Origin: Leptolyngbyaceae cyanobacterium
GTDB lineage: Bacteria > Cyanobacteriota > Cyanobacteriia > Phormidesmidales > Phormidesmidaceae
Length of the DNA: 64,000 bases
Direction: 5' to 3'
NCBI GenBank assembly: GCA_965263355.1
Contig: CBDHHL010000032.1
Span: 3,680,001 to 3,744,000 of the forward strand
Translations under genes and position numbers: made by a program
Notes under the pieces: generated by a model
Database searches by the model: none
The model's input: the letters and a program-made list of their open reading frames with translations, nothing else
Told to the model about the DNA's origin: nothing
Part shown: piece by piece, positions 1 to 64,000 of the stretch
Numbering within the stretch: the first letter of the stretch is position 1
Layout of the letters: every line of letters begins with the position of its first letter

Positions 1-527
1 AAAGCATAAACCAGAATCAAGACAATGGCCACAGATACAGAAAGACGCTGCAATGTAGCTTCAGTAATGGATGGGGAGGTAAAATCCACTGCTGTCGGTA
101 ATAAGATCGCGATCACCGCCAGATTCATGGACGATGCATTCATGCGAGCAATCACTGGCTGGAATTTCTGTTCTTTAAATTTAATGCCTCCTAGCAGCAT
201 AGACAGGCCCATGACCAGTAGCAGGTTACCAATGATGGAGCCCGTAATACTGGACTTAACGATATCAATCAGGCCTGCATTTAATGCAATCAGAGCAATA
301 ATCAATTCTGTGGCGTTACCAAAGGTGGCATTGAGTAAGCCTCCCAAGGATGGCCCTAACACCACAGCGATTTCCTCAGTGGCATGCCCCATCCAACCCG
401 CTAACGGAATAATGGCAATGGCAGCCGTAACAAAAACCGCCAGGTCACCCCACCCAAGGAAATAAGCGGCGGCTGAAATAGGCACAAATATAAGCAGACC
501 AAAGAAAATTAGGTTTTTGATGGACAT
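1..527 (-). CDS. cax: Ca2+/H+ antiporter (CAX/ChaA family); 5' part only, runs off the window edge
   Basis: Manual translation from ATG at 527: MSIKNLIFFGLLIFVPIS...IIPLAGWMGHATEEIA...GGLLNATFGNATELII...GSIIGNLLL. GNATE is the CAX alpha-1 repeat motif. Absent from the ORF track because its stop lies outside the window. Confidence 0.9.
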   Translation of the reverse strand, partial: MSIKNLIFFGLLIFVPISAAAYFLGWGDLAVFVTAAIAIIPLAGWMGHATEEIAVVLGPSLGGLLNATFGNATELIIALIALNAGLIDIVKSSITGSIIGNLLLVMGLSMLLGGIKFKEQKFQPVIARMNASSMNLAVIAILLPTAVDFTSPSITEATLQRLSVSVAIVLILVYA

Positions 528-801
528 GAAGGCCTTAAATCAATGGTTAGATCGAGGGTTTACTAAGAAACGAACGCTATTGAAAAAATACTCAACTCAA
601 ATGTCGGCTTTTTTCCAAAAGAGCTGAGCGTTACTCTAACTCTCAATGGCAACATCAGATTACCCAAAGGCGGGACATGTGAGGGAATAATTCCAATTAT
701 TCTTGGAATGAATTTTACAAGTTGTGCCAGTATCTGCAGGCCTTAATCATTACCGCATTAGATTGATTACTGGTGTTGAGTACCGGTCCAGTAAGGGTGG
801 C

Positions 802-1788
802 ATGGCTTTAAAACTAGTTCTAGCAAGTCTGGGTTCATTAGTCTTGGCTTTGATAGTGTTCTATTTCTGGGCTACCTCCGGTAGCTATCCTCGCGAGAAA
901 TATACAGAAATCTTCACCTACGATGTTGAAGATATTAGTGCCGATAGCGATACATTTTCCCTGGTGTCTTATAACATCGGTTACCTGTCGGGGTTGACTA
1001 ATCAAGAGGCGATAGAGCGGCCTAAAAGCCTATTTGATCATCATTTAGACAGTGCGATCGCTACCCTAGGTTCGATTAATCCAGATATTATTGCTGTTCA
1101 AGAAATTGATATTGCTTCAAACCGCTCCTACAACGTTAACCAATTGGCTGCCCTGGCGAATGCTTTAGGATTACCCTATGCAGGGTTGGCAATTACCTGG
1201 AATAAAAACTATGTGCCATTTCCCTACTGGCCTATATCAGTCCATTTCGGCAAAATCGTCTCAGGTCAGGCTCTATTAAGTCGTTATCCAATTGTCGAAA
1301 ATGAGCGCATCGTACTCGAAAAAGTAGCCAGTCATCAGTTTTTCTATAATGCTGTCTACTTAGATCGTCTGGCTCAGATCACTCAAATAAATATTGATGG
1401 GCGTTCGCTAGTGATCATTAATGTTCATCTAGAAGCCTTTGATAACCCCACTCGGTTTAAGCAAACCTATGCTGTGCGGGAAATAGCTGAAAGCTATGCC
1501 AAGGACTATCCGGTCCTATTAGTGGGGGACTTTAATAGTGCTCTAAATCGACCTAAGGAAGGTGAGCGGTCGATTGAAGTTATGGCAGAGTCAGACCTTT
1601 TCAAATCTGCCCTACCAAGGGAGCAATGGACTGATCAGCCGACATTTCCATCTGAGCTTGCCGAGTATAAACTGGATTATTTGTTCTACACTTCCATCAG
1701 TCTTGAGCTAAAAGATACTCGAGTGATCTCTGAAATAGGGACAGCTTCGGATCACTTACCTCTAATGATGACTTTTTCCTTTAAGTGA
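802..1788 (+). CDS. Endonuclease/exonuclease/phosphatase (EEP) family protein with N-terminal membrane anchor
   Basis: SYNI, AVQE, NVHL, GDFN, LDY and SDH motifs; hydrophobic N-terminus from ATG 802 (ORF track starts at 724). Confidence 0.85.
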   Translation: MALKLVLASLGSLVLALIVFYFWATSGSYPREKYTEIFTYDVEDISADSDTFSLVSYNIGYLSGLTNQEAIERPKSLFDHHLDSAIATLGSINPDIIAVQEIDIASNRSYNVNQLAALANALGLPYAGLAITWNKNYVPFPYWPISVHFGKIVSGQALLSRYPIVENERIVLEKVASHQFFYNAVYLDRLAQITQINIDGRSLVIINVHLEAFDNPTRFKQTYAVREIAESYAKDYPVLLVGDFNSALNRPKEGERSIEVMAESDLFKSALPREQWTDQPTFPSELAEYKLDYLFYTSISLELKDTRVISEIGTASDHLPLMMTFSFK

Positions 1789-2441
1789 TGTTCGGTTTAG
1801 CACTCCACACATCTACAACTGAATTGGGGTTGGCTATCAGTGATTTTGATACAATCCATCGCCATCGAACCTGGGATCTAGGTCGCGATTTATCGAGTCA
1901 ACTTCATGGTCTACTTCAAGAGTTCTTACCATCTCAGCACTGGTCGGAGCTAACGTTTATTACTGTTTGTATTGGACCGGGTGGCTTTACCGGGACCCGT
2001 ATTGGTGTGGCGACTGCCCGTACGCTAGCACAACAGCTAAATATTCCGTTGTTTGGAATTTCTTCGCTGGCTGCGATCGCTCATCACAAGATCACAGATA
2101 ATAACCCTGGATCAGCCCAAGGCCAGCAACCGATTGATATTGCAGTTACCATGCCGGCTAAACGAGGAGCGGTCTATGGTGCTATTTATCACTGGAATGG
2201 TTCAACTCTGCTGTCTAAGCTGACAGATGCGGTTTTACCTGCTAGCGACTGGGAAGCAAAACATACCCATTGGCCCCAGCCACTGTTACCCGTATCTGTG
2301 GAGTCAGGCATTGGCTTAGCAGACACCACACTATCGCTGCTGCAGCTGGGATACGAACAGTTTTTATCTGGCAACCATGTCGACTGGCGGCAGGTGATGC
2401 CGTTTTATGGCCAGCATCCCGTTAGGGATGTAGGTAATTAA
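1785..2441 (+). CDS. tsaB: tRNA threonylcarbamoyladenosine biosynthesis protein TsaB
   Basis: LALHTST start and GPGGFTGTRIG...ARTLAQQL signature; overlaps the upstream stop (GTGA). Confidence 0.9.
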   Translation: MMFGLALHTSTTELGLAISDFDTIHRHRTWDLGRDLSSQLHGLLQEFLPSQHWSELTFITVCIGPGGFTGTRIGVATARTLAQQLNIPLFGISSLAAIAHHKITDNNPGSAQGQQPIDIAVTMPAKRGAVYGAIYHWNGSTLLSKLTDAVLPASDWEAKHTHWPQPLLPVSVESGIGLADTTLSLLQLGYEQFLSGNHVDWRQVMPFYGQHPVRDVGN

Positions 2442-2779
2442 TCCTGGTTGGCTTGACCATCGCGACGACCGAGTTCATAGACACCGCTACTGATGCAGGC
2501 AATAATGCCCCAGCTGATTGTCCAGCTATGGCCTAAACCAACGTTAAGCAAATAGCTTAACAGACTGCCAACTAGTACAAAGGGCAAGATGCTGAGGATG
2601 GAAGCGTAGAGTTCTGAAAGGTTTGATTTCGTTGTTTGAGATCGCTTAGTAGAGGCCAACCACTTCATAGCCTGTTGTTCCAGAACAGTCACTAACCTAG
2701 AAACCAAGGGCGAAAACATCAGGTAAAGTGCCAGTGCCCACAAAAATATGCCAGAAATCCAAACCGGATCAACAATCAT
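2438..2779 (-). CDS. Hypothetical membrane protein (three hydrophobic segments)
   Basis: ORF 2438..2818, likely ATG at 2779; C-terminal GVYELGRRDG looks like a conserved motif. Confidence 0.6.
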   Translation of the reverse strand: MIVDPVWISGIFLWALALYLMFSPLVSRLVTVLEQQAMKWLASTKRSQTTKSNLSELYASILSILPFVLVGSLLSYLLNVGLGHSWTISWGIIACISSGVYELGRRDGQANQD

Positions 2780-2882
2780 TGGATAAAAAATTCTAGAAGC
2801 CCTGATTTGAAATCGCACAAAGTGCCAGTCCAGTATTTTTGAGCTTCTTAAAATAAGTTTGCATAAATATAGTTTTGCACAT

Positions 2883-2954
2883 AAACCTCGTCCAAGTTGA
2901 AACCTATAGATTCGTCACAAAGAAAATGCCAATTCTGGATGTGGGCAAGGTTTA
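2883..2954 (+). repeat. 72-bp dispersed repeat, copy A
   Basis: aaacctcgtccaagttgaaacctatagattc...ttctggatgtgggcaaggttta aligns without gaps to the copies at 11185 and 43046. Confidence 0.85.
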
Positions 2955-3119
2955 TACCCCATAAAGTGATCGCTAGAGGCTTTAGATAACCATTGCTATG
3001 GGCAGCTCATAATATTTTGAAGCTACTTCTTTGGCGAAAGAAATCAACAACAAGGCTTTAACATTTGAAGCCCTAATCACGACTCACTGCTTATCCCAAA
3101 GCTAGAACTTGAAGCAGAC

Positions 3120-3713
3120 CTAGCGTTTGACCGTGACCGTAGTGCCTAGGTCTACATAGGTATATAAATCTTCAATATCCTCATTGAGCATACGAATACA
3201 GCCATGGGAGATCGCCTCCCCAATTAAACTTTCTTCATTGGTGCCGTGAAAGCCAATCTGACCATCATTGTTCGATAAAAAGCCAATCCAGTGTGAGCCT
3301 AGAGGGTTTTGCTTGTTACCTGCTGGGATGATTTCTCCAGTGATGGGATGTTCCCAGGCAGGATATTCACTCTTCTGAATCACCTCAAAGCTACCGACCG
3401 GTGTTTCCCACTCGGTCTGTCCAATGGCAACCAGGTATTGTTTGATGATTTCACCGTGATGATAAACGTCTATCGTGCGCTTGTTTAACTTCACGACAAT
3501 TTCTATATCGGATGGGGGTGTGGATTTTGTTATACGAGGTCTACGTCCCTGGAAAATTGGGATACGAGTACTAAACGCATTAGTCTCTTGGTTTGAACGA
3601 GCATCTGCCGGTTGTAAATCCAATGGATCGCGCCACTGTAGCCAAGCCAAACCCAAGGCTGAACTAATACACAACAGGGCAAAACTACTGGCTAAGGGGT
3701 GAAGACCTTGCAT
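3120..3713 (-). CDS. L,D-transpeptidase (YkuD family)
   Basis: ETPVG, NPLG..WIGF and IGFHGT...SHGCIRM catalytic motif; N-terminal TM segment. Confidence 0.9.
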   Translation of the reverse strand: MQGLHPLASSFALLCISSALGLAWLQWRDPLDLQPADARSNQETNAFSTRIPIFQGRRPRITKSTPPSDIEIVVKLNKRTIDVYHHGEIIKQYLVAIGQTEWETPVGSFEVIQKSEYPAWEHPITGEIIPAGNKQNPLGSHWIGFLSNNDGQIGFHGTNEESLIGEAISHGCIRMLNEDIEDLYTYVDLGTTVTVKR

Positions 3714-4068
3714 TACGACAAAGGATAAGAAGACGTTACAGACAGTAGATCTCGCGACAACAGATATCTAATCAATATATGGGGTATCCACTCAAGCCGG
3801 GAAATTCTGGTTAAGTAGGAATCTAGAATCCAGGAGCCAGAATTTATAAGGGATATGGTTTCTGGCTCCTGACTTCTGACGTCTATCCTGAGGAAAACTT
3901 CCCGCTTTAAGTTGGTACCCAATATATGTTTATTTTGTCGGATTCATTGAATAAAGCCAGTAGGGCAATAATAAATGCAGCAGGTCTGTGGTCTGGGACG
4001 GGAGTTGTTAGAATCAAGAGTGCTGTGGACTACCTAACATAGCAACCCACTCGTAAAGGCAAATTAGT

Positions 4069-4980
4069 GTGACCGTTAAACCAGACTGGCTGAGGGTCAA
4101 AGCCCCTCAATGGGAAAGAGTTGGCAATGTTAAAGGTATTTTGCAAGACCTAGCCCTTAACACAGTATGTGAAGAGGCGTCTTGTCCAAATATTGGTGAG
4201 TGTTTTAATGCTGGAACGGCCACGTTTTTGATTATGGGACCTGCTTGTACGCGAGCCTGTCCTTACTGCGATATTAACTTTGAAAAAAAGCCCCAGGTTC
4301 TGGATCCTACTGAGCCTTTACGTTTGGGTGAGGCGGTACGACGCATGGGGTTAAACCATGTCGTAATTACCTCGGTAAACCGCGATGATCTCCCCGATGG
4401 TGGCGCTAGCCAATTTGTCCGCTGTATTGAGGAAACCCGGAAGCTATCGCCGAAAACCACTATTGAAGTATTAATTCCTGATATGTGTGGTAATTGGGAT
4501 GCTCTGGCCATCATCCTGTCGGCTACCCCTGAGGTGATGAACCACAATACAGAGACTATCCCTCGGCTGTATCGCCGGGTAAGGCCCCAGGGCGACTACC
4601 GACGCAGTCTTGAGTTACTACAACGTACCCGTGAACTAGCACCCTGGGCCTACACCAAGTCAGGCATTATGGTGGGGCTTGGGGAAACCGATGATGAAGT
4701 GCGGCAAGTGATGACTGATCTGCGGGCTGTGGACTGCGATATCCTTACCATTGGTCAGTACTTACAGCCCACTCAAAAGCATCTTGGCGTAGAAGAGTTT
4801 GTCACCCCTGAACAGTTTGATCAGTGGCGACAGGCTGGGGAGGCCATGGGATTTTTACAGGTGGTGTCGTCACCCCTCACTCGTAGCTCTTATCACGCAG
4901 AAGAGGTCAGACGACTGATGGCTGAATATCCTCGAACAGCGCCCCCAGTCCCAAGCTATCTAGGCATTAAAGAGCGGTAG
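4069..4980 (+). CDS. lipA: Lipoyl synthase
   Basis: [12 protein letters not shown] auxiliary-cluster motif, CTRACPYC radical-SAM motif, RSSY. Confidence 0.97.
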
Positions 4981-5952
4981 TGCTTTCTCTAAGGTGTGTC
5001 GTACTGACTGGGCCGAGGTTTCTAGCGCAGCTTGTTCATCCATGGTGAGGGATAGCTCAACAACGGAGTCTGCGCCATTCCTGTCGAGACGGCAGGGGAC
5101 ACCCAGATAAATATCATTGAGACCATACTGGCCATCAAGGTAGGCTGACACCGGTAAAATGGCTGACTGATTTTGAAGAATGGCGGCTACCATAGTGGCT
5201 GTTGCCGCTGCTGGAGCGTAGTATGCGCTGCTGGTTTTGAGGTGATTGACAATTTCTGCGCCACCGTGGCGGGTGCGGTCTACAAGTGCCTTAATTTTGG
5301 CAGCGGGCAGTAGGTCTGTTAGAGGAATGCTACTAACAGTGGTGTGACTGATCAGGGGAACCATCAAATCGCCATGGCCACCAAGGACCATGGTTGATAC
5401 ATCCTGGGGCGGAACGCTCAACTCGTGGGCAATAAATGTGCGAAATCTAGCGGAATCTAATATACCTGCCTGACCCATAACCCGGCTAGGGGGGAGGCCG
5501 CTTGCTTGCCAGGCCAGGTAAGCCATGATATCTAACGGGTTAGTGACCAGAATGAAATGGGCATTGGGCGAATGGGGTAAGGCCTTGGCAACGACATCTA
5601 AAATAATGCCACCATTGATCTTTAATAAATCATCCCTGGACATGCCTGGTTTGCGAGGCAATCCCGCTGTAATCACAATCACCTGGGAATCTGCTGTATC
5701 TTGATAGTCGTTGGTGCCAATGATGTGATGGTTGCAGCCTTCTAATGGACAAGCTTCGGCCATATCTAGGGCTAAGCCTTGGGGGCGACCGGTGACAATA
5801 TCTAGTAGCACAACATTGCCTAAGTTTTGGGAGAGTAGACTGCGGGCCAGACTTGCACCGACATTACCAGCCCCGATGATAGAGATTGTTGGGATAGTGA
5901 TAGACGTTGGTTTGGGAACAGTCGTTTGAAGGGATGGAATTGTTACTGCCAT
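4960..5952 (-). CDS. mdh: Malate dehydrogenase (LDH-like)
   Basis: [25 protein letters not shown] (Arg specificity residue of MDH), GGHGD; 3' end overlaps lipA convergently by 21 bp. Confidence 0.9.
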
Positions 5953-6201
5953 GGGACTCCTTACAGACCGCTTGAGGGCACCTTGGCCAATCAATTGCTG
6001 CAGGTCGCCCAGGGACGGTTCACTAAATGGGTTTAAGCTATACCCATGAAGCCAATAGTTTGGTTTTGGATCTAGCTATAGCTCCATTGTGTCCAGGGCA
6101 ATTAACCTTGGGGGTATTCCATGGAGATTCTTAATACGTGGGGTTAATTGCTGCCCATTGACGTGGGGTATTTGTGTAGAGTCAAAAGGGCCAAGGTGAT
6201 A

Positions 6202-6417
6202 TTACTGAAACTCTTCGAGTTGAGCTAACTGTAGCCAAATATTGGGAGTGGGGACACGGCCAAATTTGACCAGGGCGTAGTCGTCACGAATGTCCATGAT
6301 TTCTCCTTGGGTTTCAAAGATATAGGGGGGAAATCGAGTATCGCTGGCGGTGGCTTCTACACTGTTTTCTAGCTTTTCTCGTACAACGCGAACAAAAGTA
6401 CCCTTTTTGATGGCCAT
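6202..6417 (-). CDS. ndhO: NDH-1 complex subunit O
   Basis: [30 protein letters not shown]...VPTPNIWL. Confidence 0.9.
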
Positions 6418-6472
6418 CACTTAGAAAAATAACTGCTCAATATATTATCGCTTCACGATTCACTACTCACCT

Positions 6473-7318
6473 CTATTTCTGACAGTTGGGGCAATAATGA
6501 GCGGAGCGTCCGGCTAGTTTAATCCGTTTAATGTGAGTGCTGCACACTCGGCAGGGTTCGTCTTCGCGGTCGTAAACCCAGGCAACACCGCCGTAGTTGC
6601 CGTTGATGCCGTGGATGTCGCGGAAGTCGCTAAAGGTGGTACCTCCGGCTTCGATACTATCAGTAAGAACTTTTCGAATGGAGGTATGTAAGCGTTTGAG
6701 ACGGGACTGAGAGATGCGATCGCACCTCACCTTGGGGCGAATACCGCTCAAAAACAACGCTTCGTCAGCATAGATATTGCCAATGCCTGCCACCATGGCC
6801 TGATCTAGGAGCAAATTTTTGACAGGTCGTTTTCTGTGTCTAAACCAATGCTGCATATAGTCTAAAGAAAACTCATCGGCAAAGGGTTCTGGACCTAACT
6901 TCTGTAAGCCTGTCATGATCTGCTCGGGCCGTTTGTCTGGAGGGACCCACCACAGCCGCCCAAAAGTCCTTTGATCAACGTAACGAAGCTCTCTTCCATG
7001 ATCAAAAAAGAGACGTACACGGCAATGGGAGGACACTGGCATTGACTGCTCAACCCACAAGAGCTGTCCCGTCATACGTAGATGACATCCTAACCACCCA
7101 GCTGGTTGTTGTTGACGCTTTAAAACTGCCAGTAAATACTTGCCCCGGCGTTGCCATGCAGTAATTTCAGCCCCGAGGACCGCTGGTAAAAACTGCTCAA
7201 TAGAAACGGGGTGAGCAATGCTGCGGTCTAGCAACACATTTCCACCCCGAATAGGTTGATTTCGAGTAACTCGACTGAGCCCTCGTCGAACAGTTTCTAC
7301 CTCAGGAAGTTCTGGCAA
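6473..7318 (-). CDS. mutM: Formamidopyrimidine-DNA glycosylase
   Basis: PELPEVE N-terminus, RRGKYL, HLRMTG, GIGNIYADE and a C-terminal zinc finger. Confidence 0.97.
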   Translation of the reverse strand: MPELPEVETVRRGLSRVTRNQPIRGGNVLLDRSIAHPVSIEQFLPAVLGAEITAWQRRGKYLLAVLKRQQQPAGWLGCHLRMTGQLLWVEQSMPVSSHCRVRLFFDHGRELRYVDQRTFGRLWWVPPDKRPEQIMTGLQKLGPEPFADEFSLDYMQHWFRHRKRPVKNLLLDQAMVAGIGNIYADEALFLSGIRPKVRCDRISQSRLKRLHTSIRKVLTDSIEAGGTTFSDFRDIHGINGNYGGVAWVYDREDEPCRVCSTHIKRIKLAGRSAHYCPNCQK

Positions 7319-7376
7319 GGTGTATTGACGAATAACTGCGCTAATTTTACCAAGCCGCCCTCAGCTGCTAACGCTA

Positions 7377-7562
7377 CTAAACTTCCTTCAGCTCAGATTC
7401 GCCAAAGTTGTTGGTATTAACTCCGGCGTAGTTAACTTTGTCAAAACGAACAACTACTGGATACTTGATACCACTTTGGTCAACGGAAGCAACCGTACCA
7501 ATATCTTGAAACCAATAAGACTCTTTCCGCAGGATACGTACTTTAGATCCACGCTTAACCAT
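7377..7562 (-). CDS. psaE: Photosystem I subunit IV
   Basis: [18 protein letters not shown]...[20 protein letters not shown]; lies next to mutM. Confidence 0.97.
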
Positions 7563-7832
7563 GAAGATTCCTCTCTTGTTCAAAGATGCATATTAATGCG
7601 AGCAGCAAGCTACCTGTTCACCAGATTACTACTCCTCTGAGCCTAACTGACATTCCGACCATTTAAGAATTGTTGCATATCGAAGATTTTGGCAATAATT
7701 CTTAAAGACCTCAAAAGATTGCTGATTTTCATGCAATAAGCTAAAGCCATCAAACGTCTTGAGCCATTTAGCTAGGAATGTTTGATGGCTCAAGATGGTT
7801 TCAAGGCTGTGTAGAGATGTGAAATAAAGCAG

Positions 7833-8720
7833 CTAAATGCCAGGACGAGCCAAAGATGGCAGACTGCTAATTGTGGAAACAGCCTCTGTTGAAGGTTCTT
7901 CTTCTTCAACTGGTTCGTCTGCGGCGGTCACCAGACGTTCTACCTCAATACCGTTCTCAACCAAAATTACTCGCGGTTCTATTGACCCCGTATCAATGCG
8001 CTTGACAAAGACGCTACCACCAGCAATTCTTTCACCTTGTCTGACATAGCGTTCTATTTCGTTCGGTGCTTTAACAATGGCATAAGGAGATCCACCAATT
8101 TGGATCACACCTGATACCCTAACAGCCCTAGCAGTGGTGGGCTGAGGAATTTCAGGTAATACTGCTATTTCCGGAGGTGCCGACTCGACCTGACGTTCTG
8201 ATATGCTCGGGCGTCCCTCTTCAGTGCCACCAGCGTTTCTTGATGAGCCTGCTGGCACTGTACTTCCTCGGGTTAATGTCCTCGGGGAGGCTGGGCCAGA
8301 AGCAGCGTTGTTACTGCTAGCTCTAACGTTATTACTGCTGGCCCTAACGTTATTATTGCTAGCCCTTACCGCTTCTGGAACTTCGATCGGTTCAGGAGGA
8401 ATTAGAGGAATTGTTAATTCTGCAAAGGGATCATTGCGAGTCCGCTCTACCCCAATAGCCCTTTCATTTGGATCGGTAGACTGAATTAAATCGCGGGCAA
8501 TGATCGTAGGAGAATTTTCTGAGATTGAAACTATACCATCTGAATCTTCTCCCTCAGGGATATCAGGGAGCTTCCCTTCCGATTTTTTTATCGGTTGAGT
8601 AATTGGCTCAGTTGAGGGAGCTGGATCTTCAGCAACATCGGTGTTGCGATTAAAGAACCCACAACCGCTCAGGGAAATTGCCCCAGTTGTTATTAGCAAT
8701 ACCAAGAGCAGACGCTGCAT
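7833..8720 (-). CDS. Lipoprotein with low-complexity linker and PilP/GspC-HR-like C-terminal beta domain
   Basis: Lipobox LSGC (Cys20 from ATG 8720), RNDPF motif, VSGVIQIGGSPYAIV...YVRQGERIAGG.VFVKRI. Confidence 0.6.
   Translation of the reverse strand: MQRLLLVLLITTGAISLSGCGFFNRNTDVAEDPAPSTEPITQPIKKSEGKLPDIPEGEDSDGIVSISENSPTIIARDLIQSTDPNERAIGVERTRNDPFAELTIPLIPPEPIEVPEAVRASNNNVRASSNNVRASSNNAASGPASPRTLTRGSTVPAGSSRNAGGTEEGRPSISERQVESAPPEIAVLPEIPQPTTARAVRVSGVIQIGGSPYAIVKAPNEIERYVRQGERIAGGSVFVKRIDTGSIEPRVILVENGIEVERLVTAADEPVEEEEPSTEAVSTISSLPSLARPGI
8307..8369. repeat. Three in-frame 21-bp tandem repeats (NNVRASS)
   Basis: gttgttactgctagctctaac / gttattactgctggccctaac / gttattattgctagcccttac. Confidence 0.85.
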
Positions 8721-8785
8721 CTTTCCATCCTCCAAGGTCTTTTGTTCGCAAAGTATAAAGCAAGATCTGCCGAATGCATAGAGGT

Positions 8786-9580
8786 TTAGACAAAATCTTT
8801 TTCCTCATCTTCCTGAGGAGTCATTAAATCTCTCAGTCGATTCAGTCCACTTTTAACTCGACGCGAAACAGTGACGGCACTAATACCCAACCGCTCAGCT
8901 GTTTCTTTCTGAGTCAAGTCATGTAGAAAAACAAATTCCAGTACTTCTTGTGTTCTACGTTCTAGCTGGGCGAGTCCTTGTTGTAGACGAATACGATCTT
9001 CCTGAGCTAATTGAAAACTTCGATACTTAGGATCAGGTAGCAAATCGCTGAGGGAAGCAGAACCACTCCCCTCGTCTTGGATGGGGGCATCTAGGCTTAA
9101 TAGTGAGCGATTTCGACTGGCTAACTTAACATCTTGCCACTCTTGAACTGTAATTTTTAGATGGTCTGCAATTTCCTGGTCAGTGGGCTTACGGTCTAAG
9201 GTCTCTTGTAATTGACGAATCACCCGGGCTGATTGGTGCTGTAAGGATTGCCAACGTCTTGGTATGCGAACTATGGCGCTACGATCTCGCAAATAGTGTT
9301 GAATTTCGCCACGGATATAGGGAATAGCAAAGGAGCTAAATGCGTAACCCTTGGACATGTCAAAACGCTCAATGGCTCGAATGAGGCCCAAACTACCAAC
9401 CTGCATCAGATCATCAAAGGTTTCATTCGAGTGGTATAACCAATGATGAGCTTCTCGGCGTACTAAGCCTAGGTTCATCTGTACTAGTTTGTTGCGTAGC
9501 TCAGGTGCATTGTTTTTTTGGTAATCATTCAGCAGTTCTAGAGTTTCGCTTTTGAGTGCGTTGTTGAGTTTAGACGACAT
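8786..9580 (-). CDS. sigF: Group 3 RNA polymerase sigma factor (SigF type)
   Basis: DLMQVGSLGLIRAIERFD...FSSFAIPYIRGEIQHYLRD, region 4 TQKETAERLGISAVTVSRR; likely ATG at 9580. Confidence 0.85.
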   Translation of the reverse strand: MSSKLNNALKSETLELLNDYQKNNAPELRNKLVQMNLGLVRREAHHWLYHSNETFDDLMQVGSLGLIRAIERFDMSKGYAFSSFAIPYIRGEIQHYLRDRSAIVRIPRRWQSLQHQSARVIRQLQETLDRKPTDQEIADHLKITVQEWQDVKLASRNRSLLSLDAPIQDEGSGSASLSDLLPDPKYRSFQLAQEDRIRLQQGLAQLERRTQEVLEFVFLHDLTQKETAERLGISAVTVSRRVKSGLNRLRDLMTPQEDEEKDFV

Positions 9581-9665
9581 GGGGAACCCCTTTGATGTTA
9601 TATGCTCAACTCTATGCCCGCTGGGATAGATGCAGTATTGAGCTAAAAAAGATAGCAACTTAAAT

Positions 9666-9719
9666 GGCTATCCACTATTGGATTAGTGCGCAAATGCCAT
9701 ACCCCAATAGTGGATAGCC
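9666..9719. repeat. Perfect 16-bp inverted repeat upstream of sigF
   Basis: ggctatccactattgg-N22-ccaatagtggatagcc. Confidence 0.85.
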
Positions 9720-10015
9720 TAGATAAAGTTCACAGTGACTGAAATCACAGCCTTCTAAATAATTAGTGACAGCCTAATCCTTAACATTTTCTCTTAACAA
9801 CTAGGTATATACGGAAGTCTAGACCGATGGTTTTCAATAGGCTGCTCTGTAATCCTAATATTCTTTACGATAGCTTTACGTTGAGACCCTCATCTTTAAA
9901 GTGAGAAAGGGCAGCAGCTCCGGAAAGCTATCTACCCTACCCATAAGTTCGACCAGTTTTAATGTCTAAGAAATCCAGCTGGATGTAATGTCATCAGCAT
10001 GAACTCTCAAAAGTG

Positions 10016-10849
10016 CTACGCATCAACGGTCTCTATGCGGCCATAAAATAAGCCTTGGACCTTAACATCAGAGGGCTCAGCTGTCCCCATGTCTGTGTCA
10101 GAAGGCTGCTCACACTCAAATGTGCCAGCAATTTCGCCTGTAATGCTATCTACCTTCTCAACTTGAAGGGACATGGTGCCTTGTCCAACTTTGAAGGCCT
10201 TCATATTCTCTTTGACTAACTCTTCGGTATCACCACCAGCTGGTAAAGCGACAGCAGTGTCATAGCCCGTGGTTAAACCACGACCTTTTGGATCCAAGAA
10301 ATTAGATGTGCGGTAAGACGGCACACGATAGTCACCAATAAAGTCAGTAGATGACGTTACAGCATTCAACCCACTCTGAGACTTGGCAACTAGACCCTTG
10401 ATAGTGAATAAGAAAGGAATCTCTTCACCGCCTGGTAGCAAAACAGTGACGGCCTGAAAATCCATGCCATCTTTTTCGCGGAATACAAGACTGCCGTCCT
10501 CATTAGCTTCTAGGGCACCACGTACCTGGTCCAAACTAGAGGTGTAGCGGGTTAAGGATTTGCCAGGGACAAATTCAGCTTCCCGACGCTTGTTAGCAGC
10601 TTCCTCTTTAACAAAGAAGCTAGTCGGCTCTAAGCATAGACCCGCAATCTGATATGATTGACCATCTTCAATAGCAATTTCCCCGCGACGAACACTAGAA
10701 ATTTGGGGACAGCTGTTGGCTAATCCTGTATTTCTAATCTGGTCGTAGGTTAGGGGGGTGTTGCCGTCAGCACTAGGAACATCGCTACATGCTGTTAAAA
10801 CACCCATGCAGAGTGCTAGAAATGCAACGATTAGGGCACGATACCTCAT
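10016..10849 (-). CDS. psbO: Photosystem II manganese-stabilising protein
   Basis: MRYRALIVAFLALC signal peptide, LTYDQI.NTGLANSCP, VPSYRTSNFLDPKGRG, QPSDTDMG. Confidence 0.97.
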   Translation of the reverse strand: MRYRALIVAFLALCMGVLTACSDVPSADGNTPLTYDQIRNTGLANSCPQISSVRRGEIAIEDGQSYQIAGLCLEPTSFFVKEEAANKRREAEFVPGKSLTRYTSSLDQVRGALEANEDGSLVFREKDGMDFQAVTVLLPGGEEIPFLFTIKGLVAKSQSGLNAVTSSTDFIGDYRVPSYRTSNFLDPKGRGLTTGYDTAVALPAGGDTEELVKENMKAFKVGQGTMSLQVEKVDSITGEIAGTFECEQPSDTDMGTAEPSDVKVQGLFYGRIETVDA

Positions 10850-11184
10850 GGTTAACCTCAAACAAAAAAGATTTTATGTAAGAAAATTTGTCAGTGGTTA
10901 TATAACCGACTAGGGGCTTATGATGTTGCCTATGCCTCAAGCTTTCTGTTGCAAAAAGCCCTTTACCTAGGCTTGCCGAAGACGCCCTCAGGATAGCCAA
11001 CTAATCTTCCCGAGAGTATTTTACACGGACGAGCCCCCGGTGAATGCTGAAAATTACCAAATCTGGTGCATTGATTGGCACTTGGAGTCTAGATAGCGTT
11101 ATCAGTGAGTTAATCACTAATTTGGTCTACACTATCTGCATCATTAGGCTTGGATTCTCTCAAAATTAATTAGAATTAACACTT

Positions 11185-11256
11185 AAACCACATTTAAGTT
11201 GAAACCTGTAGATTCTTCACCGGAGAAGCGGTCGTTCTGGGTGTGGACAAAATTTA
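11185..11256 (+). repeat. 72-bp dispersed repeat, copy B
   Basis: aaaccacatttaagttgaaacctgtagattcttcaccgg...gttctgggtgtggacaaaattta; ends 19 nt before ATG 11276. Confidence 0.85.
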
Positions 11257-11275
11257 TATTTAATGGACCTGTTAG

Positions 11276-11596
11276 ATGGAACTGTATTCTTCAGATACTG
11301 CCTGTGGGCCAATAGCTGATATTGAGGAAATTCGACTAGTGGTGCAAACAGCCGCTCAAAAGAGAGTAAAGGATTGTGAGGCTCTCCTGGCGTTGTTAAG
11401 GCAATTAGAAGAACTCCATCGGGATATTCGTGAGACCCTCTTTCAGGAGTCGTTACCTACTAATCGGCAGCACTTGTATCATTTGCTGCGGGATATTGAG
11501 GTTAATGGTGGATGGCCTTATATACAGCGAATGAAGCTCACAGAGTTACTCAAAACTATAGAGAATGACTCTGGGGTAGAAATGCCGAGTAAGTAG
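11276..11596 (+). CDS. Hypothetical protein (all-helical; resembles a conserved cyanobacterial family)
   Basis: LLALLRQLEELHRDIR...FQESLP.NRQ.LY.LLRDIE..GGWPYI.RMKL pattern. Confidence 0.7.
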   Translation: MELYSSDTACGPIADIEEIRLVVQTAAQKRVKDCEALLALLRQLEELHRDIRETLFQESLPTNRQHLYHLLRDIEVNGGWPYIQRMKLTELLKTIENDSGVEMPSK

Positions 11597-11795
11597 TCAT
11601 GTTTGTCATAACTTAATGGGTGTTGGCTGTTCTATGGCTAACACGATGGTTTTGTGAACATTTACACAAAGGGTGATACAATCTGCCAGTTTTTAGGGCT
11701 GGGTTTAAGTGATGGATTAGTTGCTTGAGGTTGGTTGCGGGTTGGCATATTTTTGCAACGGCCCTGTTAGTTGTTCGTCGTGGTATTGCATGGCT

Positions 11796-13289
11796 ATGGT
11801 AGGTCTTCAGCATTTGAGTCATCGTTGTTTAGCAGGGTTGTTGGCCTTATTGAGTGTGGCTACAATGCATCGCCCTGGGTTAGCTCAAGTCGGTGAACTC
11901 AATCGCTATTGCCAATTGTCTCAAGTTGAAGTTGATGCTAAGGAGGACTTACGGCAGCAGGCGGCTAATGGAGATGCGGTTGCGATCGCACAATACGGGG
12001 ATCTGCTCAAACGCCATACTGATATGTTGCGCTCGTGTCGTCAGCGTCAGTGGCCTCGGCAACAGGCAATTTGGCTCAGGCTATATCCTTGTGATTTGCG
12101 GCCAGGGGTTCTGGATGCCTTGATGGATCGGGTGGTTAACCTGGGGTATACCGAAGTTTATGTCGAGGTGTTTTATAACGGTCAGGTCCTGCTTCCCAAG
12201 CAAGAAAACCGGACTGCATGGCCCAGTGTGGTTCAGCAAAAGGGATATGAAAATCGAGATTTGTTGGCAGATGCGATCGCAGCAGGGCGTCGACGTGGGC
12301 TCAAAGTCTATGCCTGGATGTTTACGATGAACTTTGGCTATTCCTATGGCCAGAGACGCGATCGCCAACAAGTATTAGCCCGTAATGGTAATGGTGAAAC
12401 TACGTCAGCCTTTGCCAGTCGTGGTGGTAGTAATAATCCTGAAGAAATTTTTATTGATCCCTATAACTATCAGGCCCAGAGCGATTACCTACGCATGTTG
12501 GCTTTGGTCTTGCAGCGTAAACCTGATGGTGTCCTCTTCGACTATATTCGCTATCCAAGAGGGTCTGGCAGCAATTCAGTTGTAGGCCAGGTGGGCGATT
12601 TGTGGATCTATGGCAATGCTGCTCAAAATTCATTGATTCAGAGAGCCTTGAATAATAAAGGTAGAGAGCTTATTCGTCAGTTTCTCAATCGAGGCTACTT
12701 AACTGATGGAGACCTTGATCGCATTGATCGGCAGTTTCCTAATGAAGCGGAACCGTTATGGCAAAGTCGCAGGGAGAATGGTAGTACGAGCGATTTACCT
12801 GCGGCTGCCCGTCGTCCCGTTTTGCAGTTAGAACTATGGCGATTAAGCGTTGCCCATGCTGTCCAAGGTGTCATTGACTTTCTCAATGCAGCGGCTCAGC
12901 CAGTAAAGCAGCAAAATATTCCTGTGGGAGCTGTTTTTTTTCCCAGTGCCAATCAACCTGTTGGTACCCAAGGTTACGATTCGCGGTTACAACACTGGAA
13001 TCGTTTTCCTACCTCAATAAGCTGGCACCCAATGGCCTATAGCATTTGCGGCAATACGCGTTGCATTGTGCAAGAGGTGCAGTCAGTGCTACGGCAAGGC
13101 AATGCTAGGAATGTTCGGCCTGCTCTGGCAGGAGTATGGGGAAAATCTATCAACAATCGACCATCCTTAGAAGCCCAGATGGCTGCTATTCAGCAGGCCG
13201 CCCCGAATATTAATTCAGTCAGCCATTTTGCCTATTCTTGGCAAGATCCAGAATTTGATCGAGTTAGGAAATTTTGCGCTTTACCTTAA
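11796..13289 (+). CDS. Family 10 glycosyl-hydrolase-like (GHL10/DUF187) exported protein; start uncertain
   Basis: Signal-peptide-like N-terminus, VYVEVFYNG, GLKVYAW, PDGVLFDYIRYP. Confidence 0.75.
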   Translation: MVGLQHLSHRCLAGLLALLSVATMHRPGLAQVGELNRYCQLSQVEVDAKEDLRQQAANGDAVAIAQYGDLLKRHTDMLRSCRQRQWPRQQAIWLRLYPCDLRPGVLDALMDRVVNLGYTEVYVEVFYNGQVLLPKQENRTAWPSVVQQKGYENRDLLADAIAAGRRRGLKVYAWMFTMNFGYSYGQRRDRQQVLARNGNGETTSAFASRGGSNNPEEIFIDPYNYQAQSDYLRMLALVLQRKPDGVLFDYIRYPRGSGSNSVVGQVGDLWIYGNAAQNSLIQRALNNKGRELIRQFLNRGYLTDGDLDRIDRQFPNEAEPLWQSRRENGSTSDLPAAARRPVLQLELWRLSVAHAVQGVIDFLNAAAQPVKQQNIPVGAVFFPSANQPVGTQGYDSRLQHWNRFPTSISWHPMAYSICGNTRCIVQEVQSVLRQGNARNVRPALAGVWGKSINNRPSLEAQMAAIQQAAPNINSVSHFAYSWQDPEFDRVRKFCALP

Positions 13290-13344
13290 ACCATTGCAAA
13301 ATTAACCAATGGAGTTAGTTTCGGGGCTGTGATACATTTTGCTA

Positions 13345-16300
13345 CTATTCCACACCTTCAATGCGGTTTTCCACTTCCTCGTAAAGTTCCTGCAAACGCT
13401 CAATGTTTTCATCGCTAGTTTCCCAGTAGCCTCGACCATTGACTTCCAGTAAGGTAGTCACCATGCGACGGAAGGAATTGGGGTTAAGATCCATGAGCCG
13501 CTTACACATTTCCTCATCTTGAATAAATGTGGTGTTGGTATCTTCGTAAACCCAGTTGTCTACGGCATCAGCTGTGGCGGACCATCCCATTGTGTTCACC
13601 AAGCGGTTAGATAGTTCGCGCACACCTTCGTAGCCGTTAGACAACATACCTTCGTACCACTTCGGATTGAGCAACTTAGTACGGGAATCCAAACGAACTG
13701 TTTCAGATAGGGTACGTACCTGAGCATTTGCAGTGGTGGTATCGGCCACAAAGGAAGAGGGCTTTTTGCCATCATCACGCAGCTGGCTAATCACCTTAGT
13801 GGGATCAGAATCAAAATAATGGGAAACGTCAGTTAGCGAAATTTCAGACGAGTCCAGATTTTGGAAGGTGACATCAGCTGTTTTCAGAGATGCCTCAAAC
13901 AAGTCGCGCGACTGGTCCATAACACCAGGATTGTCGGAGTTAAAGGCAAAGGACTTGCGCTTTAGGTACATTTCCTGCAGTTCGGCTTCCTCTTCCCAAC
14001 TACTGTTTTCAACCGCCAGGTTGACGTTTGCTGCATAGGAGCCCGATGCATTAGAAAAAATCCGAGTAGCTGCTTCTCGAAGGGACAACCCCATGTCCTC
14101 GGCCTGCTTTAGAGCGTGTTTACGGACAAAGTTCATCTCCAGGGGCTCATCCGCTTCAGCGGCCATTTTCACAGCTCGGTCTAGTAGAGCCATTTGGTTG
14201 ACAAATAGATCGCGGAATACGCCAGAACAATTAATAACTACGTCGATGCGTGGACGGCCTAATTCTTCTAGGGGAACAATCTCTAGCTTGTTCACTCGTC
14301 CTAATGCATCGGGAATCGGCTTAACACCGACAAACCATAACATCTGAGCCAAAGACTCACCATAGGTTTTAATGTTGTCGGTACCCCAGAGCACGGAAGC
14401 AATGGTTTCAGGATATTGGCCACCGTTCTCTTGGCGCTGACGCTCTAGCAGTCGATCTACTACGATCTTGGCGGACTGAACTGCTGCAGTTGTCGGAATG
14501 GACTGAGGATCCAGGGCATGCAGGTTTTTGCCAGTAGGCAGAACATCTGGGTTGCGTATGGGGTCTCCTCCAGGACCCGGTAAGATATATTCCCCATCCA
14601 ATGCTCTTAACAAAGAGGACAGCTCATTATCGGCAACAACTTGCTTCAAGCAGAACTGGAGATACTCAAACAAAGGTTTGAGAGCGTTCTCGTCGACATT
14701 CTGGTAACCATGCCTATGCAGTGCGTCTACCCAAGGATCTCGGCGCTTACCAACGTTAAAGATCGTCAGCATCGTCTTGAGGGAGACACGACCTTCATCA
14801 TCTACCTGTTCATTAACGATGGCACCAACAGCAGCCCGAGTGGCTTCATTGATGTCGTACAAGAGCTGGACGTCATCTAAAACACCCAGGTCACTATTGT
14901 TGTAGATTTCATCAATGTCACGTTTGATGCTCTCGGCAATGATGCGCTGCAAACTCTTAAAGCCTTCTTCTTCACGATCGAGACTCGCGATATTCACCAG
15001 GGTAGCCACTGCTTCTTCAGCGGTGGGGGGCTTGCCAATAACGTGTAGACCACAGGGCAATAGACGAGATTCGATTTCCATCAGTTTGATGTAAATCTTA
15101 CCGACGAGGGTATCGCGCTCTTCCTTACTGATCTCGCTAGCGTCGTCTACATCCGGTAGAGGCACGTCGCGTTCCAGATTAACCTGACGAGCTTGTTCGA
15201 TAATGGCATTGACAATAGAAATGGCGCGACCACCTTCTTTGAGACTTTGATAGGAGCCAATTAATTCGCTCAGCTCCTTTAGCCCCTTGTATAAACCTGC
15301 ATTTTCTGCTGGCGGTGTGAGGTAACTGATGGTTTCTGCATAGCCACGGCGTTTTGCAATGGTGGCTTCAGAGGGGTTATTGGCAGCATAGTAGTAGAGG
15401 TTTGGCGTGCTGCCGATTAAGTTATCGGGATAGCACTGTCCAGACATTCCCATCTGTTTACCGGGCATAAATTCCAGGGAGCCATGGGTACCAAAATGCA
15501 GCACTGCATCCGCTTTCCAAATCTTCTCGATAAAGGTGTAGTAAGCGGCAAAGCCATGGTGGGGGCTAGCCGAGCGGGAGAATAGGAGTCGCATGGGGTC
15601 ACCTTCATACCCGAAGGTAGGCTGTACCCCAATAAACAGATTGCCGTAGGTCTTTCCGTAAACCAACAGACTCTGACCATCGGTGTTGAGGTTTCCTGGG
15701 GGTGGACCCCAGTTCTCTTCTAGACGCTCTGAGTAAGGCGTGAGCTGTTCATACTCGGCCACCGACATGCGATAGGCGATGTTTAGTTCGGGACTGTTGT
15801 ACTGGGCTTGAGCATCGTTGATCACCTCAAGCATCAAATCCTCAGCTGATTCAGGCATGTCTTTGATGGTGTAGCCCTGGGCATGCATTTCGACCATGGC
15901 TTCATAAATCGAGCCAAAGACATTCAGGTAAGCAGCGGTACCTACATTACCCTTGTCAGGGGGGAAGCTAAAGACGGTAATGGCCAGCTTCTTGTTCGCT
16001 CGCTCAACTCGACGTAGATTGGCCCACTTAAGAGCACGCTGGGAAATGATTTCAACCCGATCCTGGATAGTAATTGCGCGACCCGTCATGCCATCACGAC
16101 CTGAAACCACAATGGGGTCAATGGCTCCGTCCAGTTCAGGAATTGCCATTTGTAAGGCAACCTGAATTGGGTGCAGACCCAGGTCACTGCTTTCCCACTC
16201 TTCAGTTGTTTGAAAGACTAGGGGCAGGGCCACCATGTAGGGACGGTTGAGTCTCTGTAGGGACTCGATTGCTTTGGGGTGATCTTGACGGGCGGGACCA

Positions 16301-17340
16301 CCTACTAGCGCAAAGCCAGTTAGAGAGACAACGGAGTCTACTAGCGGTTCCTGACTCACTGGCTCATAAAAGAACTGCTCTACCGGCTTAGAGAAATCAA
16401 GGCCACCCGCAAAGACTGGAATGATCCGAGCACCCAAATATTCAAGTTCCTGGACCATAGAAGCATAGTGAGCTTCATCACCGGTTACTAGGTGCGTGCG
16501 CTGTAGTACTAGACCCACGCAGGGAGCGTCATCGCGTTTATGGGAGGCTGGTAGGTCGTGGCGTGAGTTATACCAGTTAAGGTATTCCTTAACATCTTCA
16601 TACATACAGGGGGCGAGGGGATGCCAGATACCAGTATCGGGATAGGTGATGGGTTCCTCGTACTCCATCTTGTCTGGCGCACCTTCGATACCCTTATCGC
16701 CGAACATATAGCGGTCAGCCAGCATCAGCATGAAGTTCTCCAGGTTTTCGGGAGAACCGCCCAGCCAATACTGAAAGCTGAGCATAAAGTTACGGGCATC
16801 TTGAGCTTTGTCTACTGGCAGGTACTTAAGTACCTTTGGAAGGGTGCGCAGTAGCTTGAGCATAGCGTCTTCAAAGCTGCCGCCTTGCTTTTGGCGACGC
16901 TTTTTCATGAATTCGCCAATGGCACTCTTGGACTGACCCAGTTGAGCCATGGAAAAGCTGCCCATTTTGTTGAGGCGCATTACCTGGGGCATGGATGGGA
17001 AAACCACTGCTACATCGAGGTTGTCACGGTGAGGGGTAACGGCTGCAACAACCTTCTCAGCCAGCTCTTCGATAAAGATTAGGGAGGCTACAAAAACATT
17101 TGCTTTGGAGACGTCCTCTTTAAATGCTTCGTAGTTTGCATTGTCACGAAGTTCTTCAATCAGATAGCCACTAACTTCTACAGCAATGTGAGGATTTTTA
17201 GCGTTAATGGACTTAACAGCTGCTGATAAAGCACTTTGATACTGTGGCTCTAAAACGACGTAGACCACTTTCATCAAGGACCGTTCGCCAAGATTCTCGG
17301 GTGAGATATGTCTCACAGTGGGCTTGACGTTGGTGAACAT
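13345..17340 (-). CDS. chlH: Magnesium chelatase subunit H
   Basis: 1331 aa; [11 protein letters not shown] start, [35 protein letters not shown] end. Confidence 0.98.
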
Positions 17341-17364
17341 GCAGTTTACTCCTTCCTCTGTTTT

Positions 17365-17386
17365 TAACCTTATCTACGTCCAGAAC
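17365..17386 (-). repeat. Right-end half of the 72-bp dispersed repeat, upstream of chlH
   Basis: Minus strand gttctggacgtagataaggtta, about 25 nt before the chlH ATG. Confidence 0.65.
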
Positions 17387-17565
17387 GGTTGTTTCAGTAA
17401 TCACGCAACGTAAAAAAACGTTTTACAAAATTGAAGTGGCTACTGTATTGAGAAACACTCAATAACATCTAAATAGGTCTTTAAACCTATTGTGTTTGTA
17501 TCAGAAAATCCCTGCTGACTAGGGATACAGCTATGGATGCGATACAAATTGACATATTGCAACCT

Positions 17566-17595
17566 ACTTTATGTAACGGATTCGTTACATAAAGT
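17566..17595. promoter_or_regulatory. Perfect 13-bp inverted repeat (candidate operator) between divergent chlH and epimerase genes
   Basis: actttatgtaacg-gatt-cgttacataaagt. Confidence 0.5.
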
Positions 17596-17763
17596 GAGAG
17601 TAGTACTTATCCTTATACTTCAAATAAAGTAAAAAAATAAGGGTTGACAAAACTGGTCTTATGATAATTTCGCTGGTTTTAGGATTTTGCCTTTGCCAGT
17701 GCAACAATCTTCCATAAAATCTGAAATCTAAGAGATTTTCTATTGTTTTTTTGGGGGGTGGTT

Positions 17764-18681
17764 ATGCAGATTTTGGTGATGGGTGGAACTCGATTTATTG
17801 GGGTTTATCTGACGCGTTTATTGCGGTTGGCAGGTCATGAGGTGACGCTGCTGAACCGGGGCAATCGGCCTGCGCCTGAAGGGGTGGAAGTGGTGAGGTG
17901 CGATCGCAAATCCCCCGATACTCTCAAAGCAGCCTTATCTAACAGAGCCTTTGACGTCATCTATGACAATAACGGTCGCGAGCTGAGCGACACCCAGCCC
18001 TTGGTTGAACTCTTTGGAGGCACCGTCAAGCAATTTATTTACGTCAGCTCAGCCGGTGTTTATCTCAAAAGCGATCAGATGCCCCATATTGAGGGCGACC
18101 CCGTTGACCCCAACAGCCGTCATAAAGGTAAGCACCACACCGAAGATTATCTAATGCGTCAGGGTGTCCCCTTCACCTCCATTCGACCGGTCTATATCTA
18201 TGGGCCAAAAAACTATAACCCAGTGGAAAAATGGTTTTTTGATCGCCTCAGCCATGACCGTCCATTACTTATTCCAGGGGATGGTAAAGCGATCACTCAG
18301 CTAGGTCACTGTGAAGACTTGGCCCGAGCCATGGTGGCTGTCTTAGGTAACCCCAAGGCCATTGGTCAGATTTACAACATTTCAGGGAATCGCTATGTCA
18401 CTTTTGATGGCTTGGCCCATGCCTGTGCTGACGCCATGGGTAAGGCAGCTCCAGATATTCGCCATTATGACCCGAAGCAATTTGACTTTGGTAAGCGTAA
18501 GGCCTTTCCCATGCGGGTACAGCACTTTTTTGCGGCCATTAACAAAGCCCAACGCGAGCTTGATTGGTATCCTCGCTATAGTTTGGTCAATGGCCTCAAA
18601 GATTCCTATCAGAACGATTACTTGCAGTCGGAGCAATCGGTGGACTTTGATTTAGACGAACAAATTCTGGCAGCTATGTAG
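17764..18681 (+). CDS. NAD-dependent epimerase/dehydratase family protein (CSP41b-like)
   Basis: ILVMGGTRFIG, YDNNGREL.DTQP, SSAGVYLKSDQMPH.EGD.VDP.SRHKGK, DFGKRKAFPMRVQHFF. Confidence 0.85.
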   Translation: MQILVMGGTRFIGVYLTRLLRLAGHEVTLLNRGNRPAPEGVEVVRCDRKSPDTLKAALSNRAFDVIYDNNGRELSDTQPLVELFGGTVKQFIYVSSAGVYLKSDQMPHIEGDPVDPNSRHKGKHHTEDYLMRQGVPFTSIRPVYIYGPKNYNPVEKWFFDRLSHDRPLLIPGDGKAITQLGHCEDLARAMVAVLGNPKAIGQIYNISGNRYVTFDGLAHACADAMGKAAPDIRHYDPKQFDFGKRKAFPMRVQHFFAAINKAQRELDWYPRYSLVNGLKDSYQNDYLQSEQSVDFDLDEQILAAM

Positions 18682-18885
18682 CCTTATCAGGCGGCCCAAC
18701 CCTCCCTAGAACCGAAATCCAGGTTCGGTAACCCCCCCTTCAGGGAATTGCTCAGGATTAGCACTATAGTAATGAGCTTTTAAGAAACCAATTTTCAGGT
18801 TTGTGTAGGAGCAACGCTATTGCTGATTGATGGGATATGCCTAAATCAGTAGAGCTAAGGATATGATTCAGCCGGAGCAATTGAT

Positions 18886-20799
18886 ATGGGAAAAGTAGTT
18901 GGAATTGACTTAGGTACTACAAACTCTGTAGTCGCTGTAATGGAAGGGGGTAAGCCCACTGTAATTGCAAACGCAGAAGGCTTTCGTACCACACCCTCTG
19001 TGGTTGCCTATGCCAAGAGTGGCGACCGCTTAGTGGGGCAAATTGCCAAGCGTCAAGCTGTCATGAACCCCATGAATACGTTTTATTCCGTAAAGCGTTT
19101 CATCGGTCGTCGCAATGACGAAGTTGGTAACGAGTCTTCAGAAGTTCCTTATAACGTTCTAAACGTCAACGGCAATGTAAAAATTGAGTGCACCAACGCT
19201 GATAAGCAGTTTGCCCCCGAAGAAATTTCTGCCCAGGTATTGCGTAAGCTTGCGGATGACGCCAGTAAGTATCTCGGTGACCAGGTCACTCAGGCAGTGA
19301 TTACTGTTCCCGCTTACTTTAACGACTCCCAGCGTCAGGCAACTAAGGATGCTGGTCGAATTGCTGGTCTAGAAGTATTACGGATTATCAACGAACCAAC
19401 GGCGGCTGCCTTGGCCTATGGCTTGGATAAGAAGAGCAATGAGACCATTCTGGTTTTTGACTTGGGGGGTGGTACCTTCGACGTTTCTATTCTGGAAGTA
19501 GGCGACGGTGTCTTTGAAGTATTGTCTACATCTGGTGATACCCACCTGGGGGGTGACGACTTTGACAAGAAGATCGTGGATCACTTGGCTGAGCAGTTTA
19601 TGTCTCAGGAAGGTATTGACCTGCGTAAGGACAAGCAAGCGCTACAGCGCTTAACTGAGGCAGCTGAAAAAGCCAAGATTGAGCTTTCTAGCGTTACCCA
19701 GGCAGAAATCAACCTGCCCTTTATTACTGCTACTCAGGATGGTCCTAAGCACCTTGACCTTACCTTGACTCGGGCACAGTTTGAAGAGCTAGCGTCTGAT
19801 CTAATTGACCGTTGTGGTGTCCCGGTAGAAAACGCTATTCGCGATGCCAAGCTGGCTAAGGGGGACATCAATGAAGTTGTACTGGTGGGTGGTTCCACTC
19901 GTATTCCTGCGGTTCAAGAGCTAGTCACTAAGATCTTGGGTAAAGAGCCCAACCAGAGTGTTAACCCTGACGAAGTGGTTGCCATTGGGGCGGCGATTCA
20001 GGGGGGTGTCTTGGCAGGTGAAGTCAAGGATATCTTGCTGCTCGACGTGACGCCTCTATCCTTGGGTGTAGAAACTCTGGGGGGTGTCATGACTAAGCTA
20101 ATCCCCAGAAATACCACAATTCCTACCAAGAAGTCTGAGGTATTCTCCACAGCGGTAGACGGTCAGACTAACGTTGAAATTCATGTGCTCCAGGGTGAGC
20201 GTGAGATGGCCAACGATAATAAAGACCTGGGTGTGTTCCGTCTAGATGGAATTCCGCCTGCGCCCCGTGGGGTACCTCAAATTGAGGTCACATTTGATAT
20301 CGATGCCAACGGTATTTTGAACGTCACCGCTAAGGATAAGGGTACTGGTAAGGAACAGTCTATTAGTATCACGGGTGCGTCCACCCTCTCTGACGATGAA
20401 GTTGACCGGATGGTGCGAGATGCGGAAGCCAATGCCTCTGCTGATAAAGAGCGCCGCGATAAGATCGATGTCAAGAACCAGGCCGATTCGTTGGTTTACC
20501 AGGCTGAGAAGCAAATGGGTGAATTGGGCGATAAGGTTTCTGAGGATGATAAGTCCAAAGTGGAAACTGAGATTGCCAGTTTGAAGGACGCGCTTGCATC
20601 CGATGATGCTGACAAGATCAAAGCAGGCACTGAGTCGTTACAGCAAGCACTATTTGCCTTGAGCAGCAGTATGTACGGCGGTGCTGATGCAGCAGCAGCG
20701 GCGGCTGATCCAGGCGCTGCTGGCGGTGGTGATGCCCCCAGCGGTGGCGGTGACGACGATGTCATTGATGCCGAATTCTCAGAAGAAAACGATAAGTAA
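18886..20799 (+). CDS. dnaK: Chaperone DnaK (DnaK2 type)
   Basis: [17 protein letters not shown], and C-terminal DDVIDAEF. Confidence 0.98.
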
Positions 20800-20873
20800 C
20801 TTCAACCACCACGGCGGCTCTCCTTTTAGGATTAGCTGCCGTGGCATAGCCGACAAACTTGCTCCGGCTAGCA

Positions 20874-20907
20874 AGGGGGTGGATGGTTTTACCATTCACC
20901 TTTTTTT
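20874..20907 (+). terminator. Rho-independent terminator after dnaK
   Basis: ggtggatggt-ttt-accattcacc hairpin followed by T7. Confidence 0.75.
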
Positions 20908-21071
20908 GTTGTCTTAAATGCTTTGTAACCTCTGTCAGGTTAGTTCAGGCAATAGATATGCCCAAAAGTCTCTAATGACAACAGCTAACCTGATCCGATA
21001 TCGACGAATAAATTACTGCCTGCAACAACTCTCAGCTTTAGCTCAGGCTTTGATGTATTTACACAAATTTC

Positions 21072-21087
21072 TGTAGTTTTTGATACA
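21072..21087. promoter_or_regulatory. Candidate NtcA-type site upstream of the porin gene
   Basis: TGTA-gtttttga-TACA matches GTA-N8-TAC with T/A flanks; no -10 box at the canonical spacing was seen. Confidence 0.4.
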
Positions 21088-21374
21088 TAGACTCTCAGGA
21101 GGGATTCAGGCTACTAATCTATGTTTCCTATTGTTAGGAATTCCTAGTTGGATGACCTGGCAAAAACATTATTTCCAGCTTTCTCTAGACCAGCAAAGCC
21201 AATTTTTATATAGATACATAGGGGATTAGAACATTGCTGTTCATTTCTTAAGAGGAATTGAACAGCATCCTCGGGGATTAGTCTGAGGATGGTTGCTTAT
21301 GTTCTATTTAAGAAAAATTCTTGTTTGGTGATAGAGCTTGCTGCGTTGAAATGTGTGGTGATTAAGGAAAAGAC

Positions 21375-22811
21375 ATGCTTTCTAATTCAATGCGTAACGC
21401 ACTGTTGGCTGGTGCTCTGTTCACAGCAACCGCTGGTCAATCAATGGCGGCAGAAACTGTTGCTATCGATGGTTCATCTTTAGAAAATTCCACGATTCAG
21501 CTGGCTCAAGTAACTAGTGTGTCTGAGTTATCTGACGTACTCCCCTCTGACTGGGCTTACACTGCATTGCAGCGTCTGGTAGAAGAGTATGGTTGCCTTG
21601 AGGGCTACCCTGATCGCTCATACCGTGGTAATCGCGCGATGACTCGCTATGAGTTTGCTGCCGGTCTGAATGCTTGTTTGGATGTCATTGTGCAGCTGAT
21701 TGATGGTGGCGATGGCACTGAGCTTGAAACAGTTCGCCGCTTACAAGAAGAGTTTGCCGCTGAGTTGGCGACTATTCGTGGTCGTGTTGATACCCTCGAA
21801 GCTGATGTGGCTGAGCTAGAAGCTAACCAGTTTTCGACTACAACTAAGTTAAAAGGTCAATTAGATAGTCAACTCGTCATTCCATTTGACGCTCCTGACG
21901 ATGTTGATGAAGTCACGTTCGAATACCGGGCTCGCTTGAACTTCGATACTAGTTTTACTGGTGAAGATCGTCTGCGTCTACGTTTACAGGCGTCTGATGA
22001 TATGGATGCGCCTAATGATTATTTGCTTGATGGTCTTGCAGATTCCAGTGGCAGCGGTGGGGAAGACAATCTTATACTCGATGACGTTCTATATCAGTTC
22101 CCACTGGGCGATCGCATTGACGTAGAAATTGCTCTAAACAGCCGTTCTGCTGGTCAGCTAAACAGTAGCAATATAGTACCTTACGCTAGCAATGCTGTGG
22201 CTGAATTTGGTGAAGATGGTTTCTTTGAGTCCGCCTTTGACCAGGATGACAACTTTGCTATCGGTACTAACATTTCCTTGACCGATAACATCGTCCTGGA
22301 CCTTGCCTTCTCTGCTGATGATACTAATAACTCTGAAACTGATTTCTTCGATGAGTATGAGTACTTAGTTCAGCTCAACTATCTTAGCGATGGGCTGATT
22401 GATGCAGCTGTCGTATTTCAAGATGGTGAAGACCCCAACACGACTGTTGATTATGTCATTGGTGGTCTGCTGAATTTTGACTTTGGTGCCCTTGAGCTGG
22501 GTGGCTACTATGCCTTTATTGAAGGAGAAGGTGGCATCGGTGAGCAAGAAGAATGGCAGGTTGGTATTGCTGTGAATGACTTCTTAGCCCCTGGCAATCA
22601 ACTAGGCATCTATGGTGGCGACGCCTTTGATGAGGACAATGCTCCGTTTAACTTTGATAGTGACGCCGTCATTATTGAAGGATATTACGCGATGAAACTG
22701 AACAAGTATCTGACCATTACTCCTGCACTAATTTATGCTGACCCCGATGGTGTAGATGGCAATACTGAGGAAGGCTTTATTGGCGTTCTTCGGACTACCT
22801 TCAAGTTCTAG
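21375..22811 (+). CDS. Cyanobacterial outer-membrane porin (SLH domain plus OprB-like barrel)
   Basis: QVTSVSELSDV.P.DWAY.AL..LVE.YGC..GYPD..YRGNR.MTRYEFAAGLNACL, QFSTTTKL.G, terminal LRTTFKF. Confidence 0.93.
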   Translation: MLSNSMRNALLAGALFTATAGQSMAAETVAIDGSSLENSTIQLAQVTSVSELSDVLPSDWAYTALQRLVEEYGCLEGYPDRSYRGNRAMTRYEFAAGLNACLDVIVQLIDGGDGTELETVRRLQEEFAAELATIRGRVDTLEADVAELEANQFSTTTKLKGQLDSQLVIPFDAPDDVDEVTFEYRARLNFDTSFTGEDRLRLRLQASDDMDAPNDYLLDGLADSSGSGGEDNLILDDVLYQFPLGDRIDVEIALNSRSAGQLNSSNIVPYASNAVAEFGEDGFFESAFDQDDNFAIGTNISLTDNIVLDLAFSADDTNNSETDFFDEYEYLVQLNYLSDGLIDAAVVFQDGEDPNTTVDYVIGGLLNFDFGALELGGYYAFIEGEGGIGEQEEWQVGIAVNDFLAPGNQLGIYGGDAFDEDNAPFNFDSDAVIIEGYYAMKLNKYLTITPALIYADPDGVDGNTEEGFIGVLRTTFKF

Positions 22812-22846
22812 CGGGTTCCTGTTCGATTTTTCTCACACCTGACTAA

Positions 22847-22878
22847 GGCCATCAGTTTTAAACTGGTGGCTTTTTTTT
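22847..22878 (+). terminator. Rho-independent terminator after the porin gene
   Basis: gccatcagtt-tta-aactggtggc followed by T8. Confidence 0.75.
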
Positions 22879-22914
22879 GTTGTCTATGGTCGTTTCCTAT
22901 TAGTGTTGCAGAAT

Positions 22915-23085
22915 CTATTTAAGGCCAATCAGCGAAACAAGACTCTGACCAGTGAAATACTCGATGGCGATCAAAATTAAGAAACCTACCATGGCAGCTC
23001 GTCCATTGAGCTGTTCAGCATATTCGTTAAACCCGTTTTTGGGGCGTTCAAGTTTGGGGCTAATGGAAGGCTTAATGTCAGTCAC
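22915..23085 (-). CDS. hli: High-light-inducible protein (CAB/ELIP/HLIP family)
   Basis: GFNEYAEQLNGRAAMVGF (ExxNGRxAM chlorophyll-binding motif); probable GTG start at 23085. Confidence 0.9.
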   Translation of the reverse strand: MTDIKPSISPKLERPKNGFNEYAEQLNGRAAMVGFLILIAIEYFTGQSLVSLIGLK

Positions 23086-23258
23086 GATGTTAGACGCTGC
23101 GTTATACCTACTTATTCTCGCTATCAAAGGGAAAGTTCGTCAATCAGTTTTCACAGTTGGGGAATTTTACCCTAGATAAGTTTTCCTTTATGTAAGAGCG
23201 TTAAGCTAGAGCTAGGCGTCTGTGCAGGCTATGGCTGTTTACAGGGGAGGTAGTACCT

Positions 23259-24335
23259 ATGCAAATTGGTGTGCCCAAAGAGATCAAAAATCTAGAGTTT
23301 CGGGTAGGTCTGAGTCCCAGTAGCGTCAGAACACTTACAGAACAGGGGCATCAGGTCAAGGTAGAGACTGATGCTGGCGTGGGTTCAGGATTTAGCAATG
23401 ACGATTATCAACAGGCCGGTGCAACGATTGTGACGGCATCCGATGCTTGGCAGCAGGCCATGGTGGTCAAGGTTAAAGAGCCATTGTCTAAGGAATATGA
23501 CTATCTGCAGCCAGACCAGCTGCTGTTTACTTATCTGCATTTGGCCGCTAGTCGAGAGCTGACTGAGGCGTTAATGCAGAGTGGTGCGACGGCCATCGCT
23601 TACGAAACGGTTGAGAAAAACCATCAGCGTCCTTTGCTCACACCCATGAGTATCATTGCTGGACGGTTATCGGTGCAGTTTGGGGCCAGGTTTCTGGAAA
23701 AACAACAGGGAGGCCGAGGGGTTTTACTAGGGGGTATTCCGGGGGTCTGTCCAGGGCATGTGGTGGTGCTAGGGGGCGGTGTTGTCGGCACCGAGGCGAC
23801 CAAAATGGCTGTAGGTCTTGGTGCTCAGGTGACCCTGATTGATATCAATCTAGAGCGTTTAAATCAACTAGAAGAATTATTTGGTTCACGGGTGCAGTTG
23901 CTTTATAGCAACTCCGCCAATATTGAATTAGCCGTTTCTCAGGCAGATTTACTGATTGGTGCTGTCTTGGTGCCTGGGCGTCGACCGCCGACGTTGGTTT
24001 CCTCGGCCCTGGTGGAAAAGATGCCTGAGGGCGCTGTGATTGTCGATGTGGCGGTCGATCAGGGAGGCTGTATTGAAACAGTGCGACCCACATCCCACAG
24101 TGAACCGATTTATGTGGAGTCAGGTGTATTGCATTATGGGGTGCCGAATATGCCGGGGGCGGTGCCTCGGACAGCAACGGCGGCGTTGAATAACAGCACC
24201 TTGCCCTATGTGCTTAAGTTAGCCGATATGGGGTTAGATGCCTTGGCTACAGATAGTGCTCTAGCCGAAGGACTCAATGTTGTCAATAACCAGTTAGTGC
24301 ATCCAGCGGTTAAAGCGTCCTTTCCAGACCTGTAG
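23259..24335 (+). CDS. ald: Alanine dehydrogenase
   Basis: [39 protein letters not shown]. Confidence 0.96.
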
Positions 24336-24381
24336 TGTTTTAGAGATTGATAGGGTTTTGTCACCCGATTAAATGGGTTTT

Positions 24382-25074
24382 CTAACCCTGAAGATTTAAC
24401 ATGGCCTGGCGGGTTTGCATTTGTAGCCAGCCTACTTGTTCATGTTTATCCAGATGGGCAACGGGTCTCAGGGTAATGGCTTTACCGATTCTTATGTCGG
24501 CAGCGCGGTAACGAGCGATGGATTGAACATTAGCCAGGTCGTAATGCTGTTCTATGTGGGGACGTATGGCAGGTGGGATGGTGATAGGTTCTAGTTTTTC
24601 TGCCTTGGGGATGATCATGGCTGGAATGACGGGCACTTGTGCACCGTAAGCTAGATGGGCAAAGCCTGATTGCAATTGGGCCAGGGGCGCATTAAAGTCG
24701 TTGGCAAAGATATAATCTTCACCTTCAGGGAAAATACCCAGCAGCTTTCCCTGCCGGAGGCGATGGAAGGCTTGTTTGATGGATGATGGGGTTGGCTGTC
24801 CTTCGGTTTTGACCGGTACCATGCCCGTGAGGTTGAGAACTTGACTAGTGACCGGTACGGCTGTCATATAATCGGCCACCATCCAAGCGATATAACGGGG
24901 TAGGGCCATGGTTATGAGCAGACCGTCGGTGTCGGAACGGTGGTTGCAGACGATGATGGCTGCACCATGCTGGGGAATATGGTTGACGCCATAGGTTGCG
25001 ATCGCAACTCCCCTCAACAAAAAAGGACGTAACAGCCAACGCAGGCTATGGTAGAAAGCTATTTGAACATCCAT
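24382..25074 (-). CDS. Lysophospholipid acyltransferase (PlsC family)
   Basis: NHRSDTD (HX4D) and IFPEG motifs. Confidence 0.85.
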   Translation of the reverse strand: MDVQIAFYHSLRWLLRPFLLRGVAIATYGVNHIPQHGAAIIVCNHRSDTDGLLITMALPRYIAWMVADYMTAVPVTSQVLNLTGMVPVKTEGQPTPSSIKQAFHRLRQGKLLGIFPEGEDYIFANDFNAPLAQLQSGFAHLAYGAQVPVIPAMIIPKAEKLEPITIPPAIRPHIEQHYDLANVQSIARYRAADIRIGKAITLRPVAHLDKHEQVGWLQMQTRQAMLNLQG

Positions 25075-25282
25075 ACCGTCATCATTGAGAATGATAGTGA
25101 ACCTGACGTCATCTAGGCTAGCGCTTTCGGGGTATTACCCCCCATCAAAAAAATCTATGACCCCTGAAGAACTTTATAAATTAGCCGCTGTATTAGATGC
25201 CTCCATGGGCAATGGGGTATAGGCGACGTTTGGTTTGATGGCAATGGTGGAATATGGTTTCATACTTAACCCAATTTTTTCC

Positions 25283-26134
25283 ATGCCTACACCCCGCGAA
25301 ATTTTAGAGGCCCTATTGCCTAGTCTGAAAATAGCCGCAGGCTATGCCCAGAAAATTCAGACCAGTATTGCGGCCCATCCCGATAAGTTTGACTCCGAAA
25401 ATTTCTTTGCGACAGCCTTGACCGATGCCGATCTTTCCATTCAAACGTTTATTGAAGTAACTCTACTGTCACTCTTTCCTGATATTCGTTTCTATGGTGA
25501 AGAGTTTGAGAAAACCTACAACACTAAATATTTTCGCTCCATTGAACTAGGCCCCCAGGATGACTATCTGGTCACCCTCGACCCCATCGACGGTACCCGG
25601 TTTTATATGGATGGTCATCCCAACTATCAGATTATTCTTACCGTTCTCAATGCAGATAGTTTTGAAGCGGTGATTGCCCTCAGTCCGGCGCTGGATCGGT
25701 TTTATTACAGCCTGCGCGGGCAAGGCACCTTTTACGGCACCCTAGCCGATAACCTGGATAGCTGCCAACCCTTAAAAATAGAGACGCCCAAGGATCAAGT
25801 ATTGTTGAGCTGGGCGCTGACCCATCTGGCCGATGCTTTGCAGGGACAATTTGAAACAATTTGTGTCAAGACTGACTATTCCCGAGAAGTTGCGATTCCA
25901 AATACCAATGGTTTGTTAACGGGGGACTTGACCGGAGTGATTTTGGCAGCGGGGCAATTTATTGATGGCGCTGCCCTTAGCTGGATGGCTCAGGAAATGG
26001 GCTATATCATCACCGATCATCAGGGCAATCCGCTGCCTGCGCTGAGTGAGTGTGAAGACTATAAGTGGCCAGGTATTGTGGTGGGCTCATCGCCAGAGGT
26101 ACACCAAAAACTTTTGGCGGTGTTTTTGCAGTAA
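25283..26134 (+). CDS. Inositol monophosphatase family protein
   Basis: TDAD, GEE and LDPIDGT motifs; likely ATG at 25283. Confidence 0.85.
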   Translation: MPTPREILEALLPSLKIAAGYAQKIQTSIAAHPDKFDSENFFATALTDADLSIQTFIEVTLLSLFPDIRFYGEEFEKTYNTKYFRSIELGPQDDYLVTLDPIDGTRFYMDGHPNYQIILTVLNADSFEAVIALSPALDRFYYSLRGQGTFYGTLADNLDSCQPLKIETPKDQVLLSWALTHLADALQGQFETICVKTDYSREVAIPNTNGLLTGDLTGVILAAGQFIDGAALSWMAQEMGYIITDHQGNPLPALSECEDYKWPGIVVGSSPEVHQKLLAVFLQ

Positions 26135-26164
26135 TCCGACGTAATCGCTAAAACCTGGTTATAG

Positions 26165-26307
26165 GCGTAGACCTATCCATACGCTATCAAAATTTTCATT
26201 AACCCCGATTAACAGGACAATCCTGTACGGGGGCAGTAAGGGGCAATCCCTTGTGGATGCCCTGCTGATATCGGCTATCCACAAGGATTTCGTATCGGTT
26301 CGATAGA
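26165..26307 (+). repeat. ~140-bp REP-containing dispersed element, copy 1
   Basis: gcgtagacctatccatacgctatcaaa...ggggcaatcccttgtggatgccct...aggatttcgtatcgg..cgataga, shared with 32015 and (inverted) 34852. Confidence 0.9.
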
Positions 26308-26310
26308 TTC

Positions 26311-26331
26311 GTAGGGTGGGCATGACCCACC
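26311..26331 (+). repeat. GTAG-type REP hairpin
   Basis: GTAG followed by ggtgggcatgacccacc; related inverted half-copies (caccctacgg) occur at about 30910 and 30990. Confidence 0.65.
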
Positions 26332-26338
26332 ATTCTAA

Positions 26339-26737
26339 TTAATCGTCCTTAGGAAACTTACATTTCACCTCGACCTCAAAGTTGCTCTCAGCTGAGCCGT
26401 TAACCAGCACCGGGACATTCGCACCACCGCTAAACTTGAGCCCAAACTTAAAATTCAGTTCTTCCACCTCTGCACCGCCCATATTTTTAAACGCATCAAT
26501 CACAAACCTGGCGTAGGTGCTAATGGTGCCATTGATTTCTCGCAGTTTGACCAACGTTTCTTTAGCAACGGTGGAGCGAGGTTGACTACCGTAAGATTCA
26601 TCGTCGTCCCAAAGGGTACCATCGCGTTTGGCATCTTTTTTAGGGGCACTGGGCACAACATCATCATCGGTTTGAATATAAACGGTATATTCGGCACCGG
26701 ACTCGTCTTGGACCACATAGGGTTGAATTTTGCTCAT
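26339..26737 (-). CDS. Trypco1 / CU044_2847-like small protein
   Basis: C-terminal alternating beta-hairpin AEVEELNFKFGLKFSGGANVPVLVNGSAESNFEVEVKCKF, preceded by a helix and an acidic linker. Confidence 0.75.
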   Translation of the reverse strand: MSKIQPYVVQDESGAEYTVYIQTDDDVVPSAPKKDAKRDGTLWDDDESYGSQPRSTVAKETLVKLREINGTISTYARFVIDAFKNMGGAEVEELNFKFGLKFSGGANVPVLVNGSAESNFEVEVKCKFPKDD

Positions 26738-26845
26738 GGGGGGAATTAGGAAATTGCTAGATAATCAGACCGGATCGGGAATGTTCGCTATGGTATTTGG
26801 AGAAATTGATAGATACGTTGAACCTTAAGCCTTTGTTTGTGTGGC

Positions 26846-29800
26846 ATGGCTAAATACGCCCTGGTAATCGGTCTAACTGACTATAGTAATGACTTTAACC
26901 CGCTCACCAGACCGGCAGCGGATGCTCAGGCCGTAGCCCAGATACTACAGACCAGCGGCTATCGCATTACGCCGATTTTAGCGGCGGCAAACTACGACGA
27001 TATTGTGGCCCAGCTAAAATCGTTTTTGCAGCAGACGGCCCATAAACATGAGGCGCTGATCTACATCACGGGCCATAGCTTTCTCGTGCAAGACGACTTG
27101 ACTGACGAGCAGGCTGGCTATATTGCTACCTCTGACTGTCGGGTGCGGTACGACGGCAACGACACCATTGTGGAACAGCGCGGTGGCATTCCGTTTGTGA
27201 ACTTTAACAAGCTGATTGCCAGGGCAGAGTTAAGTAATTTGGTGCTGCTGTTGGATACCTGCCATAGTGGTGGGCTGATTGAGCAGGGGCTGTTTCAGCA
27301 GAGCTTTAGCAGCTTTGGCCAAAAGACCGACTACTTTTTTATTACCGCTGCCCGCAGTTCAGAAGCGGCCTGGGCTAAGGCGGGGGCGGAGCACAGCGTA
27401 TTTACAACGGCATTGCTGAGTGGGTTGGCAGCAGAAAATGCGCCAGAGGGTGGAGCCATTACTGGGGATGATTTGTTTGCCCATATTGTTCGGCAGGTGA
27501 AGCATGAGCAGCAGGAACCCATGCGGCTGGGCCAGGGACGGTCGATTGAGATTGTGCGCCATGGCACAGCCAAACTGAATGCCCAAGTAAGTGAAAAGAA
27601 CCCCTATCAAGGTCTAAAGGCGTTTGACGAAGACTCTAAAGCGTTCTTTTTTGGGCGAGAAAGAGAGATTGAGCTGTTGCTGGCGAAACTGAGCCAGACA
27701 AACTTTGTGCCAGTGATTGGGGTGTCGGGCAGTGGCAAGTCGTCGGTGGTGCGGGCGGGGCTGATACCGGCACTGCGGCAGATGGGCAACTGGCGAATTT
27801 TAGCGCCGATCAAGCCGGGGATAGAGCCCATGGCGATGCTGAAAAATGCATTTTGTCAGCTAGTCAGCCACAGTCGCGATGTAAACCGCATGGCGGAGTG
27901 CATTGGTGAGAAGGATTTACTGGGGGCGGTGGCGCTGCTGCCGGACAGTCTGGACACCGAAAAACTATTGCTGGTGGTGGACCAGTTTGAAGAAGTGTTT
28001 GCCCTGGGCTCGCCAACATCAGAAAAGCAGCAGTTTATTGACTGTCTAACCAAGATTGCCAGGGTAAAAGACTCGCCACTGGCCATTGTCACCACCATGC
28101 GGGCGGACTTTTTGCCAGACTGGTTGAGCTATGGGGAACTGATCGAGTCGATTCAGCAAGATGCCGTATTTCTGGGGCGGTTGCAGGGGCAGGCGCTGCT
28201 AGATGCGGTGGAAAAACCGGCCCTGGTGCAGGGGCACAGCATTGAAAACGGTCTGCTGCAGCTAATTGCCGATGACATGAAAGCAGCCAGTAATGCCCTG
28301 CCGCTGTTGGAGTTTGCACTAGAAGCGCTGTGGGATCAGCGGGATACCCAGAACCACTGTTTGACGGTGGATGCTTACACGGGGATGGACCGGCTGAAGG
28401 GAACGTTGGATAGCCAGGCGACGAAGGTGTATGACCGGTTGGCGAAGACTGAACAGAGCTGGTGCCGTCGGGTGTGTTTAAGCCTGATTCGCATAGGTAA
28501 GGACGGAAAGGATACACGGCAGCGGCAGCCCCGAGAAAAGCTGCTGGCCATGGGGCAGACCGACAGTGAAAAAGAACTGATTGACTATGTGATCGATCGG
28601 CTGGTGGGGGCACGGCTGTTGGTGACCGGTGGGGATGGACAGCAGCGCTATGTGGATATTGCCCATGAAGCGCTGATGGATGGGTGGCAGCAGTTTGCCG
28701 ACTGGCGACAGGAAAATCGAGATTTACAACGGCTGGGGCAGCGGACACGGGATGCCTATGAGGAATGGGTGGGCCATGGTAAGCATCCGGACTATTTAAT
28801 CCCTAGCGGGTTATTAGCAGAACTACGAGAGCTGGCCGGTACGGTGCGAAACGATGTGCTATTGGCTACGGACCTGCGCACGTTTTTTACCCGCAGTGAC
28901 GAACAAGATCAGCAGCAACGGGCTGCTCTAGAGAAGGCTTTAGCCGATGCTCAAATCCAGGACCGCTCCCGTAAAATTCGTGACAAGCTAATCAATTTGC
29001 CTCAGTACACCGTCGAGGCCACCCTGGAAGCCATGGACACGGTCAACGATAGCCTGGTGGCGTTTAAAGGTGAGGTAAAACACTCGGCTCAATATGCCCT
29101 TAACCAAACCTGGCAGAAAATTCTTGAACGGCTAAAGCTGGAGGGCCATAGCGGCTCGGTTTTGGCCGTGGCCTTTAGCCCCGAGGGGGATCGGATTGTC
29201 TCCGGCAGCAAACCCTGCGCCTGTGGGATCGCGAGGGCAACCCCATCGGTGACCCCCTCCAGGGCCATAGCGACTCGGTTTGGGCCGTGGCCTTTAGCCC
29301 CGAGGGGGATCGGATTGTCTCCGGCAGCGATGATAAAACCCTGCGCCTGTGGGATCGCGAGGGCAACCCCATCGGTGACCCCCTCCAGGGCCATAGCGAC
29401 TCGGTTAGGGCCGTGGCCTTTAGCCCCGAGGGGGATCGGATTGTCTCCGGCAGCGGTGATAAAACCCTGCGCCTGTGGGATCGCGAGGGCAACCCCATCG
29501 GTGAGCCCCTCCAGGGCCATAGCGACTTTTGGCCGTGGCCTTTAGCCCCGAGGGGGATCGGATTGTCTCCGGCAGCGGTGATCAAACCCTGCGCCTGTGG
29601 GATCGCGAGGGCAACCCCATCGGTGACCCCCTCCAGGGCCATAGCGGCTCGGTTTAGGGCCGTGGCCTTTAGCCCCGAGGGGGATCGGATTGTCTCCGGC
29701 AGTAATGATAAAACCCTGCGCCTGTGGGATCGCGAGGGCAACCCCATCGGTGAGCCCCTCCAGGGCCATAGCGGCTCGGTTTTGGCCGTGGCCTTTAGCC

Positions 29801-30800
29801 CCGAGGGGGATCGGATTGTCTCCGGCAGCGATTGTCTGATCAAACCCTGCGCCTGTGGGATCGCGAGGGCAACCCCATCGGTGAGCCCCTCCAGGGCCAT
29901 AGCGACTCGGTTAGGGCCGTGGCCTTTAGCCCCGAGGGGGATCGGATTGTCTCCGGCAGCGATGATAAAACCCTGCGCCTGTGGGATCGCGAGGGCAACC
30001 CCATCGGTGAGCCCCTCCAGGGCCATAGCGAGGGCCGTGGCCTTTAGCCCCGAGGGGGATCGGATTGTCTCCGGCAGCGGTGATAAAACCCTGCGCCTGT
30101 GGGATCGCGAGGGCAACCCCATCGGTGAGCCCCTCCAGGGCCATAGCGGCTCGGTTAGGGCCGTGGCCTTTAGCCCCGAGGGGGATCGGATTGTCTCCGG
30201 CAGCGGTGATCAAACCCTGCGCCTGTGGGATCGCGAGGGCAACCCCATCGGTGAGCCCCTTAGCGACTCGGTTTGGGCCGTGGCCTTTAGCCCCGAGGGG
30301 GATCGGATTGTCTCCGGCAGCCCCGAGGGGGATCGGATTGTCTCCGGCATGATCAAACCCTGCGCCTGTGGGATCGCGAGGGCAACCCCATCGGTGAGCC
30401 CCTCCAGGGCCATAGCGGCTCGGTTTTGGCCGTGGCCTTTAGCCCCGAGGGGGATCGGATTGTCTCCGGCAGCGATGATCAAACCCTGCGCCTGTGGGAT
30501 CGCATCCGCTGGCAGGACTGGCTCCACGACTGCTGCACCAAGCTGTTGCACCACAGCGACCTGGTGCGACCCAAAACTGATGTGGCGAAGCAGGCCTGTC
30601 AAGTCTGCATGGACCATGGCTGGACTCCACAGGAGCGGGCAACGTTTTTGGTGGCCCAGGGTAAGTCGCTGGCCTATTACCAGCAAGATGTGGACGGGGC
30701 AGTGGCGAAGTTTGAGGCAGCGTTGGCGATTGACGAGGCGGCGTTAGATACCGAGCCGAGGGCGCTGGCGGAGAAAATAAAGGAGTGGGCCTCTCCCTAA
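26846..30800 (+). CDS. Caspase-like protease (C14) + nSTAND1 NTPase + WD40 repeats + C-terminal TPR-like segment; frameshifted within the repeats as assembled
   Basis: KYALVIG, ITGHS and LDTCHSG dyad, NPYQGL.AF, GVSGSGKSS Walker A, VVDQFEE Walker B, MRADF, LPLLEFAL, HEAL. Then GHS.SV.AVAFSPEGDRIVSGS.D.TLRLWD repeats spread over three frames, and an in-frame tail ending at TAA 30800. Confidence 0.85.
29140..30503 (+). repeat. About 11 near-identical 126-bp tandem repeats encoding WD40 blades
   Basis: Unit cagggccatagcg.ctcggtt..ggccgtggcctttagccccgagggggatcggattgtctccggcagc...accctgcgcctgtgggatcgcgagggcaaccccatcggtga.cccctc. Confidence 0.97.
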
Positions 30801-30818
30801 GAGTCGCCCTGAGGTGTT

Positions 30819-30890
30819 TGTAATGGAAAACGGATGTAATGGAAAACGAACAGTGACGATATCTCCCGCCTGTAGCGCCTGTCCACTCAT
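30819..30890 (-). pseudogene. 5' remnant of a PemK/MazF-like toxin gene
   Basis: ATG 30890 reads MSGQALQAGDIVTVRFP, a typical PemK N-terminal strand. Similarity ends at a 14-bp direct duplication (tgtaatggaaaacg). Confidence 0.45.
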
Positions 30891-31187
30891 GGCCGAACGA
30901 TAATTGTGCCACCCTACGGCTGATTTCCAGGGGCTGGTGGGTAAGGGCATTGGCTACGGTTTATTGTCTACAGATTGGGGACCATTACCCACCCTACGGA
31001 TTGACCACCTGGATCTTCCCCCCTCACGAAGAGCAGGGCTACTTCATTGTCTAGACAGAAAATCTGAGGGCATTGAAAGCTCATTTGAGGAAGACATGCT
31101 CTACCTAGAGCTGGGCCAAACAACAATGCGATAACCTGATTAATCGTCCCTGCCGTAACCCTTATTTATGCAATTAAGGACAACTCA

Positions 31188-31281
31188 GTAGGCCGGGTTC
31201 TAGGGCGGCCTCTGGCCCTAGCCATGGGGGTTTGGGGAACTCGGAGGGACCCCAAGCAACCGGTTTTGGTTCCCGCCGGTC
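31188..31281. repeat. GC-rich multi-hairpin intergenic element
   Basis: ctagggc...gccctag, ttgggg...ccccaa and accgg...ccggt stems in succession after gtagg. Confidence 0.45.
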
Positions 31282-31316
31282 GTATCTCCATGATATGTGC
31301 CCATGGTAGCTATTTT

Positions 31317-32000
31317 TTATCCCTCAGGCAGTTCACCAAACCGTTGCCGATAGCGCTCTAACAAAGCCGTTTGCTCGGCCAAAACCTCCTCCGCCGTCCG
31401 ATACCGCTGCCCCTGTCGATCAAACCAATACAGCGCCTCAACCGTTTGCCCACCGTCCTGGTAAGCCCCCCGACCAATGCCCAACCCAATTTCCGGCATC
31501 CAAAACGGCTCACCCACCTGCAATCGATACTCACCGTCGATCAGCTTGTATAGCTCAAAGGGCTGCTGTCGATCCCGTTGCCAAAACTCAGGGTTATAAA
31601 CCAGATAATAAAGTACACCCAGGGTTTGATAAATACTCTTTTTCTCGTCATATTCCCCACCTGGCGTTTGGGAAACCATCTCCAACACAAAGCTGGGTGG
31701 AACATCATTTTCTTCCCACAGCACATAGCTCCGTCGAGACTTCCCCCCTTTTTTCCGCTCCACCCCCATACTCAGAAACCCATCCGGCACCACAGGCACC
31801 TTTGGACTCACCCCTGTCGTGTGGTACACCGCCATATCCACACCAAAGTACCAATCCCACCGTTCAGCCCAAATAAACTTCAAAATAAACAGCAGCAGAT
31901 TGGGCAAAAAATTCTGGTCCTCATTGTCCACAGGACTATCGTCAGAGTACGGCAGCTCTGCACTAGTGGGTAATTGTATAAGTGTGTTGGCATCGGTCAT
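31317..32000 (-). CDS. Uma2 family endonuclease (DUF820)
   Basis: LPYSDDSPVDNEDQ, VVPDGFLS, SY.LWEE, VLEMVS, EYDEK..IY..LGV.YY. Confidence 0.92.
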   Translation of the reverse strand: MTDANTLIQLPTSAELPYSDDSPVDNEDQNFLPNLLLFILKFIWAERWDWYFGVDMAVYHTTGVSPKVPVVPDGFLSMGVERKKGGKSRRSYVLWEENDVPPSFVLEMVSQTPGGEYDEKKSIYQTLGVLYYLVYNPEFWQRDRQQPFELYKLIDGEYRLQVGEPFWMPEIGLGIGRGAYQDGGQTVEALYWFDRQGQRYRTAEEVLAEQTALLERYRQRFGELPEG

Positions 32001-32014
32001 GGCGATCACCTAGA

Positions 32015-32150
32015 GCGTAGACCTATCCATACGCTATCAAATTTTTCATTCACCCTGATTCAATTGGACAATCCTGTAAGGGGCAATCCCTTGTGGATGC
32101 CCTTGCCGATATTGGCGCTATCAATCAGGATTTCGTATCGGCCCGATAGA
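32015..32150 (+). repeat. ~140-bp REP-containing dispersed element, copy 2 (direct relative to copy 1)
   Basis: The first 27 nt are identical to copy 1; same central REP hairpin and aggatttcgtatcgg end. Confidence 0.9.
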
Positions 32151-32251
32151 CTCAATCAGCCAAAAAAAAGGATAGCCATGGGCTATCCCAACTAAATCGC
32201 GATTTAACTCAAGAAAACGTTTGTATTTAACCCATACATCTAACAAAACGC

Positions 32252-32602
32252 TTAAGGGCCGACCTTAGAGTGTACCCAAGCGGTGCCGCCTTCAGCGTTG
32301 ATGCAGTTGGGCATAAATACTTCTAGCAGAAAGTTGCCATCATAGGGGGCTAATAACGTGGGGGCAATGGTTAGCTCAGTAGCTTGAGCAATCAAAGTGC
32401 CCTGGGCATCGTACAAATATAAATCTAGGTCCAGACAGTTTTCGTTACAGGTCGCCGTGATGGTGTCACCCGCTTTAAACCGAGTTTGAATGAGTTCTGA
32501 TTCACCATTGGCTAGCCAGACGGTCAACTCTTGGGCTTGACCTGGGGGCACGCTGAGGAAAGTGGTTAACACTGCAAAGGCAGCTAAATGTAAACCGCTC
32601 AT
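32252..32602 (-). CDS. Secreted hypothetical protein (PPC-like beta domain)
   Basis: Signal peptide ending GQA; C.E.C.DLDLYLYD.QG pattern. Confidence 0.6.
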   Translation of the reverse strand: MSGLHLAAFAVLTTFLSVPPGQAQELTVWLANGESELIQTRFKAGDTITATCNENCLDLDLYLYDAQGTLIAQATELTIAPTLLAPYDGNFLLEVFMPNCINAEGGTAWVHSKVGP

Positions 32603-32784
32603 AGGCCTATCTGGATCCCTTAGATTTACGTAACTCTAAGGTTCCCTATGAACATGTCCGATCTCGTGGTGAAATATGCGGGATCTTTTTATAAATGGAA
32701 AATTTACTGCCTGAACGGCCAGTGAGTCCACTGTGCAAGATAGGGATCTATTTACAATGGCTTGAGTAATTGCTTTCAGTACAA

Positions 32785-33774
32785 TTATCGAGTTTGAAAA
32801 ATATTTTGTACCATTTGCTTGTCGGAGCTGGCGGCAGCTCGATCTAGTTCGTCTACCTCGCTAGGACTAAGTTGCCAGCCCAACGCACCAATATTTTGCT
32901 TGGCCTGGCCCAGGTTTTTTGCCCCTGGAATTGGTGTGGTACCTTTGCAAATACACCAGTTCAGGGCAGTTTGGGCCATGGTTTTCTGTCGTTCTGTGGC
33001 CACTTCTTGTAGACAGTCCAGCAGGGGTTGAATGCCGGGTAATAACTGACGAAATAAAATTCCCCGCAGTCCTTTTGGGGGAGGCTGATCGCCACCATAC
33101 TTGCCAGTGAGCAAGCCGAGTGCCAGGGGGCTATAGGCAATCATTTGGATGTTGAGTTCGTCACAAACCTCTTTTAGGCCTAACTCTGTAACTGGATAGG
33201 TAGACAACAGCGAATACTGTACTTGCAGTGATGTGATTGGAATACCGCGTTCTGCAAAGCGTTTATGGACCCAACGCAAACGCTTTGGACCATAGTTCGA
33301 TAACCCAATGCTGTTGACTAAACCTTGTTCGTATAGCTCTGCCAGTCCGTCTAACAATGGTCCTTCTTGCCAAGGAAAATAGTTGGCAGTGGGCCAGTGC
33401 ATTTGGGCCATATCTAAACGCCCCATACGTGTCTTCGACGCTTGTCCGGCATTGACCATCATGCCTGGGGTTAAACGCCAGGGGTAAGCGGCCAGTTTGG
33501 TGGCCAGACAAATTTTTTCTTTATTGGCTCCTTGATAGGCACGGCTAAATTGCCCCAATAGTTTTTCGCTTTGTCCATTGAGCTTGCCAGTGCCATAGGA
33601 ATCACCAGTGTCAAAAAAAGTGACGCCGTTTTCTACGCAGTAATTAAAGACCTGCTGCAGGGCTGCATCCATGCTTGGGTCATAGCCCCACAGTAAACGA
33701 TTACCCCAGGCCCAGGTGCCACAGCCCATTGTCGGCAGAGTCAGGGTGGCAGTATTGTCAGCAGTGGCAATCAT
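32785..33774 (-). CDS. Aldo/keto reductase
   Basis: GTWAWG, FDTGDSYG, ATK, GLSNY, QVQYSLL, YSPL, PIPGAK. Confidence 0.92.
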   Translation of the reverse strand: MIATADNTATLTLPTMGCGTWAWGNRLLWGYDPSMDAALQQVFNYCVENGVTFFDTGDSYGTGKLNGQSEKLLGQFSRAYQGANKEKICLATKLAAYPWRLTPGMMVNAGQASKTRMGRLDMAQMHWPTANYFPWQEGPLLDGLAELYEQGLVNSIGLSNYGPKRLRWVHKRFAERGIPITSLQVQYSLLSTYPVTELGLKEVCDELNIQMIAYSPLALGLLTGKYGGDQPPPKGLRGILFRQLLPGIQPLLDCLQEVATERQKTMAQTALNWCICKGTTPIPGAKNLGQAKQNIGALGWQLSPSEVDELDRAAASSDKQMVQNIFQTR

Positions 33775-33916
33775 GGTGCAGGCGCTAGGGATGCAACATT
33801 AGTTAACCTAGCTGTTCAGAGTAAACTCTGGCAAGAGAGTATTGTTTGCTCCATATGTTGGTTTCCGAAACTGCTGCTAGAAAATCTGGGCTAGACTACG
33901 TCGTAATAATATTTGT

Positions 33917-34852
33917 TTGTGGAGTGCGGCTGTGCAATTTTCCTGGTTTTTGGGTGGTGGAACAGCATTATTGCTACTTGGTCTAGGGTTAGGGCGGCAT
34001 CATATTTTTTCAGCGGTTACCCCTGAGCAGACGGTTGGTGCGATCGCACAACCCCATCACGTGGCTATCCAGGGTAAATCCCAATCAAACCAGGAGTTTC
34101 TGCCCACCCTTAAACAAGCCGATGTAATTTACTTGGGCGAGACCCATACAGATGTCGCCGATCACGTTGCCCAGCTCGAAATTATTACTGAGATGCACCA
34201 GGCCAGGGGCGACATTGCCATTGGCTTAGAAATGTTTCAGCGCCCGTTTCAATCGGTGCTCGATCAATACATCGCTGGAGCAATTACGGAAGCAGACCTG
34301 ATTGAGCAAAGCGAATATGAGACCCGTTGGGGATTTGACTGGGAACTGTACGCACCGATTATCCGCTACGCTCAGACGAATCAGATTCCTTTAATTGCGT
34401 TGAATACCCCTAAGGAAGTGACTCGAAAAGTTGCCAAGCAAGGGTTGGCCAGTCTGACTGGTGAGGACTTAAAGTACATTCCACCCATTGATCAAATCGA
34501 CACCAGTGACGAAAACTATCAGGCCATGGTAGCCCAGGTTTTTAGCCACCATGGTGGCCATGGCCACAGCGGCCCTAGCTTTGAAAATTTCTTTGCCGCC
34601 CAGGTGCTCTGGGATGAAACCATGGCCGAGGCTGTGGCCAATTATGTGACTGCCTTTCCAGACACCCAGGTAATTGTTTTGGCCGGTGAAGGCCATATTG
34701 TGTTTGATTTTGGTATTCCCAGCCGGGTTCAACGGCGTTTGGGCGATGACCTGGTGGCCTATAGCGTTCTGCTCAACCCAACGGCTACAACCCCTGAACT
34801 CGCTGACTTTTTCTGGATTTCAGAAGCACCAGCAATTGAAACTGCAGACTAA
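33917..34852 (+). CDS. ChaN/PhuW (DUF399) family protein; start uncertain (GTG 33932 possible)
   Basis: VIYLGETH...H..QL, IGLEMFQRPFQ..LD.Y, AQVLWDETMA, LAG.GH. Confidence 0.85.
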   Translation: MWSAAVQFSWFLGGGTALLLLGLGLGRHHIFSAVTPEQTVGAIAQPHHVAIQGKSQSNQEFLPTLKQADVIYLGETHTDVADHVAQLEIITEMHQARGDIAIGLEMFQRPFQSVLDQYIAGAITEADLIEQSEYETRWGFDWELYAPIIRYAQTNQIPLIALNTPKEVTRKVAKQGLASLTGEDLKYIPPIDQIDTSDENYQAMVAQVFSHHGGHGHSGPSFENFFAAQVLWDETMAEAVANYVTAFPDTQVIVLAGEGHIVFDFGIPSRVQRRLGDDLVAYSVLLNPTATTPELADFFWISEAPAIETAD

Positions 34853-34960
34853 TACGAAATCCTGCTTCATAGCGTTCGGTATCGCAGGGCATCCACAAGG
34901 GATTGCCCCTACAGGATTATCCATTTTTAATCGGGTTTAATGAATTTGGATTTGGTATGA
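34852..34960 (-). repeat. ~140-bp REP-containing dispersed element, copy 3 (inverted, more diverged)
   Basis: Plus strand atacgaaatcctg...agggcatccacaagggattgcccctacaggatt; reads as GTAG plus hairpin on the minus strand. Confidence 0.85.
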
Positions 34961-34992
34961 GACGTTCCTTTCGACTTTGCTCAAGGAACACA

Positions 34993-36420
34993 TTATTCAA
35001 CCGGAATAAAATCGAACCCGAGACCAGAGCGTTCACCTACTTGAATCTCCACTAGTTGGGCTGCTCGGTTGCGATCGCCTGAGGGCAAAAAGTGAACATC
35101 GCCTGTGGCCCCATCTGCTAGGAAATTCGCCTCATGCAATACAGTGCGGATACCCTCACGGCTGGGGTCCCTTAAAAGAGCTGCTCCTAGGGATGCGATC
35201 GCGTCATAGGCCATGGCACTCCGCCAACTGACATCCCCTCCCCAAATTTGTCGGGCGTCTGTCACAAATTCAGAGTTTGGATCCGACAAAACATGCCATG
35301 GCACGGCAATCACTAGCCCGACTGCATCAGCCCCCCCCTTTTGCAAAATCTGCGGATGGTAAAGATCGTCTCCACCAATCAAAGGAATTTCTTGATTAAC
35401 AACTTTCATTACTGCCAAGGAGGGCTCTAGGGTATCTGTACTGGAGGCCAGCATAATTACATCTGCCCCCTGCTCTTTAGCCAACGCAATTTGCTGATCG
35501 GCATCAAACTGAGTATCAGCGAGATCATACTCTGTCATCACCTCACCGCCATCGCTAAAGACAGAGGTAGTGAACTCACTTTTTAATGACAGACTATAAG
35601 CACTATTGGAATCGTAATAAAGAATTGCTTTCTTAGCTGCCAGATCGTTAATCATGTAGCGAGCAAGGGCTGCAGCAGCAAAGCTATCACTGGGTACTGT
35701 GCGAAAAACGTAAGGACTAAAGCCAGATAGGGCTACCGAAGTACTAATGGCAGAGATCATCGGCAGCTTACCCTGCGCATAAACTGGTGCAGCCTCTAGG
35801 GTAACGCCACTACTGTAATGACCTAATACTCCCAGAACTTCTGACCGATTGACCAATTCAGCTGCCACAGATTTAGCAATGCTAGGATCATTATCATCAT
35901 TGGCAATGATCAACTTAATTGGTGTTCTATCATTGCCAGCCAATTGATTCAGCGCTTGTTGGGCCTGACCAGCTCCCCGCAAAATTTCCAGACCAATTTC
36001 ACTGGTGTTCCCCACGGGGGCAATTACAGCTAACGTATGGGCCGGTTGATCACCAATACGAGCATTGTTTAGATATATAAAGGCCTCAGGATCGTTACGG
36101 TTTTGCGTCAGTGCGGCTTCTAAGTGGGTGATTGCCTGGGCATAATCTCCCTCAGCATAGGCTGTAATACCTTTAACTTTTACGTCTGAAGGATTGGGTA
36201 ATAGACTTTGTTTGCCCTCACTTAAACGCGTTGATAACGCTGGTTTAGAGCCTAATTCTGTTGTTTGCTCTAAATTCGATTTAGCTGAGCTTGAAGTATC
36301 AGTAACGTCAGGTGCTTTCGGTGTAATTATTCCTGACATACTTAAGAAAAAAGCCCCCAGGAGGCTAAAAGCTGCCAGGAATAATATGATTTCGAACTTA
36401 TGATTTTTAATTGTATGCAT
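34993..36420 (-). CDS. Branched-chain amino-acid/LivJ-like ABC substrate-binding protein with N-terminal TM and TPR-like helix pair
   Basis: RNDPEA.IYLNNA, EILRG..QAQ, VLGHYSS, FRTVPSD, WGGDV.WR.AMAYDA, GATG.V.F..SGDR. Confidence 0.85.
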   Translation of the reverse strand: MHTIKNHKFEIILFLAAFSLLGAFFLSMSGIITPKAPDVTDTSSSAKSNLEQTTELGSKPALSTRLSEGKQSLLPNPSDVKVKGITAYAEGDYAQAITHLEAALTQNRNDPEAFIYLNNARIGDQPAHTLAVIAPVGNTSEIGLEILRGAGQAQQALNQLAGNDRTPIKLIIANDDNDPSIAKSVAAELVNRSEVLGVLGHYSSGVTLEAAPVYAQGKLPMISAISTSVALSGFSPYVFRTVPSDSFAAAALARYMINDLAAKKAILYYDSNSAYSLSLKSEFTTSVFSDGGEVMTEYDLADTQFDADQQIALAKEQGADVIMLASSTDTLEPSLAVMKVVNQEIPLIGGDDLYHPQILQKGGADAVGLVIAVPWHVLSDPNSEFVTDARQIWGGDVSWRSAMAYDAIASLGAALLRDPSREGIRTVLHEANFLADGATGDVHFLPSGDRNRAAQLVEIQVGERSGLGFDFIPVE

Positions 36421-36621
36421 AGTTTAGATAAGAGCGACTTTGGTCAACAATTAGCAAGCAACCCATTCCCTCAGTACAACTATCCTGGATTTGCTTTAGC
36501 GATTTACTGAGCTACTGAAAATTCCGTTGGTTATATGGTATTGACGGTGACGGTTAACATTACCGATCGGTAGGTAGCATTCACATCATGTAACGAATGA
36601 AGCTATTGTTCCCGATGCAGT

Positions 36622-36637
36622 TGTAAATCCGTATACA
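36622..36637. promoter_or_regulatory. Candidate NtcA-type site upstream of the substrate-binding protein gene
   Basis: TGTA-aatccgta-TACA, about 200 nt upstream of ATG 36420. Confidence 0.35.
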
Positions 36638-36676
36638 ACAAACGCCCCGAAACTGAAAAGTTGCGGGGCGTTTGTT
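36637..36676 (-). terminator. Terminator after rplL
   Basis: aacaaacgccccg-N14-cggggcgtttgtt inverted repeat. Confidence 0.75.
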
Positions 36677-36705
36677 AATGGGTTATGTACAAAGGCAAAA
36701 GTCTA

Positions 36706-37110
36706 TTACTTAACAGATACCTTAGCGCCAGCTTCCTCAAGCTGCTTCTTAGCAGCTTCCGCGTCATCCTTGGAGACACCCTCTTTAATAGCCTTGGGAG
36801 CACCTTCAACCATAGCCTTAGCTTCTTTGAGGCCTAGACCAGTGAGGGCACGAACAGCCTTAAGCACAGCAATCTTATTGCCACCAAAGTCTTCGAGAAC
36901 AACATCAAACTCAGTCTTCTCTTCTTCGGGCTCAGCAGCAGCAGCGCCACCACCGCCAGGCATCATGCCGGGCATCATCATCATGCCACCGCCACCAGAG
37001 GCAGACGCATCAACACCGAACGCTTCTTCGATTTGCTTAACAAGCTCAGACGCCTCTAGCAAAGAGAGGGTCTTCAGCTTTTCCAAAATTTCATCAGTTG
37101 CAGCAGACAT
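36706..37110 (-). CDS. rplL: 50S ribosomal protein L7/L12
   Basis: [16 protein letters not shown]. Confidence 0.98.
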
Positions 37111-37193
37111 TGGGTTTCTCCGTTGTAGAAAAAAGTAAAATCAGTCAACCAAACAAGTTGTATATGTGATGGTTTGGATGCAATTGAGATCGA

Positions 37194-37763
37194 TTAGTCG
37201 TCGCCCTCGCCATCTTTTTTGGCAACAGCATCCACCGCACGAACCAAAGAATTGGGTACTTCCTTGATACCAACAGCCAGTTTCTTGGGTACAGCATTGA
37301 TGCCAACAGCCAACTTGGTTGGAATTGCATTGATGGCACCAGCAATACGGGCAATAAGCTCTTCCTTGGTAGGCAGCTCAGTAATTGCTTTGAGGTCTGC
37401 CTCATTGAGAGCGCGTCCCTCCATGACACCGCCACGAAGTTCTGTTTTCTTAGTGTCCTTCTTAAAGGCTTCATAGGCCTTAATAGCGCCACCAAGGTCC
37501 TCCTCAACCAAGACAAATGCCGATGTTCCTTTGAGAAACTCGGACATTGGCTGCCAGGTTTCATTGCCATCAATGGCAATACCCATCAACGTGTTTTTTG
37601 TGATTTTGCAGGTGGCACCCTTAGGCCGCAAGCGATCGCGTAGATCCTTGAGTTCAGCTACCGTTAAACCCTGATAGTCAATCACAAATGCAAGTTGAGA
37701 TTTTTCTAGCAGTCCCTTAAGGTCAGCCACAATCTCCTTTTTATTTTCTAGGGTTCTCCCCAT
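37194..37763 (-). CDS. rplJ: 50S ribosomal protein L10
   Basis: MGRTLENK, DYQGLTVAE, KNTL, LPTKEEL. Confidence 0.98.
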   Translation of the reverse strand: MGRTLENKKEIVADLKGLLEKSQLAFVIDYQGLTVAELKDLRDRLRPKGATCKITKNTLMGIAIDGNETWQPMSEFLKGTSAFVLVEEDLGGAIKAYEAFKKDTKKTELRGGVMEGRALNEADLKAITELPTKEELIARIAGAINAIPTKLAVGINAVPKKLAVGIKEVPNSLVRAVDAVAKKDGEGDD

Positions 37764-37807
37764 TCAGTTTTTCACCTCCTTTAAAAATTTCAATGGGCCT
37801 CTGCTAA

Positions 37808-37895
37808 TTGCCGAGACCCAAAGATGAGCGCTACTAACACCCTCTCTCTGCACCTCGGCAGGCTATTAAGCAAAATGCACCTGCTGTCTTCGAAT
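37808..37895 (-). promoter_or_regulatory. L10 leader autoregulatory RNA
   Basis: Minus strand AGACAGCAGG...TTAATAGCCTGCCGAGG upstream of rplJ, with a downstream ctcggc able to pair. Confidence 0.75.
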
Positions 37896-37977
37896 GCCTA
37901 TTTAGTTATGAGATGTGTTTTTTGAGTAGCAATACCTCCAAAGTTTGTATGCCTGTCAAACGTGACAGAAATTGAAT

Positions 37978-38697
37978 CTATGCAGCGGCGTCTTCAAATT
38001 TCAGATCACGCAACGCATTAATATTTAACTTAATCGCAGGCCCCATAGTAGCAGCTACTGACATTGTTCGCCAATAGCGGCCCTTGGCACCAGATGGCCG
38101 ATTACGATCAATCGTCTCTTGCAGTGCCTTTAGGTTGACCAATAGATCGTCAGCGGCAAAGTCTGCCTTACCAAACATGACGTGGACAATACCTGCTTTA
38201 TCAGCACGAAATTCTAGTTTACCTGCCTTAAAGTCTGTAATTGCCTGGGCCAGGTCAAAAGTCACTGAGCCCCCCTTGGGAGATGGCATTAAACCACGGG
38301 GACCAAGAATCCGTCCAAGCTTAGCTACCTTAGGCATCATGTCAGGTGTGGCTATTAGAATGTCAAAATCCATCATGCCTTTCTGGATTTCGTCGATCAG
38401 CTCCTCAGAACCTGCCATGTCAGCACCGTTGTCAGTTGCTTCAGCAACTTTTTCACCACGGGCGATAACGGCAACACGTACTGTTTGACCAGTGCCTTTA
38501 GGCAGAGCCACAGTAGTTCTCAACTGCTGATCTGTATATTTGGGGTCAATGCCCAAACGGATATGAGCCTCGATTGTCTCAGTGAACTTAGCAGTGGCTG
38601 TTTCCTTAACCAACTGCATGGCTTCCAAGGGTTCGTAAAGCTTATCTTGTACTTTTGCCTGCAGCTCTTTTAAGCGGCGGGACATTTTCTTTACCAT
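37978..38697 (-). CDS. rplA: 50S ribosomal protein L1
   Basis: [26 protein letters not shown] 38697 follows AAGGAG. Confidence 0.98.
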
Positions 38698-38780
38698 GGT
38701 TACTCCTTGGGGTGATAACGAAGCCTGGCTTCTTCCCCAGATTTTGATCAAGTAATTGAAAATTGCACTGTTTACTGAAC

Positions 38781-39206
38781 TTAATCAGACACAGTTACTC
38801 CCATATTGCGGGCAGTGCCTTCGATGATGTTCATGGCTGCTTCAACGTCGTTGGCGTTGAGGTCAGGCATTTTCATCTCGGCAATCTCTTGCAATTGGGC
38901 ACGGGTAATAGAACCAACTTTTGTCTTGTTAGGTTCACCGGAACCCTTCTCAATTTTGGCCGCTTTTTTGATTAGCACGGAGGCTGGCGGCGTTTTGAGA
39001 ACAAAGGTGAAACTTCTATCTTCAAAAACAGAAATTTCAACCGGAACAATCAGTCCAGCTTTGTCAGAGGTCTTGGCGTTATATTCTTTGCAAAACGCCA
39101 TAATGTTGACCCCGTGCTGACCCAAGGCGGGACCAATTGGCGGTGCAGGGTTCGCTTTTCCAGCTGGGATTGCCAGCTTAATCAGGGCAACTACCTTCTT
39201 CGCCAT
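38781..39206 (-). CDS. rplK: 50S ribosomal protein L11
   Basis: [18 protein letters not shown]. Confidence 0.99.
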
Positions 39207-39209
39207 TGA

Positions 39210-39851
39210 TTAACTCTCTTTTTGCACTTGGTTAAATTCCAGCTCAACGGGGGTATCGCGACCGAAAATCGATAGCAATGCCTTAAGCTTGCTCCGTTCA
39301 GGACTAACTTCAATGACTTCGCCACTAAAGTCCTTAAATGGACCAGACAATACCAAGATTTTGTCACCCTCGGCCATGTCAACTTTGACTACAGGTGCCT
39401 GTTCTTGGGTCTGCTTAAAGATACGCTCAACTTCGGATCTACTTAAAGGCATGGGTTTAACATGCCCTCGCCCACGTCCAGTGGCTCGGCGCTGCTCAGC
39501 ACCGACAAAATTTATGACATGGGGGGTGTTTTTAACCACCTGCCATACGTCATCCTCCAAAATCATACGGATGAGAACGTACCCAGGAAAAACTTTCTCC
39601 TCAATATTCTGACGACTGCCATCCTTGCGCAATTTAACCGCAGGAGTCTGCGGTATTTCAATCTGAAAAATGTACTGATTAACACCCAAGGTAATGGCCC
39701 GCTGCTCAAGATTGAGCTTAACGCGCTTTTCGCACCCGGAAGCTACTTGTACCGCATACCAGCGTGATTGTGACTTTCTGGGTTCATCAGCAACACTAGA
39801 ATCGTCACTGTCAGCTGTATAGTCGTTTGGATCGTCAGAAGCATAAGTCAT
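39210..39851 (-). CDS. nusG: Transcription antitermination protein NusG
   Basis: WYAVQVASGCE, FPGYV, KOW motif GPFKDF.G, IFGRDTPVEL. Confidence 0.98.
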   Translation of the reverse strand: MTYASDDPNDYTADSDDSSVADEPRKSQSRWYAVQVASGCEKRVKLNLEQRAITLGVNQYIFQIEIPQTPAVKLRKDGSRQNIEEKVFPGYVLIRMILEDDVWQVVKNTPHVINFVGAEQRRATGRGRGHVKPMPLSRSEVERIFKQTQEQAPVVKVDMAEGDKILVLSGPFKDFSGEVIEVSPERSKLKALLSIFGRDTPVELEFNQVQKES

Positions 39852-40087
39852 TAGAACACCTGTCTAGAAGCCCAACCAAAGAGTTTATCCACTAAGTAAA
39901 TAAGTGTTGCAGAAACGCCCACCATTAGAATTACAGCTGCAGATTCACTAATCAGCTGCTGTCTGGAGGGCCAAACGACTTTACTTAACTCTTCACGAGT
40001 GCCTTTAACAAAAGACCCTGCGACAAACGAGTCAGAGGAGTCACCTGACTGCTTTTCAACTACTTTCTTAGCGTCCTTTTTGACCAC
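39851..40087 (-). CDS. secE: Preprotein translocase subunit SecE
   Basis: EELSKVVWPSRQQL plus a single TM segment; position upstream of nusG. Confidence 0.95.
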   Translation of the reverse strand: MVKKDAKKVVEKQSGDSSDSFVAGSFVKGTREELSKVVWPSRQQLISESAAVILMVGVSATLIYLVDKLFGWASRQVF

Positions 40088-40321
40088 GTCATTAGCTTCC
40101 TTGTTTGCTACATCGAATCCGGCTGGTTTCTAATCAACCGAGAGCTACTCAAGCAAAAATTCTACCTAAAGCTTCTTGCTTGAAAGAAAAAGAACTTATC
40201 TCTTTCTTCTAGGCAAAGAACCTAAACCATATCCCAACCAGAGCTTTCTCAATTGGAGAATGCAGTTTTGGATATGGAAATAGTGTGGCTGCTTCAGGCA
40301 GAACTTATGCTAATCGCTCAG

Positions 40322-40394
40322 CGCGCCCTGAAGGACTCGAACCCTCGACATTCGGTTTTGGAGACCGACGTTCTACCAACTGAACTAAGGACGC
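40322..40394 (-). tRNA. trnW: tRNA-Trp (CCA); 3' CCA not encoded
   Basis: GCGTCCT-TA-GTTCAGTTGGTAGAAC-G-TCGGTCTCCAAAACCGA-ATGTC-GAGGGTTCGAGTCCTTC-AGGGCGC-G cloverleaf. Confidence 0.97.
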
Positions 40395-40454
40395 ACGACT
40401 CTTTGAACTTGTCTCATTGTAAGGCTTAACCTGCGGGCTTTAGATGCCCTAGGG

Positions 40455-40835
40455 TTATTTTTTGCCTGATTTCTCAATGGGACGATCAAAGCGCTGCTTC
40501 AAGCGAGTTGCCTTACCAACGCGATCGCGAAGGTAGTACAACTTAGCACGACGCGCTTTACCTCTACGCAAGACCTTAATATTGGCCACGCGAGGGGCGT
40601 GCAGTAAGAAAACACGCTCTACACCTACGCCTTGAAAGACGCGACGCACGGTAATCGTCTCGTTGATACCACCATTGCGCATGGCAATGACAGTACCCTC
40701 GTAGGGCTGCACACGTTCCTTACCACCTTCTACAATTCGGACACCGACCCGAACTGTGTCCCCAACATAGATTGTGGGGAGGTCTGTTTTAATATGTTCC
40801 GCTTCTATTGAGCGGATAATCTCCTCAGCGTTCAT
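40455..40835 (-). CDS. rplS: 50S ribosomal protein L19
   Basis: [28 protein letters not shown] 40835. Confidence 0.98.
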
Positions 40836-41094
40836 AAGCCCTGAAAAGCGCACGGTCTTTAATAGTATGTCAACATGGTTCCAAACACCAAGGGTTTTTG
40901 GAAATTTACCATCCTACTATATGGGCAATGAATAATGGACATGCTGTCTATCGTGATTACGCAATTGCCACCGGGGAACGAGGAATGAGGTAAGAATCCT
41001 GCATACTATATATAGTGGTTGGAGATTTGCGATTCCGTTGAGTTCCTCCCTGTTAACCAATCACTACTTATTACTCACCCTTCCCTTGAGCCTT

Positions 41095-41928
41095 ATGAAT
41101 GTCTTAGGTAATCTTCTGTCGCGTGCTCTGGCTGTGCCAGTCATGGTAGGGCCGCGTAAATCTCAGGGGATTGAGTTGAAGGGGGCACAAGATCAGGAGA
41201 CGATGCGGCAAGCTGGTCGGATTGTGGCTATAGTCCTGAAGGAAATTGCTGAGCTAGTGCAGCCCGGTATGACGACGGCGGATTTGGATGCCCATGCAGA
41301 GAAACGCATCTGCGAGATGGGTGCAACGCCAAGTTTTAAGGGATATCATGGTTTTCCTGGTTCCATCTGTGCCAGCATCAACGATGAAGTGGTGCATGGT
41401 ATTCCCCGGAAGCGTAAGGTGATTAAAGCAGGGGATTTACTTAAGGTTGATACAGGTGCTTATTTCGAGGGCTTTCACGGGGACTCGTGTATCACCATTG
41501 CGGTTGGCAAGATAAGTGCTAAAGCCCAGTCCTTGATGCAGGCGGCTGAGGATGCCTTATATGCTGGTGTGGCTCAGGCATTACCTGGAAAAACCCTATT
41601 AGATATTGCTGGGGCAATTGAAGATAGCATTCAATTGAGTGGATATACAGTGGTTGAAGAGTTTACAGGCCATGGTGTGGGCAGAAACCTGCATGAGCCG
41701 CCGTCAGTATTTAACTTTCGCACTAAAGAATTACCCAATGTGACGCTAAAGCCGGGGATGGCCTTAGCGATTGAGCCGATTGTCAATGAGGGGTCTAAGG
41801 TGACGCGGACCCTAAGGGATCGGTGGACTGTGGTGACGTGCGATCGCAAACTTTCCGCTCAGTTTGAACACACTGTCCTAATCACCAAAGATGGCCAAGA
41901 AATTCTGACTGACCGGTCTAAAGTTTAG
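41095..41928 (+). CDS. map: Methionine aminopeptidase type I
   Basis: [34 protein letters not shown]. Confidence 0.96.
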
Positions 41929-43009
41929 TTAGTTTTGCTAGATCCACGCAAGTATCCTGGTTGTAGTCCACGTCAACATTGACTGTATAGGCTGTAGACG
42001 CGTTTTCCTCTGGAAAGTCAGTGTAGTCTTGGATCTTTTCTAGGGCAATGTCGTTGAGAAACGCATACCCAGAGCTGCGTAATAGAGTTGGTTCGGTTGC
42101 GATCGCTCCATCTGCATCAACCATGACACCGACTAATCCTTTTTCTGGTACAGGTGTCAGGCAACTGAGAAAGCGTCTACCATCATCGTTATCTATAAAC
42201 GGATAGCTAATTTCTATCGCCTCATCTAATTCTTTAGTTTCAGATATCTCTAGCCCTGTCTGCTCACTTAAAGTTGTCAGCCAAGTTTTCTGAATTTCTT
42301 CCATTTCAGGCTCTGTTGTGTGCCGCACGCTGTGCTGTAATCGAGCCAAAATCTCTTGCAGAAGGTTAGGCACTTCCCGTGATTGCGCCCCCTGTTTTAA
42401 AGCCACCAAGGTAGGCGGTGTTTGCCCAGTATCTGAGTCGCGACTAGTGGGGCTAGTATTGGTTGAACTGTTGTTAGCTGCCTGATTACTGTTGTTAGCT
42501 GCCTGATTATTGTTAGACGGTAGTACAGCTATTTCATTATTGCTATTCCGGTTAGCCGTTTGATTTGATCGATTATTGCGGTTTCTATTACTACCATCTG
42601 CATTGCCAGTGGCCCGGCGACGGTTGGTTGAACTGCTGCGATTAGATGTATTACTATTGCTGGAAGACGAAGATGCTTGCCTACTTTGAGTTCGGCGTGT
42701 TTGAGCTGTCCCCTGCTGAGCGGTTGTTGCAGTTTGTCCTGCAGTAGTTGCAGGACGCTGCTGTACAGCGGCGACAACACCAGCGGTCGTTGGTCTAGCT
42801 GTGGGGGTAGGCGCTCCTTTTGCTGCTGGTTTGGCTGGTTGTGTTGCTTTAGGTGGAATCCGAGTTACCGTAATGCTTTCCCCTTCTGGGTCCGGAGCGG
42901 GCACCACTGCATCAGACGAACCTCCTGCTACTGGAATAAGTAATAGCCCGGCATGCAGACCCGCTGCCAGCAAAAAAATAGGATTAAAAAGAATTTTCAA
43001 AACATTCAT
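41918..43009 (-). CDS. TonB-like protein (TM with His, low-complexity linker, TonB C-terminal domain)
   Basis: [10 protein letters not shown] anchor; VGVMVDADG...[16 protein letters not shown]...YTVNV.V.Y. Confidence 0.7.
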
Positions 43010-43045
43010 GGCAATGCGGGCAAAAAATTAAACAAAAACCAACCA

Positions 43046-43117
43046 AAACCACGTCCAATTTGAAACCTATAGATTCTTCACCGGAAAAATTCCAGTTCTA
43101 GACGTGAACAAAGTTTA
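43046..43117 (+). repeat. 72-bp dispersed repeat, copy C
   Basis: aaaccacgtccaatttgaaacctatagattcttcaccgg...gttctagacgtgaacaaagttta. Confidence 0.85.
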
Positions 43118-43208
43118 TCCTTGGGGTGAACAATTAGATTAGCGTTGCTAACAACGACTATTCCAATATCTAACTATATGTGTAAGGTGGGGTTAAGAGA
43201 ACAGCAAC

Positions 43209-44147
43209 TTAGCCCTGACGGGGGTCGTTAGGCCAGACGAACACTAGCGTTGTTCCTTTCAAATCGATTAAAGATATGTAATTAACGGGTTGATTATTCG
43301 CATCGTAAACACCATAAAAAGGATGACCACCATATAGCCCTTCATCCACTTGAGTCATACCTGCATTGATCAGAGCCTGCCCTAGGCCTTCTCGATTTAC
43401 AAGATCAATGTTTCTGGAAATTTGCTTAAATGTTGCTTCAGGCAGTGGCTGATAAGTGCCATCACTGATGCTATTAGCCGTAAAAAAGGCGCTAGGATCA
43501 AACACATTCTGAATATCTTGTGCTCTAAAACGTAGGTCAAGGGGATCAGTGCTTAACCATTGATCAGTAATATCAAAATTGCTAGTCCCTTCACTTGAGG
43601 CTCCCAAGAACTGACTTAATTGACTATTGAGGGCATCTTGCTGCACAGGGTCAAAGGCAAAGGACTGTTCAACTGGCTCTTCTTCAAATTCCTCTTCAAA
43701 TTCTTCCTCTTCTGGTAGTTCTTCAATAATCTCCTCTAATTCTTCAGGTACTTCGGTTAGAACTGGAGGGGCTACAACAGTTGCTGGTGGTGGTGCCTCT
43801 GGCGGGGGTGCTTGAGGTTCTTCGGGGGGAGGAGGAGGAACAGGTTCTTCCGGAGCTAAAATATCACTCAGACTAACTGCCTCAATCGTGACTTCTTCTT
43901 CAGGTTCTGGCTCTAAAACTTCTTCTACTTTAGGTGCTGATAGATCGACAGCAGGGAGAAGCAATAACAATCCATGGGTGCCTAATGCCAGCCAAACCAC
44001 AGGACGTCTTAAGAAGCAAAATCCATAGGTTGAGAGCTGTGCAGTTACATAGGGCAGCGCTCGAATAAACAGAATTGGCTGGAATACAACATTCTTAGCC
44101 AGTCTGACCATAGGATTACCCGACTCAGAAGAACCAATGCTAGCCAT
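43209..44147 (-). CDS. Pro/Glu-rich membrane-anchored protein with a TonB-like N-terminus and an unrecognised C-terminal domain
   Basis: ALGTHGLLLLLP anchor, EPEPEEE/PPPPP linker. Confidence 0.6.
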   Translation of the reverse strand: MASIGSSESGNPMVRLAKNVVFQPILFIRALPYVTAQLSTYGFCFLRRPVVWLALGTHGLLLLLPAVDLSAPKVEEVLEPEPEEEVTIEAVSLSDILAPEEPVPPPPPEEPQAPPPEAPPPATVVAPPVLTEVPEELEEIIEELPEEEEFEEEFEEEPVEQSFAFDPVQQDALNSQLSQFLGASSEGTSNFDITDQWLSTDPLDLRFRAQDIQNVFDPSAFFTANSISDGTYQPLPEATFKQISRNIDLVNREGLGQALINAGMTQVDEGLYGGHPFYGVYDANNQPVNYISLIDLKGTTLVFVWPNDPRQG

Positions 44148-44310
44148 GGGAAAAACTACGTTCTAAATATTAAGGAAACCTTGGAGGAGCGAACATTCCC
44201 CCAAGGCAAAAATGGTTGATGCACACTGAGCGTGTGAAACTTAGCAATGTTAGAGATACCTTTCTCGGGGCCTTAAACACCCCGATAGAAAACCCTGAAC
44301 TTTGCTGAAA

Positions 44311-45264
44311 CTACTGAAGAACAGTAGTCGCTTCTGCGTCGTAAGCTTCAAGAGTAGAGTCAGTTGCAGCATCAGGTAGAGGTACATAGCCGACCTCAAG
44401 GATCAACTCGCCTGCATCAGCCTGTTCAACATAGAACTCAACAAAGTCAGCAACGCCAGTGCTGGAATCAGCAAGAGCTGCCGTGTTTACGTAGATGAAG
44501 ATAGGACGGCCTAGAGGCTGGTACAGGTCAGCTTCAACATTAGTTACAGTGGGCTCAACAAATTCACCTAGGTCTTCATTGAAGATGCTAACGGCTTTCA
44601 GAATATCGGCATTCTCGGAAAAGTAAGCCAGACCGAAGTAACCAATAGCATAGGGGTCGCCAGCAACACCGCGGACTAGAACGTTGTCATCTTCACTCGC
44701 GGTATAATCTGCACGGCTGACACCACCGTCGCCGTTGACTTCGTCAGTGAAGTAATCAAACGTACCGGAGTCAGTACCAGGACCAAACAGACCGATTTCC
44801 TCATTAGGCCAGGAAGGATCGATCTGGTTCCAGCGAGTGATAACACCTTCAGCAGGTGCATCCCACATAGCGTTTAGTTGGTCAACGGTCATCTCAGTTG
44901 CCCAATCGTTTGCAGGATTGATCACAACAGTCAAAGCATCATAGGCAACGGGAACAGCAATGTAATCGATACCAGCTGCGGCACATAGCTCCTTTTCAGA
45001 GTCTTTGATAGGACGAGAAGCGTTAGAAATAACAGTCTCACCAGCGCAGAACTTCTTGAAACCACCGCCAGTACCGGAAACACCAACAGTAACTTCTGCT
45101 CCGGGATTGACAGTAGCGTACTCTTCAGCCATCGCTTCAGTGATGGGAAAAACAGTACTGGAACCGTCGATAGCAATACTTTGAGCAACTGCAGATGTTG
45201 CAGTAAGAGCACCAGCCGCAGCTACTGCAGCTACTGTGCCGAAAAATTGAGCGAACTTAACCAT
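44311..45264 (-). CDS. pstS: Phosphate-binding protein (PstS family)
   Basis: [46 protein letters not shown]. Confidence 0.95.
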
Positions 45265-45338
45265 AACTACACACTCCGTGGCTATTTGTTAGGCCACGAA
45301 AAACTATAGCCAGGGGAAATTAATGCAAAGTAATTGCC

Positions 45339-45379
45339 TGGTTAAGATATTGTTTTAGTTAGTTTAAGGCAAGGTAAAA
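45339..45379 (-). promoter_or_regulatory. Pho box (SphR/PhoB-type direct repeats)
   Basis: Minus strand TTTTACCT-tgc-CTTAAACT-aac-TAAAACAA-tat-CTTAACCA, an 11-bp period matching PyTTAAPyPy(T/A). A TATAGT -10 candidate lies 30 nt downstream. Confidence 0.75.
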
Positions 45380-45583
45380 ACTGAATAAGTCTATGTAGAG
45401 AAAGTAACTTATCCTTTCAAAGGGTTATTATTCAATGGCTATTTGTCAACAGAATTTCAGCTTAATTTTAGAGGGCGATGGTGTATACAACATTACTTTT
45501 GATTGAATTATTATATAAATTTATAAACTTGGCCGGATAGCTCTACCGACTTCTTATTCAAGGCTAATGTTCCCATATCCTAT

Positions 45584-45613
45584 GGAAAATGTTCACTGAA
45601 ATGAACATTTTCC
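45584..45613. repeat. Perfect 12-bp inverted repeat (possible terminator of the upstream operon)
   Basis: ggaaaatgttca-ctgaaa-tgaacattttcc. Confidence 0.6.
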
Positions 45614-45704
45614 GGGTAGAGATTTTTGTAGAGAGAGCCAGAGCGATGCTAGGGCAGGTATAAAATATCACCGTAGGTAATATTACGTCTTCTTTAGATG
45701 AGTT

Positions 45705-45965
45705 CTAAATTTTGCCTTCGAAGTATTTGTACCAGATGGCATTGCCGATGACGGTCAGGATGAGAATGCTGCTGCCACCCATTAAGGCAAGTGTAGGGTT
45801 ATAGCCTCCATGACTGAGATTTTCCATCCACAAATTTGTGGTGGTGGAATGTGACACTTGATTGGCTAGGAAGGGCGTTAGGTAAATCAGCGCACCACCG
45901 CTGAGCAGCCAGCCAACCATTGATATCAGTAGGAAAACGGTTTTGCCTTTAGTTTGGGTACTCAT
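45705..45965 (-). CDS. Small two-TM hypothetical protein
   Basis: 86-aa ORF with two hydrophobic segments, same strand and 36 nt after the pentapeptide gene. Confidence 0.65.
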   Translation of the reverse strand: MSTQTKGKTVFLLISMVGWLLSGGALIYLTPFLANQVSHSTTTNLWMENLSHGGYNPTLALMGGSSILILTVIGNAIWYKYFEGKI

Positions 45966-46000
45966 GGACGTGTCTTGATAAAACTGATTTTGATAGAGCG

Positions 46001-46588
46001 CTAGTCAGTGGCCTCAAAAGGTGTACCAATCAAACATGCACCCGTTAACGTAGCGCCATCAAGGTTGGTGTTACTCAGTTGGGCGCACAATAAATTGGCT
46101 TGGGTTAAATTAGCCCCTCGCAGAACAGCGCCACTGAGATTAGCTTCTTCTAGGTCGGCTCCTGATAAATCGCTGCCTGCAAGGTTGGCGCTGCCTAAAT
46201 CGGCGCTGCGAAGAATGCAGCCAGCTAAGTTAGCTCCTCGTAAATCGGCTCCTCGTAAATCGACTGCTGTTAAATCGAGATTACTTAAAACAGCGCCGGC
46301 TAAAAATGCTCCAGCTAGGCTGGTGTTAGTTGTATTGGCTTCAAGTAAGATAGCTCCCCTGAGATCGGCGCTGCGCATATCAGCAGCCAGAAGATCTGCA
46401 CCGATTAAGTCAGCTCCCCGCAAATTTGCCCGGAGGTCGGCTTGTTTAAGAATGGTGCCATTGAGGTTGGCTCCTTTGAGATTGGCTTGGAACAGATTAG
46501 CGTTGCTGAGGTCCATGCCAGTCAGATCTGCACCCATCAGATTATTTGTTTGTCCTTGTAAAATCGCTTCGATCTCGGATGGGGTCAT
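46001..46588 (-). CDS. Pentapeptide repeat protein
   Basis: Continuous A(D/N)Lxx repeats; ATGA overlap with the upstream gene. Confidence 0.93.
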   Translation of the reverse strand: MTPSEIEAILQGQTNNLMGADLTGMDLSNANLFQANLKGANLNGTILKQADLRANLRGADLIGADLLAADMRSADLRGAILLEANTTNTSLAGAFLAGAVLSNLDLTAVDLRGADLRGANLAGCILRSADLGSANLAGSDLSGADLEEANLSGAVLRGANLTQANLLCAQLSNTNLDGATLTGACLIGTPFEATD

Positions 46589-48006
46589 GGGGTGACCTCC
46601 CTAGGGGTAGACCGTTGTTTTTCGTCGGCAGATTGAGGTTTGATATCTTCAAGCCAAACGGTTGGTTGCTGACTAGGGCGTTGTGGCAGCTGTAGCATGC
46701 CGATTTCCGCCAATCGTACGACGGTGCTTAGAGACGCTACAAGATTCGGGTCAAAGCGTCTACCGCTATGGGTTTCACAGACTGTTAATGCTTCTCCCAA
46801 CGCCATAGCAGTTCGTTCACCTCTAGGTTCAGTGAGTTCTTGAAAATAGGCAACAAGACCCAAAATCCGCGATTCAATGGGTATTTCTTCTGCTTTTAAG
46901 CCATTTGGTGTACCACTACCATCCCAGTATTCCAACTGGTGGGTGACGATGCGGTTGATGGGGGATAACTCTGGCATTGACGAGAGTAGCTGACCACCCA
47001 GGGCAGCCCGATCGCGCCAGAATACCAAACTGGCTTGGTCCAGATGCTCTGTTGTTTGCTGAAAAATTTCCTTGGGGGCTTCAGCTAAGCCAATACGGAA
47101 CAATAACCCTGCTAGCCGCAGACGCCGTAGTTGGAGGGTGGGTAAATCGATTATCTGCCCTAATGTTTCAGCTAGGGCAGATACTTGTAGCGAAGCAACG
47201 GGGTTGGCCGGGTCGCGTGCGTCAATTTTTTGCACCATGCGCAAAAAGGCCTGTAGCTTATTGGCCGCCAAGTTGCGGTTAAGTTTGGAAGCTTGGCCTT
47301 CAAGTTCCCAAAGTTCACGGGTTTGACGACTGACGGTGACGAGCTGCTGCTGACTACTCTGGAGATAGTTAACAATGCGTGACACCACACCACTTAGATC
47401 CGTAGGAATTTCTGAGGGATTATTTCTTAGGGTGCTGTAATGTCCCATGAGCTGATCGGCAAGGTCGTTATCGTAGGGGCGGAGCCGTTCAATCAGAATT
47501 TTTGCTGCTTCTTCTACGGGAGTCTTTTCAAAGGTCCAAAGACCGTAAAATTTGCGTTCAACGTCCACGGTGGGGATGCTGTCGCTCCGATAGTCCTCTT
47601 CAGAAAGTTCGTGGCATAGCAACATAGCTGCATAACCCGGTGCCAGAATAATTAGGTTCCACTCTTGGTTAAGGCTGTCATTGCTGTCTAGATTAACTAG
47701 ATCAACGTTGGCTAGCTGGCTGGTAGCATGGTCGCCAAAGCCGCTATTGGGGACAGCTGCGATCGCAACCCGTTGTGCGAAATTTGCAATATCCTTGTAG
47801 CGATCGGCTTCCTGTAGATACCATTTACCTTGCTGAAACGTGACCATTACCAGTGGTTTAGCGTCATCCGGTTGTTCTAGAATATGGTCCTCTAGAGCAT
47901 GGCACAGGGCCACTAGGGTGTTTTTGAAATAAACACCATAGCTAGAGGGCATTTGACCCTCAGGCAACGTGATCTTGAGTTGATTAAGGGTAGCCTCAGA
48001 GTTCAT
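46585..48006 (-). CDS. DICT sensory domain plus degenerate HD-GYP domain protein
   Basis: LVALCHALED, TFQQGKWYLQEADRY and EWNLII (DICT); HQLEYWDGSGTPNGLKAEEIPIESRILG and GRRFDP (HD-GYP fold). Confidence 0.85.
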   Translation of the reverse strand: MNSEATLNQLKITLPEGQMPSSYGVYFKNTLVALCHALEDHILEQPDDAKPLVMVTFQQGKWYLQEADRYKDIANFAQRVAIAAVPNSGFGDHATSQLANVDLVNLDSNDSLNQEWNLIILAPGYAAMLLCHELSEEDYRSDSIPTVDVERKFYGLWTFEKTPVEEAAKILIERLRPYDNDLADQLMGHYSTLRNNPSEIPTDLSGVVSRIVNYLQSSQQQLVTVSRQTRELWELEGQASKLNRNLAANKLQAFLRMVQKIDARDPANPVASLQVSALAETLGQIIDLPTLQLRRLRLAGLLFRIGLAEAPKEIFQQTTEHLDQASLVFWRDRAALGGQLLSSMPELSPINRIVTHQLEYWDGSGTPNGLKAEEIPIESRILGLVAYFQELTEPRGERTAMALGEALTVCETHSGRRFDPNLVASLSTVVRLAEIGMLQLPQRPSQQPTVWLEDIKPQSADEKQRSTPREVTP

Positions 48007-48342
48007 ATAAAGACTCTTTATGAATCAAGTAAGCTTAATGGCCCCGGTGTAGAAAGCTGATATAACGAAGCTTCAAAGCTAAGCTTCAAATTCTCACCAG
48101 ATAGAGCTTCTTCAAAAAGCTTCTAGGTAATAACTATGATTTCATATTTTGATGAAAAGCGTGGCAAGTCTTATGCAAAATATGCCACGGTTGTTATTTA
48201 GCAATGCTTTAAAGGGGCGGTATTGATCGTTTTTGTTATAAAACGATATAAATTAAGTGGCTGAAATAAGCAAAAGTACTTAACTTGTATAGAGGTCTAC
48301 CTGGTTACGATTGGTGGACCCTATCAAAATCGAGTGAACGTT

Positions 48343-48573
48343 ATGACTAATTCATCCAACGAGCAAACTTGTCCCGTGTGCGGTGTTACGGTTGCCAATG
48401 ATGTTGTGCAATTTTCCAATGGCTCTACGGGTACTCGCGCCCGTCTCTATGCCAGGGTATGCCAGTACGCTAAGAAGCCTGACTGTATTAATCAAGATAA
48501 GGAACTGATTGGTGTGGTTTTGCAGGAAGATGGCTTTATGGAAGCCCCGCCGCTTAATTTAGGTCAATCGTAA
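48343..48573 (+). CDS. Small four-cysteine hypothetical protein
   Basis: CPVC...ARVCQY....CIN; likely ATG at 48343. Confidence 0.65.
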   Translation: MTNSSNEQTCPVCGVTVANDVVQFSNGSTGTRARLYARVCQYAKKPDCINQDKELIGVVLQEDGFMEAPPLNLGQS

Positions 48574-48631
48574 GCTATCGAAACTGAGAACAGGGTAGTT
48601 GTCCCTTGATGCCTGCCCTGTTCTGACTGCG

Positions 48632-49072
48632 CTAACCCAATCGCTCTGCCACTTGTCTAAGTCGCTGCAGCTGCGCTTTCATGTCTTGCTTAGTCCAGTT
48701 GGCAGCAAACTGACTAAATCCAAAGGATACGAGTGGATTTGGAATTTCAAACTCAAAGCGATTGATCAGGCGAGTGCCTGATTCTTCTGGGATACATTCC
48801 CACCGATCTTTACCGGTAAAAAATCCTGTAAATGCCCAGACTATTAGGCCTGGCCGTCGCTCTACTACTTTGCTGATTAGGCTGGGCTGCAGTAGAGGGA
48901 CTTGAATAATAAACCGGGTCTGACTATTTATATCTGTGCTCCAGGTTTCCCCTATGGGTTCACAGCGGAGGGCAGGGTTGAGCCATTGATGCATAAGGGT
49001 GCGATCGCAAATGCATCGTTCGACCGTGGTAGCGCTGGCACGAATAAAAACTGATTGCTCAAAAACGCCCAT
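48632..49072 (-). CDS. SRPBCC/polyketide cyclase family protein
   Basis: FEQSVFI.ASATTVERC, WLNPALRC, F.GFF.G.DRWEC, NRFEF. Confidence 0.8.
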   Translation of the reverse strand: MGVFEQSVFIRASATTVERCICDRTLMHQWLNPALRCEPIGETWSTDINSQTRFIIQVPLLQPSLISKVVERRPGLIVWAFTGFFTGKDRWECIPEESGTRLINRFEFEIPNPLVSFGFSQFAANWTKQDMKAQLQRLRQVAERLG

Positions 49073-49150
49073 AAAAAATGATAGGTAGCAACTGGATACC
49101 ACCTATCATTTTTGCTGATTTAAATTTTAAAGCAAAAGCGACTAGCGATC

Positions 49151-50395
49151 TTAATGGACATGATGTTTATGATGGCTGTGGCCATGTTCCTTGTGTTCAT
49201 GGCTATGTTCACCATGGTGATGGCCGTCGTGATGGTGCCCATCGTGATGATGGCCATTGTGATGATGGCTATCGTAGTCTTGCAAGGTTTCCATTTGGGC
49301 AGCGCGATGCAGTTGATTGACCGCCATACCCTGCTCGTCACTCAGATCGGAAATCAGGCTATCAGCCCAGCCAGCCGCCATTTTTAAAAAGTCATCATTA
49401 TCGTTGACGCAGGGCATTTGCACATAGGTGACATCGGGACGCTTACGCCGGAGATGGCCAATGATATGCTCCACATCCAGTAGAGTCTCGTGATTTTCAG
49501 TGACAAAACCAATAGGCATAAAGACTAAAGCCGTAGCACCCAGATCCATTAGGTTTTGAGCTGCCAGGGTGACATTGGGCTGGGTCCATTCAATCATGGG
49601 GGTATCGTGGTTCAGCCAGCCAATGGAAACCAATGGATAGTTGTAAATCAGGCGCTCTCGAACGGCGTCGTAGAGCAGCTGACTCTCCGTAATACCCGAA
49701 GTGAAGCCCTTGGCTTTGTGAGGACAGCCGTGGTTCATAAGGACAATGCCGGTTTGAGAGGGTAGATGGGCAACAGCTAAATGTCGTTGAATCTTCTCCT
49801 CGACCTGGCGAGCCAGTAGATCGATGTAATCAGGTTGGTTATAAAAGGACGGTATATAGCGGGTGCCTTGGAGCCAATGATCGTCGCCACCGCTAAATGT
49901 TTTGGCTAAAGCGCTGTTGACTTGTTCTACAGCAATCCCACTAGTGAAAATAGAGTCAACGACCAGTAGGGGGTAAATCAATAGCTTAGTGAACCCCTGG
50001 GCTTGGATTTCGGCTAGCACCTGGTGCGGTAAAAACGGAGCGCAAAAGTTAAACGCCTTAAATACACTGACACGCTCGCCCCACTTGGCTTGTAGATGGC
50101 GCTCAATGCCCTCACGCTGACGCTCAAAGATGCCGTTGTGGGGGGAAATAAAGTGATCGTGTTGGTGGTCCCATTCGTGGCGATCAAACAAGGCTAAGAG
50201 CTTAGCCAGGGGAGGATAAATCCAGGTGGGTACTGGGGCGAACTTAGCAGTTAGTAGATTAAGCGCTTGTTCATTGTAGTTGGCAAAGTCTTCGTAACTT
50301 TCTACCTCGCCATAGCCCATAAGCAAAACGGCTACACGGTTGTCAGATTTGCTTTGGTCTGGGGTGGATAGATTCGTGGGCGAAATCGCAACCAT
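49151..50395 (-). CDS. Ferrochelatase-family chelatase paralogue with a His-rich C-terminal tail
   Basis: ISPH, FCAPF, IYPLL, MNHG (catalytic His), W.QP, PIGFVTENHETLLD, CVND; tail rich in HHH repeats; no CAB helix. Confidence 0.8.
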   Translation of the reverse strand: MVAISPTNLSTPDQSKSDNRVAVLLMGYGEVESYEDFANYNEQALNLLTAKFAPVPTWIYPPLAKLLALFDRHEWDHQHDHFISPHNGIFERQREGIERHLQAKWGERVSVFKAFNFCAPFLPHQVLAEIQAQGFTKLLIYPLLVVDSIFTSGIAVEQVNSALAKTFSGGDDHWLQGTRYIPSFYNQPDYIDLLARQVEEKIQRHLAVAHLPSQTGIVLMNHGCPHKAKGFTSGITESQLLYDAVRERLIYNYPLVSIGWLNHDTPMIEWTQPNVTLAAQNLMDLGATALVFMPIGFVTENHETLLDVEHIIGHLRRKRPDVTYVQMPCVNDNDDFLKMAAGWADSLISDLSDEQGMAVNQLHRAAQMETLQDYDSHHHNGHHHDGHHHDGHHHGEHSHEHKEHGHSHHKHHVH

Positions 50396-50560
50396 AAAAA
50401 TTAAGCCTTGAAGGTTAGTTGGGTTGTCACAATGGACAGGCCCAACGGTAGCGCACCTCTAGGGTTAGTCCCATTTAACCTTGCAAGAATTTAAGACTCC
50501 TGAAATGAATTGATACGCAGCTGTTACTGTCTATTAAGTCTTACGTTGTTTGTTTCGGGT

Positions 50561-51664
50561 TTAATCACTCCATAACCGTCTGCGCCCAGGGCCCCTAAGA
50601 CGCTGATGGGTATCCCGTAACAGGGTAGGAATATCTAGTTTTTCTGGGCAGCGGGGTAAGCAATCGCCACAGTCGTTGCAGCGATTGCCTTGACGTCCTG
50701 AGAACCAATGGCCTGCTCGTTCAAACATACCGTAGCGATACTGACCAAAGGTGGTCATGTCGTAAGCAATGGCTAGGTTTCTGAGTCTGAGCACTTCTGG
50801 AATATTGATGGCTTCTGGACAGGGAAGACACTCATAACACTGTTGGCATTGGTCAGTGCCCAATACTGTCTGGGCCTGTTCTAGCCGTACTAAAGCAGTG
50901 CGCTCTTCAGCGGTGAGGGCGGCTGTATTATCGGCGACTTGCAGGGGCCAGGCAAGTTCTGTGGGGATGGCTGGGCCAATACTCAGGGTGGTAATGCGCA
51001 GATCGCTTAGCAACCAGCGATAGGTGAGTAATAGGGGGTCAAACGGTTGGCAAAGCTGCTTGAGCTTGACGGGTGGTGTATAGAGCTGTCCCCCTTTGTC
51101 AGCTGGGGAAATAATAAAAATGCCTAGATCTCGTTGATGGGCTAATTCAATAGCAGCGGCGTTGCGTTGATTAAAAAAGTAGTAGTGCAGGTTGATAAAG
51201 CTGATGATGGGATTTGCGATCGCTCCCATCACCACCGCTAATGAGCCGTGACTTGAGGCACCCACATGACGTACCCGTCTATCGTCTAGTACCTGGGTTA
51301 AACCCGGCATCATCCCATCAATTTGCTGTAGATGTTCAGGGGTATTCACCCCATGTAAAGCGAGGCAGTCAATGTAGTTAGTTCCTAAGCGCTCTAGGGA
51401 CTCATCAATCAGTCGATCCACGTCACTGCCAGGTAGCAGCTTAGTGGTCAAAACTAACTCCGAGCGCTTAAAACTTTTTAATGCCTGACCAAGGTATGGT
51501 TCACTCTGGCCATAGCCCCGTGCCGTTTCAATATGGTTAATACCCTGGGCGATTGCCTCAGACAAAACGCAATACATAGAGTCTGCATTGTCCAGACAGC
51601 GCATTGTCCCTAAGGAAAATACGGACAGATTTAATTCTGTTTTACCAAAACGTCGATAGTGCAT
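50561..51664 (-). CDS. Aldo/keto reductase with C-terminal 4Fe-4S dicluster domain
   Basis: HIETARGYG; CQQCYECLPCP and CNDCGDCLPRCP. Confidence 0.9.
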   Translation of the reverse strand: MHYRRFGKTELNLSVFSLGTMRCLDNADSMYCVLSEAIAQGINHIETARGYGQSEPYLGQALKSFKRSELVLTTKLLPGSDVDRLIDESLERLGTNYIDCLALHGVNTPEHLQQIDGMMPGLTQVLDDRRVRHVGASSHGSLAVVMGAIANPIISFINLHYYFFNQRNAAAIELAHQRDLGIFIISPADKGGQLYTPPVKLKQLCQPFDPLLLTYRWLLSDLRITTLSIGPAIPTELAWPLQVADNTAALTAEERTALVRLEQAQTVLGTDQCQQCYECLPCPEAINIPEVLRLRNLAIAYDMTTFGQYRYGMFERAGHWFSGRQGNRCNDCGDCLPRCPEKLDIPTLLRDTHQRLRGPGRRRLWSD

Positions 51665-51712
51665 GGGGGGAGCAAATGCCTTAACCCATATATACCAGAC
51701 CTACTGATTGGA

Positions 51713-52210
51713 CTACTGATTAGACGAACGACCCTGTTGGGCAAAATCTGACGGGCTCAGGTTTGAGACAAAATCTCGGAAAGCCTCTTTCTCAGCTTCA
51801 TCAGCCTCTCGATCAACTGGAATCGAAGCATCAGCCACGACCTCTTCCATCACCCAAATAGGAGCCCCCATGCGCAGCGCAATGGAAATTGCATCACTAG
51901 GTCGGGAATCAAGCTCTTTAGTAACCTCCCCATGTTTAAGCGTCATCGTGGCATAGAAAGTATTGTCTTTTAACGAATGAATCACCACACGATCCAATGC
52001 TAGCTCCCAATCATCAAGCAAATTAGCAAATAGATCATGGGTCATAGGACGCACAGATTCTTCGTTTTCCAACGCGACAATAATGGCGCGGGCCTGCTCA
52101 TTGGAAATAAAAATAGGCAGTGCTCGTCGTTCGGATGCATCGCGTAGCAAAATCACAGGATTTCGCGAAACTGCATCCAGTGCAATGCCAGCAACTTTCA
52201 TTTCGATCAT
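51713..52210 (-). CDS. Bifunctional nuclease family protein (DUF151)
   Basis: LPIFI, RPMTHDL, FYA, DSRPSDAI.IALR...PI.V.EEV. Confidence 0.9.
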   Translation of the reverse strand: MIEMKVAGIALDAVSRNPVILLRDASERRALPIFISNEQARAIIVALENEESVRPMTHDLFANLLDDWELALDRVVIHSLKDNTFYATMTLKHGEVTKELDSRPSDAISIALRMGAPIWVMEEVVADASIPVDREADEAEKEAFRDFVSNLSPSDFAQQGRSSNQ

Positions 52211-52577
52211 GGATATTAATCCTCTTGGCTCCGCAGGAATCTGACCCAATAAATAGAATGTAGCACCTGAAAATTATCTAAGCTGTGTCAAACTGCTTGG
52301 GCAATATGACGGTTGTCAATCAGCGTCTCATTAGTAAAGGTATGTATTAAACAGCTGTTATAAGTAATATTCCATCTCTAAGCTAAAAGAGTCCGCTCAG
52401 CTTGTTGGCTGTTGAAAAAAATCTTTATTTAGAGTCTAAAAATCTTTATCAAGGACTTCCTTCTTGTAACCTTCATATGTGTGCCATCAGGCTAAACTAT
52501 GCGGCATTATTTTACCTCTGCCAATTGGCTGGTAGGGGGTTTCCAATAGCTCTATCCCTATAAATCATCATAAGAAT

Positions 52578-53252
52578 GTGTTTACCGGACTAATTCAGGC
52601 TTTAGGAAAGCTTCAAACCCTGGATCAGGATCGTCTAAAGATTAGCTATCTTGATGCCTGTAATCCCATCATGGCAGACATTTCTCTGGGGGATAGTATT
52701 GCTGTAGACGGCGTTTGTTTGACCGTTGCAACTATTTTGCCAAAGGGCTTTATTGTAACGGCTTCTCCTGAAACCTTACAGCGGTCTACCCTGGGAAAAA
52801 TTTCCCCTGAACGCCCTGTCAATTTGGAGGCATCCTTGCGGGTCGGTGACAAGATAGGGGGCCATTTTGTCACTGGACATGTTGATGGTCAGGGCTATGT
52901 CGGTGACATCATTAAAACTGATAGTGCCTGGGAAATTAGCTTTACAGTTCCCAAAAGTCAGGTATCTCGCTACATCGTTTCTAAAGGTAGCGTTGGCGTT
53001 AATGGTATTAGCTTAACGGTGGCTGACTGTAGTCCTTCTGGTGACTGGTTTAAGGTAGCTGTGATCCCAGTGACTTACGATGAAACGAATCTGCAGTATC
53101 TGCAGCCGAATGATGCGGTTAATCTTGAAGGGGACATCTTGGGTAAATATGTGGAACGATTTACCCAGCTGAAGCATGGGGCTACCAGCGGAGCAGAACA
53201 GCCTGATGATGATATTTCCTTAGATTTTTTGGCTACCCATGGCTATGGCTAG
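52578..53252 (+). CDS. ribE: Riboflavin synthase (alpha chain)
   Basis: MFTGLI N-terminus, GDSIAVDGVCLTV, GGHFVTGHVD, NGISLTV. Confidence 0.96.
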   Translation: MFTGLIQALGKLQTLDQDRLKISYLDACNPIMADISLGDSIAVDGVCLTVATILPKGFIVTASPETLQRSTLGKISPERPVNLEASLRVGDKIGGHFVTGHVDGQGYVGDIIKTDSAWEISFTVPKSQVSRYIVSKGSVGVNGISLTVADCSPSGDWFKVAVIPVTYDETNLQYLQPNDAVNLEGDILGKYVERFTQLKHGATSGAEQPDDDISLDFLATHGYG

Positions 53253-53746
53253 GGGCAATAAAGCGTATCTTTAGTTGCTCGACCCGTGACAGGATTTACA
53301 CCGGAAGCGACTTCGCACAGCATGTCATTGACCCTCGGATCTAAGTCCACATCCGTGAAGTCTGCGCCTTTGATCTCGGCTTTACGAAAATCGGTGCTAA
53401 AGGCGTAAGCCCCTTCCAGAATTGCGTTTCTTAGGTTCGCGCGAATAAAGCGTGCGCCATCCAGGGTGGCCCCAGTCATATTGGCATTTTCTAAATTTGC
53501 CTGGGTTAAGTTGGTGTCGAAGAGCCTTACACCGACTAGATTTGTATTACTTAGGTCGGTTTCAGCCATATCGGTGCGGGTATAGTCATTACCCCGCAAA
53601 TCTTGACCCGAAAAATCTTGCTGTCGTAAGTTTTGGCGGTCGAAGCTAGTTGCTTGGACTGGCTGGCTAAACCCCAGGACTAAAACACATACCAATAGGC
53701 AACTTAGCAGCCAGAGCTGCCAACAAAGGGTTTTCTGATAGCTCAT
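53249..53746 (-). CDS. Exported/lumenal pentapeptide repeat protein
   Basis: Signal peptide ending VQA, pentapeptide repeats, C-terminal LC..ASG.NP.TG..T..TL.CP. Confidence 0.9.
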   Translation of the reverse strand: MSYQKTLCWQLWLLSCLLVCVLVLGFSQPVQATSFDRQNLRQQDFSGQDLRGNDYTRTDMAETDLSNTNLVGVRLFDTNLTQANLENANMTGATLDGARFIRANLRNAILEGAYAFSTDFRKAEIKGADFTDVDLDPRVNDMLCEVASGVNPVTGRATKDTLYCP

Positions 53747-53856
53747 TAGTAGCGATCGCAACAACACTGATCAGACATTTTAAAACTGTTTTAGTTCTAT
53801 GGCTATGAGCTTCGATACTTGACAAGCGTGTCCGAATATTAAAAAAAAAATCTAAT

Positions 53857-53890
53857 AAAAAAAGCCTCTGCCAGCGGCAGAGGCTTTTTT
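53857..53890. terminator. Terminator after psbC (bidirectional form)
   Basis: A7-gcctctgcc-agc-ggcagaggc-T6. Confidence 0.85.
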
Positions 53891-53911
53891 GAGGCCAATT
53901 TAGACTAAGTC

Positions 53912-55291
53912 TTAGTCTAGATCGTCCATTCCTAGTACTGCCTCGTTTTCACGGTCAATGCCTTTCTCAAAGCCACCAGCAGCAGCACGAGCGCGGCCCG
54001 CATGCCATAGGTGACCAACCAAGAAGAAAAAGCCAAGAACGAAGTGAGATGTAGACAGCCACTGACGGGGGTTCACAAAGTTAACGGAGTTAATCTCAGT
54101 GATAACGCCACCTACAGAGTTTAGAGACGCGTTAGGCGCATGGGTCATGTACTCAGCAGCACGACGTACCTGCCAAGGCTGAATGTCATTCTTAAGCTTG
54201 TCTAGGTCAAGGCCATTAGTACCACGGAGGGGCGATAGCCAAGGACCATCGAAGTCCCAGAAACGCATAGTCTCACCACCGAAGATGATCTCACCAGTAG
54301 GAGAGCGCATCAGGTACTTACCAAGACCAGTAGGACCTTGAGCCGCACCAATGTTGGCACCTAAGCGCTGGTCACGTACCAAGAAGGTCATAGCCTGAGC
54401 CTGGGAAGATTCAGCGTTAGTAGGACCGTAGAACTCACTGGGGTAAGCAGTGTTGTTGAACCATACATAGCAGGACGCGATAAAGCCCATCATGGACAAC
54501 GCACCCAAGCTGTAGGAAAGGTAAGCTTCACCGGACCAGATAAAGGCACGACGAACCCAGCCGAAAGGCTTGGTTAGGATGTGCCAGACACCACCAGAAA
54601 TGCAGATTAAGCCAATCCAGATGTGGCCACCAATGATGTCTTCCATACTGTTAACACCGACGATCCAGCCGTCACCACCAAAGGGCGCGCCAACCAAATA
54701 GCCCCAGATCACAGCAGGGTCAAGGGTAGGGTTAGTAATGACACGAACGTCACCACCACCAGGAGCCCAAGTATCGTATACACCGCCGAATAGAGTGGCT
54801 TTGAACACGAGCAGTAGAGCACCTACACCCAAAAGAATCAGGTGATAACCAATGATATTGGTCATCTGATTCTTATCCTTCCAATCTTGCTGGAAGAAGT
54901 TGGAATATTCCTCAAGGGTTTCAGGGCCACGAACGGCGTGATAAACACCACCAAGACCTAAAACTGCTGAAGAAATCAGGTGAAGTACACCAATTACAAA
55001 GTAGGGAAATGTATCAATAATTTCACCACCAGGACCTACACCCCAGCCCAAAGTAGCCAAGTGGGGAAGTAGGATGAAGCCTTGCTCATAGAGAGGCTTC
55101 TCGGGCACAAAGTGAGATACCTCAAATAGAGTCATCGCACCAGCCCAAAGAACGATAAGACCAGCGTGGGCAACATGGGCACCCAAGAGCTTACCGGAAA
55201 GGTCGATTAGACGAGCGTTACCAGACCACCAGGCGAAACCGGTAGATTGCTGGTCACGGCCCGAAATATAGTTACTAGAGAGCGTTACCAC
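53912..55291 (-). CDS. psbC: Photosystem II CP43
   Basis: [19 protein letters not shown]; canonical GTG start at 55291 overlapping the end of psbD by 17 bp. Confidence 0.98.
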
Positions 55292-56333
55292 GTGGCAGTA
55301 CCTCTTCGGGGAATACAAACTTCTCGTGGGGCTGGTCCTGAGAGGCCATCCACGCACGAATACCTTCGTTCAGCAGAATGTTCTTGGTGTAGAACGTTTC
55401 AAATTCAGGGTCTTCGGCAGCGCGAGTTTCCTGAGAGACAAAATCGTAGGCCCGTAGGTTCAATGCGAGCCCCACGATACCGACAGCACTCATCCACAGG
55501 CCGGTAACCGGTACAAACAGCATGAAGAAGTGCAACCACCGTTTGTTGGAGAAAGCGATACCGAAAATCTGAGACCAGAAGCGGTTCGCAGTGACCATGG
55601 AGTAGGTTTCTTCGGCCTGTGTGGGTTCAAAGGCGCGGAAAGTGTTCGCCCCTTCCCCATCTTCAAACAGTGTGTTTTCCACAGTGGCCCCGTGAATCGC
55701 ACACAGGAGTGCCCCACCGAGGACACCAGCGACCCCCATCATGTGGAAGGGGTTGAGGGTCCAGTTGTGGAAGCCCTGCAAGAAGAGCAGGAAGCGGAAG
55801 ATAGCCGCCACGCCAAAGCTGGGTGCAAAGAACCAGCTGGACTGGCCCAAGGGATACATCAAGAACACCGATACGAACACGGCAATCGGAGCCGAGAACG
55901 CAATGGCATTGTAGGGACGTAGGCCGACCAGACGAGCCACTTCGAACTGACGCAGCATAAAGCCAATCAGCCCGAATGCGCCGTGGAGGGCAACGAAGGT
56001 CCAGAGTCCGCCGATTTGGCACCAGCGAACAAAGTCACCCTGTGCTTCGGGACCCCAAAGCAGGAGTAGGGAGTGACCCATGCTGTCAGCGGGAGAGGAG
56101 ACAGCAACAGTCAGGAAGTTAGCGCCTTCCAGATAGGAGGACGCCAGTCCATGGGTGTACCAGGACGTGACAAAGGTGGTGCCAGTGAGCCAGCCGCCTA
56201 GTGCCAAGAAGGCGCAAGGGAACAGTAGCAAACCGGACCAGCCGACGAAGACAAATCTATCGCGCTTGAGCCAGTCATCGACGACGTCAAAGACGCCCCG
56301 ATCGGCTCCAGCACGGCCCATTGCAATGGTCAT
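55275..56333 (-). CDS. psbD: Photosystem II D2 protein
   Basis: 352 aa; [16 protein letters not shown]...[10 protein letters not shown]. Confidence 0.99.
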
Positions 56334-56390
56334 CTCAAATCCTCTTAATATGGCATCAAGTCCTATGAATAAAGGGCTGAGGAATATATA

Positions 56391-56461
56391 AAACCCTTAT
56401 CCACGTCCAGAATCGTAACTTTCTGTAGAAAAACCTACAGGTTGCAACTTGGCCGTGGTCT
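56391..56461 (-). repeat. 72-bp dispersed repeat, copy D, upstream of psbD
   Basis: Minus strand agaccacggccaagttgcaacctgtagg...attctggacgtggataagggttt; one gap relative to copy C. Confidence 0.8.
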
Positions 56462-56934
56462 AAACAACCCTTGAAGGACGTAGGGATGTCACAAGCATCC
56501 ACACATAGGATGGCCGTAATCACCATCAGGTAGGATTTTGGCTTGTACTTTATGATAAATAGACTTTTGTTTTTTTACAATCTGTCACGTACTTCTCAGA
56601 TTAGGCTGGATCTGCCAACATGCTGATACATCTACAGATGAAGACTTTAGAATAAAGTGATTTGTAAAGTTTTGTTGCTAATTGTGTGAGTGTTTATCTT
56701 CATTGAGGCCTGTTTTGAATCGGCTGAAAAAAGAAAATGCAGTGTAAATGCATCGCATTTTATAGTTTTTGCCTAACCATCTTCGTTAGGGTACAGAGTG
56801 AATCACAAAACTAGGGTTGGCTTCACCTATGTGGGAGTAGTTGCGCTCTGGTCAGCGTCCTCGTATCTCGTATATCAAATCGTTTCGCTCAGAATGATAC
56901 GCTAGGTGAATGAGTAATTTCAGATGGATGGTGA

Positions 56935-58167
<1,233 letters not shown>

Positions 58168-58281
58168 GTTTTACTGACCTGGTTGGTTGTGTGATCAAGT
58201 AAATAATGTGTAGAAGCCAGGTGAATCTATGGGTTCCCTGGCTTCTACAATGGTTCATGGTAAATCGAGCGGGATAGCACA

Positions 58282-59595
58282 TTGGTTTTTAAGGTTGGAT
58301 TATTAGGTTTGGGTACGGTGGGTACAGGTACGGCCAAAATTTTGTTGGATGCGGCCCAGCGTCATCCCTTGTTGCAGACCTTAGAAATTCATCGGGTGGG
58401 TGTACGTTCTTTGGATAAACCTCGTGCGGTTAATTTACCGGAGGTTTGTTTGACGACCGATTTAGAAGCAATTGTGACTGATCCCGATATCGATATCGTG
58501 GTGGAAGTTATTGGTGGTTTAGAGCCTGCGCGGTCGCTAATCCTAGAAGCTATCGAGGATGGCAAGCACGTGGTGACTGCCAATAAAGCGGTCATCTCTC
58601 GCTATGGTCACGAGATTGCAGAGGCAGCGAAAAAAGCAGGTGTATATGTGCTGTATGAGGCTGCTGTTGGTGGTGGTATTCCGGTAATTCAGCCATTGCA
58701 GCAGGCTCTGGGGGTGAATCGTATTGATACGGTGACCGGCATTATTAATGGCACAACCAACTATATATTGACTCGCATGCAGTCAGAGGGTGGAGACTTT
58801 GCGCCGATTTTGGAGGATGCTCAGGCCCTAGGCTATGCCGAGGCTGATCCGACAGCTGATGTCGATGGTCTGGATGCCGCTGATAAGATTGCTATTTTGG
58901 CGTCGATTGCCTTTGGTGGCAGAATCCGTCGCGAGGACGTCTTTACAGAAGGTATTCGTAATGTGAGTGCCTCGGATGTGGATTATGCGAAAACCTTGGG
59001 GTTTGTTATTAAGCTGCTGGCGATCGCAAAACGCACTGCCCAAAATACAGACAAGACAGAAACTATTCAACTGCGCGTTCATCCCACGTTAGTTCCCCTT
59101 CATCATCCCTTAGCTAGCGTTAACGACGTAAACAATGCGGTGCTTGTGGAAGGTGATCCCATTGGCCAGGTCATGTTTTATGGACCTGGGGCTGGGGAAG
59201 GGCCGACCGCCAGTGCCATTGTGTCAGACGTGATGGCGATTGCCGCCACTCTCCACATGGAGTCTCCGGCTGAAGAAAAACTGCCTAATCCATTGCTTAG
59301 CAATGCCTATAGCGATTATAAGACCATCAGTCCGATGGAGGAATTGGAAAGTCGCTTTTACCTGAGACTAATGGTGCAGGATCAACCTGGGGTGATTGGC
59401 CATCTCGGGGAAATTTTTGGCAGACATCACCTTAGTCTTGAGTCTATTGTGCAGATTGGTATGCAAGATAATCTGGCAGAGTTAGTGATTGTGACCCATG
59501 AAGTGAAAGAAGGTGAGTTTCAAAAAGCCATTGAGGTGTTGCAAGCCTCTGATGATGTGGATTCGATTGCTAGTGTTTTGCGAGTACTGGGATAG
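58282..59595 (+). CDS. hom: Homoserine dehydrogenase with ACT domain
   Basis: GLLGLGTVG, VTANK, EAAVGGGIP, NGTTNYIL, GPGAG; C-terminal DQPGVIG ACT domain. Confidence 0.96.
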   Translation: MVFKVGLLGLGTVGTGTAKILLDAAQRHPLLQTLEIHRVGVRSLDKPRAVNLPEVCLTTDLEAIVTDPDIDIVVEVIGGLEPARSLILEAIEDGKHVVTANKAVISRYGHEIAEAAKKAGVYVLYEAAVGGGIPVIQPLQQALGVNRIDTVTGIINGTTNYILTRMQSEGGDFAPILEDAQALGYAEADPTADVDGLDAADKIAILASIAFGGRIRREDVFTEGIRNVSASDVDYAKTLGFVIKLLAIAKRTAQNTDKTETIQLRVHPTLVPLHHPLASVNDVNNAVLVEGDPIGQVMFYGPGAGEGPTASAIVSDVMAIAATLHMESPAEEKLPNPLLSNAYSDYKTISPMEELESRFYLRLMVQDQPGVIGHLGEIFGRHHLSLESIVQIGMQDNLAELVIVTHEVKEGEFQKAIEVLQASDDVDSIASVLRVLG

Positions 59596-59598
59596 TAA

Positions 59599-60507
59599 AT
59601 GTTGGGTGGTAAGGGAACTACGGTTTCTGGCGAAGACCTTTACCAATGGCGACTACAGGCTCAGGCTGATGCGCAAAACGCTGATGTCCCTCCTTATGAG
59701 GTGGACTGGATGTTGCAAGGGGTTAGTGATTTAAGTCAGTCGGATCTGAAATTAGGGCTGTATCGGGATTGGGTCTTGCCCTTACGATATTCATTAGACT
59801 GGCTGACTCAACAGTGGCAGCGGCGTCTGACTGAACGGTTGCCAGTCCAGTATTTAGTGGGTGAAACGCCGTGGCGGAATTTGATGCTGGCGGTAACACC
59901 TGATGTACTGATACCTCGGCCTGAAACGGAGCTGATTGTGGACATCGTGCTGGCTTGGGTCAAGCAGCAGGTAGAACTCCCAAAGCCATTGGTGTGGGCT
60001 GATTTAGGAACTGGCAGTGGGGCGATTGCGATCGCAATCGCCAAAACATTTCCCCAATCGCAGGTCTTGGCTGTGGATATTAGTGAGGGCGCCTTAAACA
60101 TCGCTCGACAAAATGCCCAACGTAATCAGGTGACCAACATCGAGTTTTACCAGAGCAGTTGGTTTGACTCATTAGGGGATTGGCAGGGGCGACTATCCGG
60201 TGTGATTACCAATCCGCCTTATATTCCTAGTCAGGTGGTGCTTTCTCTGGAGCCGGAAGTGATGAACCATGAGCCCCACCAAGCATTAGATGGTGGGAAC
60301 GACGGTCTGGATGATATTCGTTTGCTGGTAGAACAGTCTGCCAAATTTCTCCAACCTGGTGGTCTGTGGCTGACGGAGCATATGCAGGGACAGGCAGAGG
60401 AGATCGCAGATTTGTTAGCTGCTAAACACGTTTATGGAGAGATTCAAATTCATCAAGATCTAGCAGGCATTAAACGCTTTGTCTCTGCTAGATTTCGCCA
60501 CTCATAA
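59599..60507 (+). CDS. prmC: Release factor glutamine methyltransferase
   Basis: VLIPRPETE, DLGTGSGAI, NPPY, EP..ALDGG.DGL. Confidence 0.95.
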   Translation: MLGGKGTTVSGEDLYQWRLQAQADAQNADVPPYEVDWMLQGVSDLSQSDLKLGLYRDWVLPLRYSLDWLTQQWQRRLTERLPVQYLVGETPWRNLMLAVTPDVLIPRPETELIVDIVLAWVKQQVELPKPLVWADLGTGSGAIAIAIAKTFPQSQVLAVDISEGALNIARQNAQRNQVTNIEFYQSSWFDSLGDWQGRLSGVITNPPYIPSQVVLSLEPEVMNHEPHQALDGGNDGLDDIRLLVEQSAKFLQPGGLWLTEHMQGQAEEIADLLAAKHVYGEIQIHQDLAGIKRFVSARFRHS

Positions 60508-60539
60508 ATTGAACATTGACACAATACTAGCTTCCGTCG

Positions 60540-62354
60540 TTATAACTTTAATGCTTGTCGAGTAGATTTCTGGGGCGATGTATAGGGTACCTCAGAAGAC
60601 GGTCTAGGTAATCGAATGCAAAATTCAGTGCCTGTGTTTGGGTTAGAGTGGCAGTTGAGGGTTCCCTGGTGGATTTCAGTTACGATGTGATAGCTAATGG
60701 ACAGCCCCAGACCAGTCCCCTTGCCAACGGGCTTCGTCGTAAAAAATGGTTCAAACAACTTTGGTTTAACTGCTTCAGGGATGCCAGGTCCATTATCAGT
60801 GATAAAAATAGAAACGCTGTCTGCCTGACTCTCAGTGCGAATAACAATAGTAGGCTGATAACCTTTTGACCCAAATAGGTCAGAAGATTCCAAGGCATCA
60901 ATGGCATTGACCAACAAATTCATAAATACCTGGTTCAGATGCCCAGGACAAACTAGGATGTCTGGAATATCGTCATCATAGTTGCGTTGCACCAAAATCT
61001 CTGTTTTGGAATCTTTAGGGGTTAACCGATGTCGCAAAATCAATAGGGTACTGTCTAAGCCCTCATGGATATTCGTGGGCCTACGTTTTGCCTCGTCTAA
61101 ACGAGAAAATGTACGCATGGAATTGACAATCTCTTGCACACGACGAGTCCCAATTCGCATGGAGGACAGCAATTTTGGATAGTCCTCCGCTAAAAAATTC
61201 AGGTCAATACTTTGTTCAAACTCTTTGATGTCCGGGGTAGGGCAATAGTGCTGTTTGTAAAGCTGGGTCAGCAGCAGCAGGTCTTGACTATACCGCTGTG
61301 CAATGTTCAGGTTGCCATGGATAAAGTTCACAGGATTATTAATTTCATGGGCAATACCGGCGACTAACTGCCCTAGACTAGACATTTTCTCTGCATGGAT
61401 GAGCTGAGTCTGGGACTGTTTTAATGTCTTAAGGGTTTGCCGGAGAGCGGCTGTCCGCTCTGTCACTAGCTGTTCTAGACGTACATTAAGTACTTTGAGG
61501 GTTTGGGTCTGACGATAATGCCGATATAGCACCAGGCTATAGATAAACAAAACCACTGAGGTTATATATAGGCCGAAACGATAGTAGTTTTTGACGGTTG
61601 ATTGCTTTAAGTAGTAAGCCTTGTAGCTCTCAGATAATGTTTCAATGGCCTGATGGGTAGAGGCATTAGTCAAATTGACAATCTGTTCCTTCACCTCTGG
61701 CTGGACTCGAAAAATTAAGCGACCATGGGTTAACAGGTTTTGTAGTGATGATGCCTGGATCTGAGCTGTTGGTGTTGGTGATTTCTTAAGAGCAACAATA
61801 TCCTCTTCCAGAAGTTCGATTAGGGAGTCGTTGGCGGTGATGTTCTGATACTGAAAAACAGCAGTTTGTAAACGGACCACGTGATCGTACAAGCTGCTAT
61901 TTTCTCTGTCTAACGTTGTGAGGAATGCCGCGACTGCTCCAGGGAAATACTCAAGGGAGTTATTTAGCACCGCATCATCGGATTTAAAGTCTTCTATAAA
62001 GATGTTTCGTCGTTCACTGACTTCCTTTAGCTCTCTCAGGTGTTGGTGCAGACTTTCTGTAGGGCTAATGGAGCTAAACAACCCTGCAATTGTTTGAACT
62101 TCTTGACGAAAAGCATCTGTGTGTTGTGTCAGTGGATCATAGCTTTGGGAAAGTTGTGCTTGAGCTTCAAGCATATCGTTAACGACGATAATATCTTTGC
62201 GTTCCAAATGACGTAGGCTATCAACGATTGCATAGTGATTGCTGACACTATGGGCCTGGGACTGCCATAGCAAAAACGTCAGCAGCACGAAAAGTATGCT
62301 GACAGGAAAAATATTTTTTAACCTGAGCTGCCATTGCCTGCTTAAGTCTGCCAT
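60540..62354 (-). CDS. Membrane histidine kinase with a DAHL-like extracytoplasmic sensor domain
   Basis: TM - (SYDPL...[19 protein letters not shown]) - TM - [55 protein letters not shown]. Confidence 0.88.
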
Positions 62355-63409
62355 GCTCCTGTCAGAGTTTTTAGAAAGGCCACTATTTGCGCAATCTCTG
62401 AATCCGAAAGATTACGCCCCAGCTGATATATGGCCATCACGCTAACGGTTTCTTCTAAGGTCTCAAGGCTACCGTCATGGAGATAAGGGGCCGTAAGTTC
62501 AACGTTTCGCAGGCTTGGAACTTTAAAGACATAGAGATCGCGCGGGCGTTGGGTTAGATTAAATCGACCAAGATCATTGGCTGTAGTGGTCTCCCGACTA
62601 GCAAAATAATCCTGTACTACCCCCAGACGTTGGTACAGGTTTCCACCAATATTGACTCCTTGATGACAGGCGACACAGCCATAGTCTTTGAACAGCTGAT
62701 AGCCTTGTTTTTCGGTGGTCGTCAGGACATTGGACTTACCCCTGAGATACTTATCAAATCGAGCATTGGGGGTAATTAGGCTACGTTGAAATGTGGCGAT
62801 CGCATCGCGCACATTGCGCTCGTTAGGCACATCCTTATAGGCCTGTTTGAAACTATCCCGATATCCCGGATCTTCGGATAAATAAGCAATCAGATTTGAC
62901 CAGGTATTATCCATTTCCCTGGGACTTAGTAGGGGGGCATCAACCTGTTCTTCTAAACTGTTTGCCCGTCCATCCCAAAATTGCCGAAAGTTATAGCCGC
63001 TGTTAAAAACAGTTGGTGTATTCCGGTCCAAAAATTGCCCGTCCGCTCCCAAAGCCTTTGGCTGACCATCCACACCTAACTGGTCTAACCGATGGCAGGT
63101 CGCACAGGACATCTTTTTATTGCTAGACAACCCCACGTCTTGAAACAATCGCCGCCCCAGCTCAACCTTATGACTGTCTAAGTCAATTGATTGGGGCAGT
63201 GGGGTAATCGGTTGCTCCGCAAATGTTGAATCATCAAAAGATGTTGGACCATCAAACGATATGGATCGGTTAATAGGGGCAGCCTCTTGTTGAGTGGATT
63301 GCAGCGACACACCAGTCGATAATAGCCATATCAAACCACAGCCGACCAACAGCAAGCTAACACCGAGCCAGTACCCTAAAAATCGTGGGCGAATGCTCCC
63401 CATAGTCAT
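62342..63409 (-). CDS. Di-heme cytochrome c peroxidase/MauG family protein with an N-terminal hydrophobic anchor
   Basis: CATCH and CVACH heme motifs, RNTPTVFN, QFWDGRA..LEEQ, FKVPSLRNVELTAPYLHDG, MA.YQLG. Confidence 0.92.
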   Translation of the reverse strand: MTMGSIRPRFLGYWLGVSLLLVGCGLIWLLSTGVSLQSTQQEAAPINRSISFDGPTSFDDSTFAEQPITPLPQSIDLDSHKVELGRRLFQDVGLSSNKKMSCATCHRLDQLGVDGQPKALGADGQFLDRNTPTVFNSGYNFRQFWDGRANSLEEQVDAPLLSPREMDNTWSNLIAYLSEDPGYRDSFKQAYKDVPNERNVRDAIATFQRSLITPNARFDKYLRGKSNVLTTTEKQGYQLFKDYGCVACHQGVNIGGNLYQRLGVVQDYFASRETTTANDLGRFNLTQRPRDLYVFKVPSLRNVELTAPYLHDGSLETLEETVSVMAIYQLGRNLSDSEIAQIVAFLKTLTGAWQT

Positions 63410-63482
63410 TAAACCTTATCCAAATCCAGGGATTTAGCTTGGTCCATCAGAAAATACTCAGATCCTGACTTGAGTTTGGTTG
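63410..63482 (-). repeat. Degenerate copy of the 72-bp dispersed repeat abutting the peroxidase ATG
   Basis: Minus strand aaccaaactcaagt...ctggatttggataaggttta followed directly by ATG. Confidence 0.5.
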
Positions 63483-63722
63483 CCTCTCCTCAGACAATCC
63501 AGCGCTTTAAAGCTATCCCAGGGTTAGGGTGCCCGCTAGCTTCGTGGGTTAACCTAAATCAAGCATAAGGGGCACTAACCGCACGAAAGAAAACCCATCA
63601 CGTTGCCACTGAATTAGGCCAATTTTAATTCCAGCCTGAGTAATCCACGTATCAGTTGGTTGCCCATTAAAATAATTAAATTGCGCGTATCTGCCTAGGT
63701 GGACAACTGCTTGAGTGGTGTG

Positions 63723-63780
63723 AAGCCACGTCCAGGTCTTATTTTGCCTCTGTAGGAAACGACTTGATGTGGACAAGGTT
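63723..63780 (+). repeat. Shortened copy of the 72-bp dispersed repeat upstream of the ABC permease gene
   Basis: aagccacgtccagg...gatgtggacaaggtt, 7 nt before ATG 63788. Confidence 0.6.
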
Positions 63781-63787
63781 GAACAAA

Positions 63788-64000
63788 ATGGTTTCCCTGG
63801 CTCGTAAAAATTTACTCAAAGATCTGCCTCGTTTTTTGGTAGCCCAGGCAGGGATTATGTTTGCTGTTAGTTTAGTGACTATCCAAACCGGTATCCTCAA
63901 AGGGTTTACCCGCTCGACCACACTGCTCATTGACAGTTCCGATGCAGAGATTTGGGTGGCCTCAGAAAATATTGTCAACTTTGAGCTGACAGAACCGTTT
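63788..64000 (+). CDS. DevC/FtsX-like ABC transporter permease; 5' part only, runs off the window
   Basis: Manual translation MVSLARKNLLKDLPRFLVAQAGIMFAVSLVTIQTG...LIDSSDAEIWV. Confidence 0.85.
   Translation, partial: MVSLARKNLLKDLPRFLVAQAGIMFAVSLVTIQTGILKGFTRSTTLLIDSSDAEIWVASENIVNFELTEPF

Follow-up and report, generated by a model that had tools for sequence, protein, structure and literature searches.

STAND NTPases bind a ligand, oligomerise and thereby switch on an N-terminal effector. Among effector families linked to proteases, Pepco was the most abundant in a published survey. In the available portion of a preprint (Evans et al., bioRxiv 10.1101/2025.11.14.688446), Trypco1 and Trypco2 are both counted as Pepco, with serine or cysteine protease partners, and are described as prevalent in cyanobacteria. 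The same portion reports that SsPepco of Streptomyces subrutilus, a protein of the Trypco2 layout, assembles into barrels of 9-10 subunits and becomes lethal once cleaved; the cut falls after Ile97 of 117 residues, with the loss of a 20-residue C-tail. In KrEACC1-KrAvs12, as far as the accessible text of Kaur et al. 2020 and Evans et al. 2025 goes, the small neighbour of a caspase-STAND protein is cut internally, its N-terminal part being inhibitory and its C-terminal part forming the pore. Trypco1 itself was defined with a trypsin-like neighbour, in VMAP ternary systems of multicellular bacteria, by Kaur et al. 2020 (PMC7159879), who pair caspases with α/β-hydrolases. Apaf-1-like bacterial STANDs with WD40 sensors have their closest forms in cyanobacteria, according to the available part of another preprint (bioRxiv 10.64898/2026.01.04.697583).

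The gene pair described here lies in a 64-kb stretch of cyanobacterial DNA (the window). A small gene (26339-26737, minus strand) stands head-to-head with a large gene whose ATG is at 26846 on the plus strand, leaving the 108-nt gap that an earlier note on this DNA had reported (Table 1). The pair resembles SsPepco-SsAvs4, as far as that system is described in the accessible text, in that a Pepco gene adjoins that of a protease-STAND sensor fusion and the small protein holds an amphipathic helix and a long β-hairpin. However, SsPepco begins with the helix, whereas the window protein adds an N-terminal hairpin and a linker ahead of it, and the trypsin-like protease downstream of SsPepco is replaced by a divergently oriented caspase with a WD40 sensor. 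The tail removed after a conserved Ile in SsPepco has no equivalent in the small protein of the window; we found this contrast with caspase-facing Trypco1 nowhere in print. With EACC1-caspase systems the locus shares a caspase fused to a STAND sensor and a small neighbour, but by Pfam that neighbour is Trypco1 and not EACC1, and in the published text at hand EACC1 lies upstream of its caspase in the same direction, whereas the window pair is divergent. The Trypco1-trypsin pairs of VMAP systems are similar in having Trypco1 adjoin a peptidase; here, in contrast, the peptidase is Peptidase_C14, and no MoxR, vWA or VMAP gene was found among the window proteins scanned. By layout, the large protein is like the Apaf-1-like STANDs (N-terminal caspase, STAND, β-propeller), for which the available part of the preprint names neither a Trypco1 partner nor a ligand. 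Near-identical WD repeats with few variable positions are also known from fungal NWD/HET-E and highly repetitive prokaryotic WD40 proteins (PMC4986451, PMC5587647), although the fungal proteins carry NACHT with HET or other effectors and have no Trypco1 partner. The module type is already known, and the locus represents a common head-to-head branch of it that lacks the C-tail whose loss activates SsPepco and is predicted to switch through a cut in an internal linker.

Table 1. Positions of the features of the gene pair within the window.
Feature	Positions	Strand	Basis
Trypco1/Pepco-family protein P0001, 132 aa, C-x-F-ending caspase-linked subtype	26339..26737	-	PF19493, NF041216; subtype by partner
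Amphipathic helix (aa 59-84) and long alternating β-hairpin (aa 94-128), the Pepco barrel core	26354..26563	-	model, strand pattern, weak Trypco2 match
Acidic variable linker (aa 24-58)	26564..26668	-	homologue comparison and model
E47-S48-Y49-G50 motif, predicted caspase cut site (Y|G)	26588..26599	-	conservation, class enrichment
N-terminal β-hairpin (aa 3-23), missing from the Trypco2 layout	26669..26731	-	strands E3-10 and E16-23, low-confidence model
TATGGTA, mid-gap; a -10-like TAnnnT hexamer on either strand	26789..26795	.	clade gap conservation
Caspase-like Peptidase_C14 domain (H77 at 27074-27076, C139 at 27260-27262)	26846..27565	+	Pfam, conservation, model
nSTAND1 NTPase, Walker A and B intact	27602..28789	+	PF20703
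Linker from NTPase to repeats	28790..29141	+	83-93% identity in three relatives, 57% in a fourth
WD40 array, 11 near-identical 126-bp units differing at few codons	29142..30503	+	repeat comparison
C-terminal segment, ~97 aa past the repeats, to the stop at 30800; not in the frame of the start codon in this assembly	30504..30800	+	relative comparison

In the profile search, P0001 matched Trypco1 (PF19493; E 1.4e-15, 58.1 bits, cut-off 24.6) and no other Pfam family, as well as the NCBIfam family CU044_2847_fam (NF041216; 60.6 bits, cut-off 23), which confirms its suspected Trypco1-like identity. The acidic motifs seen earlier are present (DDDV at 24-27, DDDESYG at 44-50). The structure model, of low confidence (pLDDT 48.5), places a disordered linker at 24-58 and, behind it, the proposed helix at 59-84 and strands at 94-126. 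Hydrophobic and polar residues alternate along the strands (shuffle p 0.0004 and 0.001), and the amphipathic moment of the helix has p 0.048. Residues 63-129 align weakly with Trypco2 positions 4-82 (E 0.0009-0.003, probability 11-24%), and Trypco2 matches begin at the helix. The alignment reaches only position 82 of 99, so that Trypco2 83-99 is left without counterpart, and P0001 has 4 residues past its last strand in place of a C-terminal tail. By sequence, no relative with a solved structure was found at E up to 1. A circular permutation, equating the N-terminal hairpin of Trypco1 with the C-terminal hairpin of Trypco2, was unsupported (profile E 0.04-0.28, probability ~1% or less). The protein is predicted to be a latent pore effector, and its N-terminal hairpin presumably acts as an inhibitory cap.

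The large protein carries Peptidase_C14 at residues 3-224 and nSTAND1 at 253-648 by Pfam. Its caspase His/Cys dyad is intact, as had been claimed (TGHS with H77, DTCHSG with C139), within a Peptidase_C14 profile match and a caspase fold, and H77, D137 and C139 are invariant across 61 partner caspases. The domain model (pLDDT 92) has GSU0716, MALT1 and metacaspases as its nearest folds; the best NCBIfam match is the EACC1-associated type NF047832, at 78.4 bits under a cut-off of 140. The STAND NTPase is complete (PF20703, E 3.1e-105, 378/379 profile positions covered), with Walker A GVSGSGKSS (292-300) and Walker B LLVVDQFEE. The receptor layout of effector, intact NTPase and repeat sensor is present, with the repeats in frame in relatives but broken in this assembly.

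On the far side of the small gene lies an inositol monophosphatase (IMPase) gene; the neighbours of the locus are housekeeping genes, and scanning of the window proteins found no defence island. PADLOC gave a partial match for the caspase only and has no model for the small protein. The gene block is GC-richer than the window, as stated earlier (0.571 vs 0.479), but most of the excess is due to the repeats (0.656): once these are removed the block drops to 0.527, barely over the highest outside 2.8-kb window (0.515, n=269), and the small gene is host-like (0.469). The earlier description therefore stands for the gene pair, its domains and motifs, but neither for a block-wide GC excess nor for an unbroken large-gene frame.

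The pairing was surveyed among the best 139 of 148 cyanobacterial Trypco1 matches, all of them scored except L184, which contains two internal stops, for a total of 138; partners were caspases and trypsins within 900 nt, found with profiles built from the surveyed loci. In this sample 27/138 Trypco1 genes face a caspase head-to-head and 1/138 has one downstream, 55/138 have a trypsin downstream, and 48/138 have neither class within 900 nt, some of which may have another protease class since only these two were searched. The head-to-head pair also recurs in three of the four closest relatives, the contig of the fourth ending 93 nt upstream, and in 4/4 plasmid loci examined; among 32 candidate stretches of viral contigs there were 0 relatives. 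Across 62 pairs Trypco1 and caspase co-vary (Spearman 0.68 vs a shuffle maximum of 0.26) and share the same nearest neighbour in 22 pairs (at most 5 by shuffle), which is supporting evidence only, because kin share history. The proposed co-occurrence was thus found in relatives, plasmids and the class-wide sample, and recurrence and co-variation together uphold the view that the two genes form one module. The same cassette type was found on nSTAND1-WD40, NB-ARC, nSTAND5-like and TIR-AAA_35 proteins. Trypco1 occurs in 65/121 sampled cyanobacterial genomes, and Trypco2 in 13/151.

The G161 pair (L069/L227) adjoins the same IMPase gene as the window pair. Identity to the window is 87-88% for its NTPase, 93% for its linker and 84% for its tail, the tail comparison being with the end of the intact L227 protein, vs 35-37% for the caspase and 41% for Trypco1. 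Both of the latter are nearest to L058 (67% and 64%), whose NTPase is only 44% alike, and the identity break falls at residues 250-280. The sequence comparison shows Trypco1 and caspase as jointly exchanged, as one cassette on one sensor at the same site; we found no such swap in print. In the gap between the two genes, TATnnTA occurs in 14/18 dereplicated clade gaps (shuffle mean 2.8, max 9) and upstream of 3/32 trypsin-linked genes, the pattern having been chosen after the sequences had been viewed. A sigma-70 consensus scan gave 0 sites, and a symmetric -10-like TATnnTA in Trypco1-caspase gaps was not found in print. From this conservation, a single bidirectional promoter probably drives both genes.

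The linker motif tracks the partner class. In sets dereplicated at 60% (33 trypsin-linked and 29 caspase-linked linkers) and with patterns likewise chosen after viewing, [EDQNRPK][VI][SAG] is found in 31/33 trypsin-linked linkers (shuffle mean 10.8, max 19) and 7/29 caspase-linked ones (shuffle mean 9.5), and [YMLK]G in 23/29 caspase-linked (shuffle mean 9.2, max 18) and 5/33 trypsin-linked linkers (shuffle mean 6.9). Trypsins thus go with Val-small, caspases with X-Gly and the clade of the window with E-x-Y/M-G; we came across no published account of this association. Measurements on the serine proteases of SsPepco and MBL gave Ile as P1, with which the Val/Ile motif is consistent. E47 and Y49 are invariant in 18 homologues within an otherwise variable linker; the conserved feature, E-x-[YM]-G, contains no Asp, which makes an Asp-directed cut doubtful.

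We favour, as the probable reading, a Pepco-type protease-effector module in which the sensor-activated caspase cuts the Trypco1 linker, likely at Tyr49-Gly50, to yield a membrane β-barrel pore and cell death. A foreign ligand, with reasonable probability a phage protein, would bind the fast-varying WD40 propeller and the occupied sensor would activate its caspase. The caspase quite likely cuts the neighbouring Trypco1 inside the linker, the better guess here because P0001 has no C-terminal tail; Tyr49-Gly50 is the slightly favoured site. Loss of the N-terminal hairpin would then, as seems likely, free the helix-hairpin core as a membrane pore that kills the cell. This keeps the two-gene module and the linker cut of the earlier interpretation, but not caspase pairing as the novelty, since the available preprint text of 2025 already includes cysteine partners and 27/138 of the sampled genes (best 139 of 148 matches) face a caspase.

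The same module could instead employ an Arg/Lys-specific caspase that, like metacaspases, cuts at a basic residue (K34-R38 or R54), with E-x-Y-G serving docking or self-inhibition. The caspase retains D26 and D137, the aligned counterparts of two Asp in Arg-specific metacaspases, so a basic P1 fits better than Tyr; moreover LcCaspase cuts R|G, R-x-x-x-K-G occurs in another caspase-linked group, and R directly precedes E in 16/34 clade members. Yet that R is absent from the other 18, the window included, several linkers (L069, L071, L074) have no basic residue ahead of the motif, and KrAvs12 also has Asp before Cys while its putative site, in the accessible description, is D49, then W-G, which leaves basic specificity unlikely. 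Partners of E-x-[YM] linkers group together in the caspase tree, though weakly supported (88/60), and share K/R22 (34/37) and T75 (35/37), which therefore count as one event. Residue columns considered as explaining the P1 choice (Tyr/Met vs basic partners) were rejected since they belong to one clade and are non-independent. Predictions of two caspase domains in complex with Trypco1 scored 0.01 and 0.19 against a mark of 0.32 and were counted neither way. Alternatively, Trypco1 may be no toxin but an adaptor, bait or caspase inhibitor, the caspase killing by cutting host proteins: the available text of Dore et al. treats Trypco domains as effector-associated adaptors, defensive caspases without effector exist, and many Trypco1 genes have no protease neighbour. 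The swap fails to separate the two, because an inhibitor would also co-vary with the caspase, and the literature search found no cleavage, toxicity, expression or phage data for any Trypco1-layout protein. The pore reading draws on strand alternation, which suits a membrane barrel, and on the published Pepco barrels and toxicity; the homologous core is toxic after cleavage in SsPepco, as its available description states, and we regard a non-toxic Trypco1 as very unlikely.

The sensor raises two further alternatives. As assembled, the array has its 11 units, but the earlier note overlooked six frame-shifting indels, besides one in-frame 9-nt deletion, and the large-gene frame stops at 29545. 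The window copy might therefore be a decaying pseudogene with a dead sensor, its frameshifts real slippage products in a family that otherwise works as described; the given sequence does have a broken frame, and no read-derived contig spans the array. Against this, all six frameshifts lie within two stretches (~18/126 nt) where units differ (rough chance 8e-6), caspase, NTPase, linker and tail have no stop, and in the three closest relatives that have the pair the frame stays open up to where their contigs end. Read contigs show 0-4 differences and no gap from the unique parts, collapse inside the array to short pieces at ~8-11x depth, and two other assemblies have N runs there. Judged by read-derived contigs and relatives, the frameshifts are very probably assembly errors and decay is improbable. 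As for a diversity-generating (DGR) origin of the repeat variation, the 64-kb window held no unit copy outside the array and no RT among 42 further proteins. A functional module might also answer a cue other than phage (non-self cyanobacterial contact, a predator, stress) and serve filament-level cell death rather than anti-phage defence, since its repeats behave like those of fungal non-self receptors, whose WD repeats are, in the available text of Dyrka et al., highly conserved with variable hot spots, and the locus is outside a defence island. This too is rather unlikely, as phage proteins are what triggers those protease-effector STAND systems that have been tested, and the literature search found no identified WD40-type ligand.

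Taken jointly, and only tentatively, Trypco1 would make up a second class of Pepco pore toxin, gated at the N-terminus and with a linker that addresses it to its protease (Val-small to trypsins, and Tyr-, Met-, Leu- or Lys-Gly to caspases), the caspase-fold protease of this clade cutting after Tyr/Met. Toxin, bidirectional promoter and caspase would form a plug-in cassette moving between NLR-like sensors, the many stand-alone R-x-x-x-K-G copies would be shared executioners cut in trans, and a gasdermin-like death pathway might extend across filamentous cyanobacteria. Only one Pepco member, of the Trypco2 layout, has been tested so far, and sampled cyanobacteria carry mostly the Trypco1 layout. 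Should cleavage occur at the linker motif, many cyanobacterial caspase homologues would gain named substrates and sites, and the long-debated question of how programmed cell death proceeds in cyanobacteria could be tested directly with this gene pair and a single point mutant.

Pfam searches and motif positions confirmed the caspase His/Cys dyad, STAND NTPase, WD40 array and short head-to-head gap that an earlier note had described for the gene pair listed in the table. The GC excess that it reported for this block is also present, although repeats account for most of it. Photosystem genes found by a Pfam scan of window proteins, together with the nearest relatives of the small gene in Leptolyngbya cf. 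ectocarpi and marine cyanobacterial MAGs, identify the window as cyanobacterial.

Features of the gene pair, its gap and flanks, and ORFs elsewhere in the window (window positions).
Feature	Position	Strand	Details
Trypco1 small gene	26339-26737	minus	132 aa, Pfam profile match
Large gene start	26846		108 nt from small gene; caspase domain (H77, C139), nSTAND1 NTPase with Walker A and B, WD40 repeats
TATGGTA	26789-26795	both	TAnnnT each way, positions 2 and 6 paired
Short palindromic or repeated elements bracketing the block	26235-26335 and 30819-31200
Tandem duplication	30819-30848		14 nt
Dispersed repeat	31032-31192		matches many other contigs in reads
ORFs of 146-363 aa without Pfam hit (E 1e-4)	25-462	plus
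	7836-8735	minus
	41921-43009	minus
	43212-44147	minus

Both this kind of module and its caspase partner are known, as the accessible text of several reports states. Trypco1 and Trypco2 were defined beside trypsins (Kaur et al. 2020, PMC7159879), nSTAND1 was named by Kaur et al. 2021, Trypco genes occur near trypsin- or caspase-like peptidases (Dore et al.), cyanobacterial caspase-STAND-propeller proteins are mentioned in a STAND survey (10.64898/2026.01.04.697583), and both Trypco families are counted as Pepco, with serine or cysteine proteases (Evans et al., 10.1101/2025.11.14.688446). Thus the caspase pairing, presented in the earlier note as the notable twist, is not new. A literature search covering few subscription papers returned no paper testing a protein of Trypco1 layout and no report of the orientation rule or linker motifs described here.

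Trypco1 was present in 65 of 121 genomes drawn across the class, with 148 matches, of which 139 were fetched and 138 scored for partners within 900 nt. A caspase faced Trypco1 in 27 of the 138 cases and lay downstream in one; trypsins were downstream in 55 and convergent in one, and none of the scored genes had a head-to-head trypsin. Neither protease was found for 48 genes, and six were at contig edges. When a targeted order-level search was included (193 genes), 57/64 caspase partners were divergent, and six of the seven co-directional ones belong to one related group, TIR-AAA_35 where scanned. Most loci of this caspase-TIR-AAA_35 group (L089, L090, L097, L100, L102), with [ED]-x-Y-R in the Trypco1 linker, are co-directional but L102 is head-to-head, so orientation has flipped within one group. 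Final strands also differ, being of C-x-F type in 61/64 caspase-linked proteins and ending in L-x-W in 49/57 trypsin-linked ones. Of seven plasmid matches, the four that were read all show a caspase head-to-head with Trypco1, in cultured Acaryochloris, Nostoc and Gloeothece. At locus L239 (NZ_CP071721.1), the protein facing Trypco1 begins with a caspase domain and is annotated solely as a pentapeptide-repeat protein; a second Trypco1 adjoining a transposase lies 4 kb off.

According to the available text of Evans et al. (10.1101/2025.11.14.688446), the tested Pepco protein of Streptomyces subrutilus (SsPepco) assembles as 9-10-mer barrels and is lethal once cut at Ile97. It starts with the helix and, judged by eye, shares the layout of Pfam Trypco2 matches. 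The small protein aligned weakly with Trypco2 (aa 63-129 against 4-82), and the profile alignment gave no counterpart of the Trypco2 tail; since every Trypco1 class has only a short C-terminal tail (medians 4-7 residues), the published C-tail mechanism is not transferable here. Instead, a low-confidence model suggests an N-terminal hairpin and variable linker. In dereplicated sets, one linker motif tracks the partner protease class: Val/Ile-small occurs in 31/33 trypsin-linked proteins, [YMLK]-G in 23/29 caspase-linked proteins, and E-x-[YM]-[GSD] in 12/29 caspase-linked versus 0/33 trypsin-linked proteins. The Ile P1 determined for proteases in the same report is consistent with the trypsin motif, so the motifs may reasonably be read as cut sites.

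The predicted linker cut most likely falls at Tyr49-Gly50, but some evidence counts against Tyr at P1 and would better suit a basic, Arg-type P1. MALT1 and metacaspases prefer Arg, and a model fold search placed them, with GSU0716, nearest to the caspase, which keeps D26 and D137; Arg also precedes Glu in 16 of 34 linkers of the E-x-[YM]-G clade that includes the window pair. A linker cut would free a toxic core from an inhibitory N-terminal part, applying to a Pepco barrel core the logic of EACC1, for which Evans et al. describe an inhibitory N-part and toxic C-part. Directly downstream of six clade members (L060, L063, L066, L072, L061, L059), toxin-antitoxin-like pairs were seen by eye.

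Caspase-type Trypco1 genes without a partner stand amid housekeeping genes at recurring sites in 36/138 class-sample cases, for example beside genes that by eye resemble fur (L007, L008, L010, L013), clpP/purF (L042, L044, L048), uvrA (L045, L047) or cobD (L049, L052, L053). Their linkers carry R-x(2,4)-K-[GS] in 15 of 24 dereplicated copies, against a shuffle mean of 0.8, and these proteins may be cut in trans or domesticated. In five Trypco1 proteins of 204-221 aa (L153, L170, L171, L172, L189), the C terminus is extended by a long acidic stretch rich in aromatic residues, and neither a caspase nor a trypsin neighbors the gene. Three Trypco2 proteins (L211, L212, L213) have a helical-looking C-terminal extension, and their loci gave no caspase or trypsin match.

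Trypco1 similarity correlates with caspase similarity over 62 pairs. Stronger evidence comes from genome G161, which has the same IMPase neighbor as the window pair and a sensor 84-93% identical, but its Trypco1 and caspase are only 35-41% identical to those of the window and both are nearest to the G280 pair. This single swap event has its exchange point at the caspase-NTPase junction, so the small gene goes with the protease rather than with the sensor. A scan of 31 partners placed related cassettes on four NTPase/sensor types. In a relative, the caspase gene (L003:2326-2742) repeats ~21 codons exactly and in frame where caspase and NTPase meet, the zone in which the G161 cassette breaks.

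The WD40 array comprises 11 units of 126 bp and is broken in the assembly copy by six frame-shifting indels; a seventh indel is not frame-shifting. All six fall within two short stretches of between-unit difference and probably reflect errors of the consensus where repeats are not identical. One study supplied read-derived contigs from two samples (read sets X1 and X2 being a single sample, possibly the source); these show 0-4 differences from the unique parts, and inside the array they fragment to short pieces at ~8-11 times the depth, with no read spanning it. The record of the protein gives a 3.9-Mb contig. The units vary at 8/126 positions, seven in five protein-changing codons (D/G/N, K/Q, D/E, D/G, W/R/L) and one silent, and the same positions vary in relatives. 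In the accessible text, Hu et al. describe matching hot-spot variation for highly repetitive WD40 proteins, and Dyrka et al. do so for fungal NLRs.

The gap holds a candidate shared promoter, predicted from sequence, whose paired-2/6 geometry is that of the commonest bidirectional promoter in the available text of Warman et al. TATnnTA, a pattern picked post hoc after viewing the sequences, occurs in 14/18 dereplicated clade gaps (26/33 in all), in 7/22 other caspase gaps, within shuffle range, and upstream of 3/32 trypsin-type and 3/27 stand-alone genes.

Apart from the novelty of its twist and the broken sensor frame, the mechanism of the earlier note, in which an activated caspase releases a toxic fragment of the small protein, is broadly the best one. 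The module is real and common, a branch with a predicted pore-forming role within an established type of protease-activated pore system, to which this analysis adds a predicted different gate, a linker address motif, a cassette swap and a candidate shared promoter.
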